Assembly (NCBI GenBank): GCA_965116025.1
Contig: OZ220480.1
Span: 1,792,001 to 1,856,000 of the forward strand
Length of the DNA: 64,000 nt
DNA from: an uncultured candidatus Porisulfidus sp.
GTDB lineage: Bacteria > Pseudomonadota > Gammaproteobacteria > Poriferisulfidales > Poriferisulfidaceae
Direction of reading: 5' to 3'
Made by a program: the position numbers and the translations under genes. The notes beneath the pieces were generated by a model. That model had not been told where the DNA came from, made no database searches, and was given only the letters and a program-made list of their open reading frames with translations. Shown here piece after piece: positions 1-64,000 of the stretch (the first letter of the stretch is position 1; each line of letters opens with the position of its first letter).

Positions 1-1676
1 AAAACGCCATCTGGCCAATCATCAAGGAGGATATCCTGCGCTAGCGTATTAATTCGTTCAGACATATCATTCAGTTGCTTTAGGGAGGCTCTTATTTCTT
101 GGCGTTGCCGCAATGTCTGCTGGCGTGCCTTAAATATCTCTGCATGGCGAGACCGTGTGATGGCTTCTAACTTACGATTTAGGTCAGTGAGTTTTCTTTT
201 CAACTCTGGGCGACCTTCCAACTGCCCATCTAACTCGCGAAGCCGTGCCCGGCTTGAAAAATATTTGCGCTTCTCGTTTTCAAATCTGCGCTGGACATCA
301 AGCACTCCGGCCGCCTCATCGATAATATCTAGCAAAGCTTGCTTGTTATCCCCCACCATGGCTGAAATCTGACCTTGGGAGAGCAAGCGGACCGGAAATC
401 GTTCCGATGCCAGCGTTTGATCATTCGAATCGCGCCATTCACCGTTTTCGTCTTTCTCTTCAACAATTGTGTTTTGACCATTTTGATTGCTCCACCGCAA
501 CCGATGCGCGACACCGTCCCGAAGTATTTCAATACGGATCGCCGTACCTTCTCGTAAAGCACCTTGGGCATGTCGATCAGAAGGAGTTTTCGTAAAATTC
601 TTGAACTGGTGATAAGGATCAGCGTCGCCACCCAATCGTTCCAAATCCCTACCCCGTTGATATGCCAGGCGTGCAGCGTGAATGATAGATGATTTTCCTG
701 TGCCACGTCCGCCGATCAAGGCATTGGAATAAGGTGAAAATTCCAAACGTTCTGGATTCCTATTGCCCATGAAACGAGCCGATTCGATTTCTATACTGGT
801 GATGAAATGCTTCGGGATTTGGAACGGCCGAAAATCCGCATCGTCGCTCCGCCATACCGAGACCCCGTTTCCATCAATAAGCGCCAAACGAACCCCATTA
901 AGTGTAGGGGTGGCGCCCATTTTGATCCATGTATAGCGTGAACCAGGAACACCCTTGTTTGGGTGTCCATGGCAATCGCTACCCAACACCTTCGTTAATT
1001 GATCTACCTTCTTTCTTACACAGTCAGGAGGTGGTGATTGGAGATCTAGCCATTCGACCGCGAACAAGCCATCAATATCTACCGCTTGGAGTACTGTTCG
1101 CGCATCCAAGACACATTCGCGGGTGTTATGTTTAACGCGAAATAGTCCTTTGCTTTGGTCTGCATGGGCAGGAATAGGAATGCCACCGGCATTGAGTATC
1201 CCCTGCAGTACATCAGAGAGACTCGCCTCCGTTACTCCATTGGTGTCCCCAATAGATCCTTTGTATCTAACGGATCCGAGAAGTTGATCTATTTTTTCGG
1301 CATTGGTTTCTGGGTCGAAAATGGCAAGTAAATGAATACCCCCATTAACGGAAATTTCCACTCCCGGGAAAATGGTCAATTTTCGAAAGCCGGCGGGGGG
1401 TGTTCCTTCTTCTACCCGTTGCTGCATCAGCGCATAAGCATTTTTGAGTTTATCGATCCAATCTCCACTGTTATGGTCGGTTACCGCAACGCAGTCAATC
1501 TGGGCTTTCATATACTTTAACAACCATTTTTCTGGAGTCACCTCCTCTTTTCCTTTCGAATTTATCGCTCTTTGCTCACGATAAGCATCACGAGAGGCAG
1601 GCGTGTGGGTGTGGAAATCGAATTTCCACCACCGCGAACCAGGGTATGGCCAAATGTTCTGCTTATCTCTAATCAT
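1..1676 (-). CDS. PHP phosphoesterase fused to ABC/SMC-like ATPase (TrlF/Ppl-like defence protein), 3' end runs off the window
   Basis: Absent from the ORF track. Manual translation from ATG 1676 (MIRDKQNIWPYPGSRWWKFDFHTHTPAS...) stays open to the edge. PHP motifs FHTHT, VTDHN, GVEIS..HLL, PAHAD, GSDCH, then Walker A GGRGTGKS and coiled coil. More AT-rich than the flanks. Confidence 0.88.
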   Translation of the reverse strand, partial: MIRDKQNIWPYPGSRWWKFDFHTHTPASRDAYREQRAINSKGKEEVTPEKWLLKYMKAQIDCVAVTDHNSGDWIDKLKNAYALMQQRVEEGTPPAGFRKLTIFPGVEISVNGGIHLLAIFDPETNAEKIDQLLGSVRYKGSIGDTNGVTEASLSDVLQGILNAGGIPIPAHADQSKGLFRVKHNTRECVLDARTVLQAVDIDGLFAVEWLDLQSPPPDCVRKKVDQLTKVLGSDCHGHPNKGVPGSRYTWIKMGATPTLNGVRLALIDGNGVSVWRSDDADFRPFQIPKHFITSIEIESARFMGNRNPERLEFSPYSNALIGGRGTGKSSIIHAARLAYQRGRDLERLGGDADPYHQFKNFTKTPSDRHAQGALREGTAIRIEILRDGVAHRLRWSNQNGQNTIVEEKDENGEWRDSNDQTLASERFPVRLLSQGQISAMVGDNKQALLDIIDEAAGVLDVQRRFENEKRKYFSSRARLRELDGQLEGRPELKRKLTDLNRKLEAITRSRHAEIFKARQQTLRQRQEIRASLKQLNDMSERINTLAQDILLDDWPDGV

Positions 1677-1793
1677 GCTTGTTGACACGCCATTTGGGAT
1701 GATACCCGTCTTGCGAACACGACAGATTATAAGTCTCAAAGCCCAGTTGGGTTACGATAGTCGCTCAAAGCAACTCACTATGGAGGCTATGCC

Positions 1794-2213
1794 ATGCCAG
1801 TGGAAATCAAGCGCGGGTTCAAGCAAATGCTGTCCGAAGCCATCGACCAGGTGGAAGAGGTTTCGGTAGCGGAAGTCGCGCGAGCCCTGAACGACCCCCA
1901 TGTCGCCATCATCGACGTGCGCGACCAGAACGAACTGGTCCAGACCGGCACCGTGCCCGGCGCGCGCCACGCCTCGCGTGGCATGCTAGAGTTCTACGCT
2001 GACCCATCGTCCCCGAAACACCTTCCGGTCTTCGCCGAGGTCGAGAGCTTGATTTTGTATTGCGCGACCAGCGGACGTTCCGCTTTGGCCGCCAACACGC
2101 TCAAGCAGATGGGGTTCAAGAACGTGATGCATATGGCAGGAGGGTTCAAGGCTTGGGTCGAAGCCGGAAATCCTGTAGCCTCTCTCGCGTCCGAGGCCAA
2201 TGGCAAATCTTGA
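1794..2213 (+). CDS. Rhodanese-like sulfurtransferase
   Basis: IIDVRD, GTVPGA, active-site YCATSGRS, GGFKAW; GGAGG SD upstream. Confidence 0.88.
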   Translation: MPVEIKRGFKQMLSEAIDQVEEVSVAEVARALNDPHVAIIDVRDQNELVQTGTVPGARHASRGMLEFYADPSSPKHLPVFAEVESLILYCATSGRSALAANTLKQMGFKNVMHMAGGFKAWVEAGNPVASLASEANGKS

Positions 2214-2335
2214 AGAACGCGGGACCCTCGCGCCCAACCTCGAAATGGTTTATTCCACCAGCAAAAAGTCTAGCTGAAGGGTGAACGAGCGAGTTCAGCC
2301 CGTATGGCCGTAAGCCAAATACCACCTCGCTCCCT

Positions 2336-3676
2336 TCAAACACCAACTTTTTCTCCGGAATTCCTCTGCGCGTTCTGGCGAATTTTTCGTAGCCATTCCC
2401 CTATCGCCTTCTCATGCCCCCGGTCGACCGGGAAATAGAACGATACTCCCTGCAGAGATTCAGGGAGATAGACCTCGTCGGCAACATAGCCTCCTTCGTG
2501 ATCATGCGCGTATTGATAGTTTTTTCCATAGCCCAAGTCCTTCATTAACCGAGTCGGAGCATTGCGCAAATGCATCGGGACCTCCAAGCTGCCGGATTTT
2601 TTGGCTTGCGCCATGGCCGCCTTATAGGCCATATAGATCGCGTTGCTTTTGGGCGCGCAGGCCAAATACGCGACCGCCGACGCGATCGCCAGCTCTCCTT
2701 CCGGGGAGCCTAATCGCTCGTAAGTTTGCCAAGCGGACAGGCACAGGTTGAGCGCTTGCGGGGCAGCGTTTCCGATATCCTCGCTCGCCATCCGTACCAC
2801 GCGCCGAGCGATATAGCGGGGATCGCATCCCCCGTCCAGCATACGGCACAGCCAATACAAAGCCGCGTCCGGGTCGGAGCCGCGCACCGACTTATGCAGA
2901 GCCGAAATCTGGTCGTAAAAATACTCCCCTCCCTTATCGAATCTCCGGATGCCCTGCCCCACGACTTGTCGCATGACCTTCACGTCAATAATTCGATCTC
3001 CATCTCGCTCTGACGCGAGATCCAGCCCGATCTCCAGCAAATTCAAAAGGACGCGAGCGTCGCCGTCCGCCACCTGGATCATCAGGTCTCGCGCCTCGTT
3101 CTCCAGAACCGCCCTCCGCGCCCCGGCTCCTCGCTCCTCGTCCGTCAGCGCGCGCTCCAGCAACCGCGCCAGATCCTCCACTTCCAAGGTCTTCATGAAG
3201 TAGACGCGCACGCGAGACAGCAACGCGTTATTGAGTTCGAAAGAGGGGTTCTCCGTCGTGGCACCGAACAGGCAAATGGTTCCATCCTCGACATGCGGCA
3301 GGAAAACGTCCTGCTGCGCTTTGTTCAAGCGATGGACCTCATCAATGAATAGCGCGGTGGCCTTTTGGTCATGCTCTTGAGCCTGCCGCGCCGCCGCGAT
3401 CTCCTCGCGGATTTCCTTGACCCCAGCCAGCACTGCCGAAAGGCTGATGAATCGGGCCTGGGCGTACTTGCTGATCAGTCTCGCCAGCGTCGTCTTGCCA
3501 GTGCCGGGAGGACCCCAGAACACCATGGAATGAAGTTTCCCGGCCTCTATCGCTTGCCGCAAAGGCAATCCCTCCGCGAGCAGGTGCCGTTGACCCACAA
3601 ACTCTTCCAGGCCACGCGGGCGCATTCGATCCGACAGAGGCCGGAACTCCTCGCGCGAATCGAACAGCTCAGTCAT
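2336..3676 (-). CDS. rarA: Replication-associated recombination protein A (AAA+)
   Basis: GPPGTGKT, FIDEVHRLNKAQQD, GATTENPSF, ISALHKSVRGSD; follows lolA. Confidence 0.96.
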   Translation of the reverse strand: MTELFDSREEFRPLSDRMRPRGLEEFVGQRHLLAEGLPLRQAIEAGKLHSMVFWGPPGTGKTTLARLISKYAQARFISLSAVLAGVKEIREEIAAARQAQEHDQKATALFIDEVHRLNKAQQDVFLPHVEDGTICLFGATTENPSFELNNALLSRVRVYFMKTLEVEDLARLLERALTDEERGAGARRAVLENEARDLMIQVADGDARVLLNLLEIGLDLASERDGDRIIDVKVMRQVVGQGIRRFDKGGEYFYDQISALHKSVRGSDPDAALYWLCRMLDGGCDPRYIARRVVRMASEDIGNAAPQALNLCLSAWQTYERLGSPEGELAIASAVAYLACAPKSNAIYMAYKAAMAQAKKSGSLEVPMHLRNAPTRLMKDLGYGKNYQYAHDHEGGYVADEVYLPESLQGVSFYFPVDRGHEKAIGEWLRKIRQNAQRNSGEKVGV

Positions 3677-4308
3677 CGGGCCGGCGAGCCAAGAATATCC
3701 GTTCCCGCGGGAGGGCGATAGGAAAAGTTCTCCGGTCGCAATGGTGGATTCACTCGCACCTGCTCAAACCGCACGCGCACCTGCTGTCCGAACTGATCCA
3801 CGAACCGTAAACGCTCCAGCGTCCCCGCGCGCAGTCCGATCAGAATCTCGACCGGGCGCTCGGCATCGGCTCGAGAGCTCAGCGTGGTCCAGTCGATCCC
3901 ATCTTGCCGCCAAGCCTGCTTGACGGTGAATACGTCTTCCAGAATCCGTGAGCCCAGCAAGGCCGAGAGAGGAGTGTCGCTCATGGCCTCCTCTATTGGC
4001 GAGACCGTCGCCTGCTCAAGCACAGGATCGTACAACCAAAAGTCGATGCCATCCGAAACCAGGATCAAAGGCTCGGGCTCTCGATAGTTCCAGCGCATGA
4101 AATTCGGTCGCAACAAACTCATGTCTCCGTGACCAGAACTCAGCAAAACACCATCTGGCGACCAAACCGATTGCTGGAAAAACGCGGTCAGGGACTGAGT
4201 CCGCTCGAAAAACTTCCCGAGCTCGTCCTCTGGAGACGCTTGCGCGATATGCGTCACCGCCACCCCCCCGAGAAAGCATGCCAGCGTCAGGACCCACGTC
4301 GGGCGCAT
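3673..4308 (-). CDS. lolA: Outer membrane lipoprotein chaperone LolA
   Basis: Signal peptide, RP..RW.Y..P, VSDG..W.YDP.LEQ; ftsK-lolA-rarA synteny. Confidence 0.93.
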   Translation of the reverse strand: MRPTWVLTLACFLGGVAVTHIAQASPEDELGKFFERTQSLTAFFQQSVWSPDGVLLSSGHGDMSLLRPNFMRWNYREPEPLILVSDGIDFWLYDPVLEQATVSPIEEAMSDTPLSALLGSRILEDVFTVKQAWRQDGIDWTTLSSRADAERPVEILIGLRAGTLERLRFVDQFGQQVRVRFEQVRVNPPLRPENFSYRPPAGTDILGSPAR

Positions 4309-4310
4309 GT

Positions 4311-6611
4311 TCAGGATTCGCCAGGAGGTGGCAGAAGAATCTCGCGGCTTCCTCCCGACTGCACCGCGCCCACGATCCGCGCTTCCTCCATTTCCTCAAT
4401 CAAGCGCGCGGCGCGGTTATAACCAACCTTGAGGCGCCGCTGCAAGTAGGAAATGGAGGCCTTTCGGTCCCGTAGCACGATGTCCACCGCCTCTTGGTAC
4501 AAAGGGTCTTCCGCGCCCCCTTCCCCCTCCTCGGTCAAGCCAGGAATCGCCGACATCGCACCCTTTTCGGTGACCTCCTCCAGATAGTTTGGCCCCCCTC
4601 CATGCTCGCGCAGATACTTGGCCACTTTAAGCACCTCGTCATCCGAAATAAACGCGCCATGCACCCTCATCGGCAAGACCTCTCCCGCGTCCGAGAAAAG
4701 CATGTCCCCATGTCCCAGCAACTGCTCCGCTCCCCCCTGATCCAGAATCGTGCGCGAATCGACTTGCGAGGCGACCCGAAACGAGATGCGGGCGGGAATG
4801 TTCGACTTGATCAGACCAGTGATCGCCTCTCGAGTTGGGCGTTGCGTGGCGAGGATCAGGTGGATGCCGGCGGCGCGGGCTTTTTGGGCGAGGCGGATGA
4901 TGTAGTCCTCGACCTTTTTGCCCGCGACCATCATCAAATCCGCGAACTCGTCGATCATGACCACGATGTAGTGCAGATGATCCAGAAGCGGCGCCTCGTC
5001 CTCCTCGCCAACACTTTCATGAGTGGGATCTGGAATCGGCTCGCCTTTCTCTTTCGCCTCCTTGATCTTCCGGTTGTAGCCATTCAAGTTTCGCACGCCC
5101 AGTCTAGACATGACCTTATAGCGTTTCTCCATCTCGCTCACACACCACAGCAAGGCATGCTCCGCCTTCTCCATGTCGGTCACCACCGGGGTCAGAAGGT
5201 GCGGGATCCCCTCGTACACCGCGAGCTCCAGCATCTTCGGGTCGATCAGAATCAACCTCAGATCTCGCGGCAGAGCCTTATACAGCAGACTCATGATCAT
5301 CGCGTTAATCGCCACGGATTTTCCAGAGCCGGTCGTGCCGGCGACCAGCAAATGAGGCATTTTCGCCAAATCGCAGACGATCGGCTCACCGTTGATGCTT
5401 TTTCCGAGCGCTAGGGTCAACAGGGATCCAGATTGATTGAACGCTTTCGACCGCAGGATCTCGCCAGCCACGATCATCTCGCGATCCTCATTGGGCACTT
5501 CCAGCCCGATAACCGATTTTCCCTCGACCACTTCTTCCACGCGAACGCTGACCACCGACATGGAACGCGCCAAGTCTTTCGCGAAACTGCTGATCTTGCT
5601 ACCTCGCACTCCTGGGGCCGGCTCCAAGTCGAAACGAGTCACGATCGGCCCGGGCGTGACGGCCACGACCGTGACGCCCACGTTGAACTCCTCCATTTTG
5701 ATCTCGATTTGTCTAGACATGTTGTTGAGAGCTTCCTCGGAATATCCCGGATTGCCCTCCCCTGGCTGGTCCAGCAAATCAAGCGGTGGAAGCTCCTTCG
5801 ATCCTTGGGGCTGCAACAGGGTCATTTGGCGTTCCCGGGCCGCTCTTTGGGCATCGGTCTCGATATGGATTTTTGGCTCAACTCGGGTGGGCTTCTTAGT
5901 GGCGCGCCGCGCTTTGGCCTGTTTACGCTTTCGCTCCCGTTGCTGGCGGTCCGCGCGGCCGGAGAGAAACTCGCGCGCCCACTGGATCCCCGCGATGGCA
6001 GAAGAACCAGCCTCCCAGGCCATTTTTCCCAACGCGTCGATCATCCTCATCCATGAAAAACCGGTCCACATGGTGATCCCGACACCGAGCGAGGCCAGCA
6101 GCAAGACGGTCGCGCCAACCTCGCTGAACGCGAAGACGAATCCGCTAGCGACGCCCTGCCCGATCAGTCCACCGCTTCCAGACGGCAACGCCGGAGCTAG
6201 TAAGTAGAGTCCGATCAGGGAGCAAGTCGCCGTCAAAGTCGCGAAAAACCCGCCCCAGCGCACCGCGGTCAAGACCCAAGCCGATCTCTCGGCCTCACGG
6301 GATACAGGACCCTGGCTGTACAGCAACCAACCGTGATAGCCCAGCATGAACGGGACCAAATACGCGATGTAGCCTAGCAAGAACAAGAGCATGTTCGCGA
6401 GGACCGCCCCGACCTGCCCCGCCGCGTTCCGGACCTCGCCATCCCCGGTGTCCAGCCAGCTCGGGTCATCTGGATGGTAAGTGATCAGGGCGACCAGCAA
6501 GTAGGCGGCCAGAGCCGTGAAGATGAGCAGCGCGCCCTCACGGAACGCCGGAGACACGCGTATTGGCCGTGAATCCTGCTTTTTCGCGCGCTTGGGAGGC
6601 TGCTTTTTCAA
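4311..6611 (-). CDS. ftsK: DNA translocase FtsK
   Basis: N-terminal TM domain, PHLLVAGTTGSGKS, IDEFADLM, gamma domain QRRLKVGYNRAARLIEEME. Confidence 0.97.
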   Translation of the reverse strand: MKKQPPKRAKKQDSRPIRVSPAFREGALLIFTALAAYLLVALITYHPDDPSWLDTGDGEVRNAAGQVGAVLANMLLFLLGYIAYLVPFMLGYHGWLLYSQGPVSREAERSAWVLTAVRWGGFFATLTATCSLIGLYLLAPALPSGSGGLIGQGVASGFVFAFSEVGATVLLLASLGVGITMWTGFSWMRMIDALGKMAWEAGSSAIAGIQWAREFLSGRADRQQRERKRKQAKARRATKKPTRVEPKIHIETDAQRAARERQMTLLQPQGSKELPPLDLLDQPGEGNPGYSEEALNNMSRQIEIKMEEFNVGVTVVAVTPGPIVTRFDLEPAPGVRGSKISSFAKDLARSMSVVSVRVEEVVEGKSVIGLEVPNEDREMIVAGEILRSKAFNQSGSLLTLALGKSINGEPIVCDLAKMPHLLVAGTTGSGKSVAINAMIMSLLYKALPRDLRLILIDPKMLELAVYEGIPHLLTPVVTDMEKAEHALLWCVSEMEKRYKVMSRLGVRNLNGYNRKIKEAKEKGEPIPDPTHESVGEEDEAPLLDHLHYIVVMIDEFADLMMVAGKKVEDYIIRLAQKARAAGIHLILATQRPTREAITGLIKSNIPARISFRVASQVDSRTILDQGGAEQLLGHGDMLFSDAGEVLPMRVHGAFISDDEVLKVAKYLREHGGGPNYLEEVTEKGAMSAIPGLTEEGEGGAEDPLYQEAVDIVLRDRKASISYLQRRLKVGYNRAARLIEEMEEARIVGAVQSGGSREILLPPPGES

Positions 6612-6667
6612 GATGGAATCGGAAAGTCGCGCCCAAATTATAGGATAGGCGCTTCGGGATTCGGTAA

Positions 6668-7636
<969 letters not shown>

Positions 7637-7637
7637 A

Positions 7638-8666
7638 TCACTCGGGCTCCTCGCCCTTCTCGAGGATATCGGACCAGCGCAACGCCATGCTGTTGTAGGC
7701 GAAGGACGGGATCCGGAACGCCCATCTCTCGAAATGGCGGGCGAGAAGCTCCGCCCGGGCGTGGTCCTCGTCATTCACACCCTCCTCTATTTCTATCTTG
7801 AAACGCGCGTATCGCTCCACGCCCACGGAGAACAAGCGCGCCTCCAGGCTATAGCCTTGATCCAGCGCGTACCGAGCCTGGACCGCGTCTCCCAAATAGG
7901 TCTCGGCCTGATCCGCCGGCATGACATCTTCCAAAGACAGGCTAGTGATGGCGCTGGCCATCCGATTGAGCGCGTATTCGCTCTTCAGAGTCGCTCCTTC
8001 CGGAATGTTAAGCGCGGTGAATCTCACGTCCGCCGCTTCTTCCGCACGTCGTCCCTCGATCCTCTCACCGTCTGGATGCGTGACTTCCATGAACGTCACA
8101 TGCTCCATCCCTATGTCCAGCAACTCCGGCTCAAGCCAACGACGCGGCTCTCCCGGAATCGCGAACGCCCGATCCACGAGCCAAGCCTGATCGTCATCGG
8201 CGACCCGCACGTAGGTAGCGTTGCGTCTCTCTGGACTCGCGCCAATCCGAACTGACCGGCTTTCCGTTTCGGAGCCCAGCGTGATTCGCTGGCCCCGCGC
8301 GTCCACCCGATCAATGCCGCCCAATCCCAGCTGCGCATGCTGCGCCGGATCTCCGGTCTTGCGCTCCAAAATCTTCGCTTCCGAGAGATCCAGCAATAAT
8401 CCTCGGATAACGCCAACGTTCGCGGGGTAGAGACTCCGTTGCTTCACGCCCCATCCTTCTGGACGGCGTTCCAAGGTCACTTGCGGCAAATCGCCGGGAC
8501 CGACGACCTCGATCCTGGTGACCGAGTTGATATCGAGATCTTCAAGCCAATGGGCTCCCAAGTATTCCTGATCGCCAGCCTGATGCCGAATGCCGTGCAT
8601 CACGATGGTCAGCGATAGCACGACCCCGGTCGCGGCCGCCAAGAAAAACAACTCGCGGCGAGTCAC
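7638..8666 (-). CDS. DUF4340-like periplasmic protein associated with Gld-type ABC transporters
   Basis: GTG start overlapping the upstream stop (GTGA); N-terminal TM; W..YPAN and IG..TYVR..AWLV..W patterns; last gene of the GldAFG-like operon. Confidence 0.72.
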   Translation of the reverse strand: MTRRELFFLAAATGVVLSLTIVMHGIRHQAGDQEYLGAHWLEDLDINSVTRIEVVGPGDLPQVTLERRPEGWGVKQRSLYPANVGVIRGLLLDLSEAKILERKTGDPAQHAQLGLGGIDRVDARGQRITLGSETESRSVRIGASPERRNATYVRVADDDQAWLVDRAFAIPGEPRRWLEPELLDIGMEHVTFMEVTHPDGERIEGRRAEEAADVRFTALNIPEGATLKSEYALNRMASAITSLSLEDVMPADQAETYLGDAVQARYALDQGYSLEARLFSVGVERYARFKIEIEEGVNDEDHARAELLARHFERWAFRIPSFAYNSMALRWSDILEKGEEPE

Positions 8667-10546
8667 GCGGACACCCTCCTGACCCGTCGGCGACGCTGGA
8701 AAAGCCACAGGCCAATGGCTCCCATAGTGATCAAAGCCGGCACCAGCCAGATATTGATCAAGCGCAGGACGAAGCCCAAGCGCTCGATATCCCGGTCCAG
8801 CTCATGACGAACCGAGCGCAAATCGCGCCGCACCCGCGAACGCTCCTGCTGAAACGCCTCAATCTCCGCGCGCTGCTGCTCCGTCATCAGGTTTTGCTCT
8901 CCCTCATTCCGTAGCTGTTGGATCCGATTGATGCTCTCCTCCGTTTCTCGCAATCGCCGCTGGAGCTCCTCCTCCTTCGCGTGAAAACGCTGCTCCGCCT
9001 GTCGGCGGAGCCGCTCGACCACGTGGAACGGGCGCGAGAATCCCGAGCGGCCACGCAAGCCGATCAGGTCGCCGCTACCCGCTAGGCTTTCCAGCGCGTT
9101 GGTCACGAAATCGCCATTGCTGGCCCAAGCCCGCGAGATTCTCTGTCCAAAGAAGTTCTGCGCGCGCGTCCATAAGGTATCTGACAGCATGTCCGCGTCG
9201 GCGACCACGATGGCGTCGACCGTCTCTCGCGCTTCGGCCAAATGACCGTCCGCCGGAGCCTGAGCGCCTTCCGGCGGACCGGACGGATACATGCTTCGCG
9301 GCCGCAACCGGACCCAAGCGGCCAAAGTCAAGGGAGCGTTTCCGGGCTCGAACCATTCCAGCAAAGCCGTCGGATCCGGGAGATATCGATAACGCGGCTT
9401 TGGAATCTCACCGGAATCCGGTGAGGTGCGCAGCAACGGCTCGAACTCGCCCGCGAACGCTTCCGTCTTCCGGATCTGGCCCGGGAACCCGAACGTGACT
9501 CGGGACAGTTGGGCGGAGATCATGTTGTCCCTGTTGATCCGCTTCTCGTCCAGCCCAATAATCGAGACATGGCGGACCGGACGCTGGGAGCCCTGGTTCT
9601 GCACCGGTAAGGCCAAGGCGCGGTCGGCCACGATCGCGTCCATGTCGATCTTGAGGCCCCAGACATCCAGCAGTCTCTTGATCTCGGACGCTTGAATGCC
9701 CCCGGCGTCGGGTGGGTTGCTGGCGTCCTGGAACATGGGGTCCTTGTCCGCGTACGGATCGGCGAACAGCATCAGCCGCCCGCCGCGCATCAGAAACTGA
9801 TCCACCGCGTACAACATCTCCTCGGACAGTCCCTTCGGATGAATCAGCATCATGATACGAATATCCGGGTCGATCTCCCCGGATTCGACATCAATCTGGC
9901 GAACCTCGAACAGTTGCTCGATCTGGTCGAGAATCGCCCACTGCGGGGTCGCCCGCTGGCTCGCGAGGTCGAAGCCCCCGAACACCTGCAAGTTCGTCAG
10001 GATCCCCACCACGGGCTTCGCTGGATTCGTCAGGGAATAGACCAACTGGCTGATGTCGTACTCAAGGAACGCTTCCCGATCCGGCTGAAAGAACTCGATG
10101 ATCTCGACATCGTCCACCACGTTCGTGCCCACCAAGCCAAAATACAACTGGTCTCCACCCGGAACCGGGATGGACCGCAGATTGAACTCCGTCGCCCGGT
10201 CCTCCTCCTCCGAGTACGGCGTCGGGTCGATCACCCGCAGGTTGATCCGCCCACCCGCGTAATGCGCGTACTCTTCCAGCAACTCCCGGACTCTCCGAGC
10301 GTAGTTGCGCAACTGAGCGTTGTCCGAGCTTGCCCGGTCCGAGAAGAACAAATACAGGTTGATCGGTTGCTGAACGCCATCAAGCACCTTTAAGGTTCCC
10401 TCGCTCATGGTGTACAGCTTCTGCTCGGTCAAATCCAACCGCATGTTGTCCAGCGTCAGGTTGCTGAGCATGACGCCGGACACGAACAATACCGCCAGCA
10501 GACCCAAGCCCGCCGCCGTGTAGGTCCGGTCGTTCGACGCGCTCAT
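8663..10546 (-). CDS. GldG-like ABC transporter auxiliary/periplasmic component
   Basis: Start MSASND (ATGA overlap); RLDLTEQKLYTMSEGT, LEYDISQL, DQFLMRGG, VADADML; C-terminal coiled coil plus TM. Confidence 0.85.
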   Translation of the reverse strand: MSASNDRTYTAAGLGLLAVLFVSGVMLSNLTLDNMRLDLTEQKLYTMSEGTLKVLDGVQQPINLYLFFSDRASSDNAQLRNYARRVRELLEEYAHYAGGRINLRVIDPTPYSEEEDRATEFNLRSIPVPGGDQLYFGLVGTNVVDDVEIIEFFQPDREAFLEYDISQLVYSLTNPAKPVVGILTNLQVFGGFDLASQRATPQWAILDQIEQLFEVRQIDVESGEIDPDIRIMMLIHPKGLSEEMLYAVDQFLMRGGRLMLFADPYADKDPMFQDASNPPDAGGIQASEIKRLLDVWGLKIDMDAIVADRALALPVQNQGSQRPVRHVSIIGLDEKRINRDNMISAQLSRVTFGFPGQIRKTEAFAGEFEPLLRTSPDSGEIPKPRYRYLPDPTALLEWFEPGNAPLTLAAWVRLRPRSMYPSGPPEGAQAPADGHLAEARETVDAIVVADADMLSDTLWTRAQNFFGQRISRAWASNGDFVTNALESLAGSGDLIGLRGRSGFSRPFHVVERLRRQAEQRFHAKEEELQRRLRETEESINRIQQLRNEGEQNLMTEQQRAEIEAFQQERSRVRRDLRSVRHELDRDIERLGFVLRLINIWLVPALITMGAIGLWLFQRRRRVRRVSA

Positions 10547-11283
10547 GCCGCCTTGCGCGCCCGAACTATGACCACGTTCGCGTACAGCCATACCGAGATC
10601 AAGATCACGAAATACGACAGATCCCGCAAATCGATAACGCCCCTGTTGATCGAGGAGAAGTGCGTGAGAAAACTGAGCGACGCGATGGCGTCGACGACTG
10701 GTTGCGGCAGCCACAACTGAAAGAAATCCAGCACGAGAGGAAAGCCACTCAACAGAAACAGGAAACAGGTCACCAGGCTAAGGATGAACGCCACGACCTG
10801 GTTGCGGGTGGTCGCGGAGATGCAGGCGCCGATCGCCAGAAAGCCGCCCGCCATCAGGAAGCTCCCCAGATAGGCGCCGAGAATAATCCCGTTGTCTGGA
10901 TCTCCTAAATAGTTGACCGTCAGCCAGATCGGGAACGTCAGCGACAGAGCGATGCCAGTGAAAGCCCAAGCGGCCAGGAATTTTCCAAGCACGGCCTCCA
11001 GCACGGTCACCGGCAACGTCATCAGCAACTCGATACTGCCGCTCTTGCGCTCCTCCGCCCATAGGCGCATGGATATGGCCGGCACCAGAAACAGATACAG
11101 CCACGGATGGAACATGAAAAACGCGCTCAGGTCCGCCTGCTCGCGCTCGTAGAAATTCCCCAGATAGAAGCTCAGCGCTCCAGACAGCAAAAGGAAGATC
11201 ATGATGAAGACGTAGGCGACCGGGGTCTGAAAATACCCGACCAGCTCTCGTCGCAAGATCGCCCGTAAATTACTCATGGACAT
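10543..11283 (-). CDS. ABC-2 permease (GldF-like)
   Basis: RELVGYF.TP.AYVF, MRLWAEERKSGSIELLMTLP, GKFLA; multiple TM segments. Confidence 0.9.
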   Translation of the reverse strand: MSMSNLRAILRRELVGYFQTPVAYVFIMIFLLLSGALSFYLGNFYEREQADLSAFFMFHPWLYLFLVPAISMRLWAEERKSGSIELLMTLPVTVLEAVLGKFLAAWAFTGIALSLTFPIWLTVNYLGDPDNGIILGAYLGSFLMAGGFLAIGACISATTRNQVVAFILSLVTCFLFLLSGFPLVLDFFQLWLPQPVVDAIASLSFLTHFSSINRGVIDLRDLSYFVILISVWLYANVVIVRARKAA

Positions 11284-12193
11284 CGTGGGTCAAGGTATGG
11301 AACACGTCGTCTAGCCGTCCGGCCTGGATATGCAGCGGCGCGTCGCTCCGGTCGTGGCGCCGCAACACGTCGCGGACCGCGTCTTCCAGCACACGGCCGG
11401 AGCGAGGAATCAAGGTCAGTCCCTGACGCTCCGGCTCCACCATGGCGACTCCGTCCAGGTCCCCGAGAGCGACCCGCGTCGCCTCCTCCAAACGCGCCTG
11501 GATCGTGACCGCGTTGCAGTACCGAGAGCGTTGGCGCAAATCCTCGGGGGATTCGTCGACCAGCAGCTTTCCTTCAGAGACGATGATGGCCCGCGTGCAG
11601 ATAGCCTCGACCTCCTCGAGTATGTGCGTCGAGATGACGATGGTCTTGTCTCGCGCCATCTCGTTGATGAACGCGCGCACCTGCCGCTTCTGGTTCGGGT
11701 CCAGCCCGTCGGTCGGCTCGTCCATGATCAGGACGCGCGGGTCATGCAGCATGGCCTGCGCCAGCCCGACCCGTCGGCGATATCCTTTCGAAAGCGTGTC
11801 GACCGGACGGTGCAGCACTGGCTCCAGCCCCAACTGGCCGATCACCCGGTCCAACCGGCCGCGGCGGTTTTTCGGGCGGCGGACATCCGCCACGAAATTC
11901 AGGAACTGCCAAGGAGTCATCTCGCCGTACGCCGGCGCGCCCTCCGGCAGATAGCCCAAACATCGCTTAGCCTTGATCGGCTCCGTCGCCACCGGATGCC
12001 CGCAGACCGATACCCGACCGGCCGTCGGCGGCAAAAAGCCGGTGATGATCTTCATGGTCGTGGATTTGCCGGCGCCATTCGGGCCAAGAAAGCCCAGCAC
12101 CTCGCCCGGACCGACCTCGAAGCTCAGGTCGTCGACGGCATGCAGGTCACCATAGATCTTGACCAGATTCTCGACTGTGATCGACTTGGCCAC
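11270..12193 (-). CDS. ABC transporter ATP-binding protein (GldA-like)
   Basis: GPNGAGKS, LSKGYRRRVG signature, DEPTDGLDP, STHIL. Confidence 0.92.
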   Translation of the reverse strand: MAKSITVENLVKIYGDLHAVDDLSFEVGPGEVLGFLGPNGAGKSTTMKIITGFLPPTAGRVSVCGHPVATEPIKAKRCLGYLPEGAPAYGEMTPWQFLNFVADVRRPKNRRGRLDRVIGQLGLEPVLHRPVDTLSKGYRRRVGLAQAMLHDPRVLIMDEPTDGLDPNQKRQVRAFINEMARDKTIVISTHILEEVEAICTRAIIVSEGKLLVDESPEDLRQRSRYCNAVTIQARLEEATRVALGDLDGVAMVEPERQGLTLIPRSGRVLEDAVRDVLRRHDRSDAPLHIQAGRLDDVFHTLTHDVHE

Positions 12194-12313
12194 GCGCGTT
12201 TTCTCCGCTTCCCTCTCGGTTTCTTGACGCTTCAGCGAGCGCCGATTAAATGGGGAGGAACGCTCGTCGTTTCAAGCGGAGCCAAGGATTCGCGCCGCAA
12301 GGCTCGAGCCTCT

Positions 12314-13213
12314 CTATTCCTGATAATAGTAATCATAACGTCTCAACAAATCGAGCGAGAATCTCCAAGCATCCTGGTAGGTTAAGTCGCTGTCCATCGG
12401 GATCACGATGCGGACGAACAGCCGGTCGCCATGCTCCCGCTTAAGATGCGCCAGGATCTGATGCATCTCCCCCTCCTCAACAGCCTCGAACTTCGAGGCG
12501 TCTGGGAGCCGGAGCGTGAAGGCGGGGCGTCCATCCACTTTTCGGTGACGAACCGCGACCACCACCTTTCCTTGATCGCTGCGGGCCGGCCTCGACAACG
12601 CCGCGTACTTTTCCCCCATCTCCTCGTATTCTTTCCGCAAACGCTCCAACTCCTCGTGGGTCTGGCGCCGTTCCGCCTCGACCTCCACATACATTCGCTC
12701 GCGCAACAAGCCTTCCTCCCGCATTTCCGCCAACCGCCGCTGCACATCAAGCAACTCCCGCTCCCGCTCCGCGCTGACGGTGCGACTTTCCCGCATCTCG
12801 TCCCGCATGCGCGCCCGCTCTTCCTGTATGGCGGCCAGTTGGCTCCGTTGCAGAGTCAGCGCCTCGCGCGCGCTCGCCAAATCTCTCTCGCGCGCTTCCA
12901 ATTGCGCGAGCTTGGCCTGCAGAGTATCGCGCGTGCGGTCCATACGCGACCGCATCTCTTCCAACTCAAGCTGGAGCAGCATCTGGCGCACGTTGAGATC
13001 CTCCGCCCGCTCCCTCGCTTGCCGCTCCAGCGCGATCGTCTCCTGAACCTGCCGGGAAAGATCCCAGTTGTGCAGAACCGCGACCAAACTGGACAGAAGG
13101 AACACGATCACCACGACCATCATGATGTCGGTGAAAGACGGCCAGAAATTCTCCTCGCTGATGGAGGAGAGATGAGACGCGTGGCTGAGATGCGGAGAAG
13201 GAGCGCCAATCAC
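12314..13213 (-). CDS. MotB/ExbD-like single-TM protein with long periplasmic coiled coil
   Basis: GTG start overlapping the stop of the MotA-like gene; EENFWPSFTDIMMVVVIVFLL carries a MotB/TolR-type Asp; ~160-aa E/R/Q/L coiled coil; ~87-aa alpha/beta C-terminal domain; no OmpA motif. Confidence 0.75.
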   Translation of the reverse strand: MIGAPSPHLSHASHLSSISEENFWPSFTDIMMVVVIVFLLSSLVAVLHNWDLSRQVQETIALERQARERAEDLNVRQMLLQLELEEMRSRMDRTRDTLQAKLAQLEARERDLASAREALTLQRSQLAAIQEERARMRDEMRESRTVSAERERELLDVQRRLAEMREEGLLRERMYVEVEAERRQTHEELERLRKEYEEMGEKYAALSRPARSDQGKVVVAVRHRKVDGRPAFTLRLPDASKFEAVEEGEMHQILAHLKREHGDRLFVRIVIPMDSDLTYQDAWRFSLDLLRRYDYYYQE

Positions 13214-14145
13214 GATTCTTTCTGATCCAGACGGAATCCCGCCCGCAGGGTCTGGTTGACCTCCCGCAACGCCTCCAAGACCTGCCGGGACCGCTCGGTT
13301 TGCTCTCGCCAGTCGTGGCGCGTGGCGTCGAGATGCGGAGTCAGGCGGTCCTGGACTTCCGCCAGAGCGGTAGCCACGCCATGCAGGTCTTTCAGCCGAA
13401 GCGCCAGGGTCTGGGTCAGGTTTCCGCCTTCCTGCGTGAGCGACGGCATGATCCGGCGAAGGGTCAGCAACTCGATTCGCTGACACACGCTGGATTGGCT
13501 GGCCACCAATCGAGAGAAAATGAGGGCGAGCGCCAAGTAGGCCGCGATGGCCGTCATCGTCGTGGAGAGCGCCGTCGCCATCCCGCGAACCACCATGGTG
13601 ATTCCCCCTCCACCCTGCGGGAGCGACAACAGGTCAGTGGCTCCAACTAAAGCCAGGGACAGCGACGCGACCGTGCCGAACACGCCCAGCAGGATTAGTA
13701 GACTCTGGATCAAGCGAACCAAGCCGAGACGAGCCACCTCTTGATTTAGCAAAATGGCCGACAGGATCGCTTGCTGGGGGCGCTCCAGCTCCGAGCGGCT
13801 TTGCTGCAGAACGCGGTAGCGCTGCACGATCAAGGATCCCGACAGATTCTCGATGCCCGCCTCGGTCAGTCCGAAGTCCAGCTGCTCCTCGAACTGGTCA
13901 GTGGATCGATTCTCGCGAAAGTAGGCGAAAAGCAGATAGAAGCTTCGGGCCAGCGCGACCAGGAACATCGCCGCGATGATGCCGTTGACGATCATGCCGA
14001 GCCGCGTCGCCATGGCGCCCCAGTAGATCTCCGTCAGCACGTCCGCCTGCCACAACAGCAGGGCGGCGAACAAGATCAGCGCGACTCCCGCCTGCAACAC
14101 CATGCGCCCGGGGCGGCTCTTGAATAATTCCTGGATCATGGGCAA
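13210..14145 (-). CDS. MotA/TolQ/ExbB proton channel family protein
   Basis: LLILLGVFGTVASL and GMATALSTTMTAI channel helices; two N-terminal TMs. Start may be ATG 14139. Confidence 0.82.
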   Translation of the reverse strand: MPMIQELFKSRPGRMVLQAGVALILFAALLLWQADVLTEIYWGAMATRLGMIVNGIIAAMFLVALARSFYLLFAYFRENRSTDQFEEQLDFGLTEAGIENLSGSLIVQRYRVLQQSRSELERPQQAILSAILLNQEVARLGLVRLIQSLLILLGVFGTVASLSLALVGATDLLSLPQGGGGITMVVRGMATALSTTMTAIAAYLALALIFSRLVASQSSVCQRIELLTLRRIMPSLTQEGGNLTQTLALRLKDLHGVATALAEVQDRLTPHLDATRHDWREQTERSRQVLEALREVNQTLRAGFRLDQKES

Positions 14146-14231
14146 TGAGGTGGCCGCTTCCTAAGTTTGCTCTCACGGAGCAGGAAAGTGTAGCAGAGTC
14201 AAGAACCTGTCGGATTCGCTACTCCAATTCG

Positions 14232-14534
14232 TGGTGCGGGCGGAGGGATTCGAACCCCCACGGGCAAAGCCCAGCGGATTTTCGCACCAGCTACGGCTTT
14301 CGCCGCCGCCGCTCGCGCGGCGTTTGTGGTCCGGACTATCCCTTCGCCCTAGCGATTCCCGCCGTAGGCGCCGCCCGTCTAGTCTCTACACCTTCCCGGA
14401 AGCGAGTTCCAGGCTTGGCTCGGGATCGCCATTTCACAGGGTTCCCCGAATTTGAGCGGTTCTGCATCCCCGGTTTCCCGAGGAGCACTCAATGGCCTCA
14501 AGTCCGCAGCGTCTACCTGTTCCGCCACGCCCGC
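14232..14534 (-). tRNA. leuZ: tRNA-Leu(UAA), split by a group I intron (exon 1 14534-14500, exon 2 14282-14232)
   Basis: Acceptor stem GCGGGCG/CGCCCGC plus ACCA; spliced anticodon arm GCGGA-CUUAAAA-UCCGC; long variable arm; GGTTCGAATCC T-loop; third gene of the glyW-cysT-leuZ cluster. Confidence 0.95.
14283..14499 (-). ncRNA. Group I self-splicing intron (IC3-like), 217 nt, no ORF
   Basis: Inserted after U34. Exon ACUU pairs with IGS GAGU giving the U.G wobble; core CAAAUUCGGGGAA, CCCGAGCCAAG, GAAGGUGUAGAGACUAGACGG; P7 GACUA/UAGUC; P3 CCGCUC/GGGCGG; terminal G. Confidence 0.93.
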
Positions 14535-14614
14535 GCACCACGCCTATCATAGTGCAATCGAGATATTCCCGACTGGCCAAACAGCGGCGATGACCAGTGA
14601 GAACACCGTCGCGC

Positions 14615-14764
14615 TCACTCCCGATTCCCTCGCGAGAACCAGCCAGCTATCGCCACTATGAGGTAAATGAGCGCGAAATAAAAAACCACGCCCATTGCCG
14701 CCACGCCCAACACGCTGTAGAGCAGAAACTCCTCAAACTCGATACTCGCTAGCAGCTCATTCAT
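14615..14764 (-). CDS. Small 49-aa single-TM hypothetical protein inside the tRNA cluster
   Basis: MNELLASIEFEEFLLYSVLGVAAMGVVFYFALIYLIVAIAGWFSRGNRE; GAGG upstream; below ORF-track cutoff. Confidence 0.5.
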   Translation of the reverse strand: MNELLASIEFEEFLLYSVLGVAAMGVVFYFALIYLIVAIAGWFSRGNRE

Positions 14765-14973
14765 TGCCTGTCGCCTCGCTCAAGTCAATCGATGATAGCC
14801 ATCACTAAGCGAACCGCGAGATAAAAGAAACCCGCCAACCCTGCCAACCAGGAACATTTCGCTGCCGCTCATTTGGACATCGCGAACAGCGCGATAGCTT
14901 CAATCACCAAAATTCAAAGCTACGCTCCACCGCCCACATCTCTCGCGCCGCCATGATCCTTCGGGCTTTGATC

Positions 14974-15047
14974 TGGAGGCTGAGGTCGGAATCGAACCGG
15001 CGTCCACGGCTTTGCAGGCCGCTGCATAACCACTCTGCCACTCAGCC
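14974..15047 (-). tRNA. cysT: tRNA-Cys(GCA)
   Basis: GGCTGAG/CTCAGCC acceptor stem, U discriminator, CCA, loop CUGCAAA; 74 nt. Confidence 0.96.
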
Positions 15048-15084
15048 CATGTCGTCACGGCCCAACCTGGATCGCGTCGGGAAC

Positions 15085-15160
15085 TGGAGCGGGAAACCGG
15101 ATTCGAACCGGCGACCTTAACCTTGGCAAGGTTACGCTCTACCAACTGAGCTATTCCCGC
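15085..15160 (-). tRNA. glyW: tRNA-Gly(GCC)
   Basis: GCGGGAATAGCTCAGTTGGTAGAGC...TTGCCAA...GGTTCGAATCC...TTCCCGCTCCA; 76 nt. Confidence 0.97.
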
Positions 15161-15174
15161 CCCGCGAAAGCAAA

Positions 15175-15203
15175 ATTGTCGCACCCCTGCCCGAGGCTGT
15201 CAA
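15175..15203 (-). promoter_or_regulatory. Sigma70 promoter of the tRNA operon
   Basis: TTGACA-17 nt-GACAAT with TG extension, 14 nt upstream of tRNA-Gly. Confidence 0.7.
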
Positions 15204-15329
15204 ACCAACTGCCAGCGACGCTTCTCCCCCTACGGATTCACGTCCCATCCAATGATCATCTCCCGCGCGCACTTTGTCAGACCGCGCGCTTCCGCGCCCG
15301 CGCCTAGAAAGGACTCGCGCATCGCGTTA

Positions 15330-15746
15330 TTAATGCTTGAACCGTTCCCGAACTTCCACGTGTTCGCGCTTGGCCATCACCAGCCGTCCCTCTATCAGGC
15401 CATCCAGAATCGCCGCTCCCAGTTTCGCTATATCACCCGTGCCTCGAGGCGGCGGGCTTGCTCCACCAGGAACTTTCAGCCCCGCTTCCCGCGCCATGCT
15501 CGCGCACAGGGCAACGGCTACCGGATCATTCTTGACTCGCTTGAACAGAGCCCGAAACGTTCGCTCCACATAATCGTCCATTCGCGGCATTATATCCACC
15601 GCCGACTCTGCGCGAAGCATCACGCGGCACTCGACCGTATCACGCTGGAGCTCCGCACCAATAACTCCCTCGGCTGGTTCTTCTTCCTCCGCATTAGTCA
15701 CCTTCACGCCATCTTGATTCACCAGCACGTAATAGCCGCAAGCCAT
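15330..15746 (-). CDS. Hypothetical protein (138 aa)
   Basis: Fills the gap between the tRNA promoter and aceA with protein-like composition; no motif recognised. Confidence 0.5.
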   Translation of the reverse strand: MACGYYVLVNQDGVKVTNAEEEEPAEGVIGAELQRDTVECRVMLRAESAVDIMPRMDDYVERTFRALFKRVKNDPVAVALCASMAREAGLKVPGGASPPPRGTGDIAKLGAAILDGLIEGRLVMAKREHVEVRERFKH

Positions 15747-15986
15747 TCCGTTTCACAATCCAAAAGCGATCAAGCGCCACCACTCGACGCCGCTTCGTCG
15801 AAAGACGCACCCACCGCTCCGCAGAGCGAGAGCGACAGTGGGCTTAGCCCTATCAGCCAACGCGCGACTGCGCCCGTCACCGAATCTGTTAAAATCACCT
15901 TGAACACCCCGTATTCCCGGAGCCGGCGATTCTCTCGTCGCGCCGGGCGGGATCGCCTGAAACCAATGAGATGAGGAAATCCGCAA

Positions 15987-17291
15987 GTGGATCGAGAAAA
16001 ACAGATTGATGCCCTGCAGAAGGATTGGGACAGCAACCCGCGCTGGAGCGATGTGCGCCGAGGCTATACGGCAGAAGATGTCGTTCGCCTGCGCGGCTCG
16101 CGCGTGCCAGCCAACAGCACCGCGATGGAAGGCGCGGAAAAGCTTTGGCGCCTGGTCAACGGCGAGGCGCGCAAGGGCTACGTCAATTGCCTCGGCGCCT
16201 TGACCGGCGGGCAGGCGGTGCAGCAGGTCAAGGCCGGAATCGAGGCCATCTACCTGTCCGGCTGGCAAGTCGCCGCCGACGCCAACACTTCCGAAACCAT
16301 GTATCCGGACCAGTCTCTGTACGCCTACGATTCCGTTCCCACCGTGGTGCGCCGCATCAACAACGCGTTCAAGCGAGCGGACGAGATTCAGTGGGCGCGC
16401 GGACAGAACCCTGGAGACGAGGGCTTCATTGATTACTTCGCGCCGATCGTGGCGGATGCCGAAGCTGGCTTCGGAGGCGTGCTCAATGCTTTCGAGCTGA
16501 TGAAAAACATGATCCGCAACGGAGCCGCCGGAGTCCATTACGAAGACCAACTGGCCGCCGTCAAGAAGTGCGGGCATATGGGCGGCAAGGTGCTGGTACC
16601 CACTCAAGAGGCGATCCAGAAGCTGATTGCGGCGAGACTAGCCGCCGACGTGATGGGTGTTCCCACCGTGGTGCTAGCCCGCACCGACGCGGAGGCCGCG
16701 AACCTCGTGACCTCGGACTTCGACGAGAATGACAAGCCTTTCCTGACTGGCGAGCGGACCTCCGAAGGCTTCTACCGGACGCGCAACGGTCTGGAGCAAG
16801 CGATCTCGCGCGGTATCGCCTACGCTCCATACGCGGACTTAGTCTGGTGCGAGACCGGCACCCCGGATCTGGATTTCGCCCGCGCCTTCGCGGAAGCGGT
16901 GCGCGAGAAATATCCGAACCAGCTGCTCGCCTACAACTGCTCTCCCTCCTTCAACTGGAAGAAAAATCTGGACGACGCAACCATCGCGAAGTTCCAGCGC
17001 GAGTTGTCGGCGATGGGCTACAAATACCAGTTCATCACCTTGGCTGGCATTCATAGCATGTGGTACAACATGTTCGATCTCGCCCACGACTACGCGGGCG
17101 AGGAAGGAATGAAGCATTATGTGGAGAAGGTCCAGGAGCCGGAATTCGCGGCCGCGGATCGAGGCTATACGTTCGTCAGCCACCAGCAAGAGGTCGGAGC
17201 CGGCTATTTCGATGACGTGACCACCGTCATCCAGGGCGGGAGCTCTTCCGTCACGGCGCTGACCGGGTCAACCGAGGAGGAGCAGTTCTGA
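15987..17291 (+). CDS. aceA: Isocitrate lyase
   Basis: [28 protein letters not shown]-terminal STEEEQF. Confidence 0.97.
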
Positions 17292-17311
17292 GGCGCGCGC
17301 CCGGACGCGCC

Positions 17312-18655
17312 ATGACGATGGAGAAATACGAGCACATCCACATTCCGGCCGACGGCGCGCGGATCACCGTTCACTCGGACCAGAGCCTGGACGTTCCGGA
17401 CCGCCCGATCATCCCATTCATCGAGGGCGACGGCATTGGCATCGATGTCACGCCCGTCATGCGCCAGGTCGTGAAGAACGCGGTGCGCGACGCTTACGGG
17501 GGCGACCGGGAGATCTACTGGATGGAGATCTACGCGGGCGAGAAAGCCTGCAAGCTATACCAGGAGGGAACTTTCCTGCCCGACGAGACCTTGCGGGCAA
17601 TGCAGGACTACGTGGTGTCGATCAAGGGGCCCTTGACGACCCCGGTCGGCAAAGGCATCCGCTCGCTCAACGTCGCTATCCGTCAGAAGATGGACTTGTA
17701 CGCTTGCGTGCGGCCGATCCGTTTCTTCCCCGGCACTCCGACCCCGCTCAAGGTCTCCGAAACCACCGACATGGTCGTGTTTCGAGAGAACACCGAGGAT
17801 ATCTACGCCGGCATCGAATGGCCCAGCGATTCGCCCGAGGCCCGCAAGCTGATCCGGTTTCTGGAAGAGGAGATGGGCGTCCACGAAATCCGCTTCCCCA
17901 AGAGCTCCGGGATCGGCATCAAGCCCGTCTCCCAAGAGGGCTCTTCCCGCTTGATCCGCAAAGCGGTCCGGTACGCGATCGACAACAACCGCTCCTCGGT
18001 CACGCTGGTGCATAAGGGAAACATCATGAAATACACCGAGGGCGCCTTCTGCCGCTGGGGCTACGAGTTGGTGACGGAGGAGTTCGGCGCTGAGCTGATC
18101 GGGGATGGCCCGTGGAGAACGATTCGGAACCCACGCGGCGGGGAGCCCATCGTGATCAAGGATGTTATCGCCGACAACTTTCTGCAGCAGATTCTCCTGA
18201 AACCAGCCGACTACGATGTCATCGCGACCCTGAACCTCAACGGCGATTACATCTCGGACGCGCTCGCGGCCCAAGTCGGGGGGATCGGGATCGCCCCGGG
18301 CGCCAACATGGGCGATGCCGTCGCGGTGTTCGAGGCCACGCACGGATCGGCTCCGAAATACGCGGGCAAGAACCGCGTCAACCCGGGCTCCATCCTGCTA
18401 TCCGCGGAAATGATGCTGCGCTACTTGGGCTGGACCGAGGCCGCCGATCTGGTTCTCAAGGGAATTTCCGGAGCGATCGCCAACAAGTATCTGACCTATG
18501 ATCTGGCGCGGGTCCGCGCGGGCATCCCGGCGGGCCGCCTCAGTGCCGCCGACAGTCGGCAACAGGTGGAGAAGCACATGCAAGAGCTGATCCCCGGGGC
18601 CACGCTGGTGACGACGTCCGGCTTCGCCGAGGCCGTCATCCGGCATATGCGGTAA
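17312..18655 (+). CDS. icd: NADP-type isocitrate dehydrogenase
   Basis: [43 protein letters not shown]. Confidence 0.97.
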
Positions 18656-18664
18656 CTCCCACCT

Positions 18665-18673
18665 TGCTATAAT
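18665..18673 (+). promoter_or_regulatory. Extended -10 promoter element
   Basis: Perfect TGcTATAAT 27 nt upstream of the DUF1820 start. Confidence 0.55.
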
Positions 18674-18700
18674 CCCTGTCCACCGAGTCACAGCGCGATC

Positions 18701-19033
18701 ATGAAGGAACCCGAACCCATTTACAAAGTCATTTTCTTCTCGAATGGGGAAATCTACGAAATCTACGCGGAGCACGTATATTCTTCAGACCTGTACGGTT
18801 TCATCGTCATCGAGAACATCATTTTCGGCGAGAGGGCGAAAGTCGTGGTCGACCCGAGCGAAGAGCGCCTGAAAACCGAATTCAAGTCGGTGCCCCGAAC
18901 CTACGTTCCCATGCACGCGATCATGCGCATCGACGAAGTGGAAAAGGCCGGAACCGGCGAGATTCGCAAGGCTGAGGGAAACGTGACGTATTTGTCTCCG
19001 ATAGCGGGAACGGGCGATATCCAAAAACTTTGA
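18701..19033 (+). CDS. DUF1820-family protein
   Basis: IYKVIF..GEIYEIYA, VVVDPSEERLKTEF, IMRIDEVEK.G. Confidence 0.8.
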   Translation: MKEPEPIYKVIFFSNGEIYEIYAEHVYSSDLYGFIVIENIIFGERAKVVVDPSEERLKTEFKSVPRTYVPMHAIMRIDEVEKAGTGEIRKAEGNVTYLSPIAGTGDIQKL

Positions 19034-19060
19034 GGCATACGCCCGGAGAATTCCCGAAGT

Positions 19061-19155
<95 letters not shown>

Positions 19156-19215
19156 CGTCTCCCACTCGCGCGAGCCTGATCGCGGACCACGCTCCGACTT
19201 GATCGCGACATTGGC

Positions 19216-20679
19216 TTGATCGTGAGAAAGAGTCCAGATCGCCGTGACTCGAAGGCTCGCATGGACGGCCAGAAAGCGCGGGCGATGGAGCTCCCCGCTC
19301 TCCAGAAATCACGTAACATCGCGACGATACGCGCCTTGCCGCGCTCCTCGGTTCCGGCGCTCCTGCTCACCACCATTCTCACGCTTCCCGCTTGGGGAGC
19401 ATTCCCATGGGAAAGCGCGGACGGCTCACTTCCCTCGCTCGCTCCCATGCTTGAGGAAGCGGTCCCAGCGGTGGTCAACATCTCCACGGCCCACGAGGAG
19501 GTCGTGCGCATGAGCCCGCTTTTCCGCGATCCTTTCTTCCAGCATTTTTTCGGGCAGCCCGGGCGGCGTAGCCACAAGCGAGTGCGCCGAGGTCTCGGCA
19601 CCGGCGTCATCCTGGACGCGGAGAAAGGCCACGTCGTCACCAATCACCACCTGATAGCGAAAGCGGACCAAATCACCGTGACTCTTGGTGATGGCCGCGA
19701 GATCAAGGCCGAAGTGATCGGATCCGACAGCGAGACCGACGTGGCGATGCTCCGCGTCCAAGCCGACAATCTGACGACCTTGCCAATCGCCGATTCCGAG
19801 CGAGTGAGCGTCGGCGATTTCGTAGTGGCCATCGGCAACCCCTTCGGCCTCGGCCAGACCGTGACTTCTGGCATCATTAGCGCCTTAGGACGTAGCGGCG
19901 TATTCGACAATTACGGCTACGAGGACTTCATCCAAACCGACGCGTCCATTAATCCCGGAAATTCCGGCGGCGCCTTGGTGAACCTGCGCGGAGAGTTGAT
20001 TGGCATCAACACCGCGATCCTAAGCCGCTCTGGTGGCAACATCGGTATCGGATTCGCGATTCCCATCCACATGGTGCGCCAAGTGGCCGACCAATTAATC
20101 GAATTCGGGCAAGTGCGGCGCGGACAGCTAGGCGTGCAAGCGCAGGCCATGACTCCAGAATTGGCCGAGGCGTTTGGTCTTGAGCGCAGCGAGGGCGTCG
20201 TCATCACCGAAGTGGTCCCGGGCTCCCCCGCCGAGCGGGCCGGAATCACTCCAGGAGACGTGCTGATTCGCATTGATGGAGAAGAGATATTCGACGTGAA
20301 GGACATGCGCAACGTGCTGGGCCTGCTGCGCGCCGGACGCGAGGTGGAGATCGAGCTGCTACGCGGCCGCGCGGTCGTGGCGGTCCGGGCGGCGACCGCC
20401 ACTCTGCGCATCGATGGCGCGAATCTGCACCCGGGCATGGCCGGACTCACCCTCTCGACCGGGCGCGACTCCGACGCCACGTTCGTGGAGATCATTCGGG
20501 TCGAGCCGGGCCACCCTGCCGCGCGGGCTGGAATCCGCGCTGGCGACCGGCTACGCTCGGTCAACCGCCGCCCCGTGAAAAACGTGGAAGATATCCGCGC
20601 CGTCATCAGCCGCGACTCTCCCCAAGTGCTGCTCCAAATCCAACGCGGCGCGCGCAGGCAATTTCTCTTGCTTCCCTGA
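19216..20679 (+). CDS. degQ: Do/DegQ family periplasmic serine protease with two PDZ domains (true start probably further downstream)
   Basis: PSLAPML, VTNHH, DVAML, IQTDASINPGNSGG. Confidence 0.9.
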   Translation: MIVRKSPDRRDSKARMDGQKARAMELPALQKSRNIATIRALPRSSVPALLLTTILTLPAWGAFPWESADGSLPSLAPMLEEAVPAVVNISTAHEEVVRMSPLFRDPFFQHFFGQPGRRSHKRVRRGLGTGVILDAEKGHVVTNHHLIAKADQITVTLGDGREIKAEVIGSDSETDVAMLRVQADNLTTLPIADSERVSVGDFVVAIGNPFGLGQTVTSGIISALGRSGVFDNYGYEDFIQTDASINPGNSGGALVNLRGELIGINTAILSRSGGNIGIGFAIPIHMVRQVADQLIEFGQVRRGQLGVQAQAMTPELAEAFGLERSEGVVITEVVPGSPAERAGITPGDVLIRIDGEEIFDVKDMRNVLGLLRAGREVEIELLRGRAVVAVRAATATLRIDGANLHPGMAGLTLSTGRDSDATFVEIIRVEPGHPAARAGIRAGDRLRSVNRRPVKNVEDIRAVISRDSPQVLLQIQRGARRQFLLLP

Positions 20680-20681
20680 CC

Positions 20682-22514
20682 ATGGCCTCTCCATATCAGG
20701 ACGAACTGGCGCGCGGCGCTCGTCAGACGCACCGGCGGTTGCGGTTGCTGGCGATCTTGGGCAGCTTGCTGCTGACGTTGCTGCTCGTCCGAATTGGCTG
20801 GATGCAAACCGTCCACACCAAGCACTTCACCGCGTTGTCGGCCGAGAACCACCTGCGCCAGATTCCAGTCGCGCCATCCCGTGGCTTGATCTTCGACCGC
20901 CACGGCGCCTTGCTCGCCGACAATACCGTCCAATACAGCCTGAGCCTGATTCTCTCCCAGGTCAAAGACCTGGACCATACGGTGTCGCGTCTGCGGCAGC
21001 TGGTCGACATCCAGGATCAAGAAGTCGCGGTCTTTCGGCAACGCGGACGGCGCCAGAGATTCGAGACCACCCACCTCAAGACCAATCTTTCGGACGAGAC
21101 GATCGCGCGAACCGCCGTGAAACTGCACCAACTGCCCAGCGTGTATCTAGAGGCTTATACAGCGCGCCGCTACGCCTTTGGCGAAACGACCGCCCACGTG
21201 ATCGGCCATCTCGCCAGCATCAACAAAAAAGATCGCGAGCGCATGGACCATTATCGTTACCGCGGCACCAGAAGAATCGGCCGAGCCGGCATCGAGCGTC
21301 AATACGAGTCTCTGCTGCTCGGGGCGCCAGGCCTGCAGCAGGCTGAGGTCAACGCGCAAGGACGCTCCCTGGTAATGCATGACCTCAAGGCGCCCACTCC
21401 TGGAAAAAACCTGATACTCACCTTGGACGCCGAGCTGCAAAAGACCGCGAGCCAGGAAATGGCCGGAATGGCTGGAGCTATCGTCGCCATCGAGCCCGCC
21501 ACGGGAGACGTTCTGGCCTTGGTCAGCGCACCGAGTTTCGATCCTGGCGTCTTCGGCCACAGCATTGACCCGAAAGCCTACAAAAACTTGATCCAGAACG
21601 TGAAGAACCCCTTGCTGAATCGGGCCATTCAGGGGCAGTACGCGCCCGGCTCTACGATCAAGCCGATTATCGCCCTGGCTGGACTGGAATCAGGCCACGC
21701 CACCCCTGGAAGAAAGTTTTTCGCCAGCCCCTCTTTTCGCATCCCGAGCTACCAGCGACCCTTTCGGGATTGGAAGAAGGAAGGCCATGGCTGGGTCACG
21801 GTCTCTTCCTCGATCATCCAGTCCTGCGACGTCTACTTTTACTCGCTGGCCTACCGCATGGGAATCGAGAACCTGGCGCCCTTCCTCGCGCGATTCGGTC
21901 TGGGGCAGGCCCAACGAATCGATCTGCCTGGAGAGCGCCCTGGCTTACTTCCAGACGATGCCTGGAAGCGAAAAACGCGCGGGCAGCCCTGGTATCCGGG
22001 AGAAACCGTGAACATGGGCATTGGCCAAGGCTATCTACTGGTCACTCCGCTGCAGCTCGCGACCGCGACCGCGGTCCTGGCGAATCGCGGAACGCGCGTG
22101 AAGCCCCGCTTGCTGCTCGCCTATGAGCAGGACGGGGAAACCATCCAGAATCCTCCAGAGGAAATTGGCCATGTGGCGCTGTCCCGACCGGACTGGTGGA
22201 ATCTGATCACGAAAGCCATGATCGACGTGGTCCATGCCCCCAACGGCACCGCCCGACGTTCCGGGAAAGACGCGGCTTACCTGATCGCGGGCAAGACCGG
22301 AACGGTGCAGGTGATCAGCTACGGCGAGGACCACCCCGACTCCGAAGATCTCCCAGAGCATATCCGCGATCATTCCCTATTTATCGCCTTCGCTCCGGCT
22401 GAATCTCCACTCATCGCTCTCGCCGTGGTCGTCGAGCACGGAGGGCACGGCTCGACGAAGGCGGCACCCATCGCGCGCCGAATTCTGGATTCTTATCTTA
22501 TGAGGAATTCCTGA
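20682..22514 (+). CDS. mrdA: Penicillin-binding protein 2
   Basis: PSRGLIFDR, PGSTIK, SCD, KTGT; precedes rodA. Confidence 0.95.
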   Translation: MASPYQDELARGARQTHRRLRLLAILGSLLLTLLLVRIGWMQTVHTKHFTALSAENHLRQIPVAPSRGLIFDRHGALLADNTVQYSLSLILSQVKDLDHTVSRLRQLVDIQDQEVAVFRQRGRRQRFETTHLKTNLSDETIARTAVKLHQLPSVYLEAYTARRYAFGETTAHVIGHLASINKKDRERMDHYRYRGTRRIGRAGIERQYESLLLGAPGLQQAEVNAQGRSLVMHDLKAPTPGKNLILTLDAELQKTASQEMAGMAGAIVAIEPATGDVLALVSAPSFDPGVFGHSIDPKAYKNLIQNVKNPLLNRAIQGQYAPGSTIKPIIALAGLESGHATPGRKFFASPSFRIPSYQRPFRDWKKEGHGWVTVSSSIIQSCDVYFYSLAYRMGIENLAPFLARFGLGQAQRIDLPGERPGLLPDDAWKRKTRGQPWYPGETVNMGIGQGYLLVTPLQLATATAVLANRGTRVKPRLLLAYEQDGETIQNPPEEIGHVALSRPDWWNLITKAMIDVVHAPNGTARRSGKDAAYLIAGKTGTVQVISYGEDHPDSEDLPEHIRDHSLFIAFAPAESPLIALAVVVEHGGHGSTKAAPIARRILDSYLMRNS

Positions 22515-23617
22515 TGCCACGAGGACCGCTTTCCGCCGTGGCCCGGCTGGTAGCCCCACTGGATATCTTGCTGACGCTAACGATTCTCGCGGTGCTGGCG
22601 ATCAGCTTGGCCATCCAGCTCAGCGCCAACGATATGAGCCTGCAGGCCACCCAACGGCATGGCGCGCGCGTCGGCATTGGCTTGCTCGCGCTTTTGGTCT
22701 TGGCGCACGTCTCTCCCCGCCATCTGAGACGGTGGGCCCCGACTTTGTTCGCGTTCAACCTTCTCTTGCTGGTTGCGGTCCTTTTCTACGGAAGCGGAGG
22801 AAGCGCCCAGCGCTGGCTGGCGATCGGCCCGGTCGTTCTACAGCCATCCGAATTTCTCAAGCTCACCGTCCCCATGATCGCGGCCTACGTCCTAGCGCCT
22901 TCCTTGCCCCCCCCGAATCCGATTCGCGTGCTTCTAACGCTGACGCTCGTGGGCGTGGCGACCGCGCTCGTCGCGATCCAGCCGGACCTCGGCACGGCGC
23001 TTCTGGTCTCCGCGGTCGGAATGTCGGTGATCCTTCTGGCCGGAGTCTCGAAGCGATGGATCCTCAGCCTGGGAGCGCTGGCCGGAATTAGCTTTCCCTT
23101 CGTCTGGCTATACGCCTTGCGCGAGTACCAAAAAGATCGCATCCGTATTTTTTTCAACCCGGAAGCGGACCCGCTCGGCAGCGGCTATAACGTGATCCAG
23201 TCCAAGATCGCGGTCGGCTCCGGCGGCCTCACCGGAAAAGGCTGGGCGGAAAGCACCCAAGCGCGGTTCGATTTCCTGCCAGAGCACTCGACCGACTTCA
23301 TCTTCTCCGTCTACGCCGAGGAGTTCGGCCTGGTCGGAGTGACCGCGCTGATTGGCCTGTATCTGGCAATCCTGTGGCGAGTGGTGGCCATGAATCGAGC
23401 CGACCCCGACCGCTTCAGCCAGCTACTGGTCGGAGGGCTTGGCCTATCTCTGCTCATCCACATTCTGATCAATATCGCAATGACCATCGGCTACGCTCCG
23501 GTGACCGGCTCGCCATTGCCCCTGATAAGCTATGGGGGAAGCTCCATGATCAGCACCTTGGCCGCTTTCGGTATGATGATGGCCGCCCGACATTACGCTC
23601 GCGTGGATCTCAAGTGA
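22514..23617 (+). CDS. rodA: Rod shape-determining SEDS glycosyltransferase
   Basis: QPSEFLK, QPDLGT, PEHSTDFIF, PLISYGGSS. Confidence 0.95.
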   Translation: MPRGPLSAVARLVAPLDILLTLTILAVLAISLAIQLSANDMSLQATQRHGARVGIGLLALLVLAHVSPRHLRRWAPTLFAFNLLLLVAVLFYGSGGSAQRWLAIGPVVLQPSEFLKLTVPMIAAYVLAPSLPPPNPIRVLLTLTLVGVATALVAIQPDLGTALLVSAVGMSVILLAGVSKRWILSLGALAGISFPFVWLYALREYQKDRIRIFFNPEADPLGSGYNVIQSKIAVGSGGLTGKGWAESTQARFDFLPEHSTDFIFSVYAEEFGLVGVTALIGLYLAILWRVVAMNRADPDRFSQLLVGGLGLSLLIHILINIAMTIGYAPVTGSPLPLISYGGSSMISTLAAFGMMMAARHYARVDLK

Positions 23618-24594
23618 TGATTCCCCTCAAATACTGGCTTCCACTTTGCCTTTTTCCCGCCTGCTCCCTAGCTGGCGAGGCGGTCGTTCCGTATGGAGAG
23701 CGACCTGAAGTTCGCGCTTGGATCGACCGCGTGGTCGAACAGCATGGGCTGCCGGCCAAGCGAGTCCACCGCTTGATTCTCGAAAGCCAGCATCAACCCA
23801 AAGTCATCGCCGCGGCTCGCCGTCCCGCGGAATCCAAGCCTTGGCACTGGTATCGGAACGTCTTCCTCACCGACGACCGCATTCGGAAAGGACGAAACTA
23901 TCTTCGTGAGCGTGCCGCCTTGCTCGCCGACGCGGAGCGCGCTTATCAGGTTCCCGGCGAAGTGATCGCCGCCATCATCGCGGCCGAATCCAACTTCGGG
24001 CGTCATACCGGCTCGCATCCGACGCTAGATACCTTGGTGACTCTGGGCTTCGATTACCCGCCTCGCCAGAAATTTTTCCTTGGGCAACTAGAGCATCTGT
24101 TCCTGCTGGAACGCGAGGCCGGGCTAGATATCAAGGAACTGCGGGGCTCTTGGGCCGGCGCGCTGGGACAGGCTCAGTTCATTCCCAGCAGCTATCGGAG
24201 CTTCGCCGTCGACGGGGACCAGGATGGTCGACGTAACTTGTGGGATAGCCAAGCGGATATCGTGTTCAGCATCGGAAATTATTTTCGGAAGCACCATTGG
24301 CGTCCAGGCGAGCCCGTCGCGGAGGTGATACGGCCCGAAGATCCAGACGCGCTCCCATTGAGCGAAGGCCTGTCGCCGAAAATCTCGACGGAGCGGCTGG
24401 CCGCGGCCGGAATAAAGCTTCGTCACCCAACATCTGAGCCGGTGGCCGTGCACCGCTTCGAGAATCCATCCTCATTCGAATACTGGGTGGGTTATCACAA
24501 TTTTTACGTGATCACGCGCTACAACCACAGCGCCTTGTACGCGCTGATGATTCACCAACTGAGCCGGGCCTTGCGGGATGACCCGAAGACTTGA
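23617..24594 (+). CDS. mltB: Lytic murein transglycosylase B
   Basis: Start MIPLK; IIAAESNFG, GSWAGALGQAQFIPSSY, NFYVITRYN. Confidence 0.93.
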   Translation: MIPLKYWLPLCLFPACSLAGEAVVPYGERPEVRAWIDRVVEQHGLPAKRVHRLILESQHQPKVIAAARRPAESKPWHWYRNVFLTDDRIRKGRNYLRERAALLADAERAYQVPGEVIAAIIAAESNFGRHTGSHPTLDTLVTLGFDYPPRQKFFLGQLEHLFLLEREAGLDIKELRGSWAGALGQAQFIPSSYRSFAVDGDQDGRRNLWDSQADIVFSIGNYFRKHHWRPGEPVAEVIRPEDPDALPLSEGLSPKISTERLAAAGIKLRHPTSEPVAVHRFENPSSFEYWVGYHNFYVITRYNHSALYALMIHQLSRALRDDPKT

Positions 24595-25345
24595 TCGCGC
24601 GATTGGGACTCTGGTCCTGGCCTCGATCCTTCTCGCCAGCGGCGGATGCGGCGTCTACGACTACGTCGCGGAGGCTTTTTCCGAATCCGAGCCGGCTCCC
24701 ACCCGTGGGCGTGGACCTTCCAGCTACGTCGTCTTGGGGGTTCGCTACCACGTCATGGATTCGTCGGAAGGTTATGTCGAACGCGGCCTCGCGTCCTGGT
24801 ATGGGCCGAACTTCCATGGAAAGAAAACGTCCAGCGGCGAGATCTTCGACATGCATCAGGTGAGCGCCGCGCACAAGACCTTGCCGCTGCATACCTGGGT
24901 CAGGGTGACGCATCTCGAGACGGGACGCTCCCTCACCCTCCGCGTGAATGATCGCGGCCCCTTCGTGGAGAAGCGAATCATAGACTTGTCATACCAAGCG
25001 GCGCTGGCTCTGGGAGTCACCGAAGAGGGCGTGGCTCCAGTCGAGGTCCGGGCCGTTCGCGCCCCCAACGAGGCGAGGCGAGCCAAGGAAAACTGGTTCC
25101 TGCAACTCGGCGCCTTCGCTAGTCGGGGCAACGCGGAAGCGTTCGTGCAAAAACTACGCCGTCTTGGGCTAACCCGAATCTCCGTTCGAACACGGCGGCG
25201 AGGCGCGACGCTGCACCGGGTTCTGCAGGGTCCGCTCAATACCGACATCGAGTTCGATCAAGCCCTCTCAAGACTCGACTCCCTTGGAATCACCGAGTAC
25301 ACCCCGGTGAGCGTTCCTCATTTGAAACCCATAAGGAAACGATGA
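24578..25345 (+). CDS. rlpA: Septal ring lytic transglycosylase RlpA (lipoprotein, SPOR domain)
   Basis: GLASWYG, AAHKTLP, NDRGPF, IIDLS; C-terminal LQLGAF. Confidence 0.93.
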   Translation: MTRRLDRAIGTLVLASILLASGGCGVYDYVAEAFSESEPAPTRGRGPSSYVVLGVRYHVMDSSEGYVERGLASWYGPNFHGKKTSSGEIFDMHQVSAAHKTLPLHTWVRVTHLETGRSLTLRVNDRGPFVEKRIIDLSYQAALALGVTEEGVAPVEVRAVRAPNEARRAKENWFLQLGAFASRGNAEAFVQKLRRLGLTRISVRTRRRGATLHRVLQGPLNTDIEFDQALSRLDSLGITEYTPVSVPHLKPIRKR

Positions 25346-26487
25346 AACGTATCGCTCTTCTCGCGTTGCTGGCGGCCGGCTCGGCTTGGGCCGAGTTACC
25401 GACTCCGCCACCTCCGCAATTAAGCGCGCCCAGCTACATCCTGATGGACGCGACGAGCGGCGAGGTTCTCGTGGAGGCGAACGCCGACGAGCCCGCGGAA
25501 CCCGCCAGCCTGACCAAGATCATGACCGTCTATCTAACCTTCCGCGCCTTGAAAGAAGGCTTGATCGGAGCGCGCGACCGGGTCACCATCAGCCACCGGG
25601 CGCGCCGAGCGGTCGGCTCCCGCATGTTCGTGGAGGCCAACAGCCAGGTCCCCGTCATCGACCTGCTGCGCGGCGTCATCGTGCAGTCCGGTAACGACGC
25701 GAGCGTCGCGCTCGCGGAGCACATAGCCGGAAACGAGAAGTCCTTCGTCACCATGATGAACGCGGAAGCCGAGCGCCTTGGCATGAGCGCGAGTCACTTC
25801 ACCGACGCATCTGGACTAGGCGGGTCCGACCACCACATGTCCGCCCGCGACATCGCCACCCTGTCCGCGGCCATGATCAACGAATTTCCCGACCTCTACG
25901 CGATGTTTCGGGAGCGGGAATACACCTGGAACGGGATCACACAACCAAACCGCAATCGTTTGCTGAGCTTGGATCCCTCGGTAGACGGCATCAAGACCGG
26001 ATTCACTCAGGCCGCGCGGTACTGCCTGGCCGCGAGCGCCATGCGCCCGGAATTCGAGAACATGCGCTTGGTCTCGGTCGTCCTCGGCGCCAAGGACAAC
26101 CGGGCCAGAGTACGCGACAGCCGGGCATTGCTGAACTGGGGATTCCGCTTCTTCCGCACCCGGGAAATTCATGCCGGCATGGACGCGTTGACCGAGATTC
26201 CGGTCTGGTTCGCGGAAATCGAGAAGATGCCCGTCGGGCTGGCCGAGAGCGTCGTGATGACGTTGCCGGTCGCGGCGTACCTGGAACTGGAGACCACCTA
26301 CCATCTGGAGCCAGAGCTGGAGGCGCCTATATCCCAAGGGCAAACGGTTGGGAGAATCACCGTACGGCACAAAAATCGCATTCTGGCGCAAGCGCCCGCC
26401 ATCGCGCTGGCGGACGCGGAGCAAGTCGGATTCTTCACCCGACTTTGGCATCGCTTACGACGGCTGGCGAACTCCATGCTACCCTGA
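25342..26487 (+). CDS. dacA: D-alanyl-D-alanine carboxypeptidase (PBP5/6)
   Basis: PASLTK, SGN, KTGFT. Confidence 0.92.
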   Translation: MKRIALLALLAAGSAWAELPTPPPPQLSAPSYILMDATSGEVLVEANADEPAEPASLTKIMTVYLTFRALKEGLIGARDRVTISHRARRAVGSRMFVEANSQVPVIDLLRGVIVQSGNDASVALAEHIAGNEKSFVTMMNAEAERLGMSASHFTDASGLGGSDHHMSARDIATLSAAMINEFPDLYAMFREREYTWNGITQPNRNRLLSLDPSVDGIKTGFTQAARYCLAASAMRPEFENMRLVSVVLGAKDNRARVRDSRALLNWGFRFFRTREIHAGMDALTEIPVWFAEIEKMPVGLAESVVMTLPVAAYLELETTYHLEPELEAPISQGQTVGRITVRHKNRILAQAPAIALADAEQVGFFTRLWHRLRRLANSMLP

Positions 26488-26581
26488 TCCTCCACTTGGA
26501 TTCTCCCGGGCACGGATCGCCCCACGTCCATTAGGGAGCGAGAAAGATCGGTTCCATAATAGAACGCGCCAGACCAAACGA

Positions 26582-27487
26582 ATGGGCGATATGAATCGAA
26601 GGGAAACGCTGGAACGAGATGGCAGGCCCGGCGATGCCCAGCATGCCGCCCCGTCGGTCCCCGCCTACCATAACGGCGAATATCGACCTCTCGAGGAAAT
26701 CAGGATCCCGATCATGGATCACGGTTTTCTATTCGCCGATGGCGTGTACGAGCTGGTCCCGGTCTACCGCAAACGCCCGCGCTGTCTGGATGATCACCTG
26801 ATACGCCTCGAGAAAAGTTTGGACGCCATTCACATAACGGGAGCTCCGACAACGTCGGCATGGCGCGAAATCTGCGCCACTTTGATCGATCAGAGCCCAG
26901 AGGACTGCTTCGTGTATCTGCAGGTCACCCGTGGCGTTATTCCTGATGGCGCCCCGTTTCAAAAACTATTCCAAGATGGCCCGCCCACCGTGTTCGCCAT
27001 GGCGCGTCCCCTGCCTCAAACGCCCGATTCGATCCGCGCCATCACCCGGGAGGACCAACGCTGGGGGCGTTGCCACATCAAGTCCACCATGTTACTGGAG
27101 ACCGTCCTGGCGACGCAGGCGGCCGCGGACCAACATGCGGGAGAGGCGATTCTGCATCGAGGCGAAGAGGTTATGGAAGGCGCGACCAGCAACGTTTTCG
27201 CGGTCATCGATGGCCTGCCGCGCACTCCGGCGTTAAGCCCTCGGATTCTGCCTGGCGTGACCCGGCAACTAACGTTGCTGCTAATGCGCGAGAATGGAAT
27301 GAATTTCCGTGAAGGACACCTGAGCGTAGCGGAACTGAGAAACGCCACGGAAATCTGGATCACCAGCTCCACCCGAGGCGTGATGCCCGTGCTCGAGCTC
27401 GACGGCGCGCCAGTTGGCGATCAGGCCATCGGCCCGGTCACGCGGCGCGTCCGCGATTGGTATCGCGCGTTCCTCCGCGCGTTATGA
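26582..27487 (+). CDS. dat: PLP class IV aminotransferase (D-amino acid aminotransferase-like)
   Basis: DHGFLFADGVYE, YLQVTRG, HIKS, EGATSNVF, ILPGVTR. Confidence 0.85.
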   Translation: MGDMNRRETLERDGRPGDAQHAAPSVPAYHNGEYRPLEEIRIPIMDHGFLFADGVYELVPVYRKRPRCLDDHLIRLEKSLDAIHITGAPTTSAWREICATLIDQSPEDCFVYLQVTRGVIPDGAPFQKLFQDGPPTVFAMARPLPQTPDSIRAITREDQRWGRCHIKSTMLLETVLATQAAADQHAGEAILHRGEEVMEGATSNVFAVIDGLPRTPALSPRILPGVTRQLTLLLMRENGMNFREGHLSVAELRNATEIWITSSTRGVMPVLELDGAPVGDQAIGPVTRRVRDWYRAFLRAL

Positions 27488-28116
27488 CTTCGGCGCCGCC
27501 GCTCGTCCGACGTTGGGAGTTGTACGAATATGAGCCCTGCGCCGAAGCCATGCGCCGGCTAACCGAGGAAAGAGACGAGGCCAGCGCGGACGAGATCTGG
27601 TTGCTGCAACACCCGAGCGTTCTGACCCTCGGAGCGGGAGCCGACCCTAGCCACATCCACTCCTCGCGATCTTTGCCTGTCGTGAGAAGCTCTCGCGGCG
27701 GTCAGGCGACCTGTCACGCTCCAGGCCAGCTGATCGTCTATACCTTGCTAGACTTGCGCCGACTGCGCCTCGGGGCGCGCGCCTTGGTCGAGCGGCTGGA
27801 AAACGCGCTCCTCGCGTTGCTGGCGGAAGCGAACGCTCCCGCCCATAGAAAAGATGGCATGCCTGGCGTTTACGCGGATGGGAAGAAAATCGCGTCCATC
27901 GGCCTGAGGATCAACCGCGGGCGAAGCTCCCACGGGCTCGCGCTGAACGTCCATCCAGACCTTCGCCTGTTCCGGCAAATCGACATCTGCGGCGACCCCG
28001 AACTGGAGGCCACGAGCCTGCGCGAATACGGGGTGGAATGGAGCGTCGCCGAGACGGCCCGGAGATTGCTTCCGCATCTGCTACGGTCCTTGTACTCGAA
28101 CGAGGTCCACGCATGA
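27484..28116 (+). CDS. lipB: Octanoyltransferase LipB
   Basis: [26 protein letters not shown]; ATGA overlap with dat. Confidence 0.93.
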
Positions 28117-29072
28117 GCCTCCCCCCCGGCGTCAAGCAAACCGCTCAGCAAAAGATCTCTCGCATACCGATCCAGCCGGCTACCAACGCCCCGGTCTTGC
28201 GCAAGCCACCTTGGTTGCGCGTTCAACTGCGACACGCCTCTCCAGTGCGACGGATGCGCGAAATTCTCCGCGCTCAGTCCCTGCGCACCGTCTGCGAGGA
28301 AGCGTCCTGCCCGAATCTTCCAGAATGTTATGGGCAGGGCACCGCCACGTTCATGATTCTCGGCGACCTATGCACACGACGCTGCCCGTTCTGCGACGTG
28401 GCCCACGGACGCCCGCTTCCCGTAGACTCTGACGAGCCGGAACGCCTAGCGCGAGCGGTCGCGTCGCTGAAGTTGCGCTATGTAGTGATCACCTCGGTGG
28501 ATCGGGACGACCTGCGTGACGGAGGCGCCCGGCACTTCGCGGAATGCGTCCGCGCCACGCGCGAGCGTAACCCGGGCATTCGCGTCGAGATTCTGGTGCC
28601 GGACTTTCGTGGCCGACTGGATCGAGCCTTGGAGGAGCTCAGCGACGAGGTCCCGGACGTTTTCAATCACAACGTAGAAACGGTCCCGCAACTGTATCGC
28701 GCCACGCGACCCGGCGCCGACTACCTGCACTCTCTGGAATTGCTGAGGCGGTTCGGCGGCGCGCACCCAGGCGTTCCGACCAAATCGGGCTTGATGCTAG
28801 GCCTGGGCGAGACCACTCAACAAATCCATGCCGTCATGCGCGATCTTCTGGATCATGGCTGCCAAATGCTAACGCTGGGGCAATACCTGCAACCGACTCG
28901 GCACCACCTCCCGGTCCGTCGCTACGTCCCGCCGGACGAATTCGAGGAGCTGGCGGTCCGAGCCAAGGAACTCGGATTCCTAGAGGTGGCGAGCGGCCCC
29001 TTGGTACGCTCTTCCTACCATGCGGACCAGCAGGCGGTGAACGCGCTTAGGCTTGGCTTCGAATCAGAATGA
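28113..29072 (+). CDS. lipA: Lipoyl synthase
   Basis: [27 protein letters not shown]. Confidence 0.97.
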
Positions 29073-29216
29073 TTCGCGCGCGTCTACAGGTGGAAAATAG
29101 CGCCGGACGAGCGTGACCGTATCCACTCCCGGCTCGCGCGCGGCGCCAATTCTTCATTACAGAAGCCGCACGCGACGTTCTCTATCGCTTCGAGACGAGT
29201 CTCTCCAACTCAGGGA

Positions 29217-30335
29217 TCACCGGCACGCGGGGGGATCCTCATCCAGCCTGTCTTTCGCCAGAAGCACCTGCCACAACTGGCTCTGGCGCGCCCGAAAGGA
29301 ACCGGCGCAACAACTGAGGTAGTAGCGCCATATTCGGAAAAACCTCTCGTCGTACTTGCCGCGCAAAGACTCCCACGCGCTCTCGAAATTGGCCCTCCAC
29401 GCCATGAGGGTGCGGTCGTAGTCTCGACCGAAGCCGTGCCAATCCTCCATCACGAACAACCCCTCGATGGACTGCCCGACCTGTCGGATCGAAGGCGTCA
29501 TTCCATGCGGAAAGATATAGCGATTGATCCAGGGGTCCGTGCTCACCCCCGTAGTGTTTCGGCCAATGGTGTGGAGGAGAAAACGCCCGCAGGACGGTAA
29601 CAAATCGTACACCTTGCGCATGAAGGATCGATAATTTTTATAGCCGACATGCTCGAACATCCCGATGGAATACGCCGCGTCGAAGGTTTCGCTTGACGAC
29701 AAATCCCGATAATCTCGATGCAGTATGCGCACCGCATGTCCCGCGCAGTGCTCGCGCGCGAGCTTGGCCTGCTCTCTCGATAAGGTCACCCCAACCACCT
29801 CCACTCCGTAACGCTCAGCGAAAAACCGGCAAGCCCCACCCCATCCGCATCCAATATCCAAGACCTTGGCGTGTGGCTGGAGATCCAGCTTGCAAGCGAT
29901 CAACTCCAACTTGGCTTCTTGCGCCTCATCCAGAGTCTCGGCGTTCCGCCAATAGCCACAGGAATAGATCATCCTTTGATCCAGCATCGCGCGATACAAG
30001 TCATTTCCCACGTCGTAATGCTTCCGCGCGACCCGTTTGGAACGTCTCCGGCTCTGCATGTTCAGCATTCGGGAAAGCCCCATGATCTTGAACTGGTTCA
30101 GGCCGATGACCCGATGGTCGAGCCCGACTCTCAGTACTCGCGCGAAAAACTCGTCCAGCGCCGCGCAATCCCACCAGCCATCCATATAGGCTTCCCCCAG
30201 GCCGAGCGAGCCCCGCGAGAAGATTCGCCAATACAGCCGCGGGTTTCGCACCTGCATATCCCAAGGCTGGGAACCATTCTCCTCAATCCCGGCGAGAGCC
30301 AGAATTCTCAGTGCCCAATTCCTCGCGATGGACAT
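29217..30335 (-). CDS. cfa: Cyclopropane fatty acyl phospholipid synthase
   Basis: Start MSIARN; LGLGEAYMDGWW, HYDVGNDLY, YSCGYW, LDIGCGWG, SIGMFEHVG. Confidence 0.94.
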   Translation of the reverse strand: MSIARNWALRILALAGIEENGSQPWDMQVRNPRLYWRIFSRGSLGLGEAYMDGWWDCAALDEFFARVLRVGLDHRVIGLNQFKIMGLSRMLNMQSRRRSKRVARKHYDVGNDLYRAMLDQRMIYSCGYWRNAETLDEAQEAKLELIACKLDLQPHAKVLDIGCGWGGACRFFAERYGVEVVGVTLSREQAKLAREHCAGHAVRILHRDYRDLSSSETFDAAYSIGMFEHVGYKNYRSFMRKVYDLLPSCGRFLLHTIGRNTTGVSTDPWINRYIFPHGMTPSIRQVGQSIEGLFVMEDWHGFGRDYDRTLMAWRANFESAWESLRGKYDERFFRIWRYYLSCCAGSFRARQSQLWQVLLAKDRLDEDPPACR

Positions 30336-30337
30336 TT

Positions 30338-30904
30338 TCAGGTCTCGTCCGCCAGCGCGAACTGATGCGTTCGCACTCTCCATCCATCGCCACGAGGCGT
30401 CAGCATCAGACAGGAAGGCCCCTCGTGAACTCGCACCCGGCCCGCCGCGCCCGGATTCAAGACCCACGGAAGACGCTCTTGGTCGCGAACCAGCCGGTGC
30501 GTGTGTCCATAAACGATGATTCGGGCCTCAGGCCAGGATTCTCTCAGGCTCCGATGCGCTGGCTCCGCGCCAAACTGATCGCCGTGCGTCACCACCAGCG
30601 TCCCGCCCGGAAGCGGCAACTCGGCAACTCTAGGCAAAAAATCTCCACTGGTGTCCTTGCCCCCCGCGTCATTGTTTCCCGCCACCGCGAGAACCCGTTT
30701 TCGCCCTACCAGTCCCTCGAGGGTTTCCAGCACCGACGTTCCCATGATGTCGCCAGCGTGCACGATAAAGTCGGCGCTCTCCAGAACCGCCTGAATTTTC
30801 GGATGAATCCATCCATGCGTATCCGATAGGATCCCTATTTGGACATCCTGACGGGAGGTCACCGCCTCTTCGAAGCGGGCCGTGACCCAAGACTCGTTCT
30901 CCAT
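30338..30904 (-). CDS. YfcE/MJ0936-type metallophosphoesterase
   Basis: SDTHG, HAGD, GNND, THG, GHTH, NPG. Confidence 0.88.
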   Translation of the reverse strand: MENESWVTARFEEAVTSRQDVQIGILSDTHGWIHPKIQAVLESADFIVHAGDIMGTSVLETLEGLVGRKRVLAVAGNNDAGGKDTSGDFLPRVAELPLPGGTLVVTHGDQFGAEPAHRSLRESWPEARIIVYGHTHRLVRDQERLPWVLNPGAAGRVRVHEGPSCLMLTPRGDGWRVRTHQFALADET

Positions 30905-30912
30905 ATTTCTCC

Positions 30913-31419
30913 TTATTGAAAAGCGTCCACAAACTTCGTCGCCCGTCGCTGGCGGCAAAAATTCCCGGGTCGCTCGCGTTTTTTGATCCACTTCTCTCGC
31001 GCTCTTGGCACCAGCTTTGGCGAATCTCTTCCAAACAGAACCGGTTCCGAGAATCGCGTTACGGACTCGAGTGGGCTGTCCTCATTATCCACCAATCGCC
31101 ATTTCCGCTCTGGTGGTGGATCGATCACACCCTTGAGCTTCTGGTTTCTAGGAATCGCCCGGAAATCGTTCAGAGCTCCACCAAGCATCTCGAACAACCA
31201 AAGGATTCGTTTCAAAGGCGATCTCTCGGCGAGGTTGGTCGAGCAGTTTTTCAGGCACGATGCATCGTGGGGAGCGAGCCACGGATCAGGGCGGAGGCGA
31301 TCGCTGAAGCGGACGATATCCCTGCGCCAACGAGACTGGAACATGCTGCCGAGAGTCAACTTCACCGGTTGAGCGGAAGAGGCCTGATGAGGCGAGAAAT
31401 ACTTCGCGATGGTGCTCAT
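30913..31419 (-). pseudogene. Possible highly decayed rluC-like relic, or spurious ORF
   Basis: Divergent from rne where rluC usually sits; only scattered residue resemblance; no intact HRLD motif. Confidence 0.2.
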
Positions 31420-31613
31420 GGCGCATGCGCTTGCGAACGCCATTTTATCGCACCAAAGGGAGTCTGGGGTCGCGTAGCCGATTTCGATTCCACGATGGAC
31501 ATGGCCAGCTCGAAGCCGCCTGATGTATACTGCACCACACGAGGCACGGATCTGAGGCGCGAACACGCTAGGAGGCCGTGCTTTTTTACTAGTCACAGCG
31601 AAAAACACTCGTG

Positions 31614-31790
31614 CTCGGCCATTCACTCATGTCGCGCATCGGCATCTGCCGAGTGAGAGACTTTTCGCGCCCGCCCTGCGTAGGCGTCATACGCGAAATC
31701 GTGGACACGAACTTTCCGAATCCACGTCGCGCCTCGCGCGCCATAGGGCCTGATGCGATCCAACGCATGGCGGGTATTCCGCAACCGTTG
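31614..31790 (+). promoter_or_regulatory. Structured 5' leader of rne
   Basis: Stems TCACTC/GAGTGA, CCCGCC/GGCGGG (31670-31774), CGCGA..CGTGGA/TCCACG-TCGCG (31692-31731). Confidence 0.5.
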
Positions 31791-31800
31791 AAGGATAACC

Positions 31801-33831
31801 ATGAAACGAATTCTCGTGAACGCCACGCAGCCGGAAGAGTTGCGCGTGGCCATGGTCGATGGCCAAGAGCTATACGACCTCAATATTGAGCTTACGGAGA
31901 ACAAGCAAAAGAAATCGAACATCTACAAAGCCAAAATCGTTCGCCTCGAGCCTAGCCTCGAAGCGGCCTTCGTGGATTATGGCGCGCCGCGCCATGGGTT
32001 TCTTCCTTTCCGGGAAATCGCTCCCAATTATTTCAGGACCCCATCCGCGTCCACCATTCGCGAGGCCGTTCGCAATGGCCAAGAGTTGATCGTCCAAGTC
32101 TCCCAAGATGAGCGTGGCAACAAGGGAGCCGCGCTGACGACCTATCCAAGCCTACCGGGTCGCTACCTGGTGCTGACCCCAAACAAACCCCGAGCCAGCG
32201 GCATCTCGCGGCAGATTGAGGGCGGAGACCGGGACGAGCTGCAAAAACTCGTTTCCCAGCTAACCCCAGCCAAAGGGGCGGGAGTCATCGTGCGAACCGC
32301 GGGAATCGGGCACAGCGTCGAGGAGTTGCAATGGGATCTCGATAATCAGACCCAACTCTGGGAGGCTATTCTTGAGGCGGCGAAAAAGCCCGCTCCATTT
32401 CTGATCTACAGTGACAACGACGCGGTCGTCCGCGCCCTTCGAGACAACCTCCGCGACGACATCAGCGAGGTTCTGATCGACAATGAGGAAATTTACGAGC
32501 AAGCCCGCAAATTCGTTGGCCGGATGGCCCCGAAATACTTGAGCAACGTCAAACTCTATCAAGAGTCCATCCCCCTGTTCAGCCACTACCAGATCGAGAG
32601 CCAAATCGAATCCGCGCACAACCGGATGATCAACCTGCCTTCTGGAGGCACGATCGCGATCGACCACACCGAGGCGCTCGTCTCTATAGATATCAATTCA
32701 GCTCGGGCGACCAAAAGCGGCGATATCGAGACGACCGCGCTGAACACGAATCTCGAGGCAGCCAGGGAAATCGCCCGACAGTTACGCCTCCGCGACTTGG
32801 GGGGCCTCATCGTGATCGATTTCATCGATATGGTCAGCGGCTCGAACCAGAGGAAAGTGGAAAACGAGTTTCGGGAATGCACCCGCCTGGACCGGGCGCG
32901 CGTGCAGACTGGAAAAATCTCCCGCTTCGGACTTCTGGAACTGTCCCGGCAACGGCTTCGCCCCGCGCTTGGGGAGTTCACCCAAGTCACCTGCCCTCGA
33001 TGCGGCGGACACGGCACGATCCGAACCATTCAATCCCTGTCTCTCGCCATCCTTCGCCTGATTGAAGAAGAGGCGATGAAGCAGGACACGGGAATGGTAG
33101 TCACCGAGCTCCCCATTGACCTCACCGCGTACCTGCTCAACGAGAAGCGCGACCACATATCGAGAATCACCCAGCGGCACGGCTCGCATGTCCGCTTGCT
33201 GCCCGTGCAAGGGCTGGAAACGCCGCACTATCGGGTGCGTCGCTACCGGGAGGGCGACGAGGAAATCGAGCGCGGTTTCGATTATCAGTCATCGCTCAGC
33301 CATGAGCTCGAAGCTAAGGATTTTCGCTCGAGGAGACCCAAACCGGTCTCCGCACGTAAAGAAAGCCAGGACCGACCTGTCGTCGACGTGGCGCAACATG
33401 TCACGGAATCCCCGAAATCCATGAAAAAGAAGAGCGCGTCGGGAAGGTTTCAGTGGCTCATCAATCTATTCTCCAAGAATGACCAACAGCTCGCGGAGAA
33501 AGCCAAATCTGAGGCCCCCCCTTCCGAGAAAAAGCCTGATCGAGCCAGACCAAGCCGTCGGCGGCGGCGTTCCGGTTCTCGTCCCCGTGGCCCGGCCTCC
33601 CAAACTCAAAATGAGAAGCGCGCCAGCAATGGTCAGGGCGAGCAAAACGGCACGCCGCGCCGCCGCCGGCGAGGACGAAGAGGCGGCCGCAATCGTCGGC
33701 GCGGTGGCGCGACAGGCGGCGAATCCCCCAACTCCCAATCCAACGGCGGAATGCCTGACCAAGATTCTCCCAAGATCGAGACCAAACCTCCCGCCAAACC
33801 CTCATCCCCTCCGCCCCCTACGGAATCATAG
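31801..33831 (+). CDS. rne: Ribonuclease E (short C-terminal scaffold)
   Basis: MKRILVNATQPEELRVA, IDINS, GGLIVIDFIDM, CPRC Zn-link, amphipathic FQWLINLFS, Arg-rich tail. Confidence 0.96.
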   Translation: MKRILVNATQPEELRVAMVDGQELYDLNIELTENKQKKSNIYKAKIVRLEPSLEAAFVDYGAPRHGFLPFREIAPNYFRTPSASTIREAVRNGQELIVQVSQDERGNKGAALTTYPSLPGRYLVLTPNKPRASGISRQIEGGDRDELQKLVSQLTPAKGAGVIVRTAGIGHSVEELQWDLDNQTQLWEAILEAAKKPAPFLIYSDNDAVVRALRDNLRDDISEVLIDNEEIYEQARKFVGRMAPKYLSNVKLYQESIPLFSHYQIESQIESAHNRMINLPSGGTIAIDHTEALVSIDINSARATKSGDIETTALNTNLEAAREIARQLRLRDLGGLIVIDFIDMVSGSNQRKVENEFRECTRLDRARVQTGKISRFGLLELSRQRLRPALGEFTQVTCPRCGGHGTIRTIQSLSLAILRLIEEEAMKQDTGMVVTELPIDLTAYLLNEKRDHISRITQRHGSHVRLLPVQGLETPHYRVRRYREGDEEIERGFDYQSSLSHELEAKDFRSRRPKPVSARKESQDRPVVDVAQHVTESPKSMKKKSASGRFQWLINLFSKNDQQLAEKAKSEAPPSEKKPDRARPSRRRRRSGSRPRGPASQTQNEKRASNGQGEQNGTPRRRRRGRRGGRNRRRGGATGGESPNSQSNGGMPDQDSPKIETKPPAKPSSPPPPTES

Positions 33832-33836
33832 GGTCG

Positions 33837-36800
33837 CTATTTCGATTCCTGCTTGGCGGGCGTGATTTCCTGAATGATCGGGTTCGACCAGGACCCGGTC
33901 ACCTGGTACGTGACGGCGGTCGCCTGATTGATCCCGAATCCGAGCCAGTCCAGTACCTTGGTGCCAATATACGCTCCGGCGATTCCCACCGGTCCACCAA
34001 GCGCCCCGAAAGCCGGAAGCAACGCGCTGGTTTCCGGCGTCGCCACGACGGTCAGATCATAATCCTCGTTCTCCACTCCGATGTGACCACCGATCAGAAA
34101 CTGCGCCGACGGCCCGATAATGCGAAATTCGCTGGTGCTCAGATTGCCCTGCAGGAAATCGAATTTCCCATCCACGGTTTGATAAGTGAACCCACCCCGC
34201 ACCACATCATCGAACTCAAGCGACAGGCGCTCGAAGATCATCTCGAGGTTCAGCAGAGCCAGGATGCGCGCGAATTCCGGCGCCACGTTGCGAATGCGCC
34301 CATCCTTTCCCTTTATGTCAATATAGCCCTGAAGCTTCTTGAACTCGTATTCATGCGGAGCTCCGGCCCACTGCAGAGCTAAATCCACGTCGATCACCCC
34401 CTCCCTCAAGGGATTGTCGACCGACCAATGCTTCAGCGTCTCATGCAGATCGTCCGTATGGACCGCCCCCCGCAACAGGGTAAGGTGCCTGCCATTCTCC
34501 AATGACCAGTGCCCACTCAGATCCATGTGGAATTTATGCGATTTCGCCTGGAGTCCGTCGATATTGACTCGCCGCTCTCCTGGCGATGTCACGAGTCGAG
34601 CGTCACGGAACTCGTACGGTCCGACATGCAGCAATCTGAATTCCATATCCAAAGGCGGAAGGTCCTGAGGAGCCAAATCCGTTTCTCCCGCATCTTCCAT
34701 CGTCTCCAGCTGTCTCGTGGAAAGGCGTAACCAATCGAAAGCCCCTCTTATCGGCTTCCCGTCTTCTTTGGGAAGGTCGAGGATGCCTCGAATGGCCGGC
34801 GCGTTGATCGCGAATTGATCTTTCTCTTCCGTGAAACGCACCGACAGTTCCGCGTCTTCCACATCCAGACCGAACGCCTCCAGTCGGTCCGCTCGCAAAC
34901 CAGAAATTTCCGGCCAGACTCCTTCTTGACCCGCGTACCGCTTTTTCCAGTCAATCCAATCTCGCGCGTTGACCTTCGACATGCTTCCCGTCAGCACCAG
35001 TTTGGAATCCGAATGAGCCGGCGCCTCATCCAGACCTAAACCGATCGCGCCGCTCACCGCGCTTTCCGGATTTACCCGCAAGCGCGCGCGCGCTAGATCC
35101 GCGTATTCGAGCGAGAGATCCGCTCTACCGTCAAGATCGATATCCGCCCTCACTTCCAATCGTCGCGCCTCTTTCTTCGTCTTACCCAAAGGGTCTGGTA
35201 AATCAACCTCAGTCCCCCGGAAATCGCTTTTCCCGAATACGGTCAGGTAGTCCCGAGTCGATCTCTCGGTCGCTCCGGGAAGCAGCAACGTAAGGTCCCA
35301 AGCCGAGCGGCCCCTGAGCCAAGAAAACGTGGGGCGCGCCTCCCGCGGCAAGTAATCCTGCAAGGACGCGAGCGCCTGGATCTTGACTTGGAAATCTCCC
35401 GAGCGAGTCGTAGCCAAATCCACGCGGGCGGGATGGCCAGAAAATCGGGCCTCCAGCGAGCCCGCCAGCCTTTCGTCTTGGTATCTGAGCTCCCCATTAA
35501 TCTCGTCCAAATGGGAATTGATGGCCAAGATATCCATCCGGTCGTCATGCAACCTCATGACGCCCTTCACTTTGGCTTCATGGTCCAGACGTTGATCCAG
35601 AGGAAGGTTTAGCTGCAGGTCCAGCGTCGATCTCCCCTTAAGCAGCAAAGCCTGATTGAAGGCCGGGGACATCCATTCGATAGATTCGAGAAACTCCGGC
35701 ACATCGCTCACCGGCCCTTCCAGCACGCTGCTCATATGCATATCCATCAAACCCAGATCATCCATTCGAAGCGCCGCATGACGCACGCTCGAGTTTTGGA
35801 TGCTGGCTTGGTGGATGATGGCATGCAGCGACTGTTTGTCGAGAAGGACCGTTCCCTCAATCTCCCGAAACATCGGCAACCCCGGCTCATAATCGAGATC
35901 AACCTCGCGCAGAGCGCCCTCTAGCGTAAACTCGGGACCAGGCGAGGCGGGCGTCTCGTCCGACAACGGCGCATCCAGACGCAAGCGGGCATCAATCAGG
36001 CTTCCCGCTTTGAAGGCCGACCTCACCCAGCGGTCATCCGCGTCGGACAAAAACCCGGAAGGGAACCATCGCGAAACGACGGGCAGATCCGCGCGCTCGA
36101 TTTTCATGTCCGCGCGCAACCTAGGCGACTTGCCCGAGCCCATCCACACTGCGCCATGAAGGCGAAACGCGGGATTCGACACTTGGATATCCTTCGCTCT
36201 GAAAGCGCAGCAATCTTCTCCTGTCCACACGTCCAACCGAAGCCTGGATCGTCCAGGCCGAACCGCGTCCAGATTCCACGGCGCATAGGAGATTTCCACA
36301 TTTTCAGAGTCCAGGTCGAGGCGGAAGCCTCGCTCGGAGACGCTCACCGCGCCGTCAAGTCCACTCAGAGAACCCCCTTTCTCTGGGATGGAAAGCCCGA
36401 GTCCCGTCACCTCCGCATGAGCCCAATAGGTCGGCTGGTCCTGCAGGTGGACTTCCCCGCTCAATCGGTAGACCTTCCCAGACGTGATGCCACCAAAAGG
36501 AAGGCTTTCCAGTCCATGTCCAGCGATCGCGGCGAGCCGCTTCGCCAACGCGATATCCAAGGAAACCAAGCCACCGCGCATGGCTTCTCCTTGATGCTCC
36601 AGACGCGCTCCCTCCGCGACCACGCGCTGATCGAGCTCCAGCCTGCTCAACGAGATCATGTGCCCTTCTCGCAAGGCTCGCCAGTTGAGCGCGCCCGACA
36701 ACTTTTCCCACTCCGCGCCCTCGGATTTCGGGCGTTCCAGCTCCATACGTACTCCAGCGAATCGCGGCGCCAAATCGTCCCATTCCAGCCTCGCTTCCGC

Positions 36801-37535
36801 GCGCGCGCGGATATCCTCCGGCAAGAATTCCACCCATCGGCGCGCATCGTTCGGTAGCCAGGCCATCAATTGAACCCAGCGCATGCGGTCCACCCGCAAA
36901 ACTCCCTTCCCCGCTCCCGCGGTATCGAACTCCACCTGCAACTCGAAGTCGAGGTCGCCCGAACTCGGCACCCGGTTTCGCGCCCGCGCCACGACCCCCA
37001 GCAAGCCTACCGACACGTCCATATCTACCGCGCCCAGATCCACTCGATCACCGGTTTTCCGATCAAGGAGATCAATCCGCACATCCCGCAACCATATATC
37101 GTCAACAGGCAGGCTCCAAGCTGACTCGGCCGTCTTCTCGGGCATGCCTTCCAAGGCCCAGTTTCCGTCTTCCAGGCGTTGCAGGCGAATCGCTCCACCC
37201 ACCACGGAAATCCGTTCCGGGATCAGAGACAAGGAGAAAAGACTCTCGAGCAGATCAAGGTTAAAAGACATCCGGTCGAAGCGGTGCGCCACTTCCGTGC
37301 CATCGAACCGCAACGTCACGCCATGCAGAATGACGGATGGATAAACGCCCCGCCATTCGCTCACGGCATGATCGACATCAATTCGCACATCGAGAGACTC
37401 GGAGAGCCAGCGGCTCAGATACGGATGGACATCGTCCAACGTCAGCAGCACGACGCGCGCAGCGGTCGAGGTGAGCGCCAGAGCGCCCAAGATCAGCGCT
37501 AGCGTCAGGCCCAGATAACTGCCAAGCCTTTTCAT
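33837..37535 (-). CDS. yhdP: YhdP/AsmA-like phospholipid transport protein
   Basis: 1232 aa, N-terminal TM, W.G..P, C-terminal RLSLEFDD and YQVTGSWSNP; downstream of maf. Confidence 0.85.
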   Translation of the reverse strand: MKRLGSYLGLTLALILGALALTSTAARVVLLTLDDVHPYLSRWLSESLDVRIDVDHAVSEWRGVYPSVILHGVTLRFDGTEVAHRFDRMSFNLDLLESLFSLSLIPERISVVGGAIRLQRLEDGNWALEGMPEKTAESAWSLPVDDIWLRDVRIDLLDRKTGDRVDLGAVDMDVSVGLLGVVARARNRVPSSGDLDFELQVEFDTAGAGKGVLRVDRMRWVQLMAWLPNDARRWVEFLPEDIRARAEARLEWDDLAPRFAGVRMELERPKSEGAEWEKLSGALNWRALREGHMISLSRLELDQRVVAEGARLEHQGEAMRGGLVSLDIALAKRLAAIAGHGLESLPFGGITSGKVYRLSGEVHLQDQPTYWAHAEVTGLGLSIPEKGGSLSGLDGAVSVSERGFRLDLDSENVEISYAPWNLDAVRPGRSRLRLDVWTGEDCCAFRAKDIQVSNPAFRLHGAVWMGSGKSPRLRADMKIERADLPVVSRWFPSGFLSDADDRWVRSAFKAGSLIDARLRLDAPLSDETPASPGPEFTLEGALREVDLDYEPGLPMFREIEGTVLLDKQSLHAIIHQASIQNSSVRHAALRMDDLGLMDMHMSSVLEGPVSDVPEFLESIEWMSPAFNQALLLKGRSTLDLQLNLPLDQRLDHEAKVKGVMRLHDDRMDILAINSHLDEINGELRYQDERLAGSLEARFSGHPARVDLATTRSGDFQVKIQALASLQDYLPREARPTFSWLRGRSAWDLTLLLPGATERSTRDYLTVFGKSDFRGTEVDLPDPLGKTKKEARRLEVRADIDLDGRADLSLEYADLARARLRVNPESAVSGAIGLGLDEAPAHSDSKLVLTGSMSKVNARDWIDWKKRYAGQEGVWPEISGLRADRLEAFGLDVEDAELSVRFTEEKDQFAINAPAIRGILDLPKEDGKPIRGAFDWLRLSTRQLETMEDAGETDLAPQDLPPLDMEFRLLHVGPYEFRDARLVTSPGERRVNIDGLQAKSHKFHMDLSGHWSLENGRHLTLLRGAVHTDDLHETLKHWSVDNPLREGVIDVDLALQWAGAPHEYEFKKLQGYIDIKGKDGRIRNVAPEFARILALLNLEMIFERLSLEFDDVVRGGFTYQTVDGKFDFLQGNLSTSEFRIIGPSAQFLIGGHIGVENEDYDLTVVATPETSALLPAFGALGGPVGIAGAYIGTKVLDWLGFGINQATAVTYQVTGSWSNPIIQEITPAKQESK

Positions 37536-37660
37536 CGCTGGGAAAGAGAAGAAACGGGCGACCCGCCGCGCGAGGTTGTTCTATGGAGCACGCGCACACG
37601 CGGTGGCCAATGAGGCCGGTATTTTAAACGCGGATTTGACGCAAGGAGATCAAGCAAAGG

Positions 37661-38251
37661 CTATCGCCTCGACGCGCTCATGAAATCCGGAAGAATCCCA
37701 AACTCCGACAAGACCGCGCAAGATTCGCACAAGGGCAACCCGACCACGTTGGTGTAGCTACCGCGAATCTCGCGCACTCGGCTTCCCGCCATCCCTTGGA
37801 TCGCGTAGCCTCCCGCCTTGTCCTTTGGCTCGCCGCTCGCCCAGTACGCTTGGATCCAAGCAGGCGGCAAAACGTCGAACACTACCTCCGTGACGCTCTG
37901 GAAAGCGGTCCGCCGATCACGTGACATCACGCAAACGCCGCTGATCACATTGTGGGACGCGCCGCTGATTTCCCTCATCATCGCCACGAAATCCTCATAA
38001 TTCCGCGGCTTGCCTTGAGGCTCTCCTCCGCACGACACCACAGTGTCCGCCGCCAGAACGACAGATTCCGAATCGTCTTCCAGACCGGCTTCGGCCTTGT
38101 CTCGCGCCAGCCGCGACGCTATGGCGAGACCATCTTCTCCTGGACGAGGAGATTCGTCGATCTGGACCGGACGGGCCTCGAAATCGATTCCAGCCATACG
38201 CAACAAATCGCCTCGCCTAGGCGAGGCCGAAGCCAGAATCAGACGTCTCAT
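37661..38251 (-). CDS. maf: Maf nucleoside triphosphate pyrophosphatase
   Basis: LILASASPRR, ADTVV, GKP, DKAGGYAIQG, NVVGLP. Confidence 0.95.
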   Translation of the reverse strand: MRRLILASASPRRGDLLRMAGIDFEARPVQIDESPRPGEDGLAIASRLARDKAEAGLEDDSESVVLAADTVVSCGGEPQGKPRNYEDFVAMMREISGASHNVISGVCVMSRDRRTAFQSVTEVVFDVLPPAWIQAYWASGEPKDKAGGYAIQGMAGSRVREIRGSYTNVVGLPLCESCAVLSEFGILPDFMSASRR

Positions 38252-38613
38252 TGGCTGACGCGCGCGTCATCCAGAGAGACGGACCAAAGCTTTTCCAGCG
38301 CGTACAGATCGCGGGTCTCCGGTAGCATGACATGCACCACCACGTCCCCCGCATCCAGCAATATCCAATCGCGGCCGCGTTCCGCGGACACCCGCCCCAC
38401 GCGCGCGGCGCGCGCCTTCTCGACCACTCGATCCGCGATGCTACGCACATGCCGGTCCGAGCGGCCGCTCGCGATGATCATGTATACCGTGATCGTCGTT
38501 TTATCCCGAACGTCAAGCACGACCGTATCCTCGGCCTTCATATCGTCCAGAGCCTCGACCACCAGCCGCTTGAGAGCGTCGACCTCCATGCTGGAATCAG
38601 CCTTCGACAGCAT
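38248..38613 (-). CDS. rsfS: Ribosome silencing factor
   Basis: ALDDMKAED, IASGRSDRHV, WILLDAGDVVVHVM, YALEKLW. Confidence 0.95.
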   Translation of the reverse strand: MLSKADSSMEVDALKRLVVEALDDMKAEDTVVLDVRDKTTITVYMIIASGRSDRHVRSIADRVVEKARAARVGRVSAERGRDWILLDAGDVVVHVMLPETRDLYALEKLWSVSLDDARVSQ

Positions 38614-38618
38614 TCCGC

Positions 38619-39236
38619 TCAGTCAAGGTACAAGCGATGACGGCGGATATACGCCCACACGGAACCCGGAACGCAGTAGCGCGGTGACGCGCCGGAGCGA
38701 ATACGGTCGCGAATTTGGCTAGAAGAGAAATTTCGCGGAGTCCCTTGATGCAGATAAATCCTACCACAAGGCGAGCGCCGCAACGCCTCGGGCTCGCGAA
38801 CGCAACGCGCTTTCCACGAATCCGGCAACGACGCTTCCATTTCGCTCCCAGGCCGCGCGAGGGCCGCCACATGGCACAACTGGATCAGGTCTTCCGCCCG
38901 GCGCCAGGATGGCAATCCCCCCAGCGCGTCCGCCCCAACCAGCAAACACAAAGGATTCGAGTCCTCGTCCTTGAGGGATCTCAGCGTGTCGTAGGTATAG
39001 GATGGTCCCGGCCTCCTCAGCTCCCGGTCGTCCGCCACCAATTTCGCGCCATCCGCGACCAGCCGCACCATGTTCCAGCGATGCTCCGCAGAAGCGCGCG
39101 GCGGAGCGCGATGCGCCGGATGCCCGCATGGAACGAGGCGCACCTCCGTCAAGCTGAGAATCGACAGGAATTCCAGCGCGAGTCTGCAATGCCCGAAATG
39201 AATAGGATCGAACAACCCGCCAAGAACGCCGCGCAT
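38619..39236 (-). CDS. nadD: Nicotinate-nucleotide adenylyltransferase
   Basis: GGLFDPIHFGH, PSYT.DTL, VGAD, SSSQIR. Confidence 0.94.
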   Translation of the reverse strand: MRGVLGGLFDPIHFGHCRLALEFLSILSLTEVRLVPCGHPAHRAPPRASAEHRWNMVRLVADGAKLVADDRELRRPGPSYTYDTLRSLKDEDSNPLCLLVGADALGGLPSWRRAEDLIQLCHVAALARPGSEMEASLPDSWKARCVREPEALRRSPCGRIYLHQGTPRNFSSSQIRDRIRSGASPRYCVPGSVWAYIRRHRLYLD

Positions 39237-39240
39237 CGAA

Positions 39241-41007
39241 TCAGAGCGACGCGATATGCTGGATATTCAGCATGCATGAGCGGTGTCCCTGAAACTCGTC
39301 CACGCCCAGTTCGTACACCAGCCGAAATCTGGATTTTTCCTTATCCCAGTCGAAACGGTCGTGAGAGAACGCCATCGCCTTGATACGGATCTCTGGATGG
39401 CCGACCGGGTTGAGGTGAAAGCGGGTATGCGCGCCCTTGAAGGTCTTTCTCTCCTGTATCTCGAATTCGCCCTCGAACAGCGGGGGCAGGAAATCCCGAC
39501 CCCAAGGATGTCCGCGCGCGGCGAATTCCGCGTTCTCCAGGGTCCACTCCTCTTTCGCCAATTCGCCATCCGTCTCGATAGTTTGAACCGGACAACAGCC
39601 ACCGAGCGCCTTCGAAACCGCTTTCTCGAGCAGAGACTGGAATCGCTCCAACCCATCTTCCCGGAGCGTGAGCCCGACCGCCATCGCGTGTCCTCCATAG
39701 CGTCGCATGAGGCCGGGCTCCGCCTGATCGACATCGACCAGAGCGTCTCGAAGATTCAGTCCCTGAATCGAACGCCCCGATCCTTTCAGGAGGTTGTCCT
39801 GAGATCGCGCGAAAACGATGGCTGGCAGCCCATACTTCTCCTTGATCCTCGACGCGATGATTCCAACCACGCCTTCGTGCCAATTCGGTCGGTAGAGGCA
39901 CAGGCTCGCGGCCCTCCCAGTCTCCAGCGGCAACCGATCCACTTCGTTGAGCGCCTCGATATGCATCGATCCTTCTTCGGCGCGCCGCTTGACGTTGATC
40001 CGATCCAATTGCCTGGCTAGTTCGTGAGCCTCGACGCGACCTTCCGCGAGCAAGCAACGGATTCCGACCGCGATGTCCTCCATCCGTCCGGCCGCGTTGA
40101 CGCGCGGGCCCACGGCGAAAGCCAAATCCGCGCTACCCACTTGACGAGGGTCTCGATTGCCTTGACGCAAGAGCGAGACGATGCCAGGGACCCCCCGGCC
40201 GTTTCGAATGCACCGCAACCCATGCTCCACAAGAATTCGGTTGTTCAGGTCCAGCGGCACCACGTCGGCGATTGTGCCCAGAGCCACCAGATCCAGAAAC
40301 CGCGCCATGTTCGGCTTCTCGACTCCACGTTCGGAGAACCACCTCTCCTCGTCCAAACGCTGACGCAAGGCCAGCATAACGTAGAACACCACTCCGACGC
40401 CAGCGAGAGCCGAACTGGCGAAACTGTCAGGCGGACTGTTCGGATTGACGATGCAATCGGCATCAGGCAACTCGTCTCCTGGCAGATGGTGATCGGTGAT
40501 CAATACTCGAATTCCGCGCGCGCGAGCCTTCGCGACCGCGTCTTGGCTCGACATCCCGTTATCGATCGTCACGATCAGGGAAGGATCGCGTCGCTCGACC
40601 TCCTCCATCAATTCTGGGCAAAACCCATAACCATGCCGAAAACGATCCGGAACCAGGTAATCCACGTTCTCGTAGCCCATCGCGCGCAAACTGCGCATCG
40701 CGACGGCCACGCCCGTCGCGCCATCCGCGTCGTAATCCCCGACCAGCAGAATTCGCCCGCCCTCGACCATCACGGAATGCAGTAACTCCGCCGCCCGCGA
40801 ACATGCCGAAAACTCGCTGACCGGATGCAACCGCCGCAACGATAATTCAAGCTCGCCCGGGTCGGTAATCCCCCGATGAGCGAAAACCCTGCGCTGCAGC
40901 GAAGGCAATACCTGAAGCGCCGCCAAGGCATCGGGAGACGCGCTCCGGCGAAGAATTTTCGGTCGAGACTTGACGTTCAAGAACTTGTGAAGTCCAGATG
41001 TGGGCAC
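39241..41007 (-). CDS. recJ: Single-stranded DNA exonuclease RecJ
   Basis: GDYDADG, TIDNG, TDHH, LGTIADVV, GGHAMAVG. Confidence 0.96.
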   Translation of the reverse strand: MPTSGLHKFLNVKSRPKILRRSASPDALAALQVLPSLQRRVFAHRGITDPGELELSLRRLHPVSEFSACSRAAELLHSVMVEGGRILLVGDYDADGATGVAVAMRSLRAMGYENVDYLVPDRFRHGYGFCPELMEEVERRDPSLIVTIDNGMSSQDAVAKARARGIRVLITDHHLPGDELPDADCIVNPNSPPDSFASSALAGVGVVFYVMLALRQRLDEERWFSERGVEKPNMARFLDLVALGTIADVVPLDLNNRILVEHGLRCIRNGRGVPGIVSLLRQGNRDPRQVGSADLAFAVGPRVNAAGRMEDIAVGIRCLLAEGRVEAHELARQLDRINVKRRAEEGSMHIEALNEVDRLPLETGRAASLCLYRPNWHEGVVGIIASRIKEKYGLPAIVFARSQDNLLKGSGRSIQGLNLRDALVDVDQAEPGLMRRYGGHAMAVGLTLREDGLERFQSLLEKAVSKALGGCCPVQTIETDGELAKEEWTLENAEFAARGHPWGRDFLPPLFEGEFEIQERKTFKGAHTRFHLNPVGHPEIRIKAMAFSHDRFDWDKEKSRFRLVYELGVDEFQGHRSCMLNIQHIASL

Positions 41008-41074
41008 GGCCCGGAACGGTTCCCGCGAGGCGGATCGATAGGTCGGATTTTACAGGACCGCGCGGAAGCGAGAT

Positions 41075-42406
41075 CCCAGTTTCAACTTTCAAGTGCAACA
41101 GCATTGTAACCCGGTGGAGAGCGGCGAGAGCGGCAGGATGACGAAGAGGATCGGGGGAAGGCGGCGAGGGTCGGTCGCCGGACGGGAAGAACGGCAGGAT
41201 GGGGGAGAGGGTCGGGGGAAGCCGGCGACAGTCGGCCGCGTTCCGTCCGGGGAAGGCCGGCCTTCCCCGGACGAATCATCGCCGCGCCAACCTGCCCCCT
41301 CGAATTTACAAAAGCCGGGACATCTCCTCTCGCCAGGCCCGAACCACCTCCGAATCCGCTCCGAAAAACGCCTCGTTCGGCGTGCGCCATCCCAAGCGGC
41401 GCCGAGGCCGGTTGTTCAGGCGGTCCTCCACCGCCCGCGCCTCCTCCTCCGAGATCGTGTCGAACCGCCGCGACTTCGGGAAATACTGCCGGATCAGCCC
41501 ATTCGCGTTCTCGTTGCTCCCGCGCTGCCAAGAGGAATACGGATCCGCGAAGTAAAACTCCGCGCCCAGGAGGCGCGCCACCCGCCGGTGATCCGCGAAC
41601 TCGGTTCCATTGTCCGAGGTCAAGGTCAGAACCCGGTCCTTCAACGGCGCCAGCATGCCGATGATCGCGTCCGCCACCGCGCGCGCCGAGCGCCGGGGCA
41701 ACCGCTTGAAACGCACCAGCCGCGACTTGCGCTCGAGCAGCGACGCCAGAACCCCGCTGCCCCGCCGTCCGATCACCGTGTCCGCTTCCCAGTCTCCCAG
41801 CCGCGAGCGCGTCTCCACCACCTCCGGACGCTCCTGGATCGGCACCCGCCCCGGAATGCGCGACCGGCCCTTCCCGCGCCCATACCGCCGGCGCCGACGG
41901 TGGCCTTGCCGCAAATACAGATACAGGTCGCCGCCCCGCCGCCGATCCGCCCATACCCAGCGGTAGATGAGCTCGTGGCTCACCTTCGCCAAGCCCTCCT
42001 TGTCCAGCCACGCGCTGATCTGCTGCGGGCTCCAGCCCTGCTTCAGCAGCTTCTTGACCCGCCTCCACACCGCCGGCGAGACCCGCCGCCGAGCCCGCTT
42101 CTGGCGGCGCTCTTTCGCCTTTCGGCACGCCAGCTCGGCCCGGTATCGTCCGCTCCGAGCGTCGGCGTTCCGCTTCAGCTCGCGGCACACCGTGCCGCGG
42201 TCGACGCCGATCCTTCGCGCCACCTCCGCCTGGCTCATGTCGAGGCCCCGCAGCGCCTCGATCTGGTAACGTTGGGTCTCGGTGAGTTGCGTGTAACTTC
42301 TCATAAGCGCCTCTCTCGGGGGCGGTTTTTGACAATGAGACCTTACCGCGACTCATCGCCTCCACCGCCATTCTTCGGAGTGTTGCACTTGAAAGTTGAA
42401 ACTGGG
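41075..42406 (-). mobile_element. IS30-family insertion sequence (1332 bp)
   Basis: Perfect 26-bp IRs CCCAGTTTCAACTTTCAAGTGCAACA (41075-41100 and 42381-42406); GAT direct repeat on both flanks (41072-74, 42407-09). Confidence 0.93.
41306..42304 (-). CDS. IS30-family DDE transposase
   Basis: N-terminal HTH, SHELIYRWV, GDWEADTV, SDNGTEF, WQRGSNENANGLIRQYFPK. Confidence 0.96.
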   Translation of the reverse strand: MRSYTQLTETQRYQIEALRGLDMSQAEVARRIGVDRGTVCRELKRNADARSGRYRAELACRKAKERRQKRARRRVSPAVWRRVKKLLKQGWSPQQISAWLDKEGLAKVSHELIYRWVWADRRRGGDLYLYLRQGHRRRRRYGRGKGRSRIPGRVPIQERPEVVETRSRLGDWEADTVIGRRGSGVLASLLERKSRLVRFKRLPRRSARAVADAIIGMLAPLKDRVLTLTSDNGTEFADHRRVARLLGAEFYFADPYSSWQRGSNENANGLIRQYFPKSRRFDTISEEEARAVEDRLNNRPRRRLGWRTPNEAFFGADSEVVRAWREEMSRLL

Positions 42407-42446
42407 GATGTTATATTTTTCCAGAATGAGGCGAATCGGATCTGGA

Positions 42447-42569
42447 TCAATGACGTTTCTCTCTCGCCAACGTCAATCGCTTTTTCCTTCGGAGCTCCAG
42501 CAATCTGGAAATCGCCATAACGGACAGGATAACCCATGAAACGAAGAGTTTCCGATCTTCCTCACTCAT
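42447..42569 (-). CDS. Small 40-aa ORF (hydrophobic core, basic tail)
   Basis: MSEEDRKLFVSWVILSVMAISRLLELRRKKRLTLAREKRH; start overlaps the upstream stop (ATGAGTGA) with a purine-rich SD-like run. Confidence 0.4.
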   Translation of the reverse strand: MSEEDRKLFVSWVILSVMAISRLLELRRKKRLTLAREKRH

Positions 42570-42735
42570 CCTCTTCCTCAATCATGTCTTGATAATCCAG
42601 GTATCCGGCGACGATCCACGCGAGAACCGTAGACGCATAGAGAGTCAAGACGACCATGGCCGCCTCCGGGTAATATTCCAGAAGCAACAGGGGTGGCAAG
42701 GCGAAAGCGCATGCGAGCAATATCAGATAGCGCAT
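42562..42735 (-). CDS. Small 57-aa two-TM membrane protein with acidic tail
   Basis: MRYLILLACAFALPPLLLLEYYPEAAMVVLTLYASTVLAWIVAGYLDYQDMIEEEDE; GGAGG 8 nt upstream. Confidence 0.55.
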   Translation of the reverse strand: MRYLILLACAFALPPLLLLEYYPEAAMVVLTLYASTVLAWIVAGYLDYQDMIEEEDE

Positions 42736-43071
42736 AGTTCATACCTCCATGCGGTGGTTATTCAAGGATTGAGGACCAAGAAGCCGTTCTTCGAAGTGAA
42801 AAGCTTGAAATGCGCGCCTGCCGGAGGCGGAAACGATGCCACGATAAGCCCTTCCAGCCATGCAGGCGATATCAACTGATCGGTGGTTTTGAATAATGGT
42901 TCAGACTTCGTGAGCTGGAAACCTCCCGGCTGATTTCCTCGCTCATGCCTCGGGAGGATTCTCAAGGCGCGCCAGCCCGGAATTCCAGATTAGCGAAGCG
43001 TTCAAGGATTCGTAATTTCACTGGTATATGCGACGTTCTTCCATAAAGCAATCTTTTTTGAGTGCACAAGC

Positions 43072-43100
43072 ATTTTACCAAATGCGCTTTCATTTGTCAA
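43072..43100 (-). promoter_or_regulatory. Near-consensus sigma70 promoter
   Basis: TTGACA-17 nt-TAAAAT with TG extension, pointing toward the small ORFs, IS30 and recJ. Confidence 0.75.
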
Positions 43101-43593
43101 GTCCTCTTACGCGTCGGAAATCTCTTTTGCTCGGCCCGAATCCCTTGGAGCATGAAAGATCGGATGACGCAAGCGGGCACTTCTGGAGTGGCTAATTAAA
43201 GCCTGACGAAACGGCGCTCTGGCATCGTGCTTCTTGGGTTCGCCACGCATGTCCACCCATGCTCTTGATTTGGGCGTTTGGACATGAGAGATGGTCTTGA
43301 CTGATCTCCCATAACCCCCGACGGCTGTTCTCGGACACCGCCTCCGTGTTGGCTTGACAGTGGACGTTGGCCTATTTCAACCAAAGCGAACTGAATATTG
43401 TGGAGATACATGCAAGGAAGCGCTGGTAACGCGTTTCCGAAGCGAATCCCGCGACTGGTCAAGACGAGAGAGCGTCCTCTTGATCCGAGCGTGACCAGCG
43501 AACCCCCGCGCGAGCACGAGCTTTCAGCAGGAAAAACCTTCGAAAGGCTTGATTTCGGATGGAACGATCATGTCGCATCTTCGCATCTCGCGC

Positions 43594-46500
43594 TCACCAT
43601 TGGAAGGAGGCGCGCAGGGCGATCCGGCTCTCGTCGCCGGTCTCCGCCTCCAGCGCCAGCGCCAGCGTCTCGCCACGGCGGTAGCGCGTCCCCAATCGCA
43701 GCAGCGCCAACCCGGACTCCTCCACCGACAGCCCCGCGTACGGCGTCGCCAGCCCCGCCCACGGCCCCGACAGCCCCTGACCCACCTCCGCCTCCAGCCG
43801 CGTCCGCGCCTCCGCCTCCCCCAGCCTCGCCGACGACCCCTCCCGCGCGAACAGCCGCGCCAGCCCGCTCCCCGCGTCGCCCCGACCCAGCGACAGCCGC
43901 AGCGACGGACCCCGACCGCTCGCCTCCGGCGTCACCGACATCCGCGCGCTCGCGCTCCACTCGTCGCGATCCGCCTCGTGCGCCACCAGCGCCCGCGTCC
44001 GAAACTCCACCGACATCCGGCCCGTCCCATCCAAGTACGACACGCTCGCCCCCAGCTCCGCCCCCGCCCCGTCCGTCGCGTCGCCCCCGTCGTAGCGCGC
44101 CCCCGCCTCCAGCGCCGGCGTCAGCCTGCCCCCGTCCTCCAACATCCGCTCCCGCGACCCCTCCAGCGCCAGCCGAACGCGGCTCGCGTCCACCGACAGC
44201 CCCTCCAGCCCGTCCTCCGCGTCCGTCCGCGCCCGCGCCAGCGAGCTCTCCCCCCGCAGCGCCAATCGCAGAACGTCTCCTCCCGCGCCCGAGCGCTCCG
44301 ACAGCGTCCGCCAGCCCCCCGCCGACGCGCTCCGCGTCCGCAAGTCCGCCTCCCGCGTCGCCTGACCGTCCTCCCGCACCCGAACCTTCCCGCGCCCGTA
44401 GCTCGCGCTCGCCCACAAGCTCGACCCGTCCTCCAAAAGCCACGCCACATACGGGCGCACCGACGCCAGCCGCGTCTCGTGCCGCCCCCGAACCCCGTCC
44501 GCCTCCGTGTCCAGATCGCCCTCCGCGTAGGACGCCGCCACCCCCGCCAGAACGTCCGGGCGCGCCCGGAAGTCCACCCCGGCGTGCGCCGACCACACCT
44601 CCCCGTCCCAGGACACCCCGTCCTCCGACCCGTCCAGCGACGACAGCGCCCCGCGAACCCAGACCGACGCCACCCGGCTCCCGTCCGCCCCGGTCAATCC
44701 CGTCGCCAGCGCCGTCCCGGACAACGCCGCCCGCCAGTCCAGCCCGTCCGCGCCCGCCCCCGACGCCAGCGCCGCGCCCAGGTCCAGCGCCTCCGGCTCC
44801 ACCCCCGACGCCGCGAGCTCGATCCGCCGCGCGATCACCCCGGTCGCCTGCGCCACCGCCGCCGCCAGCGCCTGCGGCAGCGCCGCCGCGTTCACCCGGC
44901 TCGCCCGCTCCGCCGCCCCCAGCCGGTCGCTCACTATCCCGTCCGCCAGAGCGTCCGCCCCCACCGCGTAGCCCGTCCCCGCCAGCAGCTCGACCCGGTA
45001 CGCCTCCTCCCCCTCCGACCCCTGATCCCCTGCCGTCGGGATCAGCACGATCCCCGCCATCCCCGCCTCCGCCCCGAAGTCCGCCTGGAAGTCCCGCGGG
45101 CCCAGCCCGCCCTCGATGTCCTCCGCGTCGAAGCCGCTCTCCTCCCGCGCCGATAAATTCAGGCGAACCGTCAGCATGCCCGTCACCGCCTTGTCCGACG
45201 CCACCGTCAGCCGGATCGCCTCCCCCTCCGCCGTCACCGACGGGTCCGCCGATAATTGCAGGATCGGCGTCGTCTCCGACACCGACACCGACACGTCCGA
45301 CAGCGTCGCGTCGTCGTAGCCCCCGCCCGCGGTCGCGTGCGTCAGCGTCACCGCCGCCTCCGCCTCCGCGTCCTCGTCCGCCGCCGCCGACACCGTCACC
45401 GTCACCGGAACGTTCCAAGTCGCCGTCGTGAACGTCAGGCTCGATGGCGCCGCCGACACGTCCCCCGACGCCCCGCCCACCGTCACCGTCACGCTCGCCG
45501 ACGGCTTCGTGTGCAGAACCACCGTGTACGAGCCGCTCCCGCCCTCCACGACCGTCAGCTCCGTCGGCGCCACCGTCCCCCCCGGATCGTCCTCCTTCAC
45601 CGACACCTCCACCGTCCCGACCGACACCGAGCCGTAGCCCCTGCTCGTCGCCACATGCGTCAGCCGCGTCGGCGGGTCCGTCATCGTGTCGTCGTTCTCC
45701 TCCACCGCCTCCACCGTCACCGTCTGGGCCGTCGACCAGTCCGCCGTCGTGAACGTCAGACTCGACGGCGTCGCCGTCACCTCCGCCGTCGTCCCGCCCA
45801 CCGACACCGTCACCGCCGCCAACGGCTTCGAGCTCAGAACCACCGTGTACGAGCCGCTATCCCCCTCCTCCAGCTCCAGCTCCATCGGCTTGAGGGTCAC
45901 TCCCGGCAGCGGCATCGGCGTCGCCTTCACCTGGTCCGACCACGACGACTGCACCCCGGGACGGACCGCGGCGAACAGGCGAAACGTGTATTTCGTGCCG
46001 TTCGTCAAACCCGTCACCTTGACGCTCGTCCGGCTCCCGCCCGTGAGCGTCGTGGTCGTGCTCCAGCCGCCCGAACTCTTGTACTGGTAACCCCAGCTCG
46101 TTATCGGAATGCCCGACAAGGCGTTCCAGCTCAGGGTGGCCGAGGCGTCGCTCCCCGCCGCCGTCAGAACCGGCTTGGGAACAGTATTCGTCGGCGTCGC
46201 CTTCACCTGGTCCGACCACACCGACTGCGCGCCGCTGCCGGTGCGGGCGAACAGGCGGAACGTGTATTTCGTGCCGACCGTCAGACCCGACACCCTGACG
46301 CTCGTCACGCTCCCGCCCGTGATCGTCGTGGTCCTGCTCCAGGAGCCGCCATCCGGCTTGTACTGGTAGCCCCAGATCGCGACCGTCACGCCCGACAAGG
46401 CGCTCCAGCTCAGGGTGACCGAGGCGTAACCCGCTTCGGCGCTCAGCTCCGGCTTGGGAACCGCCGCCGACGCCGACGGCGTCGCCTCCACCACCGCCGA

Positions 46501-47361
46501 CTGCCGCCCGTTGCCGCCACTGTTCCGCGCCCGAATGCGGAAGCGGTACTCCACATCGTTGTCCAGACCCGTCACCGTGTGCCGCACGGTGGCCGCGCCC
46601 GAACCGGAAATGGCGGTCCAGCCGCCCCAGGCGGCGCCGCCCTTCTTCTGCCGCAGCTGATACCGCGTGATCGAATCGTCGTCTGGATCGGTCCACGACA
46701 GCGTCACCCGCGCGTCGCCCGCCTCCGCCAACAACCCCGTCGGCGCCGCGGGTTTGGCGGCGCTGTCGTCGTCGTCCACGATGGTCAGGGTGAGCCTGCC
46801 GGAGGTCCAGCCGGTCTCGTAACCAAGCAGCTTGATGGTCTCGTTCGGCTCGTCCCGCGCGTCGCCGAGGATACGCACTTTCATCGTGCCCTGGGTCTCG
46901 CCTTCGGCGATCGAGACCGTGACGCTGGCCGGATAGCACCAGTCGGTATCCGCCGGGATCAGCGGCGCCGCGCAGGGGTCGCGCCCCTTGCTGGAGCCCT
47001 TGGCCGTGCCAGAGGGGAAGTCAGAAGTAACGGTAATCGAAAAGCCCGCCGGCGCCGCCTCGCCGAGCGTGACGGTGACCGTCACGTCCGTCGAGCCGGT
47101 ATCCCCCTCGGTGATCGAGGTCGACGACGCCGAAAGGGTGATGGTTTTGGCGGCGCGGGCGTTTTCGGGCGCGGCGAGCGCCACCAGCGCGAAGAAGACG
47201 CAGGCGAGTCCCGCCGTCAGGCGGCGGGCGACTCTCCCGAGGCCACCCACAGCCTCAGCCCCGCCCCCATATGAGGGGGGGGGGGGGGGGGGGGGCGATA
47301 AGCGAAGCCGGCGCGCTAACGGCGCTTCCCCGCGACGAGGTTCCGGCGGCGCGCCATCCAT
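43594..47361 (-). CDS. Autotransporter-type adhesin with Calx-beta-like and fibronectin type III repeats
   Basis: Signal-like ..FFALVALAAPENARA; Calx-beta-like EGDTG..GDARDEPNET; three FN3 units (VTLSW...YRFRIRA/YTFRLFA); C-terminal beta-barrel ending in W. Start uncertain (see findings). Confidence 0.85.
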   Translation of the reverse strand: MDGAPPEPRRGEAPLARRLRLSPPPPPPPSYGGGAEAVGGLGRVARRLTAGLACVFFALVALAAPENARAAKTITLSASSTSITEGDTGSTDVTVTVTLGEAAPAGFSITVTSDFPSGTAKGSSKGRDPCAAPLIPADTDWCYPASVTVSIAEGETQGTMKVRILGDARDEPNETIKLLGYETGWTSGRLTLTIVDDDDSAAKPAAPTGLLAEAGDARVTLSWTDPDDDSITRYQLRQKKGGAAWGGWTAISGSGAATVRHTVTGLDNDVEYRFRIRARNSGGNGRQSAVVEATPSASAAVPKPELSAEAGYASVTLSWSALSGVTVAIWGYQYKPDGGSWSRTTTITGGSVTSVRVSGLTVGTKYTFRLFARTGSGAQSVWSDQVKATPTNTVPKPVLTAAGSDASATLSWNALSGIPITSWGYQYKSSGGWSTTTTLTGGSRTSVKVTGLTNGTKYTFRLFAAVRPGVQSSWSDQVKATPMPLPGVTLKPMELELEEGDSGSYTVVLSSKPLAAVTVSVGGTTAEVTATPSSLTFTTADWSTAQTVTVEAVEENDDTMTDPPTRLTHVATSRGYGSVSVGTVEVSVKEDDPGGTVAPTELTVVEGGSGSYTVVLHTKPSASVTVTVGGASGDVSAAPSSLTFTTATWNVPVTVTVSAAADEDAEAEAAVTLTHATAGGGYDDATLSDVSVSVSETTPILQLSADPSVTAEGEAIRLTVASDKAVTGMLTVRLNLSAREESGFDAEDIEGGLGPRDFQADFGAEAGMAGIVLIPTAGDQGSEGEEAYRVELLAGTGYAVGADALADGIVSDRLGAAERASRVNAAALPQALAAAVAQATGVIARRIELAASGVEPEALDLGAALASGAGADGLDWRAALSGTALATGLTGADGSRVASVWVRGALSSLDGSEDGVSWDGEVWSAHAGVDFRARPDVLAGVAASYAEGDLDTEADGVRGRHETRLASVRPYVAWLLEDGSSLWASASYGRGKVRVREDGQATREADLRTRSASAGGWRTLSERSGAGGDVLRLALRGESSLARARTDAEDGLEGLSVDASRVRLALEGSRERMLEDGGRLTPALEAGARYDGGDATDGAGAELGASVSYLDGTGRMSVEFRTRALVAHEADRDEWSASARMSVTPEASGRGPSLRLSLGRGDAGSGLARLFAREGSSARLGEAEARTRLEAEVGQGLSGPWAGLATPYAGLSVEESGLALLRLGTRYRRGETLALALEAETGDESRIALRASFQW
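45916..46458 (-). repeat. Tandem duplication of an FN3-coding unit (46192-46458 and 45916-46179)
   Basis: Both encode PKP.L.A....S.TLSW.ALSG...WGYQYK...GTKYTFRLFA...WSDQVKATP; GTCGCCTTCACCTGGTCCGACCAC is identical in both. Confidence 0.85.
47275..47295. repeat. G21 (C21 on coding strand) homopolymer at the 5' end of the autotransporter
   Basis: 21 consecutive G; no comparable tract seen elsewhere in the window. Confidence 0.9.
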
Positions 47362-47435
47362 TCGTCATCATGCTCATGGCTCCCTGTTCGTCATTGACTT
47401 CCGGCGCCAAACGCCAGCGGCGGTCTCGCCGGCGA

Positions 47436-47444
47436 ATTGTAGCA
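47436..47444 (-). promoter_or_regulatory. Extended -10 element upstream of the autotransporter
   Basis: TGcTACAAT about 60 nt upstream of the candidate starts. Confidence 0.45.
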
Positions 47445-47587
47445 GAATAAGCATACTCACCATCTACTAGCGATCTCGCGCCCAGCCAGCTCCTAGAAAA
47501 AACAGATAGACGAATGGCCTCTCCGGGGCTGGACGAAATCCTTGAAACTGGCCCCTCCTTGCTAAAATTTTGATCGGACTCTCGTTC

Positions 47588-49000
47588 ATGACCGAAAAAA
47601 TCCTGTTTCTGACCGGGCGGCTCGCCGAGCGTAGCCTGAATCGCGTGTTGGAAACCATGCAACCAACGGATTTCGCGTATGAGGTTCGCCAACTCGGCGC
47701 GAGCGTAGCCGCGCTGATGACTCCCAAGCTGATCGAGAAGCGCCTTGATCTACCGCCAGACATCGACCGCGTCATGCTTCCCGGACGGATGCGGGGGGAT
47801 CTGGAAGCGCTGGAAGCCAAGTTTGGAGTTCCATTCGAACGTGGACCTGACGAGCTCAAGGATCTGCCGACTCACTTCGGCCGGGTCACGACGGAGGAAG
47901 ACCTGTCTCGATACGACGTCCAGATCTTCGCTGAAATCACCGAGGCGCCCAACCTCAGCATGGACGCCATCCTGGCCCAAGCCCGCCACTATCAGGAGGA
48001 GGGCGCCGACATCATCGATATCGGTTGCTTGCCAGGAATCGAATTTCCGCACTTGGCCGATACCGTGAAAACGTTGAAGCGGGAAGACTTTTTGGTTAGC
48101 GTGGATTCGCTGGAGACGGAAAACCTGATTCTTGGTGGACAAGCCGGAGCGGATTTCCTTCTCAGTCTGCAGTCGGACAGTCTATGGGTCGCTGACGAGG
48201 TCGATTCCATTCCCGTGCTCATCGGAAACAGCAATACGGATCTCGAGTCGCTCTGCGCGTGCGTCGATCATTTCCTAGAGAAGGACCGACCTTTCATCGC
48301 CGATCCGATCCTAGACCCCATTCACTTCGGATGCGCCGATTCGATCGCTCGTTATGTCGAGCTTCGCCGCCGCTATCCGGACATTGAGATCCTGATGGGA
48401 GTCGGCAACCTGACCGAGCTGACTCACGCGGACACGGCCGGCATGAACGCTTTGCTGTTCGGACTGATTTCCGAGCTGAGCATCCGATACACCCTGACCA
48501 CGCAGGTCAGCGAGCATTGCCGCACGTCATTGCGCGAAGCGGACCGCGCCCGAAGAATCATGCGGGTGGCGGCCAAGCACGGAATCCCCCCAAAAGGCAT
48601 AGACGACCAGTTGATGATGCTGCACGAGCGACACCCTTATCCGTACAACCCGGAGGAGATCGCCGAGTTCGCCGCTCAGGTCAAAGACCGGAATTTCCGG
48701 ATCCGAGTCGCCGAGGACGGCGTTCACTTGTACAATCGGGATGGGGAGATCGTTCATACGGACCCGCTCGATTTTTACGAGGACTTGGACTTGGACGACG
48801 ACCCCGGCCACCTGTACTATTTGGGCATCGAGCTGACGCGAGCCCAAATCGCGTGGCAACTCGGGAAACGCTACGAGCAAGACGAAGAGTTCCTCTGGGG
48901 GTGCGCCGTGCGGGCGTCTTCCAAAGATTTGTCAGAATTTCGGGGAGTCGGCCCGACTCGCCAAAAGCGCAAGGAAAAAATGAAACACCGGAAATCCTGA
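47588..49000 (+). CDS. Dihydropteroate synthase-like protein (DUF6513 type; H4MPT biosynthesis orf20-like)
   Basis: ILFLTGRLAE N-terminus, GADIIDIGC, SVDS, DPILDPIHFG, MGVGNLTELT.AD, H.YYLGIEL..A.IA..LGKRY.QD. Confidence 0.82.
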   Translation: MTEKILFLTGRLAERSLNRVLETMQPTDFAYEVRQLGASVAALMTPKLIEKRLDLPPDIDRVMLPGRMRGDLEALEAKFGVPFERGPDELKDLPTHFGRVTTEEDLSRYDVQIFAEITEAPNLSMDAILAQARHYQEEGADIIDIGCLPGIEFPHLADTVKTLKREDFLVSVDSLETENLILGGQAGADFLLSLQSDSLWVADEVDSIPVLIGNSNTDLESLCACVDHFLEKDRPFIADPILDPIHFGCADSIARYVELRRRYPDIEILMGVGNLTELTHADTAGMNALLFGLISELSIRYTLTTQVSEHCRTSLREADRARRIMRVAAKHGIPPKGIDDQLMMLHERHPYPYNPEEIAEFAAQVKDRNFRIRVAEDGVHLYNRDGEIVHTDPLDFYEDLDLDDDPGHLYYLGIELTRAQIAWQLGKRYEQDEEFLWGCAVRASSKDLSEFRGVGPTRQKRKEKMKHRKS

Positions 49001-49575
49001 TGCCGAAAATCCTGGAAAGCGTCGTGACGACGCGCGACGCCAGCGACCGGACGCATATCGCGCCAATGGGCGTGCGCGTCCTTGACCGAAGGCTTTTGCT
49101 CAAGCCATTTCGCCCTTCGCGCACTCTGGAAAATCTCCAGCGAGAAGGTTGCGCGGTGGTGAATCGCCCGGATGACATCCGCGTGTATGCCGGGTGCCTG
49201 ACGGACCGCCGCGAGTGGCCCGTCACCAGTGCCGAGATCGTTCCCTGCCAGCGACTGGCGAGCTGCCTGTCTCACGCGGAAGTGGAAGTGGAGCGTTTTG
49301 ACGACGACCCGACGCGCCCCACCTTCACCTGCAAGGTCGTGCACGAGGTCGCTCACGCCCCATTTCAGGGCTACAACCGGGCGCAGGCGGCCGTTATCGA
49401 GCTAGCGATCCTGGTCAGCCGCCTGGACCGGCTGCCAAGCGAGAAAATCCATAACGAAATCGAGTACCTTGAGATCGCGATCCAGAAAACAGCCGGAGAA
49501 ACGGAACTGGAAGCGTGGCGTTGGCTGATGGAGAAAGTCCGCGAGCACGCCGCCCGCGAGGAGGCCAAATCATGA
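49000..49575 (+). CDS. DUF447-family protein
   Basis: ESVVTT, HIAPMG, PFRPSRTLENL, GYNRAQAAVIELAILVSRL. Confidence 0.8.
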   Translation: MPKILESVVTTRDASDRTHIAPMGVRVLDRRLLLKPFRPSRTLENLQREGCAVVNRPDDIRVYAGCLTDRREWPVTSAEIVPCQRLASCLSHAEVEVERFDDDPTRPTFTCKVVHEVAHAPFQGYNRAQAAVIELAILVSRLDRLPSEKIHNEIEYLEIAIQKTAGETELEAWRWLMEKVREHAAREEAKS

Positions 49576-50312
49576 CTTATATTCTAGGAAGCGTCCGCGA
49601 CCCGAGAGAAGCGGAGCTGCTCCTCCAAACCTCCATCAGGATTTTGGATCTTAAAGATCCGGACCGAGGGGCGCTGGGCGCGGCGGACCCCGCGATAGCG
49701 CGTCAGATCGTGACGCGGGTCCGTGGGCGAAGAAGAGTCAGCGCGGCCGCCGGTTCGGCGGAAGACGACGACGCGCTGGGGCAGGCGCGCCGATTGTCCA
49801 CGGAAGGCGTCGACTTCGTCAAGATAGGATTCTCTCTCCAGTCCCAGCAAGCCCTGCTCCCTGAGTTTCGAGCCGCGATCAAGGCTCCAGTTCAAGCGGT
49901 CGCGGTGCTGTTCGCGGATCGCCCGGATATCGCCCCCATGCGGTGGATCGAGCCCGCCCGCGCGGCGGGTTTTTCCGGGTTGATGCTGGACACCGCTGAC
50001 AAGCGTTCCGGCTCGCTGGGCCGGCATCTGGATCTAGCCCGAGCGACGGACTGGGTACAAGCCACCCGGAAGGCGGGATTGCTGTGCGGGCTCGCGGGCC
50101 AGTTGGATTCCCGGACTGCCCGGCATTTCCTCCCCGCCCGTCCGGACTATTTGGGTTTTCGAGGAGCCTTGTGCGACCGCGCCGTCAGAACTGGACCGAT
50201 TTGCCTACGAACGACTCTCGCGTTGCTGGAGGATCTGCGCAAGTCCGGCGTGGAGATACCTTCTCCCACGCCCGGCGCGCGCCAGGACCCGATTTTCGAG
50301 CGCGCGTCGTGA
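49572..50312 (+). CDS. mfnB: (5-formylfuran-3-yl)methyl phosphate synthase-like (DUF556)
   Basis: LGSV...EA, DLKDP.RGALGA, DFVKIG, VLFAD, MLDTADK, GLAGQL, LGFRGALC. Confidence 0.82.
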   Translation: MTYILGSVRDPREAELLLQTSIRILDLKDPDRGALGAADPAIARQIVTRVRGRRRVSAAAGSAEDDDALGQARRLSTEGVDFVKIGFSLQSQQALLPEFRAAIKAPVQAVAVLFADRPDIAPMRWIEPARAAGFSGLMLDTADKRSGSLGRHLDLARATDWVQATRKAGLLCGLAGQLDSRTARHFLPARPDYLGFRGALCDRAVRTGPICLRTTLALLEDLRKSGVEIPSPTPGARQDPIFERAS

Positions 50313-50340
50313 GCGTCACCGACAACGAATTCGATTTCGA

Positions 50341-51867
50341 TCATGACCTCGTCCAAAAACTTCGACCTCGCCGCTTTTTCCCATCGCGAAGGCACAGCGT
50401 GAGGATCAGCAAGGACAAAGCCGCATAGGGCCACTCGCCGAATCGCGCGTACGGAGCGCTTCCTTCTCGGGGTTGCGCCTCTCCCTCCAAAATGGCGGAG
50501 ACGAACTGCGGAGCCGTGGCCCGAAGGCTTCCGTCCGCGCCAATGATCGCGGTCACCCCGGTGCTCGCCACGCGAAGAAGATCCCGCGCGGTCTCCGCGG
50601 CGCGTGTCCGATTCGCTTCCAGATGCTGCCAGGGAGCTCGAGTTCTTCCGAACCACGCGTCGTTGCTCACGTTCACCAAGTAGACCGCCTCCGGGAAGGA
50701 TTGGCGAGTGATCGCCGGATACACCGATTCGTAGCAAATGGTCACCCCCACCGGGAGTCCCCGCACCTGAATCAGAGAGCGAGCGCGACCGGGAACGAGA
50801 GCGCGCATCCGGAAATGGATCCGCTGATACAACGGACCCAGCCATTCTCTCAGGGGAGAATATTCTCCAAAAGGCACCAAGCGGCGTTTCCCATAGGAGT
50901 GACCCGTATCGAGGTTCATTAGCCCATTGTGGGGCCCGGATCGGTTTTCAGCGCGATAGAAGACGCCCGCGAGCAAAGTGGCGCCGCCCTTCAGAGTCTC
51001 GTTTTTAATAGTTTCATAAAACTCTTCCACATCGCTGTAATATTTCGGGATCGCGGCTTCTGGCCAAATCACGAGCGCAGCGCCCTCCACCTGTTCCGTC
51101 ATGCTTCGGTACGCGTCCTGGATGCGGTCCAGATTCCTAGCCCTCCACCGCGCGTCTTGATCCAGATTCGGCTGGATCAGAGCCACCTTGATCGGCTCCC
51201 CGACAGGCTCGCTCCACGCGATGGAGCGCAACGCCTCCCCGCTCGCGACCATCACCGCCACGGCTCCCAACCACGCCACCCGCGCGGAAAACGGTCGAAG
51301 CGCCCATGCCGTCGTCCATGCGGCTGACAGCAAAAGCGCCAGCCCGGCTCCGTGGACTCCCAGCAAAGGCAGATAACCCGCCCAAGGGCTGTCGAGGCTT
51401 CCCTGCCCAACCAGAACCCACGGGAATCCGGTGAGCAAGGTTCCGCGCAACCATTCCGCCGCCGCCAGCAACACGGCCGCTCCCGTCAAACGCTTCACGC
51501 CTTCGGGCAGGAAGCGAGCGGCCAGCCAGGCCGCCAACATCGGATACAGGGACAGATAAAGCGCTAGCGTCGTGGCTAGCGCGACAGCGATCCACAACGG
51601 CGCGCTGGCATAGGTGTAGAGACTGTAATAAACCCAATAGATTCCGAAACCGAAATATCCCAGCCCGAACAGGCCGCCCCGCCTCGCGGCCGCCGCGGGC
51701 GATGCCGAATGCAACGCGCAAAAGAACAGGATCAGTCCGCCCCAGAGAGCGGGGCGAAAAGCGTATGGAGCGAAACCGAACGAGGCTACGGCACCACCCG
51801 CCAAACTGCCGAGGCTCGCCCACGGCCACCTGCCCAGCCCGCGCCAAAACCCCAGCGGACCGGACAT
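50341..51867 (-). CDS. lnt: Apolipoprotein N-acyltransferase
   Basis: EWLRG..TGFPW, WPEAA, KRRLVPFGEY, ICYE, SNDAWFG. Confidence 0.95.
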   Translation of the reverse strand: MSGPLGFWRGLGRWPWASLGSLAGGAVASFGFAPYAFRPALWGGLILFFCALHSASPAAAARRGGLFGLGYFGFGIYWVYYSLYTYASAPLWIAVALATTLALYLSLYPMLAAWLAARFLPEGVKRLTGAAVLLAAAEWLRGTLLTGFPWVLVGQGSLDSPWAGYLPLLGVHGAGLALLLSAAWTTAWALRPFSARVAWLGAVAVMVASGEALRSIAWSEPVGEPIKVALIQPNLDQDARWRARNLDRIQDAYRSMTEQVEGAALVIWPEAAIPKYYSDVEEFYETIKNETLKGGATLLAGVFYRAENRSGPHNGLMNLDTGHSYGKRRLVPFGEYSPLREWLGPLYQRIHFRMRALVPGRARSLIQVRGLPVGVTICYESVYPAITRQSFPEAVYLVNVSNDAWFGRTRAPWQHLEANRTRAAETARDLLRVASTGVTAIIGADGSLRATAPQFVSAILEGEAQPREGSAPYARFGEWPYAALSLLILTLCLRDGKKRRGRSFWTRS

Positions 51868-51874
51868 GCGCGCG

Positions 51875-52723
51875 CTACTTTCCGTAGGGCGTCCGCGACA
51901 CGTCCAGCAAGCGTATCCTCCGGTCCTTGACCTTGATCACCGTGAACACGAGTCGCCCGACCTCGACTTTTTCCTCGATGGCGGGCAGATGACCCATCTT
52001 TTTCAGCACCATCCCCCCGACGGTCTCCTGACCGTCGGGATCCAGCGAGGACTTGAAGCGCTCGTTGAAGTCCGTGATCGGCATAGCGGCATTCACCTCA
52101 TAGTGCCCTTCCCCGACGGCGCGGACCAACGGCGATTCCATCTCCCGATCATGCTCGTCCTCAATCTCTCCGACGATCTCCTCCAACACGTCCTCGATCG
52201 TCACCAAGCCCGCGGCTTCCCCGTATTCGTTGATCACGATGCCCATATGAATCCGTTTGCGCTGGAAATCCCGTAACAACGCGCTGAGCCTTTTGCTTTC
52301 CGGAAACAAGTTCGGCGGCAGCATCATGTCCTTGATGGAGAATTCGGAACGCTCCGAATTCTCCACCCGAGTCAGCACGTCCTTGGCCAGCAAGATGCCC
52401 TCGACCATGCCCCGATCATCTCCCATTACCGGATAGCGGGAATGTCCATACCGTTTCACGTTCTCAATCACGTCCTCGCGGGAAGCGTCGGCCTGGATCA
52501 TCTTCATTTCGGAACGCGGAATCATGATGTCGGACGCCCGCAACCGCGAGATATTGAAAGCCCCCTCGAACATATTGCGCAAGCTTTCGCTGAGCGCGCC
52601 TCTTCCATAGAGTTCCCGAATCAAGGTCCGCGCCTCATCTTGGTTCTTCGGTAACAACCAAGGCCTTCTCCACATCCACCGCCGAATCCGAGAGCGAAAG
52701 CCTCTCCAAGGTCGCATGTTCAT
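51875..52723 (-). CDS. corC: CorC/HlyC CBS-domain transporter-associated protein
   Basis: DIMIPR, HSRYPV, EYG...GLVTIEDVLEEIVGEIEDEHD. Confidence 0.92.
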   Translation of the reverse strand: MNMRPWRGFRSRIRRWMWRRPWLLPKNQDEARTLIRELYGRGALSESLRNMFEGAFNISRLRASDIMIPRSEMKMIQADASREDVIENVKRYGHSRYPVMGDDRGMVEGILLAKDVLTRVENSERSEFSIKDMMLPPNLFPESKRLSALLRDFQRKRIHMGIVINEYGEAAGLVTIEDVLEEIVGEIEDEHDREMESPLVRAVGEGHYEVNAAMPITDFNERFKSSLDPDGQETVGGMVLKKMGHLPAIEEKVEVGRLVFTVIKVKDRRIRLLDVSRTPYGK

Positions 52724-53166
52724 TCGAGCTCGTAAGGATCCGGATACCCCAGACGCTCCATCACGGCGCGCTCCACGCTCTCCATGCTCGCGGCCGCGCG
52801 CGCCTCGCCATGGTCATGCCCCAGCAAATGCAGCAATCCGTGAATGGTCATGTGAGCGAACCTCGCCTCGGATTCCTGCCCGAACCGGCACGCCTCCCGA
52901 AACACCTCGGGCGCGCAGATCGCTATATCGCCCAAAAAGCCGAGATCGCGCTCACGCCAGTCCGCCGCGAAAGCCAAGACATTGGTCACGCCCAATTCGC
53001 CACGATAGCGCTCGTTGAGCGTCCCCATCTCCGTCTCGTCCACCACCCGAATGCATGCCGAAGATTCTCTCTGATGATCCACCGCTCCAGCCCAACGCCG
53101 GAACTGTTCTGTCGAAGGCACTCCGGAATGGCTAACCGCGCGCTGGACCTCCGCTCGAATAGCCAT
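52720..53166 (-). CDS. ybeY: rRNA maturation RNase YbeY
   Basis: TNVLAF, LGDI.IC, HGLLHLLGHDH. Confidence 0.94.
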   Translation of the reverse strand: MAIRAEVQRAVSHSGVPSTEQFRRWAGAVDHQRESSACIRVVDETEMGTLNERYRGELGVTNVLAFAADWRERDLGFLGDIAICAPEVFREACRFGQESEARFAHMTIHGLLHLLGHDHGEARAAASMESVERAVMERLGYPDPYELE

Positions 53167-53167
53167 C

Positions 53168-54142
53168 TCACGTCCCGCGCGAATACGCCTTGATCACCTG
53201 CCGCACCAACGGGTGCCGGACGATGTCGCGCTCCGTGAAACGCACGCGCGCGATGCCCGGCAGATCGCCAAGGAGATTAAGCGCTTCCTCCAGCCCGGAG
53301 GGACCGTTCGCCGGCAAGTCGGACTGCGTCAGGTCACCGGTGATCACGGCGCGCGAGCCGAAGCCGAGCCGAGTCAGAAACATCTTCATCTGTCCGCGAG
53401 ACGCGTTCTGCGCCTCGTCCAGAATCACGAACGCATGTTTCAGGGTCCTCCCGCGCATGTACGCCAAAGGCGCGATCTCTATAAGATTGCTCTCCATCTT
53501 TCGCATCGCCCGTCCATGCCCCATCAACTCGTCCAGCGCGTCGTACATCGGGCGCAAATAAGGATCGATCTTCTGCGCCAGATCGCCAGGAAGGAATCCG
53601 AGCCGCTCGCCGGATTCCAGTACCGGGCGCACCAGAACGATCTTCTGCGCCAGATCCTGCTCCAACGCGTAGATCGCCTGCGCGATGGCCAGATGAGTCT
53701 TCCCGGTCCCGGCCGGGCCCACGCCGAACACCAAGTCGTGGTCCCGCAAAGCCGTGAGATAGCGCTTCTGTCCCTCGCCATAGGCGCGCAAGCGAGAATT
53801 GCGCAGCACCAGCTCCTCCGCCTTTCCCGACTCGGACCCCTCGCCATTCTCGGAGGTTGTTAGCAAAAACCGGCTGACGCTATCTTCCGAAAGATCCGCA
53901 TGCTCGGTTTGGCGGTAAAGCGCTCGCAAGGTGTCCGCCGCGCCCGTCATGGCCGCCTCCTCGCCCAGCAGCTGAAAGTCATGACCTCGATGCCGGACCT
54001 CAATGCCGAACCGCGCCTCCAGCTGGCGCAGGTGCACGTCCAATGGCCCGCAAAGACTGGCCAAGCGAGAGTTGTCCGCAGGCCGCAGAAGCAACTTCAG
54101 GATGCCGGCTTGGACGCTCAATGCGGTTGGCGCGCCGCCCAT
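53168..54142 (-). CDS. ybeZ: PhoH-family ATPase
   Basis: [30 protein letters not shown]. Confidence 0.94.
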
Positions 54143-55458
54143 TCTCCGCGCAGCGAGTGAGCGCGCGTCTCGGTGACGCGAACCGGTTGAAACGTGCCGA
54201 TCAGCTCTCGGCCGCCTTGGAAGTTGACAATCCGGTTGTCCGAGGCGCGCCCCGCCAGCTCCTCCGGGTCGCGTTTCGAAGGGCCTTCCACCAGAACCTG
54301 TTGAACGGTGTTGACGCGAGTTTTCGCTATCGCGCGCCCTTGCTCTTCTAACTGCTTCTGGAGTCGGGCCAAGCGGGATCTCTTATTCTGGACCGGCGTG
54401 TCGTCCGGAAGGCTCGAGGCGGGCGTGCCGGGGCGCGGGCTGTAGAGGAAACTGAAACTCTGATCGAGACCAACCTCTTCCGCCAAACGGCAGGTGCGCT
54501 CGAAGTCCTCGTCGGTCTCGCCAGGGAATCCAACGATGAAATCCGAAGAAATGGAAACGTCGGGCCGCGCGACCCTGAGCTCGCGGATGATGGACTTGTA
54601 CTCCAGCGCCGTATAGCCGCGTTTCATCGCGGCCAGAACACGGTCCGACCCGCTTTGGACCGGCAAATGCACATGCGCCGCCAACTCCTCGACTTCCGCA
54701 TGGACCCGAATCAGCGAAGCGGTGAATTCTCGCGGATGCGATGTCGTGTACCGCACTCGCTTGATACCGTCGACGGCCGAGACGTAGCGCAGCAGCAAGG
54801 CGAAATCGGCAGGCCGCCCGTCGTGCAGATCACCCCGCCAGGCATTGACGTTCTGTCCAAGCAGCGTGACTTCTCGCACGCCACGCTCCGCCAGCCCGGC
54901 GACCTCCCGGATGACGCTGTCGAGCGGCCGGCTGACTTCCTTCCCGCGAGTATAGGGCACCACGCAGAACGAGCAGTATTTGCCGCATCCCTCCATGATC
55001 GATACGAACGCCGAAGCGCCCTTCACCGAGGGTTCTGGAAGGTTGTCGAATTTCTCGACTTCCGGAAAGCTGACATCCAGCGCCCCGTCGCCCTCCTGAC
55101 GCGCCCGCGCGATCAGATCCGGCAAACGATGCAGGGTCTGAGGGCCGAAAACGATATCGACTTGCGGCGCACGCTCGCGCAGAGCTTCTCCCTCTTGACT
55201 CGCCACGCACCCCCCAACGCCGATCAGAACGTCGGGCCTCGACTTCTTATGCCGGGCGAGCCGGCCTAAACGGCTGAAGACTTTCTCCTGGGCCTTCTCG
55301 CGAACCGAGCAGGTGTTGAGCAACAACAAATCGGCCTCGGACTCGTCCGAAGTTTGGGTCATGCCCAACCGGTCCCGTAGCACGTCCCGCATTCTAGCGG
55401 AATCGTACTCGTTCATCTGGCACCCGTGGGTCTCGATGTAGACCTTGCCAGTCATCAC
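54118..55458 (-). CDS. miaB: tRNA methylthiotransferase MiaB
   Basis: [27 protein letters not shown]-terminal TRAM domain. Confidence 0.96.
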
Positions 55459-55497
55459 CCCTTCCGCCAGCGCGGCGCGGGCTCTTCCCGCGGCGGC

Positions 55498-55977
55498 CTA
55501 GAACGGGATATCGTCATCGAAATCCGCGTCATCGCCCGCTGGGGCTCCTCCCGGTTTTGGAGCCTCGTTGCCAAATCGGGAACTTTCCGGCGCGTAGTTC
55601 CCTTGGTTGTCCGAGGCGTAGTTTCCACCGCCGCCACCGCCGCGCGACCCCAGCAACTGCATATCATTGGCGATGACCTCCGTGTTGTAGCGATTGTTCC
55701 CTTCTCGGTCCTGCCACTTCCGGGTTCGCAGTCTCCCTTCGATGTATACCTGCGACCCTTTCTTTAGGTATCGCTCGGCCACTTCCGCCATGCGCTTGAA
55801 CAGCACGATATTGTGCCATTCCGTCGTTTCCACCCGTTCATTGGTCGCGTTGTCTCGTCGCCAGTCATTGGTCGCGATTCGCATGTTGCAGACGCTGGAT
55901 CCGCTATTGGTCTGGCGGAGCTCGGGATCGGCCCCCAAGGTTCCCACCAGGATGACTTTATTGACTCCTCTCGACAT
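55498..55977 (-). CDS. ssb: Single-stranded DNA-binding protein
   Basis: [14 protein letters not shown]-terminal DDDIPF. Confidence 0.97.
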
Positions 55978-56098
55978 CTTTCATTCTCCAACTGTGATGC
56001 TTCCGTCTCGCTTCCGTGCGACTAAACTTGGCATTCTCCTGTTATTATTCAACGCACTACCGCATATTTCAAGAATGAACAAAAGTTCTGCAGTCGTC

Positions 56099-57280
56099 TT
56101 AGATGCGCCGTTCCTCCGACAATTCTAGCCCATTCAGAAGCAGAAGCCAAAACGCGCCGAAACCAGCCAAGACCAAATATAGCGACTCCGCGTCTCTCCA
56201 CTCCAAAAACGCCCCCGCGAGAATCCCTCCAAGAAAAGCTCCAAAAAACTGAGCCGTGGAAAACACGCCCAGCGCCATTCCCTTGAGATCCACCGGGCAC
56301 AGACGCGAAACCTGGGTCGGCAATTGCGCCTCCAAAAAATTGAACGCGATAAAAAATAGCAACGATACGCTACCCAAAAGAACGATATCATGCCGCGTGA
56401 AAATCAGCAAGACCTCGCAACCGAGCAAAACCAACGCGAAGGCGCGCATCCACCTCGAGACGCGACGTTGCGCCAAGCGAAGTACCGGAAAAAGAAACAG
56501 CGCGGAGGCTCCCAGAACGACCAAGTAAAACATGCTGTGACGCTCGACAGGAAAGCTCGCCATGTCCCGCATCGCCAGCGGCAACGACATGAAATTCGCG
56601 GTCAGCAACATGTGGATTACGGTCGCCCCCAAACTCAAGCGCAACAACCGAGAATCTCGCAACGTTTTTCCCACGTCGTTCCAGGCTCCCGTCGCCCGGC
56701 GAGGCAGATTCCGGCTCACCGGTATCAACGTCGCCACCAAGATCATAGCTAGCGCGGCCAGGCCCGCCACCATGACGAAAATTCCATCGACTCCAATTTT
56801 TCTGGCCAGCAACGGCCCGGCGACCAAGGACGCGATGAACGTCGTGCCGATCAACATTCCGACCATTCCCATCATGCGCGCGCGCACCCGCTCTCGACTC
56901 AGGTCGGCCACCCACGCGGTCAGGGCGGCGGAAATCGCGCCCGCGCCCTGCAACGCTCGACCGACGATCATCTGCTCGACGCTCGTCGCGGCGGCCGCCA
57001 CCAGACTCCCCGCCATGAACACGGCTAGCCCCAACAGCACGACGGCACGACGCCCGAATCGGTCCGACAACCATCCCATCGGCACCTGCAGCACCGCCTG
57101 CGTCAATCCATACACTCCTACCGCGATGCCAGCCAGCATCGGAGTCGAGTTTCGCAAGGTCTCCGCGTAGATGGCGAAAACAGGCAAGATTATGAACAGC
57201 CCCAGCATGCGCAAGGCATACACTCCGCCAAGAGTGCCCACCACCCTGCGCTCAAGCGCGTTCAACGAGGAATCGGTCAC
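56099..57280 (-). CDS. MFS transporter (YajR-like)
   Basis: LRMLGLFIILPV, YGLTQA.LQ.P.G.LSDRFGRR, GRALQGAGAI; upstream of ssb. Start codon uncertain. Confidence 0.9.
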   Translation of the reverse strand: MTDSSLNALERRVVGTLGGVYALRMLGLFIILPVFAIYAETLRNSTPMLAGIAVGVYGLTQAVLQVPMGWLSDRFGRRAVVLLGLAVFMAGSLVAAAATSVEQMIVGRALQGAGAISAALTAWVADLSRERVRARMMGMVGMLIGTTFIASLVAGPLLARKIGVDGIFVMVAGLAALAMILVATLIPVSRNLPRRATGAWNDVGKTLRDSRLLRLSLGATVIHMLLTANFMSLPLAMRDMASFPVERHSMFYLVVLGASALFLFPVLRLAQRRVSRWMRAFALVLLGCEVLLIFTRHDIVLLGSVSLLFFIAFNFLEAQLPTQVSRLCPVDLKGMALGVFSTAQFFGAFLGGILAGAFLEWRDAESLYLVLAGFGAFWLLLLNGLELSEERRI

Positions 57281-57540
57281 GGAAAAGTCAAGCCCATCAA
57301 GAATTTCGTGCGCGTGGGCCTGACGCGGCAAAAGCGCGGCCATCCGTTATTTTATCCCGCCCTCCCTTATCCGCTTGACCTTATCCCTCCGCGCACGCCG
57401 GTGGATCTTGAACACGGCCCGAGCCCAGACGTAAGCTTCATCGGGAGAGAGATTTTGAATCTTGTCCGGCGATGGCCTGATTCGCTCAGGAGATCAACAA
57501 CACGCCGGATTACGGATAGTCGCCAATAATATCGTCTCTT

Positions 57541-60462
57541 TCATCGTAATGCCACAGCCTCATCAGGCCGCGTTTTTTTACCGCCATGCACGGACGGCTC
57601 GCGGCACCACTGCAACCTTAGTATTTCCAGCGATTCAAGAGTGCTTTCCGGCATACCGAGAATCCCGCACAGGAATCGGGCGTCAAGATCCTGACGAGCC
57701 TCATCCCGATAACATTCGTTCGCGGGAAGCAACGGCCTATCCTTGAAGTCCAAGAATAAACTCTTAACCTGATCGAACTGTTTCTTCGATAACGCCCCAC
57801 AATCCAGCGCGGGAATGTTTCCTATGGTCGTGACCGACAAGATGGCTCTTCCCGACTGTTGCCTCGTCGATATCCACCAGCGCCCTATCAAGCCAAGCGT
57901 CGTGTTCAGCCACAAACAAATCGCTTTTTCTCCTTTCTTCCCATAGAAAGACGCGAACGATGGCCAAGCCCTGCCACCAATCGCCTTCACCGACGTCATG
58001 CAAGCTCCCAGCGATTGCGCGTTGACCCCAAAGTCCCGATTGATATGAAGAAACGTCGCGCCGCTCACCTCGTTGTTTCCGCTCCAAAGATCCAGCGCGT
58101 CATCGCGATATTTTGGATCGAGAAGCTTTCCTTCCGAACATGGGTCGACGATCATGGCTCTCTCAAAATCTTTTTTATGCCGCCACAGTATTGGCCAACT
58201 AACAGATCTACACCGCTTCCGGTCTGGCAAACGCTCAACAGTGAAGCAACCTTGATAGTCAGCATCGATTTTCATATGGTACGGGCCTCGCGTTCCTTGC
58301 GTCGATAGACGGGAAAGTGGAATTTTCCACTCTTTCATTTGCGGAAGCACCAACCCCTGCCCATTGGTCAGCGAGGCCGCGCTATAGGCCACATCCGTAT
58401 TGGCGATTCCCTCTGGAGTTCCCGCACCACTAATGGGGAAAGGAGCCCGCGAGACCCATCCTACGGGCTGGTCACCAACCTTGATAATACCGTTGGTTTT
58501 CCGACTTAGGGAGCGAACGCACTCAATCGCCTCTACCGAATTTTCTGGACGTGAGCCCAAGGTCGCGAACGTCGCTTCATGCTCGTGGTCAGCGGAAACT
58601 GGCTCCTCGCGCTTCGTCGCCACGAACATCACCTCCGCCATGTTCGTAGAATCGGAAAATGACTGGTCTCGCGGTTTCGTGCCCGCCAAGGACACCACCA
58701 TGATGTTCGAATACAATAGGTGCAGGCATTCTCGAAACTTCTTCCAAGCCGAGCCAGAAACCGCCGTGGCAGGCAAAATCAGCGCGAGAACACCACCGGG
58801 CTTGAGCTTCAGGTTCGCCAAATCAAAGAAATTCGATCCTAGTCCCGCATGAGCGGAATTCGCGGAAGGGACTCTGGCCTTCTTGAATTGTTTGTAGAAT
58901 TTTTTCAGGACATCGCTCATATCCTTCTGGTCTCGCTCATCGTTGCCCATCCCAGCGAACGCCGGATTCGGGATTCCGCGTTTCTCCGCCTCTTGTCCAA
59001 CGGAACGGGTATATGGCGGATTCATGATTATCAAATCCATGGAAGACATTCCCACCTGAGCTTGTCGGATACCCTTCTCTTCGGTCGAGGACACCGCTCG
59101 CGAGCCATCTCCAAACAGCGTCGGAGTGAAATCGCTTACCAGCAATTCCAGCGACCCGACTCTGATGGCCTCCTTGCCATGCTCTTTCATTCGCCCATAC
59201 GGCATTAGCCATGTCCGCGCGCTCGTGTAGTCAACGTCTGGATGCTCGCCAGCCAATATGGCAGCGGTTAAATGGACAGCGGTGGGAACGATATCGCAAC
59301 CGAGAAGAACGCTCTCGATCATCCGCGAATGCAATTTCGCATCGTCTTTCCCGTAAGCTCGATAGCGCTCCGCCATCCGGCGATAAACGGAGACCAGCAA
59401 AGCTCCCGTACCGCATGCGAGATCTCCGATTCGCAGTTCGGAAATCGCGCTCGATTCGGACCAATCGACATCCAGCCTAGATACAGCCAGCTCCGAAAGT
59501 AGAGAAGCGGATGAGGGCAAAGTATAGTAGGTGGCCAGCAATTTTCTATCGCTAATCAACTGCCCGAACAACTTCCCAACCATCCCCTGCGCGTCAAAAG
59601 ATTTCGCGAACACGCGCGCGGCCGTCCTGTAAAGCCCAGCCAAAACTCTCGATATCATGCGCTGATCGCTGAACGACCTCAGCAACTCTTTCGCGATCCC
59701 GAAAATCGGATAATAGTTGATATCCAATATTCTCTTCCATTCCTCCAAGACATCGACTTGCGTCACGTCATCGTCATCAATCATCTGCCCCGGGTTGCGA
59801 ATGATTTCGTGATGTCGCGCCACATGTCCCTGAAAAACGATAGCGTTGAAAATAACGACCATCGCCATCAAGTTCGTTTGGTACCCTGCCGGCTGGTACA
59901 GAATCCCGCCTAGCATCTTCTCGTCCATCTCTCCCACTTGCTCCGCGGCCAAGCGGACGCAAGCTTGAATGCTATCCACCAAATCATCCGTGTCCATATA
60001 CTCCATACCCGCTCGATCCACGAAGGCCGAAAAATTCGCGAGCGAGCCAGAAATCCAACCTGCTTCGGGATAGCGCTGGCGACCTTTTTTATCACCTTTC
60101 CACGCCGCCCACTGAAAGTCTTGGGCGGTGCTAATCTCTTCATCCAACGCCGCGTCAGCGCATGTATCGAACCGGTCAGGAGTTTTCAGCCCCAGCACCA
60201 CTCTCACTAGCTCGCCGCTTTCCCATTTGTCTTCCAGCCCTCTCTTGCAGTCGCGCTCAAGCGTCGTTGATTTTTCGGCGTATTTGTTCTCAACGACAAT
60301 ACGTTCTCGGCCCGGCATTTCTACTATCAGATCGGGCTGCTTCCCACCATTTTCCAGCATGCCCGTGCGCTCGACCAAGACTGTTGATCGAGGGTGAAGC
60401 TTTCCAAGCGCCCTGCCAAGCGAGGCGTTAATCGCTTTCTCGTCACGATGACCTATAACCAC
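57541..60462 (-). CDS. Fused restriction endonuclease/amino-methyltransferase (Type IIG-like)
   Basis: N-terminal PDLIV..VENK (PD-(D/E)xK-like), YYT, motif I DLACGTG, motif IV NPPY, GGVLALILP, long C-terminal putative TRD; more AT-rich than the flanks. Confidence 0.8.
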   Translation of the reverse strand: MVIGHRDEKAINASLGRALGKLHPRSTVLVERTGMLENGGKQPDLIVEMPGRERIVVENKYAEKSTTLERDCKRGLEDKWESGELVRVVLGLKTPDRFDTCADAALDEEISTAQDFQWAAWKGDKKGRQRYPEAGWISGSLANFSAFVDRAGMEYMDTDDLVDSIQACVRLAAEQVGEMDEKMLGGILYQPAGYQTNLMAMVVIFNAIVFQGHVARHHEIIRNPGQMIDDDDVTQVDVLEEWKRILDINYYPIFGIAKELLRSFSDQRMISRVLAGLYRTAARVFAKSFDAQGMVGKLFGQLISDRKLLATYYTLPSSASLLSELAVSRLDVDWSESSAISELRIGDLACGTGALLVSVYRRMAERYRAYGKDDAKLHSRMIESVLLGCDIVPTAVHLTAAILAGEHPDVDYTSARTWLMPYGRMKEHGKEAIRVGSLELLVSDFTPTLFGDGSRAVSSTEEKGIRQAQVGMSSMDLIIMNPPYTRSVGQEAEKRGIPNPAFAGMGNDERDQKDMSDVLKKFYKQFKKARVPSANSAHAGLGSNFFDLANLKLKPGGVLALILPATAVSGSAWKKFRECLHLLYSNIMVVSLAGTKPRDQSFSDSTNMAEVMFVATKREEPVSADHEHEATFATLGSRPENSVEAIECVRSLSRKTNGIIKVGDQPVGWVSRAPFPISGAGTPEGIANTDVAYSAASLTNGQGLVLPQMKEWKIPLSRLSTQGTRGPYHMKIDADYQGCFTVERLPDRKRCRSVSWPILWRHKKDFERAMIVDPCSEGKLLDPKYRDDALDLWSGNNEVSGATFLHINRDFGVNAQSLGACMTSVKAIGGRAWPSFASFYGKKGEKAICLWLNTTLGLIGRWWISTRQQSGRAILSVTTIGNIPALDCGALSKKQFDQVKSLFLDFKDRPLLPANECYRDEARQDLDARFLCGILGMPESTLESLEILRLQWCREPSVHGGKKTRPDEAVALR

Positions 60463-60657
60463 TTCGCTAACTCCTCACGGATGGTGTTGAATCGCCCCAA
60501 AATCATCGGGAGGCTAGCGCGCCACTTCGTTCGACATGGCTACCTTCCCCTCCATGACTATGGTATCACTTGCCCAACAAGCGCGCGTCAGCACCGGCCA
60601 ATTCAGTCCAATTTCCGGCTTTCGTCCGACTGAATTCGGTAGAAAACGAGCCGCGCG

Positions 60658-61338
60658 CTATCGGTAACGGGTAACGTCCGGTATTCCCGCCGCTTCGAAG
60701 CCCTCTCGGCGCAACCGGCAGGCCTCGCAATTCCCGCAAGCGCGTCCTTCCGAATCCGCCCGATAACACGAGACCGTCAACGAATAGTCGATACCCAAAC
60801 GCGTCCCGGCGCGAATGATCTCGGCTTTGCTGTGATCAATCAGTGGCGTTCGAATTCGGAATGGACGGCCTTCCACTCCGTCCCGAGTCGCCAGATTGGC
60901 CATTTTCTCGAACGCCGCGACGAACTCGCCTCTGCAGTCCGGATAGCCCGAGTAATCGATAGCGTTGACGCCGATGCAAATGTCATGGATGCCTCGCGCC
61001 TCGGCCAGAGCCAAGGCGACCGACAGAAGCACGGCGTTGCGAGCCGGCACGTACGTGGCCGGTATTCCTTCGTCCGCGCCTTCCGGCACGGCGATGTCCA
61101 AGTCGGTCAGCGCCGACGCTCCGAAGCGCGCCAAATCCAGCTCCATCTCCACCAGTTCGCTCTCCGTCTCTTGAGCCAGCCGCCGGGCCGCCCGCAGCTC
61201 CACCTCATGCCGCTGGCCGTACCATACGCTCAGGGCGACCACGCCAAAGCCATGAGCGCGGGCCCAGTAAAGGACCGTCGCCGAATCCATTCCGCCCGAG
61301 AGCAGCACGACGGCTGGCTTAGCGTCCTCGGACATCAC
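60658..61338 (-). CDS. queC: 7-cyano-7-deazaguanine synthase
   Basis: LSGGMDS, YVPARN, YPDCR, SCY...CG.C..C. Confidence 0.96.
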
Positions 61339-61975
61339 CCCACAAAGCCTTATGCAACTGAATCTGCAACCGCACCGGCAACGCGTCCGCCACGATCCAT
61401 TCTCCCAGCTCTCCAGCGTCTTGCCGTTGCCAAGAAGGCGAGAAATACACGTCGCAATCCCATTGGCGGTCCCGCACTTGGTCGCGGGCCCATTCGTAGT
61501 CCTCGCGCGAGCAAATCACGAACTTCACGAAATCTCCAGACTTGAGCCACCTCAGGTTGCTCCAGTCATTTCGTCGCTCCTCGCCGCTACCCGGGGTCTT
61601 GATATCCAGCGCCTTGGCCACCCGAGGGTCCACATCCACCACAGGCAGCGCCCCGCTGGTTTCCAAGATCACGCGATACCCGGCATCGCATAGCGCGCGA
61701 AGCAGTCCACCGCACGCGGGCTGCGCCAGCGGCTCGCCGCCGGTCACGCAAACGTCCTGAATCGGCCGTGCGGCGACGGCCCGCAGGATCTCTTCCAGGC
61801 TCATCCACTCGCCTCCACGAAACGCGTAGGCGGTGTCGCAGTATTCGCATCGCAACGGGCAACCCGTCAGACGAACGAACGCGCTCGGCCGTCCGCTAGC
61901 CGCCCCCTCGCCCTGAATGGAATGGAAGATTTCGGTCACGCGCAGCCGGGTCTCGCGCGCGTCCTTCTGGATCAT
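61319..61975 (-). CDS. queE: 7-carboxy-7-deazaguanine synthase
   Basis: [30 protein letters not shown]. Confidence 0.95.
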
Positions 61976-61979
61976 CGCC

Positions 61980-62876
61980 TCAATTCTCTTGGCGCCGCAT
62001 CCGCTCCAGCCGCGCTCGCGCCAACCGAGCCAGATCGCTACCCGCGTTTTGGTCGCGCACATCGACCAAAATGGCTTCCGCCCGCTCGAAGTCGCCCAAC
62101 TCGAACCATGCGTAGCCGGTTTTCAGGCGCGCCACCTCCCGGCGCGGGCTGGCATCGTCCGAGATCACCTCACCAAAAACGGCGATCGCGTCTTGGAACC
62201 GTCCCTCCACGTACAACGCCTCGGCCAGCCAGTAGCGAGCTTCTCCCGCATCCTCGTGGGCTGGATATTTGGTCAGGAACTCCCGGAACACCTGGATTGC
62301 ATCGTAGAAATTCAGATTCCGAAACGCCTCTCGGCCCCGTTCATACAATTTCGCCGAGGGGTCGGAAAGGCTTGGCGTGAACGAAGCGCCGCCCACTTCG
62401 GATCGAGGCGGATCGTTCGGGAACGCGCTGGCCCGTTCGTTCTCGGATTCGAGGGATTCCTCACCCACAAGCGCGGAAGCGTCCACCTCCATATCCGCGG
62501 ACGAGCCTTCTCCGTCCAAGAGGTCCTCGAGTTCCGCGCGCAACGCTTGTTGCTCCGCTTCCAGGCGGGCCAAAGAATCGAGCAAGCGCATGGCTTCCGA
62601 GTCGTTTTCCACCGAGGGCTCTCTTTCCGTCTCCGTGAAATCGCTTCCTTGAGTCAGCGCGGAATTTCGCTGTACCCGAAACGTCTCGATTTCTTGTCGC
62701 AACGCCCTCTGGTCCTCTTCCACGCGCTCCAGAGTCTGGAGAATTCGGCCCAACCAAGGCGGTTCGGGGTCTGGCCCCGGGGACGTCTCTTGGGCGAAGG
62801 ATCCAGAGCCGCAAACGAGACCGGCCGCCAGAGCGAGCGCGCGCCCTTTTCCGCTCCGGCGGACGAAACCGCTCAC
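61980..62876 (-). CDS. cpoB: Tol-Pal TPR protein CpoB/YbgF
   Basis: Signal peptide, coiled coils, TPR with YP...A.YWL.E; lies between pal and queE. Confidence 0.85.
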   Translation of the reverse strand: MSGFVRRSGKGRALALAAGLVCGSGSFAQETSPGPDPEPPWLGRILQTLERVEEDQRALRQEIETFRVQRNSALTQGSDFTETEREPSVENDSEAMRLLDSLARLEAEQQALRAELEDLLDGEGSSADMEVDASALVGEESLESENERASAFPNDPPRSEVGGASFTPSLSDPSAKLYERGREAFRNLNFYDAIQVFREFLTKYPAHEDAGEARYWLAEALYVEGRFQDAIAVFGEVISDDASPRREVARLKTGYAWFELGDFERAEAILVDVRDQNAGSDLARLARARLERMRRQEN

Positions 62877-63478
62877 TCTTCCAGGATGATCTCGACCCTG
62901 CGATTCTGGCTCCAGACATCCTCTCCCTGCCCCGTCATCGCGGGGAGCTCCTCGCCGTAGCTGACCCAGTCCACCTGCTCCTGCAAAACTCCCAATTCCA
63001 AGATCATATCCCGAACGCTCTGCGCCCGGCGCTCGCCCAAGGCTAGGTTGTAGGCCCTGGTGCCTCGCTCGTCCGTATGTCCTTCCAAGCGCGACCGGGC
63101 CGAGGAGTTGTTTCGCAACGTCGCCGCCACGCGTTGGATAATTTCCGCGAAACGCGGCTTCACGTCCGCGCTGTCATACTCGAAGTAGATCGTCATCTCC
63201 CGCGGCGCGACACCCGCGCCGTCCGCCACGCCCGCGCCATCCGCATCCGAGGATCCTTCCCGCGAGACGATTTCCAGATCGTCCTCAACGATGTTGCCGT
63301 CATCGTCCAGAGCCACACCCTGCACCACATCCGCCTCCGGCTCTTCCTCCGCCAGCAGGATTCTGGATTCCTCGACGGCGGTGGGAAGCTCCTCTTCTGG
63401 CGCGCTGCAGGAAGTGAGCGAAACACCCATCCCCAGTGAGGACAGGAGGAAAAAAGTATTGGAAAACAGTCGTTTCAT
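62873..63478 (-). CDS. pal: Peptidoglycan-associated lipoprotein
   Basis: Lipobox LTSC; IYFEYDS, EGHTDERGT..YNLALGERRA, NRRVE. Confidence 0.93.
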   Translation of the reverse strand: MKRLFSNTFFLLSSLGMGVSLTSCSAPEEELPTAVEESRILLAEEEPEADVVQGVALDDDGNIVEDDLEIVSREGSSDADGAGVADGAGVAPREMTIYFEYDSADVKPRFAEIIQRVAATLRNNSSARSRLEGHTDERGTRAYNLALGERRAQSVRDMILELGVLQEQVDWVSYGEELPAMTGQGEDVWSQNRRVEIILEE

Positions 63479-63489
63479 ATCCGGACCTT

Positions 63490-64000
63490 TCAGCGATTTC
63501 GGTAGGGCGACCACGCGGGCTCGCGGACGTTGGCGTGGACAAGCTTCAGGCGTTGCCGGATTTTACCATTATGGCTGGCCAGCATCAGGACTCGCTCCCC
63601 GCGCCGGGTGGTGCTGGCGTAGATCAAGCTGAATCCGTTTGGCGCGAACGACGGCGCCTCGTCCAAAGTCCCGGAAGACAGCGGGAACAGCCCATTGGTC
63701 TCCGGCTCGAAAAGCGCCACCCCATATCCCCCTCTCTCGGTCGACCGGACGAACGCCAAGTAGTGTCCATCGGAGGACGTCGTGGCGTCCGTGGCGTAAT
63801 TTCCCGGGATCGGCAATGGCTCGGCATCTGAATCGCGCAAGCCTTGACGATAGAGTTTCGGTCTTCCTCCTCGGTCGGACGTGAAGATCAACCCGTTCCC
63901 ATCGGCCTCCCAGGTCGGCTCCGTATCGATCCCCGAACTGTGCGTGAAGCGAGACAGGTGACCCGTGTCCAGAGAATAGATGAATATCTCCATATTCCCG
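63490..64000 (-). CDS. tolB: TolB beta-propeller, C-terminal part (5' end outside the window)
   Basis: IDTEPTW, FTSDRGG, DEAPSFAPNG, VREPAWSP; upstream of pal. Confidence 0.93.
   Translation of the reverse strand, partial: GNMEIFIYSLDTGHLSRFTHSSGIDTEPTWEADGNGLIFTSDRGGRPKLYRQGLRDSDAEPLPIPGNYATDATTSSDGHYLAFVRSTERGGYGVALFEPETNGLFPLSSGTLDEAPSFAPNGFSLIYASTTRRGERVLMLASHNGKIRQRLKLVHANVREPAWSPYRNR

Follow-up and report, generated by a model that had tools for sequence, protein, structure and literature searches.

The stretch of DNA analysed here (the window, 64,000 nt) raises the question whether a leucine tRNA gene that standard searches pass over is interrupted in its anticodon by a group I intron able to splice, and how unusual such an intron is in the bacterium that carries it. 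A sequence-only reading had proposed an intron of 217 nt between U34 and A35 of a gammaproteobacterial tRNA-Leu(UAA), and had regarded it as rare in Proteobacteria. The structural part of that proposal held up in the analyses below, while the part concerning rarity did not.

Location and detection of the split tRNA-Leu(UAA) gene

Read on the minus strand, the anticodon loop of the gene is broken after C-U-U and picks up again with A-A-A-A-U-C-C. The coordinates, the length of 217 nt and the insertion point between U34 and A35 proposed earlier proved exact on this strand. The parts of the gene are listed below; position i of the intron corresponds to window position 14500-i.

14232..14534, minus strand: whole split tRNA-Leu(UAA) gene, pre-tRNA of 303 nt with CCA encoded (ARAGORN -i; alignment with 14 same-genus copies; tRNA stems paired in 100% of cells)
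14500..14534, minus strand: 5' exon, 35 nt, ending in ..GGACUU, with the acceptor 5' strand, D arm, 5' strand of the anticodon stem, a base tentatively numbered C32, U33 and U34 (ARAGORN -i, sequence)
14283..14499, minus strand: group I intron, 217 nt, starting with GAGGCC and ending in ..GGUGCG (RF00028, ARAGORN -i, RNAalifold, covariation)
14232..14282, minus strand: 3' exon, starting with AAAAUCCGC, with A35, A36, A37, A38, the 3' strand of the anticodon stem, long variable arm, T arm, acceptor 3' strand and ACCA (ARAGORN -i, alignment)

When introns were allowed (option -i), ARAGORN agreed with this partition and called a tRNA-Leu(taa) of 86 nt, not counting the 217-nt intron, with the junction 'gactt-Intron-aaaat'. 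The insertion thus lies between anticodon positions 34 and 35 of a tRNA-Leu(UAA), CUU/...g/AAAA, which is the position that defines the class Leu.3Ug. The last four bases of the 5' exon, ACUU, are at the same time the exon strand of P1.

Default ARAGORN called no tRNA at 14232..14534, neither in the scan of the window nor in that of the whole genome, and Rfam at gathering thresholds reported nothing there, its hits in the window being limited to three plain tRNA genes. The expectation that standard annotators would miss this tRNA was therefore correct. With permissive thresholds, RF00028 matched minus-strand positions 14509..14316 along the entire model (1-253), with 34.3 bits and E 4.7e-7 on 601 nt. 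The proposed covariance-model check gave a match, with a score below the gathering score of 50. No other RF00028 match was found in the 2.02-Mb genome at E<=1, and the insert is unique in the genome. The Rfam group I seed contains no bacterial sequence, and a cut-off of 18-20 bits was used in a published survey (Williams 2020, bioRxiv 10.1101/2020.01.27.920355). ARAGORN -i also named 9 further 'intron' tRNAs in the genome, none of which coincides with an RF00028 match; this mode is prone to ghosts (Williams 2020). The full-model match, taken with the complete helix set given in the next section, supports the assignment of the insert as a group I intron in tRNA-Leu(UAA).

The intron is compact, GC-rich and ORF-less, in line with its earlier description as a minimal ribozyme. 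With 217 nt it is too short for a homing endonuclease, and Pfam gave no match for either of the two mechanical ORFs overlapping it, one of 135 aa (plus strand) and one of 50 aa (minus strand), so the reported lack of such a gene stands. The longer ORF (14145..14552, plus strand) runs antisense over the entire split tRNA gene and is probably spurious. Since both default tRNA finders and the Rfam gathering score miss the tRNA gene, automatic annotation would report no decoder for UUA in genomes such as this one, and might call the 135-aa antisense ORF instead.

Intron anatomy and conservation of the fold

The helices were assigned by RNAalifold, by covariation and by the RF00028 match. All features lie on the minus strand.

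14487..14503: P1, exon A-C-U-U (A32 to U35 in gene numbering) and intron G1 and A2 paired with intron 8-13, the internal guide (RNAalifold unaided; covariation)
14467..14484: P2, hairpin of 7 bp with GAAA tetraloop, intron 16-22 with 27-33 (compensated pairs 2/7 in the genus, 7/7 over 67 family rows)
14454..14459: P3 5' strand, intron 41-46 with 124-129, partner 14371..14376 (100% paired in the genus, one UA to CG change)
14371..14376: P3 3' strand (RF00028 match, covariation)
14390..14449: P4-P5-P6-P6a domain (P4 and P6 invariant in the genus; P6a compensated in 5/7 pairs in the genus, 7/7 in the family)
Intron 51-56 with 75-80: P4 (invariant in the genus)
Intron 60-61 with 70-71: P5, short (RNAalifold)
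Intron 81-82 with 109-110: P6; intron 87-93 with 99-105: P6a (covariation for P6a)
14380..14386 and 14333..14338: P7, 5' and 3' strands, intron 114 and 116-120 with 162-167 (six pairs, invariant in 15/15)
14345..14370: P8, intron 130-155, with internal loop CCUACG ... CUAGGG (RNAalifold, covariation)
14286..14330: P9.0, 3 bp, intron 170-172 with 212-214, enclosing P9 and P9a (RNAalifold, covariation)
Intron 178-183 with 188-193: P9, 6 bp, GCGA loop (5/6 pairs compensated)
Intron 194-198 with 203-207: P9a, hairpin of 5 bp, GAAA loop (invariant in the genus; 4/5 pairs compensated in the family)
14283: terminal G (omega G) before the 3' splice site, intron 217 (invariant column G252 in 15/15 genus sequences)
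14375..14395: 21-nt stretch, intron 105-125, comprising the end of P6, J6/7, the P7 5' strand, J7/3 and the start of the P3 3' strand (invariant in 15/15 genus sequences)

The fold was tested on an alignment (A1) of 15 rows, the window copy plus 14 same-genus copies. The tested structure included the tRNA stems, P1 to P9a and P7 as a pseudoknot, comprising 88 pairs and 1320 cells. Standard pairs occupied 99.4% of the cells, and 21 of the 88 pairs had changed on both sides within the genus. None of 500 shuffles reached any of the five measures, and when the 3' partners were slid by 1-3 columns, pairing fell to 36-47% of cells, which places the structure far beyond chance. Individual helices were paired in 97-100% of their cells. 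Compensatory changes within the genus were carried by P2, P3, P6a, P8 and P9, while P4, P5, P6, P7 and P9a are invariant there and hence speak neither for nor against pairing. From the alignment alone, RNAalifold recovered P1, P2, P3, P4, P5, P6a, P8, P9.0, P9 and P9a; the pseudoknot is not drawable by this program, and the tRNA part was misfolded.

Over 67 distinct rows of the wider family (see below), compensation was seen in P2, P3, P6a, P8, P9 and P9a. In this set, 99.8-100% of the cells of P3, P4, P5, P6 and P7 are paired; the invariance of P7 in it is partly forced by the search pattern with which the sequences were collected. For P3 the value is 99.8%, with 4/6 pairs compensated.

At the 5' splice site, P1 contains the U.G wobble pair (U35.G10, i.e., 14500 with 14490) in 15/15 sequences; the helix is 100% paired, and its outer pair shows one compensatory change in the genus alignment. 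P7, the putative guanosine-binding helix, has a fitting sequence, with a G.C pair, a bulged A (14385, intron 115) and then G-A-C-U-A paired with U-A-G-U-C; it crosses P3 as a pseudoknot, and being invariant it yields no covariation signal. The terminal G is present not only throughout the genus but also in 53/53 family introns with the same junction among the matches listed. Thus the gene has all four elements named by the sequence-only reading (P1 U.G pair, P3, P7 and terminal G), and in 15/15 genus sequences every one of them is either invariant or compensated. In these alignments the conserved core P3-P8 is complete, including the P4-P6 domain and the pseudoknot of P3 and P7. The internal loop of P8 presumably resembles a tetraloop receptor, by comparison with the Azoarcus architecture.

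Distribution within the genus and the order

Full-length matches were found in 14 of the 15 other genomes of the same genus, with 80-94% identity; the single genome without a match is 76% complete. In all 14, ARAGORN -i called a split tRNA-Leu(taa) with an intron of 215-225 nt. The novelty of the intron had been expected to drop if it proved widespread in related genomes, and its presence in 14/15 of them has that effect.

Outside the genus the picture was different. None of 25 genomes from other families of the order matched the intron, their matches being limited to tRNA bits of 28-37 nt. The surroundings of tRNA-Gly and tRNA-Cys were taken from 15 of these genomes; an uninterrupted tRNA-Leu(taa) was found downstream of tRNA-Cys in 9 of the 15 loci, and in the remaining 6 the fetched stretch contained no tRNA-Leu. 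Within the order, the intron was found only in the genus of the window.

A quick maximum likelihood tree was built from 68 Leu(UAA) introns. In it, one group (15 rows, SH-aLRT 97) comprised locus L097 and all genus copies but one, 14 of 15, the exception being genome G004, which the tree did not place. The deeper branches were mostly unsupported. Class labels clustered beyond what was seen in shuffles, and Gammaproteobacteria did not form one group. The history is most simply read as a single gain at the base of the genus, with vertical inheritance from then on; loss of the intron in the sister families is a possible alternative. The essential single-copy tRNA with a ribozyme in one genus, set against the uninterrupted syntenic gene in sister families, offers a clean natural comparison, useful both for dating the gain and for work on the persistence of such introns where genomes are reduced.

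The intron at L097, a locus titled 'uncultured candidatus Porisulfidus sp.', is 88% identical to that of the window, and one same-genus genome has an identical copy of it. In a passage of PMC9123188, Candidatus Porisulfidus serves as the outgroup for SUP05, a gammaproteobacterial clade. Through this match, the gammaproteobacterial host assumed by the sequence-only reading is supported indirectly.

Distribution in other bacteria

One genome per species, 185,579 species in all, was scanned for the motif GAGACTARACGG followed after 20-50 nt by ATAGTC, which gave at least 120 loci. Among the matches listed, 54 were called by ARAGORN -i as tRNA-Leu(taa) with the anticodon in the normal position, and 53 of these share the junction ACUU/...G/AAAAUC, L070 being the exception. 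The other matches listed, out of the at least 120, comprised one odd taa call, 14 tRNA(cat), 17 of Ser, Arg and Phe types, a few others, and 14 with no call. The 53 same-junction loci among the matches listed have mostly proteobacterial or acidobacterial titles, many of them Alphaproteobacteria, and include Burkholderia, Paraburkholderia, Acidobacteriota, Binatia and a Saprospiraceae bin. Gammaproteobacteria are represented among them by Halioglobus (L086), Carnimonas (L090), Microbulbifer (L119) and 'candidatus Porisulfidus' (L097). No cyanobacterial title occurs among the 53 same-junction loci listed; the sole cyanobacterial title among the matches listed, L035, belongs to an Arg(CCU) gene. 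Identity to the intron of the window reaches up to 83% among the matches listed, in Halioglobus (L086) and in an alphaproteobacterial bin (L129).

An even sample of 400 genomes from the class of the window gave a second estimate. Sixteen of these matched the intron at E<=1e-5, including the window genome itself and one congener, which leaves 14/398 for the others. Loci were obtained for 10 of these 14, and they comprised six Leu(taa) genes split at the same site, two Leu(caa), one Leu(cag) and one something else. The proposed rarity in Proteobacteria is contradicted both by this sample and by the at least 53 same-junction tRNA-Leu(UAA) loci, mostly proteobacterial or acidobacterial. Outside cyanobacteria, introns of this class can be called neither rare nor new. 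A published survey mapped 5292 tRNA genes split by group I introns in 80,413 bacterial genomes; it counts Leu.3Ug among four classical classes and adds 72 further Leu.3Cg introns, all of them in Proteobacteria (Williams 2020).

Two side observations were made on host genes. Related introns were seen in tRNA-Leu(caa) and tRNA-Leu(cag) at L145, L146 and L148, all from the same class as the window, and the caa cases may correspond to the C(-1) type 'Leu.3Cg', which has been flagged as requiring a splicing test (Williams 2020). In addition, the same core was found in tRNAs read as Ser(aga/gga), Phe(aaa/gaa), Thr(ggt), Arg(tct/cct) and Cys(aca) at L024, L050, L054, L056, L062 and others; some of the anticodon calls aga, aaa and aca at such loci look like misplaced splice sites and not like real anticodons.

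Relation to known introns

Bacterial tRNA-Leu(UAA) introns at CUU/AAAA have classically been described in cyanobacteria and plastids. The window intron is like the Leu.3Ug class in its host tRNA, its insertion point, the U at -1 in a U.G pair, the terminal G, the lack of an ORF and a length in the range of ~200-250 nt. Its junction is shared by at least 53 non-cyanobacterial examples. It differs in that this copy is restricted, within its order, to one gammaproteobacterial genus. A tRNA-Leu(UAA) intron at the same site, of ~231 nt and with the P8 motif CCUACG...UAUGG, was reportedly described by Vepritskiy and co-workers in a deep-subsurface gamma-proteobacterium (J Bacteriol, 2002); the window intron has CCUACG...CUAGGG in P8. 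A term search of PMC3984707 found no passage on tRNA-Leu or Proteobacteria with the terms used.

The 21-nt stretch at 14375..14395 had been taken for a link to the compact Azoarcus tRNA-Ile ribozyme. Among the matches listed it occurs, regardless of the host tRNA, in 96 of the at least 120 loci, and its last 17 nt occur in 114, counts which are biased upward since the search pattern fixes 12 bases of this stretch. The betaproteobacterial tRNA(cat) introns among the matches listed have the 21-mer in 7/14 cases and the 17-mer in 12/14. A special tie to Azoarcus is not borne out by these counts; going by its distribution, the stretch is a hallmark of the whole intron family. A full-text literature search with the 17-nt core motif found no paper, and the motif is absent from the text of PMC2241849.

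According to a passage of PMC13168695, the Azoarcus pre-tRNA intron has 205 nt, comprises P2-P9 and P9.0, and self-splices efficiently in vitro without protein. The window intron is like it, as far as that passage goes, in having a compact core P2-P9 with P9.0 and no P5abc-type extension. Its helix inventory, P1-P9, P9.0 and a short P9a, fits the compact layout quoted for Azoarcus, which makes the intron a candidate for subgroup IC3 (no P2.1, no P5abc, short P9 region). The Azoarcus intron class is that of the betaproteobacterial tRNA(CAU) introns, called Met(cat) by ARAGORN, and the 17-nt core is shared with the window intron in 12 of the 14 listed. Unlike the Azoarcus intron, that of the window has a different host tRNA and position in the anticodon loop, and carries an extra invariant GAAA hairpin (P9a) after P9.

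Transcription of the locus

Two plain tRNA genes lie upstream of the split gene, and a promoter-like site precedes both.

15175..15203, minus strand: promoter-like site, TTGACA, 17 nt, TG-GACAAT, ~15 nt upstream of tRNA-Gly (consensus match in 10/12 positions)
14974..15160, minus strand: tRNA-Gly(GCC), 15160..15085, and tRNA-Cys(GCA), 15047..14974, on the same strand as tRNA-Leu (default ARAGORN, Rfam)

Two promoter-like sites were found versus 0.3 expected, and none of them in the 439-nt spacer between tRNA-Cys and tRNA-Leu. The tRNA-Leu gene is therefore probably co-transcribed with tRNA-Gly and tRNA-Cys, and 15175..15203 is the likely start of a predicted Gly-Cys-Leu transcript. Of 14 genus loci, 12 have retained the order Gly-Cys-Leu(UAA), which occurs also in sister families and in the E. 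coli cluster glyW-cysT-leuZ.

The spacer itself (14535-14973) is variable. It measures 439 nt here versus 28-37 nt in 11 same-genus genomes, and 643 and 1264 nt in two others, while in one genome the genes are ~14 kb apart. We considered a repeat or mobile element as its source and rejected this, the spacer being unique in the genome and giving no Rfam match at E<=0.1. It contains an ORF at about 14767..14621 (minus strand) for a hydrophobic peptide of 48 aa with no Pfam or Rfam match.

UUA decoding, splicing and alternative explanations

The genome, that of a marine bacterium, is small and consists of one contig of 2.02 Mb, is 99.39% complete, has 62.7% GC and holds 46 tRNAs. Its tRNA-Leu set, determined by ARAGORN in default mode and with -i over the whole genome, comprises CAA, CAG, GAG, TAG and the single split UAA gene. 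The proposed search for a second tRNA-Leu(UAA) in this complete genome, with both modes, returned none. UUA occurs 958 times in 977 long ORFs, a frequency of 1.88 per 1000 codons (1.9% of Leu codons), and is present in 471/977 of them; the counts were taken from non-overlapping mechanical ORFs of at least 250 aa, which may include spurious frames. Under standard decoding, a CAA anticodon does not read UUA. With UUA in use and a sole tRNA-Leu(UAA) to read it, the cell should need the spliced product, which supports the earlier suggestion that UUA decoding may depend on the intron-bearing tRNA.

We consider it about 90% probable that the insert is an ORF-less group I intron of 217 nt from the bacterial tRNA (IC3-like) family, residing in the sole tRNA-Leu(UAA), transcribed with Gly and Cys, self-splicing and vertically inherited. 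The tRNA-Leu gene would probably be transcribed together with the upstream tRNA-Gly and tRNA-Cys. In the transcript, the intron would fold into its P3-P9 core, with P1 bringing its U.G pair to the 5' splice junction, as in established group I chemistry. A free guanosine held in P7 would attack after U34. The terminal G would next occupy the guanosine site, and the freed 3'-OH of U34 would attack before A35, so that the anticodon loop CUUAAAA and a normal class II tRNA of 86 nt would be restored. Without splicing, the cell would have no UUA reader. The intron would have entered the ancestor of the genus, or survived only there, and been inherited vertically since then under selection for its fold. 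It is a well-preserved and very probably active member of a widespread bacterial tRNA intron family. It is new only as an instance in the genus of the window, and leaves the general knowledge of group I introns unchanged.

Public RNA runs were searched for the locus. None contained more than 0.06 of the sampled words. In runs X1, X3, X6 and X9 no joint from 14500 to 14282 was seen, and the RNA runs showed only short conserved tRNA pieces of other organisms, a result that speaks neither for nor against splicing. Sequencing run X9 contains the stretch without differences. A joint in X9 from 14263 to 14500, with 19 other letters between, was considered as a spliced form and rejected, as it is the tRNA of another organism.

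Among the alternatives, it is improbable that the intron is real but does not splice autonomously in the cell, needing a protein helper or being limited by conditions, and in this way controls the supply of tRNA-Leu(UAA). Such a gate would act widely, since UUA is rare among Leu codons yet present in about half of the long ORFs, and the intron has been kept in 14/15 reduced genomes (1.4-2.0 Mb), where loss of useless DNA would be expected. Against this, the core is complete and the loops L2, L9 and L9a are GNRA tetraloops, which probably provide the contacts that make small tRNA introns self-sufficient, while the close Azoarcus-type intron self-splices efficiently without protein, according to the same passage of PMC13168695. 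In addition, no conserved protein gene was found next to the intron locus, the Pfam matches of the neighbours being weak or unrelated.

There is a slim chance that the intron gates the sole UUA reader in a regulatory sense, with maturation of tRNA-Leu(UAA) tracking guanosine nucleotide, Mg2+ or growth state and so tuning UUA-containing genes. If this were true, translation of about half of the long genes would be tuned, in a ribozyme-based analogue of bldA-type control, and the retention of the intron in 14/15 genomes of a streamlined symbiont lineage would be explained.

A decayed, inactive relic, with the tRNA-Leu(UAA) a pseudogene and UUA read otherwise or not at all, is very unlikely. The Rfam score below gathering would suit it, but the helices are kept with compensatory change across 15 genomes differing by up to 20%, the strands of the catalytic core do not vary, the exons are flawless, and no other tRNA-Leu(UAA) exists for the 958 UUA codons used. 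The notion of two tRNA halves flanking an unrelated GC-rich insert, e.g., a small mobile element, could appeal to the sub-threshold Rfam score only and has next to no probability, as the insert is found once in the genome, is matched by the group I model end to end, and has up to 83% identity to same-site tRNA-Leu(UAA) inserts in other classes and phyla among the matches listed, so that the RF00028 match, the covariation and the same-junction family copies rule it out. The self-splicing intron in the sole tRNA-Leu(UAA) thus remains the preferred reading.

Other tRNA genes of the genome

Two further observations concern the tRNA set as a whole. Firstly, there are two tRNA-Ser(gga) genes, at 19061-19151 (plus strand) of the window and at G000:C1:1277846-1277937, while elsewhere there is nearly one gene per anticodon. 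Secondly, outside the window, at G000:C1:257954-258049, ARAGORN reported a 'tRNA-???' of 96 nt for which the anticodon was called with four bases (cggg).
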